Part shown: positions 1-32,000 of the stretch, in pieces | Position numbering within the stretch: position 1 is the first letter of the stretch | Layout: the number at the start of each line of letters is the position of its first letter | Source: Nitrososphaera viennensis EN76 | GTDB lineage: Archaea > Thermoproteota > Nitrososphaeria > Nitrososphaerales > Nitrososphaeraceae | Direction of reading: 5' to 3' | Assembly (NCBI RefSeq): GCF_000698785.1 | Contig: NZ_CP007536.1 | Span: 188,107-220,106 of the forward strand | Length of the DNA stretch: 32,000 bases | Translations under genes and position numbers: made by a program | The notes under the pieces: model-generated | The model's database searches: none | What the model was told of the DNA's origin: nothing | What the model saw: the letters and a program-made list of their open reading frames with translations, nothing else

Positions 1-194
1 CGAATTTATCAATATGACATCACCTTAACATTTTCAAGGCTGAGCCTCTCTAGGCAGATTTTGCAAGCCTGTTCACTTACTTTTGGCTAAAAGGCAATTA
101 CACCACACACGTCGAGTATCTAGCACAAGCCTCTGCCAAAAGTAGTCAAGGTGCTCTTGCAGGACGTCATGAAGCGTATACGCATATGCGTGGC

Positions 195-395
195 TCAATC
201 CTGCTTTTTTAGAGACTCTAACTTCTGAGAAAGGTCGTCTAGATATTTCAAACGCTTCACCCGCCATTCTCTTTTTTTAACCTCATTCGGGTTTTTGAGC
301 ATCAACAACATGACGTACCGTTCCTCTTGAGTTAGTAGTTCTAATAATGCGTCAATATCCGAAGGTGTAAGCGTTGTCAGATTCTTTGGAACCAT
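195..395 (-). CDS. hypothetical small protein, possibly disrupted
   Basis: 66-aa ORF MVPKNLTTLTPSDIDALLELLTQEERYVMLL... with helical, charged, protein-like composition. It overlaps by 73 nt a second same-strand ORF (73..267) in another frame, so a frameshifted longer gene cannot be excluded. It lies in visibly lower-GC DNA. Confidence 0.3.
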   Translation of the reverse strand: MVPKNLTTLTPSDIDALLELLTQEERYVMLLMLKNPNEVKKREWRVKRLKYLDDLSQKLESLKKQD

Positions 396-436
396 GAGAC
401 ATTATCTCCACTACCACCATCATCGTTATCATCAAT

Positions 437-1180
437 GTGATAACGTCCAACGAGGAAGAATTTATCTTGAACGTTTTGATATGGTCTCTACTAGTACCTG
501 CCCCCGAATTTCTTTTCCCATTCCCTACCGCGGAAGAACGAGTTCCAAAACCAATGCTGCGCCAAGATTTACAAATTCGAAGAATTAATGTCGAATATTC
601 ATTCTTACTCTTATTACTTGTCATTTTTTATTTCTGCAGATGGAAATTGACGTGTGTGCCAACAAACAAGAAGCATCTCTGCTCCAGAGATCTCGTGGTA
701 GTAATAATAATTTCGATAGCCACGGAATTATCTCTAGTGTTAGCGCCACTTGTTGTTGTAAGCGGCACTTTGAAACCGGCTGCGGCGTTCAGGCCGCAAT
801 CTGACGAGCTGGATCCCGGCTGCAATGATGATGCCGGCAGGCATTGGGAAGCTGGAGATAGAGTTGCAAGTGTATTCTATCAGGGATTTGTAGTGGTGTT
901 TTTATGCGAATCGTCCTCCTGGAGTGAAGAGGATAGGTATGACAAAGTAGTTTCTGTGCCAACAGTTGGCCCCCATAAGCATTCATGCTCCGCTCGTACT
1001 GATAATTTTGAAGGTGGCGGATCCGTAACAAAGACGTATGATGCAGAAGATAAAGTAGCCATGCAAAAAGAATCAAAAGATGGTGGCCTGCTGATCCAGA
1101 TATACCAATGTAAATACAAGCACGATGTGACCAACTGGGAGTTACAAGAGACGCTTCCGGCAGCTTCAGTCAGTACCTAG
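437..1180 (+). CDS. uncertain ORF, no recognisable family
   Basis: This is the longest ORF (247 aa) in the low-GC left edge, but its composition is odd (Cys/Trp-rich, no clear domain). The opposite strand carries four shorter ORFs in differing frames. The coding assignment is not secure. Confidence 0.15.
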   Translation: MITSNEEEFILNVLIWSLLVPAPEFLFPFPTAEERVPKPMLRQDLQIRRINVEYSFLLLLLVIFYFCRWKLTCVPTNKKHLCSRDLVVVIIISIATELSLVLAPLVVVSGTLKPAAAFRPQSDELDPGCNDDAGRHWEAGDRVASVFYQGFVVVFLCESSSWSEEDRYDKVVSVPTVGPHKHSCSARTDNFEGGGSVTKTYDAEDKVAMQKESKDGGLLIQIYQCKYKHDVTNWELQETLPAASVST

Positions 1181-1524
1181 AACCCTGCCTTTTTCATCTT
1201 GGAGCCGCAGTTTGGGCACGACACCTTGTTGTGCTTGGTGCCGCAGCTGATGCAGTAATAGTTGATACTGCTGCTACCTTCGCCATCCTTCTGGCCAAAG
1301 GGGTTTCCAAACAGCGAGCCCTGCCGGCCGCCGACCTGCTTCATAAAGCGGTACCTGCGATAGTACGCAAGGCCAAAGATGATTGGCAGCAGCACCATGA
1401 GCGAGTACGGAAAGTCGATGAACATGGTGATCACGATGCTTATTGCAAAGTAGATTCCAAGCCAGAGGATCTGCTGGTACAGGAACCGCTTTGCGCCTGC
1501 GTCCATCTGTGTGTACATATCCAC
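1177..1524 (-). CDS. small membrane protein with C-terminal zinc ribbon
   Basis: 115 aa with two hydrophobic helices (ILWLGIYFAISIVITMFI, LMVLLPIIFGLAYY). These are followed by a CxxC-x9-CxxC motif (CISCGTKHNKVSCPNCG). The gene is co-directional with, and 5 nt downstream of, the 1530..1709 gene. Confidence 0.6.
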   Translation of the reverse strand: MDMYTQMDAGAKRFLYQQILWLGIYFAISIVITMFIDFPYSLMVLLPIIFGLAYYRRYRFMKQVGGRQGSLFGNPFGQKDGEGSSSINYYCISCGTKHNKVSCPNCGSKMKKAGF

Positions 1525-1529
1525 ACGTG

Positions 1530-1709
1530 TTACATATATGTAAGCCGGGCAGCCCCTCCTTGACCTTCTTCTTCAGGCGCAAGGTGGCACATGACGTGGC
1601 CGAGGAGCTTTTCGTGCATGTGCGCGTCCTCGTCTGACAGGAACACCGTGCTGCAGCGCTCGCAGTAAAACAGCCTGTCCTGAAGCAGCGTTCCGGAACC
1701 TTGTTCCAT
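1530..1709 (-). CDS. small C2H2-like zinc-finger protein
   Basis: Track ORF 1530..1790 trimmed to the internal ATG (complement of 1707-1709): MEQGSGTLLQDRLFYCERCSTVFLSDEDAHMHEKLLGH. This shows a CxxC ... H-x-H ... H pattern. A TTTATA element lies about 30 nt upstream on the coding strand, consistent with a leaderless transcript. An alternative GTG start at 1790 would overlap the dinB-fusion stop (GTGA). Confidence 0.5.
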   Translation of the reverse strand: MEQGSGTLLQDRLFYCERCSTVFLSDEDAHMHEKLLGHVMCHLAPEEEGQGGAARLTYM

Positions 1710-1786
1710 AATTATGATACTGCGTCGCAGGATTGTAGCTATAAACGCTGTGGGTTGACATTGTAGACGCGCCGCGGAAAACGCGT

Positions 1787-3625
1787 TCACCCTCCCTGTC
1801 CTGCAAAAAAGTCAAGGAGCGTCCGCTGCGCCTCCTGCCTCCCGGGGTGGCTCAGGTTGGTGACGCGCAGGCCGACCTTTCGGACCGGCGCGTCAAGGTC
1901 AAACCTGTCGACCAGCTGCGGAATTGCCGCAAGGATGCTCTCGCGCCTCTGCTGCGGACCCTGGTACGACATCTCTCTCGTCTCGATGGAAAAGTCGGCC
2001 CTGACTATCTTTGCGCCCACCGTGCGAAACAGGTAGCCATGCCCTGCCACCCTGGCGTACAGCTCGTCAGAAAGGGCGGTCAGTTCTGCAAGGACCTCCT
2101 TTCTGCCCTTTGCATGTACTTCAAGGCTGTGCTCCGTGCTTATCGAGACGTGGTCCTCCCTTGGAACGACGGGGTCGCTGTCTGCGCCTGTTGCCACCTG
2201 CCACATCCACAGGCCGTTTCTGCTGCCAAAGCGCGACGTCAGCTTTTGCACGTCGCATGCCGCAAGCTGGCCTATGGTTGCGATGCCTATCTTTTTCAGC
2301 TCCTGCTGGGTCTTGGGGCCGATGCCTGAGATCCTGCCTACCTCGAGAGGCGCAAGGAAATCCTGCAGCCTGTCAGGATAGGCCACGGTGATGTCGTCAG
2401 GCTTTTTGAAATCAGACGCTATCTTGGCCGCCGACTTGGAAGGCGCCACTCCTATCGAGACTGAAAGGCCGCACCTCTCCCTTATCGCCCTCTTGATCGA
2501 CGACGCGTACTCGTAGGGGCTTGCGTCGCCGGCAGCGGCCCTTGCCGTGCAGTCCAGGAACGCCTCGTCTATGCTTGCCTGCTCTATCACGTCTGCAAAC
2601 CCTGAAAGGACTTCCATCACCTTCTCGGACACTTGCTTGTAGTACGCAATGTCGACTGGCCGGAGGTCCATATCGGGGCACAGCGCCAGCGCCCTTGCAA
2701 GCGGCATGGCCGACCTGACGCCAAACCTGCGCGCCTCGTACGAGCAGGACGATACCACGCCGCGCGTTATCTTGCCGGCAGGCTGGTCAGTCATTATCAC
2801 GGCGTGCGGCCTGCCCTTGAGGGCCGGCTCGCGCAGCTCCTCGCAGGAAGGGTAAAAGGCGTTGAGGTCGACGCAGAGGATCATCCTGCTGCCTGGGGAC
2901 CACCTTGGCGCAGGCACGGGCAGGGCAGGGGCAGGCATGGGGCCGGCGTACTTGCGCTCTGGCAGGCCAAGGTGCGTGAGCGCGGCGTTTGCGCCGCCCG
3001 GGCTGTCTGCGATTATTATCGACATGTCAACCTGCCCATCCTGCCCCGCTTCTTTGAGGGCCATTTCAAACTCGGCCTTCCAGTTGCCGGCGTTGCCTGA
3101 AAGCCTGAGAAAAATGAAATCCGACGTGATGGCGACAGCAGCTTCTTGTACGTTCCTTCCACTCCTCCAGTACATGGCCGCGCCGTGCCTCCTCAGTACG
3201 TTGTACGTGGTGTCTTGAAACCATGAGGGGTGGGCAAAGTCGAGGATTGCCGAGTAGCCGTGGTAGGTGGAGGTGGCAAGCACTCTGTCAAGCCAGCGCC
3301 GCCCGTCCTGAAGTGTGAGGCCCTGCGGCGTCCTTATCACCACCGCAAGCGTCTTTTCCTCTATCGGCCTGAAAGCTTCAAGCAGGTTTCCAAGCTCGAC
3401 GCTATCCTCTTCTGCTGCTGCCTGCTCTGGTATCCTGACGACAAAGCGAAAGCCCTCTGGCGTCTCGTGCGCCCACCTCCAGAACGAGTGCTCGTAGGTG
3501 GCCGGCACGCCCACCTCGACGACGTCAAACACCCGGGAATAGTGGGAAAGGTACTCCCTTGGCGCAAGCGCCTGCGGGTAAAAGTTGCCAAACCTCCACC
3601 CTGCGCACCCGACGAAATGCTTCAA
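1787..3625 (-). CDS. dinB: DUF72 (YecE-like) domain fused in frame to Y-family DNA polymerase IV (DinB/Dpo4)
   Basis: 612-aa uninterrupted ORF. The N-terminal ~220 aa carry DUF72 hallmarks (GCAGWRFGNFYP, YLSHYSRVFDVVEV, TPEGFRFVVRIP). A Pro-rich linker follows (AGPMPAPALPVPAPRWSPG). From residue 248 there is a complete DinB: MILCVDLNAFYPSCEEL, RPHAVIM, CSYEARRFGVRSAMP, SIDEAFLD, ASDFKKPDD, GIGPKT. Confidence 0.85.
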   Translation of the reverse strand: MKHFVGCAGWRFGNFYPQALAPREYLSHYSRVFDVVEVGVPATYEHSFWRWAHETPEGFRFVVRIPEQAAAEEDSVELGNLLEAFRPIEEKTLAVVIRTPQGLTLQDGRRWLDRVLATSTYHGYSAILDFAHPSWFQDTTYNVLRRHGAAMYWRSGRNVQEAAVAITSDFIFLRLSGNAGNWKAEFEMALKEAGQDGQVDMSIIIADSPGGANAALTHLGLPERKYAGPMPAPALPVPAPRWSPGSRMILCVDLNAFYPSCEELREPALKGRPHAVIMTDQPAGKITRGVVSSCSYEARRFGVRSAMPLARALALCPDMDLRPVDIAYYKQVSEKVMEVLSGFADVIEQASIDEAFLDCTARAAAGDASPYEYASSIKRAIRERCGLSVSIGVAPSKSAAKIASDFKKPDDITVAYPDRLQDFLAPLEVGRISGIGPKTQQELKKIGIATIGQLAACDVQKLTSRFGSRNGLWMWQVATGADSDPVVPREDHVSISTEHSLEVHAKGRKEVLAELTALSDELYARVAGHGYLFRTVGAKIVRADFSIETREMSYQGPQQRRESILAAIPQLVDRFDLDAPVRKVGLRVTNLSHPGRQEAQRTLLDFFAGQGG

Positions 3626-3693
3626 GTGCAGAGAAGCTTGCTCCGGCCCTTATAACGTGGGAGACACTCTCGGGAGAGGGGGAGAGATGCATC

Positions 3694-3846
3694 TCAGGCC
3701 GCGCCCAGCCCTGTCCTCTCTGCATACTCGATTGCAGGGTGGCAAGAATAGCAGTAGCTGCACCGGATGCACGAGTATGCTGTGCGCTTGCCGCACCACT
3801 TGCATTCGCTATACCTTGGCTTTAACGGTGAGAGGTACTCGTGCAT
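3694..3846 (-). CDS. small Cys-rich zinc-finger protein
   Basis: Track ORF 3694..3894 trimmed to the internal ATG (complement of 3844-3846): MHEYLSPLKPRYSECKWCGKRTAYSCIRCSYCYSCHPAIEYAE. It has interleaved CxxC/CxxC/CxxCH pairs typical of treble-clef or HIT-like fingers. It is co-directional with the dinB fusion and lies upstream of it. Confidence 0.45.
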   Translation of the reverse strand: MHEYLSPLKPRYSECKWCGKRTAYSCIRCSYCYSCHPAIEYAERTGLGAA

Positions 3847-3934
3847 GTATACATTAGATGATTGTCGATTCTGATAAATGACCTTTTCCCTCACGCAGGT
3901 TCAAATACCTGCCAGTGGCAACCACTGCTATTCT

Positions 3935-4423
3935 ATGCCAACTGCCAAGATTCAGACAAAGCACGGCGACATCGCGATCGAGTTCTTCCCCGACGTTGCA
4001 CCCAAGCACGTCGAGAATTTCAGAAAGCTTGCCTCTAGCGGCTTTTTCGATGGCACGCTCTTCCACAGGATAGTGCCCGGGTTTGTGATCCAGGGAGGCG
4101 ACCCTCTGACAAAGAGCGCGGCAAACAAGGGCCGGTGGGGAACAGGCGGCCCGGGATGGAGCGTAAAAGCCGAGTTCAACAAGACCAAGCACTCGCGGGG
4201 AGTGCTGTCGATGGCCCGGGCGATGGACCCAAACAGCGCCGGCTCGCAGTTCTTTATCGTCCTGAAGGACTCTAACTTTCTCGACGGCCAGTACACCGTC
4301 TTTGGCAAGGTGACATCCGGCATGGACGTTGTCGACAAGATTGCAGCCCTGAAAACGGACGCAAACGATGCGCCGGCAGACCCCGAGCAGGCAAGGATGG
4401 TTAAAGTCACGTACAGCGACTAG
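3935..4423 (+). CDS. peptidyl-prolyl cis-trans isomerase, cyclophilin type
   Basis: MPTAKIQTKHGDIAIEFFPDVAPKHVENFRKL, FHRIVPGFVIQGGDP, GVLSMARA, NSAGSQFFIV, YTVFGKV are classic cyclophilin motifs. The start is moved from 3878 to the ATG at 3935, which matches family N-termini. Confidence 0.9.
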   Translation: MPTAKIQTKHGDIAIEFFPDVAPKHVENFRKLASSGFFDGTLFHRIVPGFVIQGGDPLTKSAANKGRWGTGGPGWSVKAEFNKTKHSRGVLSMARAMDPNSAGSQFFIVLKDSNFLDGQYTVFGKVTSGMDVVDKIAALKTDANDAPADPEQARMVKVTYSD

Positions 4424-5085
4424 CTGGAGCCGGCGATGACTGCCTTTAGCATCGCCACCCATGCCTTTTTGTTCACGGAATCGCTCACGCCAAGCATCCT
4501 GTTCACCGCAAGGCCGTCATAGAGCGCGACGAGTGCTATTGCAAGGCCGGCAACGTCTACGTCCTTTCTGATAAATCCCTCGCCGACCTTCTTTTTGAGC
4601 CCCTCAAGTACATGCTCGTGCACCTTGAGGTGGTACTCGTACATCGCCTTTTTGAGACGTGGGTTCCGGGTGGACTCGACTACCATCTCCAGCATCACCC
4701 TGTCGTTTCCGCGCTCACGCCTGCGGATGTTGTCAAAGATCTCCTCGGCGTCAGAGGCGGCGTTTTCCTTCTTTGTGAACAGGTGCGCGTCATGGCCGTC
4801 GCCTGCCTTCAGGCTCGTCTCGCAAACTCCCAAAAATAGGTCCTCTTTGCTCTTGAAATACAGGTACAGCGTGCCCTTGCTCAGGCCCAGCCGGCGCGAA
4901 ATGTCGTCCATCTTGGTCTTGTCGTAGCCGGTCTGCGAGAAACTCTCAATCGCGGCCTGGATTATCCTGTCGCGCACTTCGGCCTTGTGAGCACTTGTCA
5001 CCTTTGGCGTCTCAGAGTCCCTCCCCTGCGTCCACGGTAGTTGATTGCTGGCGGGGGCTAATAAGTATACTGACTGGTCAGTCAT
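4420..5085 (-). CDS. TetR/AcrR family transcriptional regulator
   Basis: The N-terminal HTH is RDRIIQAAIESFSQTGYDKTKMDDISRRLGLSKGTLYLYFKSKEDLF, followed by a helical ligand domain. The track ORF extends to 5433, but that extension is low-complexity and antisense to the DM13 gene. The start is set at the ATG complementing 5083-5085. Confidence 0.85.
   Translation of the reverse strand: MTDQSVYLLAPASNQLPWTQGRDSETPKVTSAHKAEVRDRIIQAAIESFSQTGYDKTKMDDISRRLGLSKGTLYLYFKSKEDLFLGVCETSLKAGDGHDAHLFTKKENAASDAEEIFDNIRRRERGNDRVMLEMVVESTRNPRLKKAMYEYHLKVHEHVLEGLKKKVGEGFIRKDVDVAGLAIALVALYDGLAVNRMLGVSDSVNKKAWVAMLKAVIAGSS
5069..5082. promoter_or_regulatory. candidate TetR operator palindrome ACTGAC-TG-GTCAGT
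   Basis: A perfect 6+6 inverted repeat with a 2-nt spacer abuts the TetR start codon. It sits in the 79-nt divergent region shared with the DM13 gene. Confidence 0.35.
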
Positions 5086-5164
5086 TTTTATGACAACGAG
5101 ATGTGAATAAATCTGGATGGGATCTGGAAAAATGGTTTTAATAATGACGGCCGCTGGTTTGCAC

Positions 5165-5770
5165 ATGAACAAGCGCGTCACAATAGCGGCGATCGTCGCA
5201 GCGGCCATCTTGGTGCCGGCGACGGTGTACGCCGCATCTCCTCTCTTTATCACGACCATGATAGACGAGCCGTCGCCTATCGCAAACGCTGGTGACGCGA
5301 TGATGGCAGAAAAAAATGAAGAGGATGCGATGGCAGACGACAACGACCGGAAGCCGGATGGCACGATGATGTCCAAGGACGAGGCAGAAATTGACAAAGG
5401 CTCGACTGAAGATGATGCTATGATGAAGGACAAGGTGCTTGTTGAGACAGGCGGGACGTTTGCAGGCGCCGGCGACGGCTTTCACAACGCGGAAGGGACT
5501 GCAAGGGTGCTGCACCTGGGCAGCGGCAGCTCTGTTTTGAGGCTTGAAGAATTCAAGGTCACAAACGGCCCCGACCTCTACGTGTACCTCTCTGCCGACA
5601 AAAGCAACGCCGACTATGTCAGCCTCGGGAGGCTCAAGGCCAGCAGCGGCAACCAGAACTACGACCTGCCAGACGGAATAGACCTCTCAAGGTACGACAA
5701 CGTGATAATCTGGTGCCAGTCGTTCTCGGTCTACTTTGGCGGGGCGCAGCTCACCACTACTTCTGCGTGA
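5165..5770 (+). CDS. secreted DM13 domain protein with Met/Asp-rich N-terminal region
   Basis: A signal/anchor (MNKRVTIAAIVAAAILVPATVYA) is followed by a Met-rich acidic stretch (DAMMAEKNEEDAMADD...GTMMSKDE...DDAMMKDK). The DM13-like C-terminus reads GTFAGAGDGFHNAEGTARVL...FKVTNGPDLYVYLS...LGRLKASSGNQNYDLP...IIWCQSFSVYFGGAQL. Confidence 0.75.
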   Translation: MNKRVTIAAIVAAAILVPATVYAASPLFITTMIDEPSPIANAGDAMMAEKNEEDAMADDNDRKPDGTMMSKDEAEIDKGSTEDDAMMKDKVLVETGGTFAGAGDGFHNAEGTARVLHLGSGSSVLRLEEFKVTNGPDLYVYLSADKSNADYVSLGRLKASSGNQNYDLPDGIDLSRYDNVIIWCQSFSVYFGGAQLTTTSA

Positions 5771-5784
5771 GCACGCGCCTCTCC

Positions 5785-6258
5785 TCATTTTATCATGTCA
5801 AGAAGGCCGGGGTTTTCCAGCAGCGCGTTGTTGTAGGCCCTCTCGCTCAGCTTGTCTGCCTCGCTGTTCTGCTCGCGGGGAACCCACGCTATCGAGATGT
5901 CGCGGAATTTTCTCCTCAAGAGCGCGGCCTTTTGAAAGAGCGGGATTATCTGCTTGTTTTTTACCCGGAACTCGCCGTTCATCTGTTTGACGACCAGCTG
6001 CGAGTCGCCCTTTACCTCTACCCAGTGAGAGGTATAGCCGTTTTCGTCAAGCCATTCCAGCGCCTTTATGAGGGCGGTGTACTCGGCGACATTGTTTGTG
6101 GACTGGGCAGATGGCTCTGCAGCAACTCCGGAGCCACTATGCAAAAGCCTGCCGCCCTTTTCTTTGATGACGTAGGCATAGCACGCAATGCCGCCCGGGT
6201 TTTTGGGCAGGCAGAGGCCGTCAAAATACACCTCAACTACAGCAGCAGTATTGCTCAC
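5785..6258 (-). CDS. rnhA: ribonuclease HI
   Basis: VYFDGLCLPKNPGG, TNNVAEYTALIKALEWL, VKGDSQLVVKQMNGEFRVKN and WVPREQNSEADKLS give the DEDD-type RNase H layout in 157 aa. Confidence 0.85.
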   Translation of the reverse strand: MSNTAAVVEVYFDGLCLPKNPGGIACYAYVIKEKGGRLLHSGSGVAAEPSAQSTNNVAEYTALIKALEWLDENGYTSHWVEVKGDSQLVVKQMNGEFRVKNKQIIPLFQKAALLRRKFRDISIAWVPREQNSEADKLSERAYNNALLENPGLLDMIK

Positions 6259-6278
6259 AGGTATATACCTGTATGTTG

Positions 6279-6491
6279 TTACGCGGGCCTCGTTATCACT
6301 ATATCGCCGGTCAGGTCGTCAAGCCTGTCCTTTGCGGCGTTTGTTACGTTCTCTATCACCGGGTTGTCGCCTATCTTTTTGGCGCCCTGGACTATGCCGG
6401 AAAAGAAGGTCTGCCACCCAAGGCCGATGATCGCAAGGACTACCACTCCCACCACTATCCACGTCAATAGTCCCATGTCGTAGATGCGCAT
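6279..6491 (-). CDS. small membrane protein
   Basis: 70 aa with one strong TM helix (GLLTWIVVGVVVLAIIGLGW). Its stop is 20 nt upstream of the rnhA start on the same strand. Confidence 0.5.
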   Translation of the reverse strand: MRIYDMGLLTWIVVGVVVLAIIGLGWQTFFSGIVQGAKKIGDNPVIENVTNAAKDRLDDLTGDIVITRPA

Positions 6492-6604
6492 AAAACGGTA
6501 TTAAGAATTCAGGAAAAAGGTTCTGTAAGTATCAGCTAAATTAGAGCTAGAGGTGAATTTGGCAGCTGTCGATGCCTTTTCTTTGCTCCGTGCGACTATT
6601 GCCG

Positions 6605-6757
6605 ATGGCCATCTCCGGCTACAGACACACGGATGACAAGAGGAGCAGGCAGGAGCTGATGGAAGAGATAGCGAGGCTGAAGGAAAAGCTAAGGGCAAAG
6701 GACGAGGAAATAGCACTTCTCAAGAAAAGGCTTGCGCTTTACAAGGCGTTGAAATGA
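6605..6757 (+). CDS. small coiled-coil protein
   Basis: MAISGYRHTDDKRSRQELMEEIARLKEKLRAKDEEIALLKKRLALYKALK has a heptad-like charged pattern. The start is chosen at the internal ATG at 6605. Confidence 0.35.
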   Translation: MAISGYRHTDDKRSRQELMEEIARLKEKLRAKDEEIALLKKRLALYKALK

Positions 6758-6802
6758 GGCGAAAGAAAAAGAAAGAGGAGGGGATGGGGGCGGTTATCCG
6801 CC

Positions 6803-7630
6803 TTAACCCATCGTGAAGACGACCTGGACGTTCATCGTGACCTGCTGCTGGCCCGGAACTATCGGGGTTGTTGGCGCTCCGCCGTCTGCGCTTGCGGCAA
6901 ATTCCTTAAAGTAGACCGGGAAGTAGACGTCGTTGAGGTTTATCGCGTGGACGCCTGTAACGTTCATGTCTACTGCGCTTGCCGCCTTGTCTGCACGGCT
7001 CCTTGCGTTGTCGATTGCCTTCTCGATGAGGCTGTCGCGGATCTCCTGCTGCCTTGCCTCGGAGATGAAGAAGTACGCGCCGTTCACGTTGTTCGCGCCT
7101 GCGCCTACCGCCGCGTCGATTATCTTGCCGATGTCAGAGCTTGCGTCAGCCGTCACTGTGACAGAGTTGACTGCCCTGTAGCCTGTGATCTCGCTCCTCG
7201 GCTTGCACTCCGGGGGCTGCGGGTAGATTTCGATGCATACCGGGCTTACCATGTCGTACACTGGGTAGATACTGTAGTGGCTGGTGGCGATCTGGCTGTC
7301 GGCGATTCCAAGTGCCTTGAGCGCGTCAATCACCTTCTGCATCAGCTCGGCGTTTGCGGCCGCTGCTTCTTCTGCGGTCGTGCCGTTTGTCTCGACGCCT
7401 ATGGTCACGCTGACTTTGTCAGGTTCCACGCTGGTGCTTGCGGTGCCCGTCGTGCTCACTGTAGGCTTGGTGTTATTGCCATTGCTGTTGCCGTTGTTCT
7501 GCGTTGGCTGCTGTTGTGCAGCTGCTGTCATTGACTGGCCGCCAAGTATGCTGGCTGCCACAAGGCCGATTGCAAGTATGCCTGCAATCAGCACAAGATT
7601 GCGGTTATTCTTCATGTTCTGGTATGACAT
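6803..7630 (-). CDS. SIMPL/DUF541 family secreted protein
   Basis: An N-terminal TM/signal (LVLIAGILAIGLVAASILGG) and a Q/N/T-rich linker precede SIMPL-like blocks: VSTTGTASTSVEPDKVSVTIGVETNGTTAEEA...ALKALGIADSQIATSHYSIYPVY...ITGYRAVNSVTV. Confidence 0.8.
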   Translation of the reverse strand: MSYQNMKNNRNLVLIAGILAIGLVAASILGGQSMTAAAQQQPTQNNGNSNGNNTKPTVSTTGTASTSVEPDKVSVTIGVETNGTTAEEAAAANAELMQKVIDALKALGIADSQIATSHYSIYPVYDMVSPVCIEIYPQPPECKPRSEITGYRAVNSVTVTADASSDIGKIIDAAVGAGANNVNGAYFFISEARQQEIRDSLIEKAIDNARSRADKAASAVDMNVTGVHAINLNDVYFPVYFKEFAASADGGAPTTPIVPGQQQVTMNVQVVFTMG

Positions 7631-7740
7631 GACGCCCTATATTGCAAGGGCATGATAACTAAGCCTAGGTTTCAGAACGCGTTCCAGAAGGCCGTTCTAC
7701 GTTCCAGAACGGCTGTTTTATAGCCAGTTGACGAGCTCCC

Positions 7741-7781
7741 TTGCAGGTTGTTTTTTGTAAATATTATATCAAAACCTGCAA
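7741..7781. promoter_or_regulatory. 9-bp perfect inverted repeat TTGCAGGTT-N23-AACCTGCAA bracketing an AT-rich TATA-like core
   Basis: 7741-7749 is the exact reverse complement of 7773-7781. The spacer is GTTTTTTGTAAATATTATATCAA. The element lies in the divergent intergenic region about 150 nt upstream of the beta-propeller gene. Confidence 0.3.
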
Positions 7782-7931
7782 AAATTATGCATCATGGCAG
7801 TAGAATACGTTATCTATCGAAGTTAGCCGCAAAAGGTGGAACGCGGGCGCCAAAAAGGAGTGTTCTAAAGTGTAGAATTAAGATGGATCGGTTGGTTAAT
7901 AATGACGGTAGAGAGGTTCAGAAAATAGAGA

Positions 7932-10247
7932 ATGGCACGTTACTCGATGTATGGGATGGCTGGCATTGGAATTGCTGCGGCCATAGGCTTTGTGCTAGTA
8001 CTGGGGTCTATCGGTGGCAACATTGCCACCAGGGGTGGGCCGGGCCCCACGACTTTTGTGGGTGGAAATGGCACTACTGCTACTACTGGCATTCCTCCGG
8101 TGTTTACTGTGGCCCCTACCCAGAACATCGCCAAGTTCTCTTCGGTTGACGAGCTGCGGGCGTTCCTGACAAACGTCGAGGCCAGCCGCAACGCATTTAG
8201 TACCGCGCAGACGGGGATACCTGAAAATTTCAGCAAGTTTAACCTTGGGGCGACTGCTGATTCCGACGCGCGTACAACAGCTCCTCCGGCTCCAGGTGCA
8301 GTCATGGGTCCTTCATCCGCCTCTGGCGAGGCTGCCACATTTACTGAAAACGGCCAGCGTACCGGCGTGTTCTCTGGCACCAACAACCAGGTGGCCGGAG
8401 TCGACGAGCCCGACTTTGTGAAAAACGACGGCAAGTACGCATACGTCTTGTCGGGCGACAAGCTGACTATATCTGACGTGTACCCTCCAGAGAACGCCAC
8501 AATAGTCGCCAAGGTCGGCCTTGACATCAAAAACGGCCAGTACCTGCAAGAGATGTTCCTGAACAACGACACGCTTGTCGTGTTCTACACGGAATACGCG
8601 CAGGACTATGTAATCCCGCAGTACGAGTTTGCGCCGCAGCCGGTGTACACGCCAAAGACGCACGCCCTCGTGCTCGACGTCTCTGACAGGGCAAACCCCA
8701 AGACGGTCCACGACTATGTTGTAAGCGGCACGTACCACGACGCCAGGATGATAGGCGACCGCGTGTACCTTGTCACGGCAAGCGACCTGTACAGCTACCG
8801 CCAGCCGCTTGTGCCAAAGATAACCGAGTCGTCAAGGACGGTGGTGGCGCCGGACATCTACTACTTCCAGAACCCTGAGCCGTACTACAACTTTAACACC
8901 GTGACATCAATAGGTTTGTCCGACAAGGATGATATAGATTCCAAGACGTTCATGATGAACCCCGCGTCGACCCTGTACGTGTCGCAGGACAACATCTACA
9001 TCGCCTACCCGAAATACCTGCCGTACAACTATTACGAGCAGTCAAGCCGCGACCGCTTCTTCAAAGCGGTGGTGCCGCTGTTGCCGCAGGACGCGCAGGC
9101 CAAGGTAAGGGCGGTAGACGCGGATACGTCTGTTCCTGCATCCGACAAGTGGGACAGGATAGCGAGGATCCTTGAAGACACGTACAACGGCATGTCCGAG
9201 TCGGAAAAGACCCAGCTGTTTGACAAGATCCAGAAATCGCTTGCCGACTATGACGCGCAGGCGCAAAAGGACGCGACAAAGACTGTCATACACAGGATAG
9301 CAATCGGGCCAAACGGCGAGATAGACTACGGGGCAAGGGGCGAGGTCCCCGGCAGGCTCTTGAACCAGTTCTCGATGGACGAGAGTGGAGACAGGTTCAG
9401 GGTTGCGACCACGGTCGAGTACTACTCGCCGTACGGGCAGGGCCTGTACAGCAACGTCTACGTGCTTGACAAAGAAAGCATGCAGACGGTGGGCAAGCTG
9501 GAGCAGATACAGCCGGGTGAGACGATGTACTCGACCCGCTTTATCGGCGACAGGCTCTACCTCGTGACGTTCCAGAGGATAGACCCGTTCTTTGTGATCG
9601 ACCTTTCGGAGGACACGCCAAAGGTGCTCGGCGAGCTGAAACTGCCCGGATATTCGACGTACCTGCACCCGTACGACGAGGACCACGTGATCGGCATCGG
9701 CAAGGACACCAAGGACAACGGCTATGGTGGCATCACGCAGACTGGAGTAAAGCTGGCGCTCTTTGACGTGTCCGACGTGGCAAATCCAAAGCTGGTAGAC
9801 GACTATGTGATACCGGGGCAGGGCACGGACTCGGAAGTGCTCTGGGACCACAAGGCGCTGCTGTTCAGTAAGGAGGAGCCAAACGTGCTTTCCATACCTG
9901 TTAACACCTATGACGCAGAGGGAAAGTACGCGCCGGACGGCCGCTACATTCCTCCAAAGGTGTGGCGCGGGTTCTACGTCTTTGGCGTGAGCCCTGACTC
10001 GGGAATCGCGCTAAAGGGAACGGTAGAGCACTCCAGCAACGCGACCGACCCGTACTACAATTATTACTACGGCATGCAGGTGAGCAGGTCGTTCTACATC
10101 GGCGACGTGCTGTACACCGTGTCTGCAGGCAACCTGATCAAGATGAACGACATCGACACCCTTGCTGACCTCGGGCAGCTGCAGATAGGGAGCACGGGCG
10201 ACGTGATAAAGTACCCTGTGCCCCTCGACGCGCCACCAAAACAGTGA
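7932..10247 (+). CDS. secreted/anchored beta-propeller domain protein (Beta_propel family)
   Basis: 771 aa with an N-terminal TM anchor (GMAGIGIAAAIGFVLVLGSIGG). Family-typical blocks are VDEPDFVKNDGKYAYVLSGDKLTI, ARMIGDRVYLVT, STRFIGDRLYLVTFQRIDPFFVIDLS, LPGYSTYLHPYDEDHVIGIG and KLALFDVSD. Confidence 0.85.
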   Translation: MARYSMYGMAGIGIAAAIGFVLVLGSIGGNIATRGGPGPTTFVGGNGTTATTGIPPVFTVAPTQNIAKFSSVDELRAFLTNVEASRNAFSTAQTGIPENFSKFNLGATADSDARTTAPPAPGAVMGPSSASGEAATFTENGQRTGVFSGTNNQVAGVDEPDFVKNDGKYAYVLSGDKLTISDVYPPENATIVAKVGLDIKNGQYLQEMFLNNDTLVVFYTEYAQDYVIPQYEFAPQPVYTPKTHALVLDVSDRANPKTVHDYVVSGTYHDARMIGDRVYLVTASDLYSYRQPLVPKITESSRTVVAPDIYYFQNPEPYYNFNTVTSIGLSDKDDIDSKTFMMNPASTLYVSQDNIYIAYPKYLPYNYYEQSSRDRFFKAVVPLLPQDAQAKVRAVDADTSVPASDKWDRIARILEDTYNGMSESEKTQLFDKIQKSLADYDAQAQKDATKTVIHRIAIGPNGEIDYGARGEVPGRLLNQFSMDESGDRFRVATTVEYYSPYGQGLYSNVYVLDKESMQTVGKLEQIQPGETMYSTRFIGDRLYLVTFQRIDPFFVIDLSEDTPKVLGELKLPGYSTYLHPYDEDHVIGIGKDTKDNGYGGITQTGVKLALFDVSDVANPKLVDDYVIPGQGTDSEVLWDHKALLFSKEEPNVLSIPVNTYDAEGKYAPDGRYIPPKVWRGFYVFGVSPDSGIALKGTVEHSSNATDPYYNYYYGMQVSRSFYIGDVLYTVSAGNLIKMNDIDTLADLGQLQIGSTGDVIKYPVPLDAPPKQ

Positions 10248-10380
10248 CATATCGCTCTGGCAGATTTTTTTCCTCTGTCACGCCTGCCGGACTTGCTTTC
10301 TATAATAATTTTATAGGCAGGCTAGAAACATCAGAGTTTCTTTTATACGATCAGGCCGATATATTGTACAGATTTTTTTA

Positions 10381-11574
10381 ATGATTCAGGAAGGCGAGCT
10401 CGTATTCATATATGTCTCGGACATTGGAGGGGAGGTCCAGCCAAAGGATCTGGAGGGGAGGCTGGGCGAGTATGGAAGGGCCTGCAGGGAGAAGGTTCCG
10501 GGAGCCTCGTGGATAGAGGAGGGCGTCAGGATCGTGGCCAAGGACGCGGTGGAGGTCTTCGGGATAAAGTCAAGCGTGGAGATCAAGGTCTTTTCCATAG
10601 GGGGAATCCTCGTCCGGATAAACGTGCCGGTAAGGAACAGGGATTTTGCCCAAACGCTAGAGATTATTTCAAGGGCAGAAGGCGATGATGGTGGCGGTAG
10701 TGGCAGCGGCAGTGGTAATGTCGGCAGCAGCGGGGTACTGGCGGTAGTCTCGCAGGGCGCATCTTCCTCCACTTCCTCTTCTTCTACTTCTTCTTCTACT
10801 ACTATTCCAATGGCAGAGTTTGCCAGAGACCTTGCCCGCAGGATAAAGGAAGACATCAAGCCCTTCATAACAAGCCCGTATGCCAGCATAGACTATGAAG
10901 AGAGGTACAGGCTTGTCATGGTCAGGGAGGGCGACAGGGGCCTGATCGAAAAAAGCAGGAAGGAGATAGTCGGCCTGATAAGAAAGGAGCCCTTTGAGAG
11001 GCTCTGCATGGAAGAGGTGGATGAGATATTTGACAATAACCGCTATGCATACCGGGACAACTTTTTTATCGCGGACATTCGTGGGGCGTTTGGCTTTGCA
11101 AAGAACGTAGAGGCTTTTCCCGTGCCAAGGGCGGCAGAGCTCTACCTCCTCCAAAAGCTCCAGCTCAGGGTTTACGACTCGCTCCTTGACGACATGCTCG
11201 GCAAGTCATACGACATTCTTGCCAAGGCCGAGTTCAAGGCCGACCGCGAGCTGGGCGAGAGGATAAACGACATCCACCTGATGAGGCTGGAGCTTTTAGA
11301 GATAGTCTCGGCCATGAAGGTCGCCAGGGGGAGCCCAAGGGCCCGGATATTCTCTTCTCTGTGCGAGACCCTGGGCGAGGTGTTTGAAGTGCAGGACCTG
11401 GCCGATTCCGTGACAAGAAAACTCGACAGGCTGGGGGAAATCTATACTATGGTCTACGATTCCCTCCAGAACACCCGGTTCATAAAGATGGACAGGACGA
11501 TGCTGATGCTGGAAGCAATAATCGTCGTCCTGATAGCAATTGAAATAATTCTTGTGCTGGTTGGCAAATTATGA
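10381..11574 (+). CDS. membrane-anchored protein, RMD1/DUF155-like (tentative)
   Basis: 397 aa. An N-terminal beta-rich module (ELVFIYVSD..., VEIKVFSIGGILVRINVP) is followed by a Gly/Ser/Thr low-complexity linker, a helical domain and a single C-terminal TM (LMLEAIIVVLIAIEIILVLVG). This resembles DUF155 architecture, but the family call was made by eye only. Confidence 0.6.
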   Translation: MIQEGELVFIYVSDIGGEVQPKDLEGRLGEYGRACREKVPGASWIEEGVRIVAKDAVEVFGIKSSVEIKVFSIGGILVRINVPVRNRDFAQTLEIISRAEGDDGGGSGSGSGNVGSSGVLAVVSQGASSSTSSSSTSSSTTIPMAEFARDLARRIKEDIKPFITSPYASIDYEERYRLVMVREGDRGLIEKSRKEIVGLIRKEPFERLCMEEVDEIFDNNRYAYRDNFFIADIRGAFGFAKNVEAFPVPRAAELYLLQKLQLRVYDSLLDDMLGKSYDILAKAEFKADRELGERINDIHLMRLELLEIVSAMKVARGSPRARIFSSLCETLGEVFEVQDLADSVTRKLDRLGEIYTMVYDSLQNTRFIKMDRTMLMLEAIIVVLIAIEIILVLVGKL

Positions 11575-11587
11575 TGCGTTGCAGTAA

Positions 11588-12046
11588 ATGATTTTAGATA
11601 GCGCATTCTACCACAGCCCATATATGTCCACTACAGAAGGAGACTCGGAAATGCCGCCGGCAACTGCAGAATCTGCCGGGGTCGCAGAGCAAGTGACCGA
11701 AACAACACAAGAACAGCAGCCGTCGTCGTCGATGCCTCTGCCAGAGCGCACCGTGACCAACGAGGAGGCCATGATAGCTCAGGCGCTGTCGAGGATAAAA
11801 AAGAACGCCAGGGTCCTTGAAAAGACCAACAAGATGCTCGGCCAGGTGCTTGACTCGCTCAAAAGGGCCGAAAAAGAAAACGCAGGCCATGCAAGGGAGA
11901 TGACGGCGCAGAACAAAAAGCTCGTGTCGCAGATAGCGCAACTGCAAAAGCGCGTCGCCAAGATCAAGAGCGCTGCAGCGCCAAAGCCTGCCCGGAAAAA
12001 GAAGGCGGCCAAAGCCACGGCCAAGTCCAGGCCAAAAAGGCGCTAG
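11588..12046 (+). CDS. coiled-coil protein with Lys/Ala-rich basic tail
   Basis: 152 aa with an acidic/Q-rich N-terminus and a coiled-coil core (ARVLEKTNKMLGQVLDSLKRAEKEN...LVSQIAQLQKRVAKIK). The tail is AAAPKPARKKKAAKATAKSRPKRR. The gene starts 13 nt after the previous stop. Confidence 0.55.
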   Translation: MILDSAFYHSPYMSTTEGDSEMPPATAESAGVAEQVTETTQEQQPSSSMPLPERTVTNEEAMIAQALSRIKKNARVLEKTNKMLGQVLDSLKRAEKENAGHAREMTAQNKKLVSQIAQLQKRVAKIKSAAAPKPARKKKAAKATAKSRPKRR

Positions 12047-12129
12047 GCAGAATAATCTCAGCAACCGCACAAAAACTGCGGGCCCCAGAATATTTTCTCT
12101 CTCTTTATCTTTTTTCAAAAAATAAGAAA

Positions 12130-12145
12130 AAGGGCGTTAGCCCTT
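12130..12145. terminator. hairpin AAGGGC-GTTA-GCCCTT between convergent genes
   Basis: A perfect 6-bp stem with a 4-nt loop, preceded by T- and A-runs (TCTTTTTTCAAAAAATAAGAAAA). It lies between the 12046 (+) and 12152 (-) gene ends. Confidence 0.3.
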
Positions 12146-12151
12146 GGTTGG

Positions 12152-12832
12152 TTAGTTGACTGCTACCTGGCCTGCCATCCACGGGTGCAGTATGCAGATA
12201 TAGTCGTACGTCCCTGCCTTCTCGAACTTGACCGTGAATGTGTCGATAGGTGGGAGTCCTTCCGGAGCCATGCCATTTGGCCAGATAAAGCCCGAGTTGA
12301 CGTACTGCTCTGTGCCGACCATGGTGTAGTTGGCGTTTGGCGGCATCGGCATTGCGGTGCCGTCGGATGCAATCGCGACAGGCAAGTAGGCCCTTGCGTT
12401 TGCTCCTATCATCGCCGTGGCGCCGTTGGGTCCTGAGATGGTTACTGGCTGCGAGTTACCCGGCGCAAGCGGGGTGATGCCCGTCGAATTGTTGACGACA
12501 AATGGAGCTTCGAGGTCTGCCCACTGCGTCTGGTTCAGGATAAACGTCACGGTGTGCGGCTCGCCCACCCTCGTCGGGTTGACCCACGTGACGCTTTCAC
12601 CCACCTTTATCGTGGCCTTGGTCGGGAAGAACTTTGTCAAGGGCGCAGTCGCCCCGCCTCCTCCTGCCATTACCTTGAACACGCCGTTCTTGTACTCCCT
12701 GTGCTTCATGCTAGCTCCTAGCGACTGTGCAACGCTCTGGTCCTTTGCCGCCATCGTCGTCGCCGTGACGGTGCTCACTGCAAGCACCGCGCTGGCGGCG
12801 ATGGCAAGCGCAATAATGAGGTACCTGTTCAT
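12152..12832 (-). CDS. blue (type 1) copper protein, plastocyanin/amicyanin-like
   Basis: A signal peptide (MNRYLIIALAIAASAVLAVSTVTA) precedes the cupredoxin ligand pattern: His in GEPHTVTF, then C-x2-H-x2-M in YDYICILHPWMAG. The spacing is amicyanin-like. Confidence 0.85.
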   Translation of the reverse strand: MNRYLIIALAIAASAVLAVSTVTATTMAAKDQSVAQSLGASMKHREYKNGVFKVMAGGGGATAPLTKFFPTKATIKVGESVTWVNPTRVGEPHTVTFILNQTQWADLEAPFVVNNSTGITPLAPGNSQPVTISGPNGATAMIGANARAYLPVAIASDGTAMPMPPNANYTMVGTEQYVNSGFIWPNGMAPEGLPPIDTFTVKFEKAGTYDYICILHPWMAGQVAVN

Positions 12833-12887
12833 CAGGCCAGCTCAGAGGCAGGATATCTAAAAGGATACCGCTCTAGAAGAAGAGGCT

Positions 12888-13064
12888 CTACCGCTTTAGG
12901 CTGGCGTTCTTTATCTCGCTCAGAAAGCCAAGAAAGGTTATCTGGTGCTCCTTGCCGCACTTGGAGCACACGAGCGTGCCGCTCTGGGCGTTCTGGCCGC
13001 CGACGACGCGGTCGGTGTACTCGATGAACTTGCCGCAGTCGCACTTGATCTTCTTGATTGCCAC
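12888..13064 (-). CDS. 58-aa zinc-ribbon protein (GTG start, below ORF-track cutoff)
   Basis: My own translation of the reverse strand gives (V->M)AIKKIKCDCGKFIEYTDRVVGGQNAQSGTLVCSKCGKEHQITFLGFLSEIKNASLKR*. It has a CxC...CxxC knuckle pair. An in-frame TAA lies 10 codons upstream of the GTG, and there is no ATG. Confidence 0.35.
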   Translation of the reverse strand: MAIKKIKCDCGKFIEYTDRVVGGQNAQSGTLVCSKCGKEHQITFLGFLSEIKNASLKR

Positions 13065-13248
13065 GGAAAGGCTGTTATCGGTGCCGGTATATTATTTTGC
13101 GTATTAGGCACTTGACGAATTTTCATTTGAGGTACCTTGTTTCTTGCAAAATCCACACTAATACTTATGATTCTACAATTTTACTTGCAAATATACAACA
13201 GCTCACACTTGGCCTGAAATAACCTGCCGGCATACGTTTCCAAAGGAC

Positions 13249-13437
13249 ATGTACAACAAGCAATCGTGCCGCGAGTGCGGCGCCTACTTGACCCCGCATT
13301 CGTTCTGCATGGGATGCCGCGAGCACGTGAGCTGGGAATGCGGCCAGTGCGGCAGGATAGACGACTATACGCACGTCCACAACTATTGCCGGGCAGCGTT
13401 CAAGCGCGAGATCGTGGTCGAGACTGTGCGGGGCTAG
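13249..13437 (+). CDS. small multi-CxxC zinc-finger protein
   Basis: 62 aa, MYNKQSCRECGAYLTPHSFCMGCREHVSWECGQCGRIDDYTHVHNYC, with three CxxC pairs plus a His/Cys cluster. Confidence 0.5.
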   Translation: MYNKQSCRECGAYLTPHSFCMGCREHVSWECGQCGRIDDYTHVHNYCRAAFKREIVVETVRG

Positions 13438-13769
13438 CTGTTACTAGTCCTCATGCGCTTGTCGTACGCCTCTATTATGCGCACAAGCGCGTCGTCCTCC
13501 TCCTTTACTGCCGCAAGGAACTCTTCATAATAGCCCCACTTTTTCACCCGCTCGACCGTCTTTGCATAATCTAGGTTGTGCTCCTTTTCCATGGAGACAA
13601 CCTCTTTTTCAAGCAGGGGATTGCCTGCCGACCTTATCAGCACCTGCTGGATGAGCAGGCGGTTGTACCTGCTTGAGGCAAAATACCTGCGGTAGAGGTT
13701 CATCCTGTCCTCCCTGCTGCCTGCCTTTTTGAGCTCCTGAAGCTGCAGCTGGAATGTTGTTATCATCAT
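13434..13769 (-). CDS. hypothetical helical protein
   Basis: Track ORF 13434..14162 trimmed to MMITTFQLQLQELKKAGSRED... (ATG complementing 13767-13769). The trimmed-off part is Arg-rich and overlaps the better 13814..14041 ORF in another frame. The retained 111 aa are helical and charged. Confidence 0.5.
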   Translation of the reverse strand: MMITTFQLQLQELKKAGSREDRMNLYRRYFASSRYNRLLIQQVLIRSAGNPLLEKEVVSMEKEHNLDYAKTVERVKKWGYYEEFLAAVKEEDDALVRIIEAYDKRMRTSNS

Positions 13770-13813
13770 CGCCACGTGATGAAAGTTTGCAGTGTGGGAT
13801 AAAAACACTTTTT

Positions 13814-14041
13814 TCAGCGCATCGGGATGTAGCCGTCGCGCTCGGCTGAAAAGACCTGCTTTACCTCGGAGTATCCGCGCTCCTGTACAAACGTCCAGAC
13901 CTTGCCGCACACGGCGCACGTGATTCGCTTTTCCTTTGACGAGTATTCCAGCTCGTGGTGGCTGCAGCGCACCTGGTACTGGCGCTTGTAGGCTTCCATC
14001 TCGCGCAGCGTGTCGATGTGCCTTGTCGAGTTCTCGGCCAC
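13814..14041 (-). CDS. small zinc-binding protein
   Basis: 75 aa, ...RCSHHELEYSSKEKRITCAVCGKVW..., with a C-x-HH ... CxxC arrangement. It lies 30 nt downstream of the 14072..15223 gene on the same strand. Confidence 0.5.
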   Translation of the reverse strand: MAENSTRHIDTLREMEAYKRQYQVRCSHHELEYSSKEKRITCAVCGKVWTFVQERGYSEVKQVFSAERDGYIPMR

Positions 14042-14071
14042 GGGCGCAGGCGCGCCTGCGCAGAATATAAT

Positions 14072-15223
14072 CTACACGGACCGCATCTTGCCGCGGTAGC
14101 TCAGGTTTATCGAGTCGACGCCGGCAAGCTGTTTGGCCTTGGCTATGATGCCTGAAATCCATTCGTCGTTGGACTCTTTAGAGTCGGCTATGACGACGCC
14201 CATGTACCGGCTTGGGCTCTGCTCACTTGGGCTCATATAGTCCTCGACGGTCGCGCCGGGGTACTTTTGCCTGATGTCGTCAATGACCGGCGCGGCGTCC
14301 GGGGGCAAGTACAGCACCAGCTTTTTCTTCCTCATCTTGCTGATGAGAAATGCCGCTGCTACGCCTCCTGCCGCAGCCACCGGCAATGCTATGGGCAGCA
14401 GCTCCATGAACGGGATTTGAAGATCCTGCCTGCCGGGAAAGATGGGCACGCCCGAACCGTCGCCGTCGGCAGCAACCACTATCTTGCCGTCTCCCCCGCT
14501 TGGAGCGCTTCTCGTTCCGGAGCCGTTCTTTGCGGTGATGTAGTAGGTGTACGTGCCTGAAGGCGCTGCCTTGCCCTCCAAGTCCACGCCGGTCCACTTT
14601 ACCTGGTTCTCGCCTGCCACCATCGCTCCTGTCAAGGTCGCTACCGTGTCGCCTGCCGCGTTCTCTATGTCGACCCTGTACGTGCCTGCCGAAGACGAGT
14701 GGAACGCTATTGCGACCGAGTCGTCCCTGTCCGAGTGGAACGTCTTTTGCCCTCCTTCTCCCCCTCCAAGCACGGACAGATGCGGCGGGGCAGGCGGGAG
14801 TACGGCTCCTGACAAGAGCGGGCGCTCGCGGACACGGAGGGATTCTGCTATTGCAGCTACGCTTGGGCCCTTTACCGTGTCTTTCAACGAGAACTGCTCA
14901 AACATGGACCTGGATACGTGAATATCGTGCACAAGGGTCTTGCGTATCGAATCCTTGATTGTTACCTTTGTGACAATCGACTTGCGGATGGGCTTTTCCA
15001 CGCTCTTTGACGTCGCATCCTTGACTGACACATTGTCTGAAACGCTCTTTTTCATGGAAAATCCCTTGGACGCCGCGTCGGCTGTTACAAGCATTTCGGA
15101 CAGCGCGACGGCGAACTTTTTATTATTGCCAGGCGGCTGTTGCGCATGCGCGGCCTGCAGTAGCAGCGCCCCTGAAAGGATGACCGCGATTGCAAGCACC
15201 GCTTTTGCAGCTAATGATGCCAT
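14072..15223 (-). CDS. single-pass membrane protein with extracellular FlgD-Ig-like domain
   Basis: Start set at MASLAAKAVLAIAVILSGALLLQAAHA (signal; ATG complementing 15221-15223). It carries periodic xVxxKDx repeats and an FlgD_ig-like block (GTYRVDIENAAGDTVATLTGAMVAGENQVKWTGVDLEGKAAPSGTYTYYITAKN). A TM helix (LLPIALPVAAAGGVAAAFLI) and an ~85-aa cytoplasmic tail follow. Confidence 0.7.
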   Translation of the reverse strand: MASLAAKAVLAIAVILSGALLLQAAHAQQPPGNNKKFAVALSEMLVTADAASKGFSMKKSVSDNVSVKDATSKSVEKPIRKSIVTKVTIKDSIRKTLVHDIHVSRSMFEQFSLKDTVKGPSVAAIAESLRVRERPLLSGAVLPPAPPHLSVLGGGEGGQKTFHSDRDDSVAIAFHSSSAGTYRVDIENAAGDTVATLTGAMVAGENQVKWTGVDLEGKAAPSGTYTYYITAKNGSGTRSAPSGGDGKIVVAADGDGSGVPIFPGRQDLQIPFMELLPIALPVAAAGGVAAAFLISKMRKKKLVLYLPPDAAPVIDDIRQKYPGATVEDYMSPSEQSPSRYMGVVIADSKESNDEWISGIIAKAKQLAGVDSINLSYRGKMRSV

Positions 15224-15332
15224 CTGATTCCCAAGTTCCAAGAGCAATTTTCGATCCACTGGATAAAAGCCTCGTGAAACCGCGTCATAGAGGCATATTA
15301 TATACAAAACCACCATTGGCTGGAGCGTCATC

Positions 15333-15338
15333 TTTATA
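15333..15338 (+). promoter_or_regulatory. TATA-like box (TTTATA) for the methyltransferase gene
   Basis: TTTATA is centred about 29 nt upstream of the ATG at 15365. That spacing is expected for an archaeal leaderless mRNA. Confidence 0.3.
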
Positions 15339-15364
15339 GCGCGGGACGCGCGGCAAAGGCGCAT

Positions 15365-16306
15365 ATGGCGGCAGCAGGCACAAGAAAGGACAAGAAGAAC
15401 AAGCGCGCGCCCCCGACAAGGACGAGTGACTTTGGGGTGTCCCGGCGGGAAAGCCACGACTCGTCGCAGTTCTACTCGCGCCGACTATATTACTCCGGCG
15501 ACGGCGACGATGACAACGGCAGAGGCGCCGGCATGCCGGAAAGCAACAGCGTGCCTGCACAAGCGCTTGATAGGATATTCTGCAAAAGCAGCGAGAAGAT
15601 GGACGAGCTGCCTGACAGAAGCGTCCACCTTGCCGTCACGTCGCCCCCATACAACGTGGGAAAAGAGTACGACGGCGACCTGACGATGGAGCAGTACCGC
15701 CAGCTCTTGAAAAGCGTGTTTAGCGAGCTTTACCGCGTGCTTGCAGACGGCGGGAGGGCGTGCATCAACGTGGCAAACCTTGGCCGCAAGCCGTACATAC
15801 CACTCCACAGCTTTATCATCCAGGACATGCTTGCGTGCGGGTTTCTGATGCGCGGCGAGGTGATATGGGACAAAGGCTCCAGCGCCGGCGCCTCCACTGC
15901 GTGGGGCAGCTGGCAGTCCGCGTCAAACCCCACGCTTCGCGACGTGCACGAATACGTGCTGGTATTTTCCAAGGGATCGTTTTCAAGGAGGCCAACAGGC
16001 AAAAACACGATCTCCAAGGAAGAGTTCCTGCAGTACACGAAAAGCGTGTGGGAGTTCCAGGCCGAGTCCGCAAGGAAGGTGGGGCACCCTGCGCCCTTTC
16101 CCGTTGAATTGCCATACAGGTGCATCCAGCTGTACACGTTTGCCGGCGATGTTGTCCTTGACCCGTTCTGCGGCATCGGCTCATCCTGCATAGCCGCGCT
16201 GAAGGCAGGCCGGCACTTTGTAGGATATGATACAAGCAAAGAATACGTGAAGGCCGCGCAGGCAAGGCTACAAACATTCATGCAAAAAGGAAATATTGCA
16301 TTCTAG
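15365..16306 (+). CDS. beta-class DNA methyltransferase (N4-cytosine/N6-adenine family, SPPY type)
   Basis: Motif IV (VHLAVTSPPYNVGKEY) precedes motif I (VLDPFCGIGSSCIAALKAGRHFVGYD). This is the beta-class circular permutation. The protein also contains HPAPFPVELP and a basic, disordered N-terminus with FGVSRRESHDSSQFY. Confidence 0.9.
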   Translation: MAAAGTRKDKKNKRAPPTRTSDFGVSRRESHDSSQFYSRRLYYSGDGDDDNGRGAGMPESNSVPAQALDRIFCKSSEKMDELPDRSVHLAVTSPPYNVGKEYDGDLTMEQYRQLLKSVFSELYRVLADGGRACINVANLGRKPYIPLHSFIIQDMLACGFLMRGEVIWDKGSSAGASTAWGSWQSASNPTLRDVHEYVLVFSKGSFSRRPTGKNTISKEEFLQYTKSVWEFQAESARKVGHPAPFPVELPYRCIQLYTFAGDVVLDPFCGIGSSCIAALKAGRHFVGYDTSKEYVKAAQARLQTFMQKGNIAF

Positions 16307-16319
16307 GCATACCCATGCC

Positions 16320-16646
16320 GTGCCAGAACTGGTCTACCTGAAATACGAAGATCTTGACGACATGCTCAAGGTGATAATCTACTCGGCGCAGTCGATGCTG
16401 GGGGTGATCCCGATGCTCTACTACATCAACCACGGCGGCAAGCACGTGCTTTTTATACAGACGGGAACTGTCGGAAACGCCACCGTCCACTATTTCGTGC
16501 AAGGGAACAAGCCGCCCAAGAAATTCATCCAGCTCAAGAGGCTCTCCGGCGACTATGCCTACGTAGAGGGCATCGGCACCGACGCCCAGTCGCTCTATGT
16601 GCCTGTCCTGAAACTTGAAAAGTCGACGCTTGAATTCCCGCTCTGA
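16320..16646 (+). CDS. hypothetical alpha/beta protein
   Basis: The ORF frame opens at 16296 (TTG). A GTG at 16320 gives (M)PELVYLKYEDLDDMLKVIIYSAQSMLGVIPMLYYINHGGKHVLFIQTG... It lies 13 nt after the methyltransferase stop. The antisense ORF 16278..16793 has an Arg/Gly/Leu-biased composition. Confidence 0.5.
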   Translation: MPELVYLKYEDLDDMLKVIIYSAQSMLGVIPMLYYINHGGKHVLFIQTGTVGNATVHYFVQGNKPPKKFIQLKRLSGDYAYVEGIGTDAQSLYVPVLKLEKSTLEFPL

Positions 16647-16651
16647 CCCGA

Positions 16652-16984
16652 ATGAAGCGCAGAAGGAACAAGCCGGACAGAAAGGCCCGCCCAAGAAACG
16701 AGATAACCGAGCAAGAAGTAGAGACGTTCCTTTCTGCAATCCGAAATTTTGGCAACAACAGCGGCTACCCCAAGCTCCGCGACCTGCGGACACTCCTTCC
16801 GTCGATGGACCCGTACAAGATAAACGTGGTTCTGAAATACCTGGAGCGCTCCAAAGCGATAATCGTGGACAATGATGGTTACATCGTCTGGATAAGGGGT
16901 GACGCGCTGGACCAGCTCACCCTCGGCGACGTGGCAAACATCAGCGACGACCTGAAGGAATTTCTTGGGAAAAAGAAAAAATAG
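16652..16984 (+). CDS. basic N-tail + winged-helix-like small protein
   Basis: 110 aa with a basic N-tail (MKRRRNKPDRKARPRNE) followed by ...FLSAIRNFGNNSGYPKLRDLRTLLPSMDPYKINVVLKYLERSKAIIVDNDGYIVWI, an HTH plus beta-wing pattern. It starts 5 nt after the previous stop. Confidence 0.55.
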   Translation: MKRRRNKPDRKARPRNEITEQEVETFLSAIRNFGNNSGYPKLRDLRTLLPSMDPYKINVVLKYLERSKAIIVDNDGYIVWIRGDALDQLTLGDVANISDDLKEFLGKKKK

Positions 16985-17009
16985 AGAGAGGGGTTCTTGG
17001 AGAAATCGC

Positions 17010-17573
17010 TTACGGTATCGACCTGCTGTACAGTTTTCCTTCCAGCGCCAGCTTGTACATCTCTGCCACGTACGGGTTCTTGGCCGGAGTCTCCTGCTGC
17101 AGCTCCACCATCCTTGCGTACACCCTCACCACGTACGCCAAGGCGCCCATGAATGCCACTACGACACCCATGTTGAACATCCAGTGGTTCGGTACGGAAA
17201 AGATCTCCTCGACCATCCAGAAGTGCCACATCTCGTTGACCCCGACAGTGAACATCGTGGCAAGGTAGCCGATGATGGTTATCTTCAAGCCCGTGTTCAT
17301 CGAGTTGCCGGGGCCCCTGAGGACTGGAACCCTTCTGTCGTACATGGCCACCATGCCCCAGCCGACTGGCAGCGCGATAAAGTGGCTGTACAGCCACCAG
17401 TGGGCCGGCGTGAAGGCCGAGTCGCGTATGGACGTCTGGTGCAGCGAGCCGTCGACAAAGTTGTCTATCTCCACGGATAGTGCTATCTGGGCCAGTACTA
17501 TGACCATGATGTAGATCTTTTTCAGCCGTTGTACTTCGACTTCTTTTGGTATCAGCAAAGGTATCTGTGCCAT
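17010..17573 (-). CDS. amoC: ammonia monooxygenase subunit C (archaeal AmoC)
   Basis: 187 aa, MAQIPLLIPKEVEVQRLKKIY...VDNFVDGSLHQTSIRDSAFTPAHWWLYSHF...VPVLRGPGNSMNTGLK...GVNEMWHFWMVEEIFSVPNHWMFNMGVVVAFMGALAYVVRVYAR...NPYVAEMYKLALEGKLYSRSIP. Length and conserved blocks match archaeal AmoC as I recall it. Confidence 0.9.
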   Translation of the reverse strand: MAQIPLLIPKEVEVQRLKKIYIMVIVLAQIALSVEIDNFVDGSLHQTSIRDSAFTPAHWWLYSHFIALPVGWGMVAMYDRRVPVLRGPGNSMNTGLKITIIGYLATMFTVGVNEMWHFWMVEEIFSVPNHWMFNMGVVVAFMGALAYVVRVYARMVELQQETPAKNPYVAEMYKLALEGKLYSRSIP

Positions 17574-17601
17574 CGGCGCAGTGCTTTCGATGGCGGTTGC
17601 T

Positions 17602-17626
17602 AAAAGGGTACTTAAAATGGGTACTT
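17602..17626. promoter_or_regulatory. tandem repeat AAAAGGGTACTT / AAAATGGGTACTT in the amoC promoter region
   Basis: Two adjacent copies lie 29-53 nt upstream of the amoC ATG. On the coding strand they read AAGTACCCATTTT AAGTACCCTTTT, and they overlap the most TATA-like sequence (TTTTAAGTA). Confidence 0.3.
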
Positions 17627-17879
17627 TAGATCTAAAAACTCTATGAGCTGGTCTAAATATAACTTTGTTATATCATAACGGCATAAGTACTATAAACTCC
17701 TGCTATGGCAGTGCCAGCTCACACAAAATATGAGAACTATGCGACGCGGGCTTGTTACCATTGAGGTTGAGGGTGAGACTGATGCGCTACCGCTCGGATC
17801 GGTAAACGCGGCGTTTTTCGCGTGCAAAATTACTTTCTTAAGTTAGTTTTTATGTTGCCGTGAGGGATATGGATTTCCG

Positions 17880-18581
17880 ATGAAGAAGAAAGGCGGGGCA
17901 GCGGCAGCCATCACTTCGGATCAGATGTATAGCATAGAGGAAAATGGCCACAGCGGAATTGGCATGCGCCGGTTCTTGATGATGGAAAACGCCGGCCACG
18001 GCATCTCTGATTTTATCACAGGCAAGTTCAAGCAGCAGCTAAAGAACAAGAAAATAGTCGCCGTGTGCGGCACCGGCAACAATGGGGGCGATGGCCTTGT
18101 CGCGGTGCGCCACCTTGCCGGCTATGGGGCCAAGACGTCGGTGGTCCTGCTTGGAAGCCCATCTGACATCAAGAGCGAGGAAGCCAAGCTCAACTGGGGC
18201 ATAGTCGAAAAGATGGACTCTGTCGAAATCATCTTTGGAAAAGAGGTGAGCGACGCGGTGCGAAAAAAGATCCTCTCTGCAGACATTATCCTTGACGGCA
18301 TATTTGGCACCGGCATAAAGCGCGAGATCAAAGACCCGCATGCGTCAGCAATAGATGCGATAAACAAGTCAAAAAAGGCATACGTCCTTGCCATCGATGT
18401 TCCTTCCGGCCTTGACCCGAACACAGGCTCTGTCTATGACAAGGTCGTCAGGGCTGACGCCACTATAACGTTCCACCGCATGAAAAAGGGGCTTGTAACA
18501 AAAGGTGCAAGAAAATACACAGGGCCTGTGCGCGTCGAGTGGATAGGCATACCGCCCGAAGCGGAGCGTGGTGTCCTGTGA
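17880..18581 (+). CDS. nnrE: NAD(P)H-hydrate epimerase (YjeF N-terminal domain, NnrE)
   Basis: Contains LMMENAGHG, KIVAVCGTGNNGGDGLVAVRHLAGYG, ADIILDGIFGTGIKREI and VLAIDVPSGLDPNTG. Confidence 0.85.
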   Translation: MKKKGGAAAAITSDQMYSIEENGHSGIGMRRFLMMENAGHGISDFITGKFKQQLKNKKIVAVCGTGNNGGDGLVAVRHLAGYGAKTSVVLLGSPSDIKSEEAKLNWGIVEKMDSVEIIFGKEVSDAVRKKILSADIILDGIFGTGIKREIKDPHASAIDAINKSKKAYVLAIDVPSGLDPNTGSVYDKVVRADATITFHRMKKGLVTKGARKYTGPVRVEWIGIPPEAERGVL

Positions 18582-19204
18582 AGGTGCTGCAGATACCGGT
18601 AGGCCAGATGGCCAACTTTACGTACATCATTGCAGACGATGAAGAAACCGACGAGGCCGCAGTCATTGACCCGTCCTGGGACCTTGACAAGGTATTTGAC
18701 GCGCTGAAAAAGAACGGCTGGACTGCCAAGTACGTCATAAACACGCACTCGCACTTTGACCACGTGCTTGGCAACGAGCAGGTTGCCAAGGTGACGGGGG
18801 CAAAGATAGTGCAGCACAAGGCGTCTATGCTGGAGCGCGACATCGAGGTGGAAGACGGTGACACGATAAAGGTGGGCAGCAGCATATCCCTGCGGGTGGT
18901 GCACACGCCGGGCCACTCGAAGGACAGCATGTGCCTCGTGCTTGACGGCAAGCTCGTCTTTACCGGCGACACGCTCTTTGTAGGCAACTGCGGCCGGACA
19001 GACCTGCCAGGAAGCGACCCTGCCGAGATGTACGACAGCCTGTTTGGCAAGGTGGCCAAACTTGACGAAAGCCTCGTGATGTACCCCGGCCATGACTACG
19101 GGCAAAAGCCGACATCAACCATAGGCCACGAGAAAAAATTCAACTATGTCCTGTCGCCGCGCACAAAGCAAGAGTTCCTAGAGTTCATGGGCTCCGGTGA
19201 CTAG
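18578..19204 (+). CDS. MBL-fold metallo-hydrolase (glyoxalase II-like)
   Basis: A GTG start at 18578 gives (M)KVLQIPVGQMANFTYIIAD...AAVIDP, a typical family N-terminus. Other motifs are INTHSHFDHVLGN (HxHxDH), VHTPGHS, FTGDTLFVGNCGRTD and YPGHDY. The start overlaps the nnrE stop (GTGA). Confidence 0.85.
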   Translation: MKVLQIPVGQMANFTYIIADDEETDEAAVIDPSWDLDKVFDALKKNGWTAKYVINTHSHFDHVLGNEQVAKVTGAKIVQHKASMLERDIEVEDGDTIKVGSSISLRVVHTPGHSKDSMCLVLDGKLVFTGDTLFVGNCGRTDLPGSDPAEMYDSLFGKVAKLDESLVMYPGHDYGQKPTSTIGHEKKFNYVLSPRTKQEFLEFMGSGD

Positions 19205-20323
19205 ATGATAGGAGGGAAGGACATAATCGGGCCAAGACATTCGGCAAGCAAGTTTTTTTCTGCTGCAAAAAACCCGTTCTTTTGCTGCGTGATCTCGCAC
19301 ACCGCCACAAGCGAGATCCCCGGGCTGACAGTAGCCGGCGCAAACCCTGAGCTTGTGAAGTACACGTCGCCGGCAGACGCCGAGTTTCTGCACTATGGCT
19401 ACTGCAGGTGCATCCCCGGCGTCCCCGCTACTCCAGACGGCAAGCCAACCCCCGCGGTGATAACAAAGGCCGCGCTGGAGCTTGCCGGGATCCCGTTTCT
19501 TGTCGTCGACGCCGGGACAAAGGTCAGGCCGGACATCCCCTGCGTATCTTTTGGCGTCAAGCCCGGCGGCAACATTACACAGGAAAACGCGATGGACGTG
19601 TCAGACGCAAAAAGGGCGCTTGAGTACGGCCACGCGCTTGGCAGGCAGCTTGCGCGCTCGTCGGACCTTGTCGTGATAGGGGAGAGCATACCCGGAGGAA
19701 CCACGACTGCGCTTGCGGTCCTGAGCGCCCTCGGCATCGACGCGCTGTTCAAGGTCAGCAGCAGCATGCCGGAAAACCCCCACGGCCTGAAAAACAAGAC
19801 TGTCAAATCGGCACTAGAGCGTGCCCGCATTTCTGCCGCCGAAAAAGCGCCGGCGGCACTTGAAGCAATGTCACTGGTGGGCGACCCGATGATGCCCTCC
19901 GTCGCCGGCATTTCCGCCGGCGCGCTGGAGGCGGGAGCCAAGGTCATGCTTGCCGGCGGCACGCAAATGTCCGCGGTACTTGCCGTCATGAAGGGGCTTT
20001 CAATCCCGCTTACCGACGATGTATGCATCGGAACTACCATCTATGTCGCAAAAGACAGCTCTGCTGACCTTGCTGGCCTTGTAAAGCAGGTGTCGCCAAA
20101 AGTCCCGGTCCTTGCGTGCGACCTGCGCCTTGAAAAATCAAGCAAGCCGGGTCTGCAGGCGTTTGCAAGGGGGTTTGTAAAGGAAGGCGTGGGCGCAGGC
20201 GGCTCGTCAATAGCAGCCATGCTGAAAACAAAAGCGAATGGGAAAAAAATGCTTGCTGCCATCGAGCGCGTGTACGAGCGCTCGATAGAGCGCAAGATGG
20301 CTAGTACTACTACTGCTACTTGA
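19205..20323 (+). CDS. cobT: archaeal CobT-like protein (UPF0284; nicotinate-nucleotide-dimethylbenzimidazole phosphoribosyltransferase homologue)
   Basis: Contains FCCVISHTATSEIPGLTVAGANPEL, TPDGKPTPAVITKAAL, IGESIPGGTTTALAVLSALG and VGDPMMP. The ATG directly follows the MBL stop codon. Confidence 0.8.
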   Translation: MIGGKDIIGPRHSASKFFSAAKNPFFCCVISHTATSEIPGLTVAGANPELVKYTSPADAEFLHYGYCRCIPGVPATPDGKPTPAVITKAALELAGIPFLVVDAGTKVRPDIPCVSFGVKPGGNITQENAMDVSDAKRALEYGHALGRQLARSSDLVVIGESIPGGTTTALAVLSALGIDALFKVSSSMPENPHGLKNKTVKSALERARISAAEKAPAALEAMSLVGDPMMPSVAGISAGALEAGAKVMLAGGTQMSAVLAVMKGLSIPLTDDVCIGTTIYVAKDSSADLAGLVKQVSPKVPVLACDLRLEKSSKPGLQAFARGFVKEGVGAGGSSIAAMLKTKANGKKMLAAIERVYERSIERKMASTTTAT

Positions 20324-20717
20324 GCGAGATGTTGATGGTGTCCTTGGCGCCGGCAAACATCTGGCCCATGAGCTGCTCCTGCAATTTGTAAAAGTACGAC
20401 CTCAGGCCGCTTGCGTCGCCGCTGGCCTGCTTTTGCACGGCTGCTATCAGGTACTGCGCCATCCTGTCAGACACCGCGATGTAGAACCTCGTCTTTATCC
20501 TTGCGTCCTGCGATATGCGCAACTCGTTTCTGATGTGCAAGGGCGCGGAATCCTTGGCCTGCGCCTCTATCTGGCCGTAAATCCGGAACAGGATCTCTGG
20601 CTTTATTCCGAGTTTTTCGTCGTCCATTGTAATGTGGTATGTAGTAGTAGCTGCTGATGCCGATGTTGGTCCTTGTTGCATGACCTTGCTCAAAAAATGC
20701 GGTAAAAAACAGGTCAA
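20316..20717 (-). CDS. hypothetical protein, third gene of the UDG-MPG operon
   Basis: 133-aa ORF whose ATG lies 6 nt downstream of the MPG stop. Alternative starts are at M13 and M31. It is helical and charged (ILFRIYGQIEAQAKD...YFYKLQEQLMGQMF) with no recognised family. Confidence 0.5.
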   Translation of the reverse strand: MTCFLPHFLSKVMQQGPTSASAATTTYHITMDDEKLGIKPEILFRIYGQIEAQAKDSAPLHIRNELRISQDARIKTRFYIAVSDRMAQYLIAAVQKQASGDASGLRSYFYKLQEQLMGQMFAGAKDTINISLK

Positions 20718-20723
20718 GGAGCT

Positions 20724-21332
20724 CTATTTTACCTGCAAGCTAGCTGGCCTTGCCCTTTTTCTTGAGAGAAAAGCGCTTGACGGGTCGATAAAGCGCCACT
20801 GCACGTCTGTGGCCCTGCTTATCCCTATTCTTGCAGTGGATATTATCGTCTGCCTTGCGGGGCCGTCCTCGATCCTGATTTCCGAATCCGGACTGGTCAT
20901 GTCTGCGCCGTTCTGCCTGCGGGTTATGTTCATGGCCTGCGCCAGCCTGCCCGGGCCGGTTGTGAGCAAATAAAAGTTGTCAAGCCCGCGCAGACTCTTC
21001 ATCGCCTCGATGCCGTCCACCGGCTCGATGCTCCGGATTAGCACCGCGCCTGCCGGCGCGCCGTTTCTTGCAGAGACGTTTACGCAGTGGTGGTTGCCGT
21101 ACGTGAAATACACGTACGCAATCCCTGCCTCTCCATACATCACCCTGTTCCTCTCGGTCATGCCGCGGCAGGCGTGGCTTGCGGGGTCGTCTGCGTGGCC
21201 GTACGCCTCCGTCTCTACTATGACGCCTGACAGCCTGTGGCTGTTCAGGCTGCGCACCAGCACCTTGCCTATCAGGTCCCTTGCGACTTCTGCGGTGGGC
21301 CTCTGGTAGAACGACCTTGCAAGGGTCATCAT
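20724..21332 (-). CDS. mpg: DNA-3-methyladenine glycosylase (MPG/AAG family)
   Basis: Contains FYQRPTAEVARDLIGKVLV, GVIVETEAYGHADDPASHACRGMTERNRVMYGEAGIAYVYFTYGNHHCVNV, AVLIRSIEP and TTGPGRLAQAMNI. Confidence 0.9.
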   Translation of the reverse strand: MMTLARSFYQRPTAEVARDLIGKVLVRSLNSHRLSGVIVETEAYGHADDPASHACRGMTERNRVMYGEAGIAYVYFTYGNHHCVNVSARNGAPAGAVLIRSIEPVDGIEAMKSLRGLDNFYLLTTGPGRLAQAMNITRRQNGADMTSPDSEIRIEDGPARQTIISTARIGISRATDVQWRFIDPSSAFLSRKRARPASLQVK

Positions 21333-21335
21333 ACT

Positions 21336-21947
21336 CTACATGAAATCCTCCAGCGACTCGCCTCTCCCTTCCGCCCCGTCGATTTCCTTTGCCAGCTTTT
21401 TCAGGTCTGCTTCAAGGAGCGAAAGCATGCTCCTGTTGTATATCGCGGCGGCTGGGTGTATTGTCAGAAAGTACTTTTGGCCAGCTTTTTCGATTATCTT
21501 GCCCCTGTTTGCGGTTATAGACCCGCCGCCGAGGATGGACGAGTATGCGGTCCGGCCAAGTATGCAGATGATCCGGGGCCTGATGAGGGCGATCTGCCGC
21601 TCGAGGTAGGGCGTGCACGCCTGCACCTCGTCGTCTTCAGGCACGCGGTTGTTCGGCGGCCTGCACTTTACCACATTTGTGATAAAAACCTGCGAGCGCG
21701 AGATGCCTGCCTTGGCAAGCATCTCGTCAAGAATCTTTCCTGCGGCGCCCACAAACGGCCTGCCTTTCTCGTCCTCGCTCCTCCCTGGAGCCTCGCCCAC
21801 GAACATCACCTTTGCGGAAAGCTGGCCCTCGCCGGGCACCGCGTTCTTTCTCGTCCTTGCCAGCTTGCATTTCGGGCAGCCCGTGACCTCGCCTGCTACT
21901 TTTTCAAGCGAATCCACGACGGGCAGCCTTGATGACGACGATGACAT
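21336..21947 (-). CDS. udg: uracil-DNA glycosylase, family 4 (Fe-S type)
   Basis: Contains GCPKCKLARTRKNAVPGEG, VMFVGEAPGRSEDEKGRPFVGAAGKILD, VFITNVVKCRPPNNR and HPAAAIY, with a Cys pattern consistent with a 4Fe-4S cluster. The stop lies 3 nt before the MPG start. Confidence 0.9.
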   Translation of the reverse strand: MSSSSSRLPVVDSLEKVAGEVTGCPKCKLARTRKNAVPGEGQLSAKVMFVGEAPGRSEDEKGRPFVGAAGKILDEMLAKAGISRSQVFITNVVKCRPPNNRVPEDDEVQACTPYLERQIALIRPRIICILGRTAYSSILGGGSITANRGKIIEKAGQKYFLTIHPAAAIYNRSMLSLLEADLKKLAKEIDGAEGRGESLEDFM

Positions 21948-21988
21948 GTCTGTATGTGTATGTACATATCTGCAAGAGGCAGAAGCTT

Positions 21989-22249
21989 TTATGGGTTATC
22001 GCGCCTTTTCTTGTATCCCACGGCAAGCACTATGGCGCCGGCGACTGCTGCAAACAGCGAATAGACGTACGAGTTTGTGATGATAAAGCAGTTGCGCTCA
22101 AGTTCGTCAAGGGCGGCCGGCGGGTACGTCGAGCGGTCGACGCCTGCAAGCTGCGAAAGGCACGAATAGCCCTGGAAGTTGAGGAAAAGGGCAAGGCCTC
22201 CTCCTACCGCGACAAGGGCGATGCCTGTTATCAGGTACTTGGCCTGCAA
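21989..22249 (-). CDS. small two-TM membrane protein
   Basis: 86 aa with two helices (ITGIALVAVGGGLALFL and YSLFAAVAGAIVLAVGY) and a two-Cys loop between them. It lies 7 nt downstream of the SirB1-like gene. Confidence 0.5.
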   Translation of the reverse strand: MQAKYLITGIALVAVGGGLALFLNFQGYSCLSQLAGVDRSTYPPAALDELERNCFIITNSYVYSLFAAVAGAIVLAVGYKKRRDNP

Positions 22250-22256
22250 TTTGCTG

Positions 22257-23246
22257 CTACCCCTGCTTCTCTTCTTCTTCTCCTTTCTTTTTTCCGTACG
22301 TGCCTTCCCTAATCTGCCTGATGACGTCCAGCACGTCGTCTGCGTCCTCTGCCTCGGGGTCGACTTCGAGGTACGCGTTCAGAGCGTCAAGCGCTTCTTC
22401 CGTCCTGCCCTTCTTCAGGAGCACGACTCCCTTGTCGCGTATTGCGTCAGGGTTGTACTGGTCAATGGCAAGCACCATCTCGTTTGCGACCTCGTAGCGC
22501 TCCATGTCCTGCGCTTCGTAGTAGCTGCTCTTCAGGTTGTTGAGCATCCTGGTCATCACCTGTGCGCTCGTGGCCTTTTCCACGAACGCGTGCGTCATGG
22601 CGATGTTCTGGTGCGGGTACGAGCGCTCAAGGAGCGCCTTTAGCGCATAGTCGTCCATTATCCTGCCGCCGTTGAACGGGTCGACGATTATCTCGCCGTT
22701 GTCCCCCTCCATCACGTGCTTTGCCAGAAAATGCGCCGGAAAGTTCACGGGGAGCATGGGAAACCCTGCGCCCTGCGCAATGCGCATGTAAAGGATTGAA
22801 AGCGTTATCGGGATTCCCACCTTGCGCTCGAGCACTACGTTGAGGTAGCTGTTGAGCGGGTTGTAATAGTCGTCCGTGTTTGGCCTGAACTTCTGGTCGT
22901 TGAACAGGTACTCGTTTATCTGCCCGATTATCAGGGTCGGCCTGGTTATGCCCTTGCTTTTCAGCGTGTGCGCAATCTTTGCTCCCATCCCGTCGATGCT
23001 GGCCAGAGTCGCGTTCACGTCAAGGTCCGGGTACGCAAGTATCCTTGCAAGGTTGAGCGCGTGTTCGGCAAGTTTTGTAGGATCGTCTCCTGACACCACG
23101 TGCCTGACCACGCAGTCTTGCCAGTCCCGTACCGCAGAATCGATATTTAGGCCGGCCACTTGTTCACTACACACACCGCTCGCACACATATATTTATGTT
23201 CGAGGACGCGGGCCGTGCGTGGCCCTGATATAAAGAACTGTATCAT
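22257..23246 (-). CDS. SirB1/transglutaminase-like N-domain + TPR protein
   Basis: Contains LNSYLNVVLERKVGIPITLSILYMRIAQGAGFPMLPVNFPAHFLAKH...IVDPFNGG, followed by a TPR-like C-terminus (EAQDMERYEVANEMVLAIDQYNPDAIRDKGVVLLKKGRTEEALDALNAYLEV). The exact start is uncertain because several in-frame Met codons exist. Confidence 0.75.
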   Translation of the reverse strand: MIQFFISGPRTARVLEHKYMCASGVCSEQVAGLNIDSAVRDWQDCVVRHVVSGDDPTKLAEHALNLARILAYPDLDVNATLASIDGMGAKIAHTLKSKGITRPTLIIGQINEYLFNDQKFRPNTDDYYNPLNSYLNVVLERKVGIPITLSILYMRIAQGAGFPMLPVNFPAHFLAKHVMEGDNGEIIVDPFNGGRIMDDYALKALLERSYPHQNIAMTHAFVEKATSAQVMTRMLNNLKSSYYEAQDMERYEVANEMVLAIDQYNPDAIRDKGVVLLKKGRTEEALDALNAYLEVDPEAEDADDVLDVIRQIREGTYGKKKGEEEEKQG

Positions 23247-23384
23247 AAAATTGAAAAACTACGATAAATAGCGAATAAATTAGCTTTTTGATAATTGCTT
23301 GCATTTCAAGATAATTCAAAATACTTGCAAGCGTTGGAAAATTTAACTAAATGCTTTTATTCAAACCTCATTGCTCTGACCTCC

Positions 23385-24893
23385 ATGAATGCAGACAGTA
23401 AAGCAAAGTCTTTACTTAGTTTCAGGCTCGGCCTGGCAAGTCTGGCTGCAGTTGTAATGGCGCTGGTGGCGGTCGGTTATACCGGCAGCGCCTTTGCATA
23501 CGCTCCAGATGACCCTGCCGTGCCATATCACTGCTGGCAGACAAACGAGGACGGCACATTTGTGATCCAGACGGGCGAAGACGGCAGCCAGAACCTGGTG
23601 CCCTGTGAGATAAACACGGGTGACCACGCGTGGATGCTGACATCTTCGGCGCTCGTGCTCATGATGACTCCTGCGGGCCTCGCAATCTTTTACGGCGGCC
23701 TTGCAAGGCAAAAGAACGCGGTAAACACGCTGCACATGGTGTTCATCACCACAGGCGTGATCGGCATACAGTTTGTTCTCTGGGGATACAGCCTTGCATT
23801 CGGCCCTGACGCAGGCGGCTATGGCTTTATCGGGACGCTTGACTGGGCAGGCCTGCAGAACGTGCTCCATGACGTTCCATCAAGCCAGTACGCGATCACC
23901 ATCCCGCACACGACATTCATGGTATTCCAGATGATGTTCGCCATCATCACGCCAGCGCTTATCGTGGCGTCAGTGGCAGAGCGCATGAAGTTCAGCGCGT
24001 TCATCATCTTCATAGTGATATGGGCAACATTCGTCTACGACTTTGCCGCCCACTGGACGTGGCAGATAGCGGTACCGGACAACTATGGCATGAACCCTGG
24101 CTACTGTGGCTTTGGCTGGACGGGATGCCTTGGCTCGCTTGACTTTGCAGGCGGAACTGTCATCCACATCACGTCAGGCTGGTCCGGCCTTGTCATTGCC
24201 CTCATGCTCGGACGCAGGCTGGGCTATGGCAAGGTCCCGATGGAGCCGCACAACATCTCACTTGTGGTGCTCGGTGCAGCCCTGCTCTGGGTAGGCTGGT
24301 TCGGCTTTAACGCAGGTTCTGCTGGCGCGGCAGCAACAAACGCCGGCAGCGCGTTCGTAGCAACGCAGATTGCAACAGGCATGGCCGCAGTTACATGGGC
24401 GCTCATATCGTGGGCCCACACTGGAAGGCCGTCAACAATCGGCGCGGCATCCGGTGCAGTGGCAGGCCTCGTGGCCATCACGCCGGCATCCGGCTTTGTG
24501 TCGCCCATGTCTGCGATAATCATAGGCATAATTGCCTCGATTGTGTGCTACGCGGCAGTCGCGTTCAAGAACAAGCGCAAGTGGGACGATGCCCTTGACA
24601 CATGGGGCGTGCACGGAGTCGGCGGTCTTGCAGGCGCAATCCTGACTGGCATCTTTGCGGAAAAGAGGTTCACATCGTGGGGAGACAATGGCCTTGCATT
24701 TGGCAACCCTGCCCAGCTCTACGAAAACGCGGTCGGCGCGTTTGCCGCACTCGCATGGGCTATGGGCCTGACGGCTGTCATAATCAAGATCATGGACGTG
24801 GTCTGGCCCGGTGGAATCCGCGTGACGCCAAAGGAAGAGGAAGTCGGCCTCGACCTTGCGCAGCACGGCGAGAGGGCGTACGTGACAGAATAG
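23385..24893 (+). CDS. amt: ammonium transporter (Amt family)
   Basis: The start at ATG 23385 gives a signal peptide (LASLAAVVMALVAVGYTGSAFA). Amt blocks follow: DHAWMLTSSALVLMMTPAGLAIFYGGL, DFAGGTVIHITSGWSGL, LLWVGWFGFNAGS and DTWGVHGVGGLAGAILTGIFA. The track ORF begins earlier, at a TTG at 23295. Confidence 0.9.
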   Translation: MNADSKAKSLLSFRLGLASLAAVVMALVAVGYTGSAFAYAPDDPAVPYHCWQTNEDGTFVIQTGEDGSQNLVPCEINTGDHAWMLTSSALVLMMTPAGLAIFYGGLARQKNAVNTLHMVFITTGVIGIQFVLWGYSLAFGPDAGGYGFIGTLDWAGLQNVLHDVPSSQYAITIPHTTFMVFQMMFAIITPALIVASVAERMKFSAFIIFIVIWATFVYDFAAHWTWQIAVPDNYGMNPGYCGFGWTGCLGSLDFAGGTVIHITSGWSGLVIALMLGRRLGYGKVPMEPHNISLVVLGAALLWVGWFGFNAGSAGAAATNAGSAFVATQIATGMAAVTWALISWAHTGRPSTIGAASGAVAGLVAITPASGFVSPMSAIIIGIIASIVCYAAVAFKNKRKWDDALDTWGVHGVGGLAGAILTGIFAEKRFTSWGDNGLAFGNPAQLYENAVGAFAALAWAMGLTAVIIKIMDVVWPGGIRVTPKEEEVGLDLAQHGERAYVTE

Positions 24894-24906
24894 GAGGCAA
24901 CAACCC

Positions 24907-24941
24907 GGAGGCTTTGTGCCTCCACCCACTTTTTCCTTTTT
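24907..24941 (+). terminator. hairpin + T-tracts after amt
   Basis: GGAGGC-TTTGT-GCCTCC (24907-24923) is followed by ACCCACTTTTTCCTTTTT. An outer pairing of GGAGGCA (24893-24899) with TGCCTCC (24917-24923) is also possible. Confidence 0.45.
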
Positions 24942-25016
24942 CCAATCACAACTCTGGTTAACATTCGTTAACAAATCTTATATCCATGCTCGCATGACGC
25001 TTGCTTGAGACATATC

Positions 25017-25202
25017 ATGAGTTCTCGCGGCAACTTTACAAAGGGCCAGACGTGGGGGGCCCTGAAAAAGGCATGGAGGGGATACAAGATAGCCAAGGTG
25101 CAGGGAGACAGCGCCAAGATGAAAGAGTACGCGACCAAGATACGCACCCTGCAGGGCGAGCTTGGAGTAAAGCAGGCATCGTTTCCGGAACTTGGGATAT
25201 AG
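25017..25202 (+). CDS. small basic hypothetical protein
   Basis: 61 aa, MSSRGNFTKGQTWGALKKAWRGYKIAKVQGDSAKMKEYATKIRTLQGELGVKQASFPELGI. It is helical and Lys-rich, and it is the only sensible ORF in this gap. Confidence 0.45.
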   Translation: MSSRGNFTKGQTWGALKKAWRGYKIAKVQGDSAKMKEYATKIRTLQGELGVKQASFPELGI

Positions 25203-25205
25203 TAG

Positions 25206-26372
25206 CTATTCGTAGACGGCGACTGCCCTTGTGCCCAGCTTCACAAGCATGGGCCCTACAAAAGTGGTGAGCGCGACTACCATGCCCACTATGGGGAACA
25301 GGAACGGGCTTACCACGCCAAGATCCTGGCCAGTCTTGAGCACGATGAACGAAAACTCGCCCAGCTGCGCCATGCTCAGGCCGATGCCTATTGCAAACGT
25401 CTTTTCAAAGCCAAACACCCTGACGCCGGCATAGACAGCGCCCATCTTGCCAAGCACCGTGACTGCGGTAATTATTGCAACGGGCACCCAGAAAAGCGAG
25501 ATCATCGACAAGTCCATTAGCGCGCCAATCGTCACGAAAAATATCGCGGTAAATATCTCCCGGGTGGGAGTAATGAGGTTTGACACCTGCTCTGAAAACC
25601 TTGTGCCGGCGATGATGACGCCGGCAAGGAACGCGCCCGTGGCGGCAGAAAAGCCAAGTTCGTGCGAGAGAAACGCAAACCCAAAGGCGGTGCCAAGGGC
25701 AAACATGACCGTTACCTCGTAGCGCTCCAGCTTTGCAATTAGCGCAAAGATCTTGGGCATGAGGATGACGCCGGCGGCAATAGTTCCTCCGATGAAGAGC
25801 CCTATCTGGCCGATTGTCACAAGGATCTGCACAAAGTCAAACGAGCCGCTGGCCACGCCGGCGTGCATGGCGCTTATCATGACGACTGCGACCAGGTCCT
25901 CTATGACGAGGACGCCTATCATGAGTATCGAAGATGTCGCCTCCATCTTGCCCATGTCTTCGAGCACCTTGACGATTATCGCGGTGGAGCTGATGGAAAG
26001 GGCTGCTGCAAGAAACATCGAGTCGTAGAACGACCACCCAAAGCCCGCGCCCACAGCAAAACCGATTCCAAGCATGGCAAGCACTTCAATGACTGCGATG
26101 CCTGTCCCTATCTTGCCTATTGCGCGAAGCTGCCTGAGCGGGAACGAGAGGCCGACGCCAAAGAGGAGGAGCACGATGGCGATGTCAGTGAAGCTGTTGA
26201 GCATCTCTGTGTTCTGGATGAGCTTGAACGGCCCAAAAGGGCCGATGAGGATGCCGGCGACAAGAAAGCCGAGGATCATCGGCTGCTTGAATATGTAGGC
26301 CAGCGCGCCGATGCCGGAGCACAACAAAAGCAGATACCCCAGGTCTCCTACGAGCTCTATACCTACTGCCAA
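25206..26372 (-). CDS. cation:proton antiporter (CPA2/Kef-type membrane domain, no KTN domain)
   Basis: 388 aa and polytopic. It contains FKQPMILGFLVAGILIGPFG, VLLLFGVGLSFPL and SHELGFSAATGAFLAGVIIAG, typical Na_H_Exchanger family blocks. Confidence 0.85.
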   Translation of the reverse strand: MAVGIELVGDLGYLLLLCSGIGALAYIFKQPMILGFLVAGILIGPFGPFKLIQNTEMLNSFTDIAIVLLLFGVGLSFPLRQLRAIGKIGTGIAVIEVLAMLGIGFAVGAGFGWSFYDSMFLAAALSISSTAIIVKVLEDMGKMEATSSILMIGVLVIEDLVAVVMISAMHAGVASGSFDFVQILVTIGQIGLFIGGTIAAGVILMPKIFALIAKLERYEVTVMFALGTAFGFAFLSHELGFSAATGAFLAGVIIAGTRFSEQVSNLITPTREIFTAIFFVTIGALMDLSMISLFWVPVAIITAVTVLGKMGAVYAGVRVFGFEKTFAIGIGLSMAQLGEFSFIVLKTGQDLGVVSPFLFPIVGMVVALTTFVGPMLVKLGTRAVAVYE

Positions 26373-26455
26373 TGCTTTTTTCTACCAAGAAAAATCATGA
26401 AATTGCTTTATAACGGCAAGTCAACAATACTTTTCAAACAACAATCATTTTTTTG

Positions 26456-26686
26456 ATGCATAAATTGTGCACTAGGATTAAATACTTCCTGCTCTTTGAC
26501 GGTAAATGCTTGGAGCCCAAAGAGAGGGAAGCAGAGATAATAAGCGAGATCCTGCTCAAGGCAGCCAGCGAGCCCGAATTCCGAAACAGCCTGATACGCG
26601 ACCCTGCGGCCGTGCTTGAAATGTACAACGTTTCGCCGCAGGCCAAGATGGTCATAAAGAGGACCATAATCGACCTGACGCAATAG
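26456..26686 (+). CDS. small NHLP-clan-like protein (nitrile-hydratase-leader-like fold), tentative
   Basis: REAEIISEILLKAASEPEFRNSLIRDPAAVLEMYNV matches the pattern E-x-x-I-I-x-K-A-x-x-D/E-P-x-F-R/K-x-x-L-x-x-D-P-x-A-x-L of NHLP/Os_1348-type proteins. The ATG at 26456 follows the TTG that opens the ORF. Confidence 0.4.
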   Translation: MHKLCTRIKYFLLFDGKCLEPKEREAEIISEILLKAASEPEFRNSLIRDPAAVLEMYNVSPQAKMVIKRTIIDLTQ

Positions 26687-26698
26687 AGAGTATCTGTA

Positions 26699-27571
26699 CT
26701 ACCACTTTCTGCCCGCGTCCTGCCTCATGTGGTAGTAGAGGAACTGCTGTGCATAGCCCGCGTACCTGCCAAAGTACCTGCGCGCGGCTTCCGATACTTC
26801 GATATATTGGCGTCCGGTCAGCTTCTTTTCGCTCATTTTCTTACCGGCAAGCCAGCCGTAGTGGCTTGCAAGTGCGCGCGCTATCCAGACGTCTATTGGA
26901 AAGGCGTCCAGCTTGTCCAGCGAAAAGAGCAGTATGCAGTCTGCTATTTTGGGGCCGATTCCGTGCACCTTTAGCAGTTCGGCCCTGGCCTCGCCGTAAT
27001 CTGCTTTTTTAAGGTAATCAAGATCAAGCGAGCCGTCTGCCATCGCCCCTGCCGCCGCTTTTATCGCCTTTGCCCTGTAGCCCAGGCCGCAGGCGCGAAG
27101 CTCGCTTTCAGAAGTTTTGTGAAGCGCCTGCACCGAAGGAAAAGTGTGAAACTCTTTGCCGTCGGCGACTACCTTCTGGCCGTACTTTCTTGACAGCGCG
27201 CCAAGCATCCTCCGTATCATGGGTATGTTGGTGTTGCTTGCGCACGCAAACGAGATGATGCACTGCACAGGGTCCTGCCTCATGAGCCTGAGCCCCGGAT
27301 AAGATGCAACCAGTTTTTGCACGAGCGGGTCCCTGGCAATCTCTGCAAATATAGCGTCGGTGTCGTCGTCAAGCCGGAACATGCTGCGCTCCACGTCTTT
27401 TTCTTCCGGAAACGACTCGAAGACGAGCACGCCATCCTGGTTTGAAAACTTTACCACCTTGTCTGCGTGTATGCCGTACCATGCCTGCCCCGACTTTTCC
27501 CAGAGAAAGACCTGGCCGCTGTTGACGCTTGTCTCCGGGTCAAAACGCGTAAGGAGCGGCGGCTGCCTCAA
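26699..27571 (-). CDS. ogg: 8-oxoguanine DNA glycosylase/AP lyase (Ogg1-type, OGG_N + HhH-GPD)
   Basis: Contains GQVFLWEK...WYG (OGG_N), CIISFACASNTNI, LRACGLGYRAKAI and the HhH-GPD core LLKVHGIGPKIADCILLFSLDKLDAFPIDVWI. The catalytic Lys and Asp positions are present. Confidence 0.85.
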   Translation of the reverse strand: MRQPPLLTRFDPETSVNSGQVFLWEKSGQAWYGIHADKVVKFSNQDGVLVFESFPEEKDVERSMFRLDDDTDAIFAEIARDPLVQKLVASYPGLRLMRQDPVQCIISFACASNTNIPMIRRMLGALSRKYGQKVVADGKEFHTFPSVQALHKTSESELRACGLGYRAKAIKAAAGAMADGSLDLDYLKKADYGEARAELLKVHGIGPKIADCILLFSLDKLDAFPIDVWIARALASHYGWLAGKKMSEKKLTGRQYIEVSEAARRYFGRYAGYAQQFLYYHMRQDAGRKW

Positions 27572-27866
27572 CCTGTGCTGCTTCTTGAGGCTTGGCTTAT
27601 TGAACTTTTTTTCTGCGCCGCGATGCCGGGAAGTTTACTGCCATGGTGAAGTAATAGAAAACGCATCGATCGTGTCTTTAAAGAGCTCTTTACATTTAGT
27701 ATGGGTATAAATTTTTTATGATAATTATGTAAAATAGATATTTTATGTTAAAAAGATATTTCTAGTATAATAAACTAATTTCAAAATATATGAAACTGGG
27801 CATTAAGATAAAAATTCACACCGAGTTAGGGAATGGGAAACCAGACATTGCAGAAGAGGATTTCGT

Positions 27867-28244
27867 ATGCTTGCCGATACTCTTTTGAAAGAAATAATGG
27901 ACGCAAACGAGCACGTAGTTGCAGCTCTTTTCATTGAAGACGGGCAGTTGACGATATGGCGTGGAAGAGACGACGTGGCATTGCCTCCAGAAAATAAGGT
28001 AAAAGACCTGCTCTTTCAAAGATTACTGATCAACGCATTACTCAGCGCCAAGAAAGAATACACGGGAAAACTTCATTTCGACCTGACTCGGTACGACCTG
28101 ATTGACATGGTGCATTTTGGGTGGGTCAGGGCAGAAAAAGAAGTTATCCTGTTGATCATAATGTTGAAATCAACGAATGTTCTTGCGGAAATCGAGAAAT
28201 TTCAGACCTTGATCAGCCAATGGAAATCTCTTTCTGACGTCTAA
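27867..28244 (+). CDS. hypothetical protein, Roadblock/LC7-like (tentative)
   Basis: 125 aa, LLKEIMDANEHVVAALFIEDGQLTIW...VILLIIMLKSTNVLAEIEKFQTLI. This resembles the alpha-beta-alpha Roadblock pattern. It is a clean ORF within an AT-rich island. Confidence 0.45.
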   Translation: MLADTLLKEIMDANEHVVAALFIEDGQLTIWRGRDDVALPPENKVKDLLFQRLLINALLSAKKEYTGKLHFDLTRYDLIDMVHFGWVRAEKEVILLIIMLKSTNVLAEIEKFQTLISQWKSLSDV

Positions 28245-28503
28245 AAAGTGAAATAAATATCATATACGAGCTATTTGTCGAAAAGTGAAAAAGCCAACAT
28301 TGCCCCTCAGGACAAACCAATCTGTAGGATAGCACTACCAAGTAGTTCTCTCTTTCACGTTTTATTTCTAAAAAGCGCCGCGTGCGAGCTATTTCTGTAA
28401 GTAATCGTGTTACTATCTCCGTTGATGTAAAACGTGGGCTGTTTTGGTCAGCTGAATGGAAAGGCTAACGTTAAATAAATGACCCGACCCCCAATGCCTG
28501 CAC

Positions 28504-28818
28504 ATGAGCAGTAGTAGCAGCAACGACAACCCGACCGATCCCATCGAGGCTTTCAAGAAGGCGCTGGAGAAGGGTGGTGAGGCCCAGAAGGACTTTGCCC
28601 GCCAGTTTTCCGCGATGCAGGCAGACGCCATGCAGAACTACCTTGCCATGCTGCGCGGCCTGAGCTTTTACAACGCCATGTTCAAGACCACGGTCCAGAG
28701 CGGGGGCAGGATTTCCATACCGGAAGCCGAGAGGCAGGCGCTTGACATCGACGACGGCGACTTGGTGCAGGTGATAGTGATCCCCATAGAGCGCCGGAGA
28801 AAAAAGGCCGACGGCTAG
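28504..28818 (+). CDS. AbrB/SpoVT-type DNA-binding protein with helical N-extension
   Basis: The C-terminus GGRISIPEAERQALDIDDGDLVQVIVIP is a swapped-hairpin AbrB/MazE-type motif. The N-terminal 60 aa are helical (IEAFKKALEKGGEAQKDFARQFSAMQADAMQNYLAML). Confidence 0.65.
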   Translation: MSSSSSNDNPTDPIEAFKKALEKGGEAQKDFARQFSAMQADAMQNYLAMLRGLSFYNAMFKTTVQSGGRISIPEAERQALDIDDGDLVQVIVIPIERRRKKADG

Positions 28819-28827
28819 TAGCAGCAG

Positions 28828-29655
28828 CTAGGGGACAAGCTCTTCCTTTCCCGCAAGGAACTTTAGCACTATTCTGTTAAAAGTCTTCGGCTTTTCGATG
28901 TAGGGTGTGTGCCCGCAGTCCTTTATCACGACAAGCTCGTTGTTTGGCACTTCCCGGAACTCTTTGGCGTACTGGACAGGGATCATCCTGTCCTCGTCGC
29001 CCCATATCACCAGGGTCGGCGCGATTACCGACGACAGCCTGCCCCTGAGCGGCGGAGAGTACCTCATGCCAAGGAGCGTCGACATGAACGCGTATTTCGC
29101 GTTTGGCAGGTTCATCCTCCTGACGAAATCTGTCACCGTCCCTTCATCGACTATGGACGGGTCGTGCGCCATGTCGCGGAACGCCTTCAGGGCGTTTTCG
29201 TACGTGGGGTAGAGCGCGGCCATTATGTACTGGTCAAGGATTGGAGTCGACGTGCGCATGACGCCCGCCGGCGAGGCAAGCGCCAACTTGTCAATCTTGC
29301 GCCTGTTGCGGATAGCGTACTCTGCGGCCAGGTGGCCGCCAAAGGACGAGCCGACGATGTGAGGCTTTTCGATGCCGAGGTTCTGGAGAAACTTGTCGAA
29401 AAAATCGGTGAAAAAGTCCATGGTGTATTCCACCGTGGGCTTGTCGCTGTACCCAAAGCCGACAATGTCCGGCACTATCACTCGGAAATATTTTGACAGA
29501 GTGGGCGCCACGAGCAGCCAGCGCTCCAGCGAGGCGCCTAGGCCGTGCAGGAGGACGAGGTCCTTGGCGCCCTTGGCTGGAGATCCGTAGTCGAGGTACC
29601 TTGTGGCAAGCCCGTTGACCTTTGTCATCCGCTGCGGCATAGCTTGTTCCTGCAA
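28828..29655 (-). CDS. alpha/beta-fold hydrolase (MhpC/BphD-like)
   Basis: Contains DLVLLHGLGAS, VIVPDIVGFGYSDKP, the nucleophile elbow HIVGSSFGGHLA, VIWGDEDRMIP and DCGHTPYIEKP. Confidence 0.85.
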   Translation of the reverse strand: MQEQAMPQRMTKVNGLATRYLDYGSPAKGAKDLVLLHGLGASLERWLLVAPTLSKYFRVIVPDIVGFGYSDKPTVEYTMDFFTDFFDKFLQNLGIEKPHIVGSSFGGHLAAEYAIRNRRKIDKLALASPAGVMRTSTPILDQYIMAALYPTYENALKAFRDMAHDPSIVDEGTVTDFVRRMNLPNAKYAFMSTLLGMRYSPPLRGRLSSVIAPTLVIWGDEDRMIPVQYAKEFREVPNNELVVIKDCGHTPYIEKPKTFNRIVLKFLAGKEELVP

Positions 29656-29843
29656 CAGATTTTATCTATAATTCTACCGCCAGTCCGTTAATATAGTTAT
29701 ACGGTCAAAAACGGCGCAAAAGTGGCCGGGCGGTTTTTCTACCGTCGTACTCATCACCTTTGCCTGCAAAATCATTTACCCGTCGCACTGCGCACTGTCA
29801 GTCAGTACAACACTCTTTTAAAAGATAATTCCGTAGGTCTTTT

Positions 29844-30152
29844 ATGAAAAACAGGAGCAGGATGGACATCGCTTCAGCCATGCTTGAGATAGCGCAGGGC
29901 GGGGCAATAAAGACCCGGATAATGTACAGCGCCTTTATTTCATTCCCGCAACTGAAGGAATACCTGGAGATCCTGGTGGACAGGGGCATGCTGGAATACG
30001 CCCCGAAGGAAGGGGTGTATCGCACCACGGAGAGCGGCAGGCGGTTTTTAAAGACGTACAAAGAAGTGGGACAGACGTTATACCCCAAAGAGAGCAAGAT
30101 AACAAAGATAACTGCCACTACAACTACGACTACTGCCGCCGGCCTGCACTGA
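29844..30152 (+). CDS. winged helix-turn-helix protein (archaeal HTH_45-like)
   Basis: RSRMDIASAMLEIAQGGAIKTRIMYSAFISFPQLKEYLEILVDRGMLEY...YRTTESGRRFLKTY, followed by a poly-Thr tail (TATTTTTTAAGLH). Confidence 0.7.
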   Translation: MKNRSRMDIASAMLEIAQGGAIKTRIMYSAFISFPQLKEYLEILVDRGMLEYAPKEGVYRTTESGRRFLKTYKEVGQTLYPKESKITKITATTTTTTAAGLH

Positions 30153-30154
30153 CT

Positions 30155-30340
30155 CTAGACTTTGTGTTGCTGGGAAGAATATTCCTTTAGGAACGCTTCC
30201 TTGATGCAGTTTGCCAGATTGCGGAGCTCGGTGTTATCGTTGAACTCGTTGAGCCGTATTGAGGAAAAGCCAAGCGATTCAAGGTCTCCCAGCAGGTAGG
30301 ATTGCTCGTACGTCTCATCCTGAGAGTGAATCTCGGACAC
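30155..30340 (-). CDS. hypothetical small acidic protein (GTG start)
   Basis: 61-aa ORF. The GTG is the first possible start after an in-frame TAA. TATATA (30363-30368) ends 22 nt upstream of the GTG, consistent with a leaderless transcript. Confidence 0.35.
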   Translation of the reverse strand: MSEIHSQDETYEQSYLLGDLESLGFSSIRLNEFNDNTELRNLANCIKEAFLKEYSSQQHKV

Positions 30341-30360
30341 AGGTTATTCAACGCCTAACT

Positions 30361-30416
30361 CGTATATACGTGTGTGCGTGCATGTGCATGCGTGCATATG
30401 ATGCATGTGTACGCGC
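30361..30416. repeat. alternating pyrimidine-purine tract (potential Z-DNA former) rich in TGCATG/GTGC units
   Basis: 30361-30400, CGTATATACGTGTGTGCGTGCATGTGCATGCGTGCATATG, is 40 nt of unbroken Y-R alternation. After a one-base phase slip, 30402-30416 (TGCATGTGTACGCGC) continues for a further 15 nt. Confidence 0.85.
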
Positions 30417-30463
30417 TGGCTGGTAGGGCTCTACCCTCTATACTCACAAAAAACTTGAGTCGT

Positions 30464-30712
30464 TCAACTATGCGAGAGGCTATTATTATTGGAGCGGTGC
30501 ACAGCTCTTGCTGCTGCATAGCGCGCGTATTTCTGCATAAAATACCTGCCGTTTTTGCGAACAATGTCGCGGTAGAGGTCCGGCTGCGCTGTAAACGCCG
30601 GCGTGTCTGCCTGGTAGTGGCCGCAGCGCCAGCATATCCACTCTGTCCAGCGGCCGTCGCGGTACTCGTATACCGAGTTTCTGCACGTCGGGCAGGCAAG
30701 CGACATCGACAT
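30464..30712 (-). CDS. small zinc-ribbon protein
   Basis: 82 aa, MSMSLACPTCRNSVYEYRDGRWTEWICWRCGHY..., with a CxxC-x17-CxxC motif. It is more protein-like than the overlapping ORFs 30355..30747(-) and 30374..30760(+). Confidence 0.5.
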   Translation of the reverse strand: MSMSLACPTCRNSVYEYRDGRWTEWICWRCGHYQADTPAFTAQPDLYRDIVRKNGRYFMQKYARYAAARAVHRSNNNSLSHS

Positions 30713-30811
30713 TCATCGCAGGATTGCTTTTCTACTTCGCTGCTCAACGATTTTAGATAAACCGCTAGAATTAGTTAGTTTAAATCCTCGTTTCGGTGCC
30801 GGGTACCTGTC

Positions 30812-31219
30812 TTGGCAAACGAAGTCACAATCTCGCTTGCGGAAAAAGAGGTGGCCGCCGGCCAGGAACTGCATGGAACAGTCACGATAAACTACGCCGG
30901 CAGGTGGGACAGCGTGGCGATAAACTCGCAGATAGAGAATTCAAGCGACGTCTTTTCCTACAGCCTGCTAAACGGCAAAAAAATCAAGCACCCGTACGCC
31001 CGCCTGTCGATATTCAAGGATGAGCTGAAGGGCAAGACCGTGGTAGAGTTTGTATCGTCAACGAACCACGTGCCTCCAGCAGGAAAAGATCATACAAGCG
31101 TCAAGTTCCGCGTGAGTCTCATACAGGAGCACAAGGAAATCTTTTCTGACATTGCCTACATAAAGGTGGTAAAAAAGGATACTGTTGCGTCATTTGTGAT
31201 GCCCTCTAACAAACCTTAA
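30812..31219 (+). CDS. hypothetical beta-sandwich-like protein (TTG start)
   Basis: 135 aa. ISLAEKEVAAGQELHGTVTINYAGRWDSVAINSQIE...VKFRVSLIQEHK shows an alternating beta-strand pattern reminiscent of arrestin-N/Spo0M-like folds. This is a by-eye judgement only. Confidence 0.45.
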   Translation: MANEVTISLAEKEVAAGQELHGTVTINYAGRWDSVAINSQIENSSDVFSYSLLNGKKIKHPYARLSIFKDELKGKTVVEFVSSTNHVPPAGKDHTSVKFRVSLIQEHKEIFSDIAYIKVVKKDTVASFVMPSNKP

Positions 31220-31251
31220 GTGCATCTTCTCAAGCTAAGCTGAAAGCCCAC

Positions 31252-31431
31252 ATGAAAGAAAAGTATGCGCTTCTTATCACAGGTATTGTTCTTGTTTTCA
31301 TAGGATGGATGACTGGAGGAATGGTGCAGCTTATTGGACTTCAAGATACTACAGGATTACCCATACTTTTCGTAATAGCAGGCATAATTGCAATTGTCAT
31401 AGCTATCGTTTGGATAATCTATGACAAATAG
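31252..31431 (+). CDS. 59-aa two-TM membrane peptide (below ORF-track cutoff)
   Basis: My own translation gives MKEKYALLITGIVLVFIGWMTGGMVQLIGLQDTTGLPILFVIAGIIAIVIAIVWIIYDK*. It contains two clear hydrophobic helices. Confidence 0.4.
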   Translation: MKEKYALLITGIVLVFIGWMTGGMVQLIGLQDTTGLPILFVIAGIIAIVIAIVWIIYDK

Positions 31432-31612
31432 CGTTGCGAGCTACCTTCAAAGCAGCCATAGAAATCACCACCACACATGAAACCAATGTGAAAAGAAGAA
31501 TTATCTCTGTGGTCATTTTGTCTGAATGTGATATTGCGAATACATAGCCCGCCGCAAACAATGCGATGCTCATAAGAGCAAATATCGCCGTTGAGAGGTA
31601 GTTATTTGGCAC
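31403..31612 (-). CDS. small two-TM membrane protein
   Basis: 69 aa with helices STAIFALMSIALFAAGYVFAI and IILLFTLVSCVVVISMAAL. Its start overlaps the stop of the upstream coiled-coil gene. Confidence 0.4.
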   Translation of the reverse strand: MPNNYLSTAIFALMSIALFAAGYVFAISHSDKMTTEIILLFTLVSCVVVISMAALKVARNAICHRLSKR

Positions 31613-31766
31613 TTAGATTTTCTTTAATCTTCTTTTCCCAGTCTGCCTGAGTTATGACGCCTTTTTCCTCCAGCACATCTGACAGGCTGTCTAGCATAGT
31701 ATTAAGCATAGAGACCTCTTCTCTAAGGTCATCAATCTCCGCTTCCAAGTTGCGCTTTTTACTCAT
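31602..31766 (-). CDS. 54-aa coiled-coil protein (below ORF-track cutoff)
   Basis: My own translation gives MSKKRNLEAEIDDLREEVSMLNTMLDSLSDVLEEKGVITQADWEKKIKENLSAK*. Its ATG overlaps the RHH gene stop (AATGAGTAA). Confidence 0.4.
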   Translation of the reverse strand: MSKKRNLEAEIDDLREEVSMLNTMLDSLSDVLEEKGVITQADWEKKIKENLSAK

Positions 31767-31917
31767 TCTTGTCTCCCCTCAGGTATCCCTTCTCAGACAT
31801 CCATGAAGTAACTATCGCCCTAATTATGTCTGACCTGCCCTCTCCCATCGTACCTTTCAGGCTATCGACAATCTCCATCAAGTTATCGGGGAGTGTCACT
31901 AAAGCCCTCGCCATCAT
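31759..31917 (-). CDS. ribbon-helix-helix (CopG/Arc/MetJ-like) protein, 52 aa
   Basis: My own translation gives MMARALVTLPDNLMEIVDSLKGTMGEGRSDIIRAIVTSWMSEKGYLRGDKNE*. The N-terminal beta-strand (ALVTLPD) plus two helices form an RHH pattern. The start overlaps the stop of the upstream partial gene (GCATGATGG). Confidence 0.5.
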   Translation of the reverse strand: MMARALVTLPDNLMEIVDSLKGTMGEGRSDIIRAIVTSWMSEKGYLRGDKNE

Positions 31918-32000
31918 GCCTTCACCTCAACAACCTGCTCTTCAGGCTTTCGTTCGCCGCCATGCTCCAACGCCTGATCCTGAGTCGCCTTGTCTATCAG
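31914..32000 (-). CDS. C-terminal fragment of an upstream gene (runs off the window)
   Basis: The frame is open from the window edge: ...LIDKATQDQALEHGGERKPEEQVVEVKA*. The TGA overlaps the RHH ATG. Confidence 0.3.
   Translation of the reverse strand: MIDKATQDQALEHGGERKPEEQVVEVKA

What the first reader, a model, noticed from the sequence alone, without database searches (positions are those of the whole stretch)
1787..3625. In-frame fusion of a DUF72 domain to a complete Y-family (DinB/Dpo4) translesion polymerase
One uninterrupted 612-codon ORF joins a DUF72/YecE-like module to a full-length DinB. The DUF72 part shows GCAGWRFGNFYP, YSRVFDVVEV and EGFRFVVRIP. A Pro-rich linker (PMPAPALPVPAPRWSPG) connects it to the DinB part, which begins MILCVDLNAFYPSCEEL at residue 248. 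Y-family polymerases are normally stand-alone proteins of about 350 aa. DUF72 has no experimentally established function, although its TIM-barrel fold has been compared with endonuclease IV-like DNA-binding enzymes. A covalent fusion is therefore a Rosetta-stone style link between DUF72 and lesion bypass or AP-site processing. An internal ATG (complement of 2882-2884) could also allow expression of a polymerase-only isoform.
Basis: partly seen in the sequence, partly recalled or inferred. Interest (0 to 1): 0.7.

Follow-up and report, generated by a model that had tools for sequence, protein, structure and literature searches.

The report
Translesion polymerase fused to DUF72 barrel
A soil ammonia-oxidising archaeon encodes a lesion-bypass DNA polymerase with an extra barrel-shaped domain, copied from a widespread protein family of unknown function, tethered to its front end; the fusion is real and conserved across that archaeal family, but the extra domain has lost its family's hallmark residues, so it hints at a DNA-damage role for that family without proving one.

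Summary
Window 1787-3625(-) is one 612-codon ORF made of a DUF72 TIM barrel (residues 1-222), a Pro-rich linker, a complete DinB/Dpo4-type polymerase and a C-terminal PIP-like box. [quoted passage not shown] It is not an assembly artefact. More than 110 protein clusters and about 65 species-level genomes, all Nitrososphaeraceae, carry the same architecture. The N-domain is under purifying selection (dN/dS about 0.2). A conserved TATA-like box sits 24 nt upstream of the TTG start.

The Rosetta-stone reading is only partly supported. The fused barrel is a divergent paralogue, and at least one genome also keeps a canonical stand-alone DUF72. It has lost near-invariant family residues (His79, Arg140, the TFY and NNH motifs) and is less basic than canonical DUF72. 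It has been deleted or split off several times while the polymerase persisted. No specific link to endonuclease IV or UVDE was found. My best reading is an accessory, flexibly tethered module with remodelled chemistry on an otherwise ordinary PCNA-tethered translesion polymerase. No searchable paper analyses this fusion. Interest is moderate.

The parts
3650..3655 (-). TATA-like promoter box (TTATAA) 24 nt upstream of the TTG start. The spacing is that of an archaeal promoter driving a leaderless or near-leaderless mRNA.
   Evidence: Sequence read. The box (G/A)TTATA(A/T) is conserved 24-33 nt upstream of the aligned start codon in L001, L002, L004, L007, L008, L037 and others. Promoter function is inferred, not shown.
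1787..3625 (-). Complete CDS of the fusion protein (612 aa plus TGA). This is N. viennensis NVIE_002150 / dbh1.
   Evidence: The start codon is TTG here and in at least 8 orthologues, and ATG at the same aligned codon in L002 and L004.
2960..3625 (-). N-terminal DUF72-derived (beta/alpha)8 barrel, residues 1-222. All eight strands are present but the canonical polar pocket is remodelled.
   Evidence: Pfam DUF72. AF2 model with pLDDT 87.6 and pTM 0.85, with 8 strands and their helices. Best PDB fold match is 1vpq, E 3e-12, TM 0.71. Motif comparison. dN/dS 0.17-0.20.
2888..2959 (-). Pro-rich flexible linker, residues 223-246. It ends in the conserved Trp242, which belongs to the polymerase N-terminus.
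   Evidence: Low pLDDT of 44-64. Linker length varies from 12 to 74 aa among orthologues. dN/dS is about 0.4. W242 is invariant in fused proteins, and the same motif is kept in the two unfused DinBs examined.
2411..2872 (-). Polymerase palm and fingers (IMS), residues 252-405. It contains D253, the steric-gate residue Y258 and the D353-E354 pair.
   Evidence: invariant columns; alignment to PDB 7yll. The roles of these residues come from established Dpo4/DinB knowledge.
2180..2377 (-). Helix-hairpin-helix thumb, residues 417-482.
   Evidence: IMS_HHH, IMS_HHH_1 and POLH-Rev1_HhH hits.
1835..2146 (-). Little-finger / PAD domain (IMS_C), residues 494-597.
1805..1828 (-). C-terminal PIP-like box QRTLLDFF (residues 600-607), a presumed PCNA-binding motif.
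   Evidence: Q600 and D605 are invariant and T602 is at least 90% conserved. The pattern Qxx[LIMV]xx[FYW] occurs in the last 30 aa of 116 of 118 fused proteins. PCNA binding itself is inferred.

Best explanation
The gene encodes a functional Dpo4/DinB-type translesion DNA polymerase. It is probably clamped to PCNA through its C-terminal PIP-like box. On a flexible, length-variable linker it carries an accessory TIM-barrel domain. That domain arose in the Nitrososphaeraceae lineage by duplication of the resident DUF72 gene and fusion to the 5' end of a dinB gene.

After fusion the barrel kept its fold and a conserved C-terminal face rich in aromatic residues. It replaced the family's near-invariant polar and phosphate-binding residues and became less basic. 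It therefore most likely no longer performs the unknown canonical DUF72 reaction. I expect it acts in cis as a binding, targeting or regulatory module for the polymerase, for example by recognising a DNA structure, a lesion, a nucleotide or a partner protein. The module is useful but dispensable for polymerase function, because lineages repeatedly delete it or split it off.

Shown: the architecture, its conservation, purifying selection, the motif losses, the paralogy and the repeated losses. Inferred: polymerase activity, PCNA binding, non-canonical chemistry and the nature of the ligand.
For: The fusion is real and conserved. The promoter and start codon are conserved. The transcript is detected at about log2 RPKM 5 in N. 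viennensis.

The polymerase is intact. All Y-family domains are present, the catalytic D253 and D353-E354 are invariant, and the closest solved proteins are DinB, Dbh and Dpo4 at E down to 1e-55. A PIP-like box is present in 116 of 118 fused proteins.

The N-domain is a folded and constrained unit. The AF2 model has pTM 0.85 with 8 strands, and dN/dS is 0.17-0.20 against 0.08 for the polymerase.

The pocket is remodelled. In 111 canonical DUF72 proteins, E42 is 100% conserved, K72 95%, H79 94%, Q110 95%, E138 95%, R140 94% and R182 97%. In 118 fused domains, His79 and Arg140 are at 0%, the TFY motif is deleted, the NNH motif is absent and E42 is only 64% conserved. The Tm1631 sulfate site is described as a Tyr/His/Arg/Glu/Arg pattern. 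Median pI is 6.5 for fused domains against 8.8 for canonical ones.

The domain is a paralogue. Among the closest canonical hits is a Nitrososphaeraceae stand-alone DUF72, and one MAG carries both forms. No stand-alone family with the altered motifs was found apart from fragments and one split.

The domain is dispensable. Unfused L068 is 93% identical to the polymerase part of fused P0092. Unfused L070 is 71% identical to fused L019, keeps a relic of the linker, and is only 57% identical to unfused L074. L081 is split by an in-frame TAA in the linker. L060 has an internal deletion.

The tether is flexible. The linker has low pLDDT, and the full-length model has pTM of only 0.47.
Against: The catalytic residues of canonical DUF72 have never been determined experimentally, so 'loss of invariant residues' does not prove loss of catalysis. 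The fused clade keeps or gains conserved polar residues on the barrel's C-terminal face that could form a different active site: E37 (in most), R/K64, E/D129, H132, S134, Q137, D138, T167, D169 and R/H174. I could not map conservation onto the model or inspect domain contacts, because coordinates and PAE were not available. A lower pI argues against generic DNA binding but does not say what is bound. The unfused clade L071-L080 may be the separate paralogue dbh2 rather than a loss, and the NJ tree has no bootstrap support.
Confidence: 0.6

Rival explanations
1. The DUF72 domain is an active damage-specific endonuclease or AP-processing enzyme, like endonuclease IV or UVDE. It nicks next to a lesion, and the covalently attached DinB then carries out the repair or bypass synthesis, giving a one-polypeptide incision-plus-synthesis machine.
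For: DUF72 is a TIM barrel that has been compared computationally with endonuclease IV and called closely related to UVDE. DUF72 genes are enriched next to damage-inducible PolB2 translesion operons. After 1vpq, the fold neighbours are xylose-isomerase-like barrels, which by my own knowledge is the superfamily that also holds endonuclease IV and UVDE. The barrel's C-terminal face stays the most conserved part of the domain and still carries Glu, Asp, His and Arg residues. The domain is under purifying selection.
Against: Family-invariant His79, Arg140, the TFY Tyr and the NNH motif are absent from all fused domains. The 100%-invariant Glu42 is replaced by Ser, Ala or Gln in about a quarter of them. 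The domain is not basic, with a median pI of 6.5. There is no endonuclease IV or UVDE match by Pfam, by profile against PDB sequences at E up to 10, or in the Foldseek top 50. The domain is repeatedly lost. No nuclease activity has been shown for any DUF72 protein.
Confidence: 0.22
2. The N-domain is an enzyme or binding protein for a small, non-DNA substrate such as a sugar or nucleotide metabolite. The fusion serves only to co-express it with DinB and has no mechanistic coupling.
For: After 1vpq, the best fold matches are sugar epimerases and other small-molecule TIM barrels. The domain is acidic to neutral. The long, variable linker and the lack of confident domain packing fit two independent activities.
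Against: The altered DUF72 type is found only fused to DinB or freshly split from it, never as an independent family. Independent literature links DUF72 to translesion operons. A fusion kept across a whole family with dN/dS of 0.2 argues for a function tied to the polymerase.
Confidence: 0.1
3. The N-domain is an evolutionary relic with no remaining function, carried along because it supplies the promoter and the start codon.
For: Loss of canonical motifs. A faster rate than the polymerase domain. Repeated deletions.
Against: dN/dS is 0.17-0.20, far below 1. About 45 positions are at least 90% conserved across proteins as low as 38% identical. The barrel is confidently predicted as complete. 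The domain is retained in about 65 species-level genomes.
Confidence: 0.04
4. An assembly or annotation artefact, a frameshift or a missed stop joins two separate genes.
For: None was found. Raw reads could not be examined.
Against: The ORF is uninterrupted in a complete genome and in more than 110 independent clusters from NCBI, JGI, ENA and Logan. Both halves and the junction are selected as coding sequence. The exceptions are individually explainable: L064 has two frameshifts in a MAG, and L081 has an in-frame nonsense codon.
Confidence: 0.01

Closest known systems
Archaeal and bacterial DinB / Dpo4 / Dbh (DNA polymerase IV, Y-family)
   Same: Residues 247-612 have the full palm-fingers, HhH-thumb and little-finger layout, the catalytic Asp and Asp-Glu, an aromatic steric-gate residue and a C-terminal clamp-binding-type motif. 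The best solved relatives are 7yll, mycobacterial DinB1, E. coli DinB, Dbh and Dpo4.
   Different: The protein carries a 246-residue N-terminal TIM barrel plus linker, whereas known prokaryotic members are stand-alone proteins of about 350 aa. The second motif-I Asp (Dpo4 D9) is Asn255 here and in most Nitrososphaeraceae homologues.
DUF72 / PF01904 (T. maritima TM1631 = 1VPQ, E. faecalis EF0366 = 1VPY/1ZTV, E. coli YecE)
   Same: It has the same (beta/alpha)8 fold. 1vpq is the top hit by both sequence and structure. The shared motifs are GxxGW, FYP, W-x7-F-x-F, SW[FY] and [YF]-x-R.
   Different: It lacks near-invariant His79, Arg140 and the TFY and NNH motifs. Only profile positions 1-164 of 217 match. 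It is less basic. It is never free-standing except after a secondary split.
DUF72 genes next to PolB2 translesion operons (PMC11791011)
   Same: This is an independent association between DUF72 and a damage-tolerance polymerase in archaea and bacteria.
   Different: There the link is gene neighbourhood with a B-family polymerase and presumably a canonical DUF72. Here it is a covalent fusion of a divergent DUF72 to a Y-family polymerase. No repair operon surrounds the gene in this window.
Repair polymerases with a built-in nuclease domain: bacterial PolX with its PHP domain, and LigD (from my own knowledge, not tested here)
   Same: They share the design principle of a repair polymerase covalently joined to a second DNA-end or lesion-processing module.
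   Different: The folds and families are unrelated. In those enzymes the nuclease activity is demonstrated. Here the extra domain's activity is unknown and its canonical motifs are degraded.
Eukaryotic Y-family polymerases with accessory domains: Rev1 BRCT, Pol kappa N-clasp, Pol eta UBZ/PIP (from my own knowledge)
   Same: A Y-family catalytic core is extended by non-catalytic targeting or regulatory modules on flexible linkers.
   Different: The accessory domain here is a TIM barrel derived from an enzyme-like family, and it occurs in an archaeon.

Membership tests
Y-family DNA polymerase (DinB / Dpo4 / Pol IV) | IMS palm-fingers domain above the curated threshold | tested here: met
   PF00817 scores 148 bits against a cutoff of 23.2, at residues 252-405. 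NCBIfam PRK02406 scores 273.4 against a cutoff of 256.
Y-family DNA polymerase (DinB / Dpo4 / Pol IV) | Catalytic carboxylates (motif-I Asp and the S-I-D-E Asp-Glu) and an aromatic steric-gate residue | tested here: met
   D253, D353 and E354 are invariant in 15 diverse fused proteins. The aromatic at position 258 is Tyr here and Phe in two of the 15. These residues align with VDMDAFF and SIDEAYLD of PDB 7yll. Residue roles come from established Dpo4/DinB knowledge. The second motif-I Asp is Asn255.
Y-family DNA polymerase (DinB / Dpo4 / Pol IV) | HhH thumb and little-finger (PAD) domain | tested here: met
   IMS_HHH at 417-448 and IMS_C at 494-597.
Y-family DNA polymerase (DinB / Dpo4 / Pol IV) | C-terminal sliding-clamp (PCNA) interaction motif | tested here: met
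   QRTLLDFF at residues 600-607. The motif is present in 116 of 118 fused homologues. Binding itself is not testable here.
Y-family DNA polymerase (DinB / Dpo4 / Pol IV) | Single-module protein of about 350 aa in prokaryotes | tested here: not met
   The protein is 612 aa with a 246-aa N-terminal extension. This is a difference in architecture. It is not grounds to exclude the protein from the family.
Y-family DNA polymerase (DinB / Dpo4 / Pol IV) | Template-directed lesion-bypass synthesis | not testable with these tools
   Requires biochemistry.
DUF72 (PF01904) | Pfam gathering score | tested here: met
   82.9 bits against a cutoff of 25.3, but only profile positions 1-164 of 217 are matched.
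DUF72 (PF01904) | (beta/alpha)8 barrel closest to solved DUF72 structures | tested here: met
   AF2 model with pTM 0.85 and eight strands. Foldseek top hit is 1vpq, E 3.2e-12, TM 0.71. The profile of N-domains hits only 1vpq (8e-25) and 1vpy/1ztv (2e-9).
DUF72 (PF01904) | Near-invariant polar residues of the barrel's C-terminal face: E42, TFY, K72, T78-H79, Q110, E138-x-R140, R182 (numbering of the canonical HMM built), plus the C-terminal NNH motif seen in the printed canonical sequences | tested here: not met
   His79 and Arg140 are at 0% in 118 fused domains. TFY is deleted and NNH is absent. E42 is 64% conserved, K72 becomes Arg in 62%, and Q110 is 61% conserved. In the query the corresponding residues are E37, R64, A71, R98, D129, A131 and R174.
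DUF72 (PF01904) | Free-standing protein of 240-300 aa | tested here: not met
   The altered type is found only fused, apart from fragments and one in-frame split.
Endonuclease IV / UVDE (xylose-isomerase-like TIM-barrel DNA nucleases) | Sequence-profile membership (Pfam AP_endonuc_2 or UvdE; similarity to solved endonuclease IV or UVDE chains) | tested here: not met
   No such Pfam family at E up to 0.01. No endonuclease IV or UVDE chain at E up to 10 with a 20-sequence profile.
Endonuclease IV / UVDE (xylose-isomerase-like TIM-barrel DNA nucleases) | Closest structural neighbours are endonuclease IV or UVDE | tested here: inconclusive
Endonuclease IV / UVDE (xylose-isomerase-like TIM-barrel DNA nucleases) | Multi-metal site of His, Asp and Glu ligands, and phosphodiester incision at lesions | not testable with these tools
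   No residue-level superposition or coordinates were available. Activity needs biochemistry.

The most novel reading that the evidence does not exclude
The remodelled DUF72 barrel is a lesion-recognition or lesion-processing module that works in cis with the polymerase. It would sense or incise a specific class of DNA damage and hand it directly to the tethered DinB. That would be the first prokaryotic Y-family polymerase with a built-in damage-recognition or incision domain. Together with the DUF72-PolB2 neighbourhood link, it would assign the whole DUF72/YecE family to DNA-damage tolerance.
Probability: 0.2. Interest if true: 0.8.

Novelty: new variant of a known kind. Interest (0 to 1): 0.5.

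Why it matters
DUF72 (E. coli YecE, T. maritima TM1631) is a widespread family. Crystal structures have existed since 2004, but no function has been demonstrated. So far only computation (endonuclease IV and UVDE comparisons) and gene neighbourhood (PolB2 operons) connect it to DNA damage.

A covalent fusion to a translesion polymerase, conserved across the main family of soil ammonia-oxidising archaea, is a second and independent genomic hint in the same direction. It also offers a tractable test system, because N. viennensis is cultivated and encodes a second annotated Y-family polymerase, dbh2.

The analysis also warns against transferring function naively. The fused copy is a paralogue that has shed the family's hallmark residues, so it may report on ancestry (what DUF72 binds) more than on catalysis. 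For Y-family polymerase biology, it would be an archaeal parallel to the accessory-domain strategy of eukaryotic Rev1, Pol eta and Pol kappa.

Tried and rejected
1. Assembly frameshift or artefact. Rejected on conservation and dN/dS.

2. Polymerase-only isoform from the internal ATG at 2882-2884. M248 is not conserved, with Val in most orthologues, and the upstream 60 nt are GC-rich with no TATA-like element that I could read. Not supported.

3. Specific kinship with endonuclease IV or UVDE. Not seen by Pfam, by profile against PDB sequences, or by Foldseek.

4. Repair operon context. The immediate neighbours are a cyclophilin, a TetR regulator, DM13, RNase H and small zinc-binding ORFs. Three base-excision glycosylases lie 17-24 kb away, too far to argue for linkage.

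5. Other fusion partners, or independent DUF72-DinB fusions outside Nitrososphaeraceae. None appeared among the top 150 representatives or the 80 loci kept. The genome scan used clade-specific peptide patterns, so distant independent fusions could have been missed.

7. The scripting machine was lost. Bootstrap support for the polymerase tree and a pairwise identity table could not be computed. Key pairs were checked with BLASTP instead.

8. Literature. Five full-text searches aimed at the fusion or at DUF72/YecE and one on translesion synthesis in N. viennensis found no paper that discusses the fusion. Only a product name in a supplementary table records it.

9. Proteomic evidence for dbh1. 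It is not present in the stored part of the PMC12542715 table, where only dbh2 is listed. This is inconclusive because the file was truncated when stored.
Full report
**Observation**

Window 1787-3625 on the minus strand is a single 612-codon ORF. It starts at a TTG, the only possible start after an in-frame TAA nine codons upstream.

Pfam places four domains:
- DUF72 (PF01904) on residues 16-178, at E 4.6e-23 and 82.9 bits against a cutoff of 25.3. Only profile positions 1-164 of 217 are covered.
- IMS on residues 252-405 (E 2.3e-43).
- IMS_HHH on residues 417-448.
- IMS_C on residues 494-597.

NCBIfam's DNA polymerase IV equivalog PRK02406 is passed, at 273 bits against a cutoff of 256.

The protein is 100% identical to "DNA polymerase IV [Nitrososphaera viennensis]" on a 2.53-Mb contig. 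[quoted passage not shown] There it is flanked by a peptidyl-prolyl isomerase and a TetR regulator, exactly as in this window. The same table lists a second Y-family gene, dbh2 (NVIE_003510).

**Real gene, not an artefact**

I could not inspect reads, but the artefact hypothesis fails on comparative grounds.
- Nearly all of the best 120 90%-identity clusters, at 46-100% identity, have the same DUF72+IMS architecture at about 580-640 aa. They come from NCBI, JGI, ENA and Logan.
- A scan of one genome per GTDB species returned 80 loci, all from Nitrososphaeraceae-type archaea (Nitrososphaera, Ca. Nitrosopolaris, Ca. Nitrosocosmicus). About 65 of them hold an uninterrupted fused ORF.
- Nei-Gojobori dN/dS against the two closest orthologues is 0.17-0.20 for the N-domain, about 0.4 for the linker and 0.08 for the polymerase. 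Both halves are therefore selected as protein.
- The aligned start codon is TTG in at least nine orthologues and ATG in two. A (G/A)TTATA(A/T) box lies 24-33 nt upstream, at 3650-3655 in the window. This is the geometry of an archaeal promoter for a leaderless mRNA.
- The gene is transcribed at a low level in N. viennensis, at about log2 RPKM 5, and does not respond to copper limitation.

**Anatomy**

AlphaFold on a 54-sequence alignment gives the N-domain a confident, complete (beta/alpha)8 barrel, with pLDDT 87.6 and pTM 0.85. The strands lie at residues 2-7, 35-39, 60-65, 92-98, 126-129, 150-154, 170-175 and 201-206.

The full-length model has pTM of only 0.47 and a low-confidence linker. 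Linker length ranges from 12 to 74 residues among orthologues. The two modules therefore appear flexibly tethered rather than packed together.

The polymerase part is ordinary.
- D253, D353 and E354 are invariant, and position 258 carries an aromatic steric-gate residue, Tyr here and Phe in some orthologues.
- Its nearest solved relatives are DinB, Dbh and Dpo4, at E down to 1.4e-55.
- One oddity is Asn255 where most Y-family enzymes have a second motif-I Asp.
- The C-terminus carries QRTLLDFF, a canonical PIP-box pattern, which is present in 116 of 118 fused homologues.

**The N-domain is a divergent DUF72**

A search of 1.84 billion representatives with the N-domain found only 8 hits below 1e-30. 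Those are fused proteins or their fragments. Below them lie ordinary stand-alone DUF72 proteins at 27-34% identity. No other fusion partner appeared.

I built an HMM from 111 canonical proteins and aligned 118 fused N-domains to it.

| Position (HMM numbering) | Canonical (111) | Fused (118) |
|---|---|---|
| Glu42 | 100% | Glu 64%; Ser, Ala or Gln about 26% |
| Phe47 / Tyr48 (TFY) | 92% / 86% | mostly deleted |
| Lys72 | 95% | Arg 62%, Lys 31% |
| His79 | 94% | His 0% |
| Gln110 | 95% | Gln 61% |
| Glu138 | 95% | Glu 72%, Asp 19% |
| Arg140 | 94% | Arg 0% |
| Arg182 | 97% | Arg 73%, His 20% |

The C-terminal NNH..G motif is also missing from the fused domains, which explains the truncated Pfam match.

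Konc et al. describe the presumed active site of Tm1631 as a Tyr/His/Arg/Glu/Arg pattern around a bound sulfate in an electropositive groove. Three of those five residue types are gone from the fused clade. Its median pI is 6.5, against 8.8 for canonical DUF72.

The clade nevertheless has strong constraints of its own: G6, W10, F15-Y16-P17, W51, F59-R60-F61, E89-E90-K91, Y121-H122-G123-Y124-S125, F130, S134-W135-x-Q137-D138, Y141, W153, T167, D169, P209 and N213. Judged from the secondary-structure map, many of these sit at the C-terminal ends of the strands and in the following loops. A ligand-binding face therefore persists, but with different chemistry.

**Relation to endonuclease IV and UVDE**

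Foldseek against the PDB gives 1vpq (TM1631) as the clear best match, at E 3e-12 and TM 0.71. Next come sugar epimerases and MbnB at TM about 0.5. By my own knowledge these are xylose-isomerase-like barrels, the broad superfamily that also contains endonuclease IV and UVDE. No endonuclease IV or UVDE chain is in the top 50.

A 20-sequence profile of N-domains hits only 1vpq and 1vpy/1ztv among all PDB sequences, even at E up to 10. The nuclease comparison therefore rests on the literature and gains nothing specific from this protein.

**Evolution**

Among the closest canonical relatives of the fused domain is a Nitrososphaeraceae stand-alone DUF72 with intact motifs (P0132 cluster). MAG GCA_035297365.1 carries both such a gene (L082) and a fused gene (L055). 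The fused barrel is therefore a paralogue. It most simply arose by duplication of the resident DUF72, fusion to dinB and subsequent divergence. Some MAGs carry two or three fused copies.

Polymerase-only versions have arisen secondarily.
- L068 encodes an unfused DinB that is 93% identical to the polymerase part of fused P0092, in a different genomic context.
- L070 is 71% identical to fused L019 and still carries a relic of the end of the N-domain and linker. It is only 57% identical to another unfused DinB.
- L081 is split by an in-frame TAA in the linker. The identical 232-aa product was seen in a second, independent assembly.
- L060 retains only the first 56 residues of the barrel.

A large, abundant clade of 381-aa unfused DinBs also exists in Nitrososphaera-type genomes. 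It may correspond to the dbh2 paralogue. An unbootstrapped NJ tree scatters unfused forms among fused ones, but I could not obtain support values after the scripting machine failed.

**How it most likely works**

*Shown.* The conserved fusion, an intact polymerase, a folded and selected barrel with remodelled pocket residues, a flexible tether, a conserved PIP-like motif, and repeated loss of the barrel.

*Inferred.* The protein is a PCNA-tethered translesion polymerase. Its N-terminal barrel no longer performs the unknown canonical DUF72 reaction. Instead it acts in cis as a binding, targeting or regulatory module. It is advantageous but dispensable for the polymerase core. Confidence is about 0.6.

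I put this at about 0.2. It is kept alive by the persisting conserved acidic, His and Arg residues on the barrel face and by the literature links. It is weakened by the motif losses, the non-basic charge and the dispensability of the domain.

*Minor rivals.* An unrelated small-molecule enzyme that is merely co-expressed (about 0.1), a functionless relic (about 0.04, contradicted by dN/dS), and an artefact (about 0.01).

**Novelty**

The architecture is recorded in the N. viennensis annotation and visible in precomputed Pfam assignments. Five full-text searches aimed at the fusion or at DUF72/YecE, and one on translesion synthesis in N. viennensis, found no paper that discusses it. Reviews of ammonia-oxidiser genomes mention only "PolY".

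What is new here is the family-wide conservation, the paralogy with a retained canonical DUF72, the specific loss of hallmark residues, and the repeated loss or fission of the domain. I class it as a new variant of a known kind: a Y-family polymerase with an unprecedented TIM-barrel accessory domain. Interest is moderate. It is a second genomic pointer, after the PolB2 neighbourhoods, tying DUF72 to damage tolerance. It is an imperfect Rosetta stone, because the fused copy has diverged.

**Limits**

- There is no bootstrap support for the tree.
- The dbh2 sequence was not retrieved.
- The genome scan used clade-specific peptide patterns, so independent fusions in distant lineages cannot be excluded.
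- The catalytic residues of DUF72 are not experimentally known, so "remodelled" should not be read as "inactive".

Noticed in passing
window 20724-21332(-), 21336-21947(-), 26699-27571(-): Three base-excision-repair glycosylase genes lie within 7 kb of each other. They are a methylpurine-DNA glycosylase and a UDG-superfamily gene only 4 nt apart, plus an OGG_N/HhH-GPD 8-oxoguanine glycosylase. They lie 17-24 kb from the fusion gene, which is probably too far for a functional link.
   Followed up: partly
window 3694-3894(-), 1530-1790(-), 1177-1524(-): Small Cys-rich ORFs flank the fusion gene on the same strand and are syntenic across Nitrososphaera loci. Upstream is a 66-aa zinc-ribbon-like ORF. 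Downstream is an 86-aa ORF whose GTG overlaps the fusion gene's TGA (GTGA) and carries a C2H2-like CERC...HMHEKLLGH motif. After it comes a 115-aa ORF with a C-terminal double zinc-ribbon hint. None has a Pfam family above threshold. They could be co-transcribed partners.
   Followed up: partly
L081 4001-5866: A natural fission of the fusion. An in-frame TAA in the linker (…LLNLQ*RKYGHMQWVGKIIICVDLNAFFPSCEEL) yields a 232-aa barrel ORF and a 383-aa DinB ORF 16 nt apart. The identical 232-aa product occurs on a second, independent ENA contig.
   Followed up: yes
L068 3778-4911; L070 2530-3729: These are recently derived polymerase-only genes. L068 is 93% identical to the polymerase part of fused P0092 and sits behind an unrelated gene. 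L070 keeps a relic of the linker.
   Followed up: yes
L060 4650-5912; L064 6001-7919: L060 retains only residues 1-56 of the barrel, joined to the polymerase by an internal deletion. L064 has the full fusion interrupted by two +1 frameshifts, most likely sequencing or assembly error.
   Followed up: partly
L003+L010 (DATEUD01); L057+L062+L067 (CAWIYT01): Single MAGs carry two or three diverged fused copies, so the fusion gene has itself duplicated. Bin contamination was not excluded.
   Followed up: no
N. viennensis NVIE_003510 (outside the window): The genome has a second Y-family polymerase, dbh2, annotated without a DUF72 domain. It was detected at low intensity in a proteome table, whereas dbh1 was not seen in the stored, truncated part. 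Its sequence and its relation to the 381-aa unfused clade were not checked.
   Followed up: partly
window 2861-2863 (codon for Asn255): The second Asp of Y-family motif I (Dpo4 D9, by my own knowledge) is Asn here (DLNAFY) and in most fused and unfused Nitrososphaeraceae DinBs. A few retain Asp, for example P0087 with DVDSFY.
   Followed up: no
L074 7332-8027: A 231-aa ORF lies directly downstream of an unfused DinB. By eye its sequence looks like an endonuclease III / HhH-GPD glycosylase. It was not scanned against Pfam.
   Followed up: no
window 15365-16306(+), 17010-17573(-), 23295-24893(+): Other gene content in the window: an N6/N4 DNA methyltransferase, a short AmoC-like ORF (187 aa, matching only AmoC profile positions 96-242) and an Amt ammonium transporter.
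   Followed up: no
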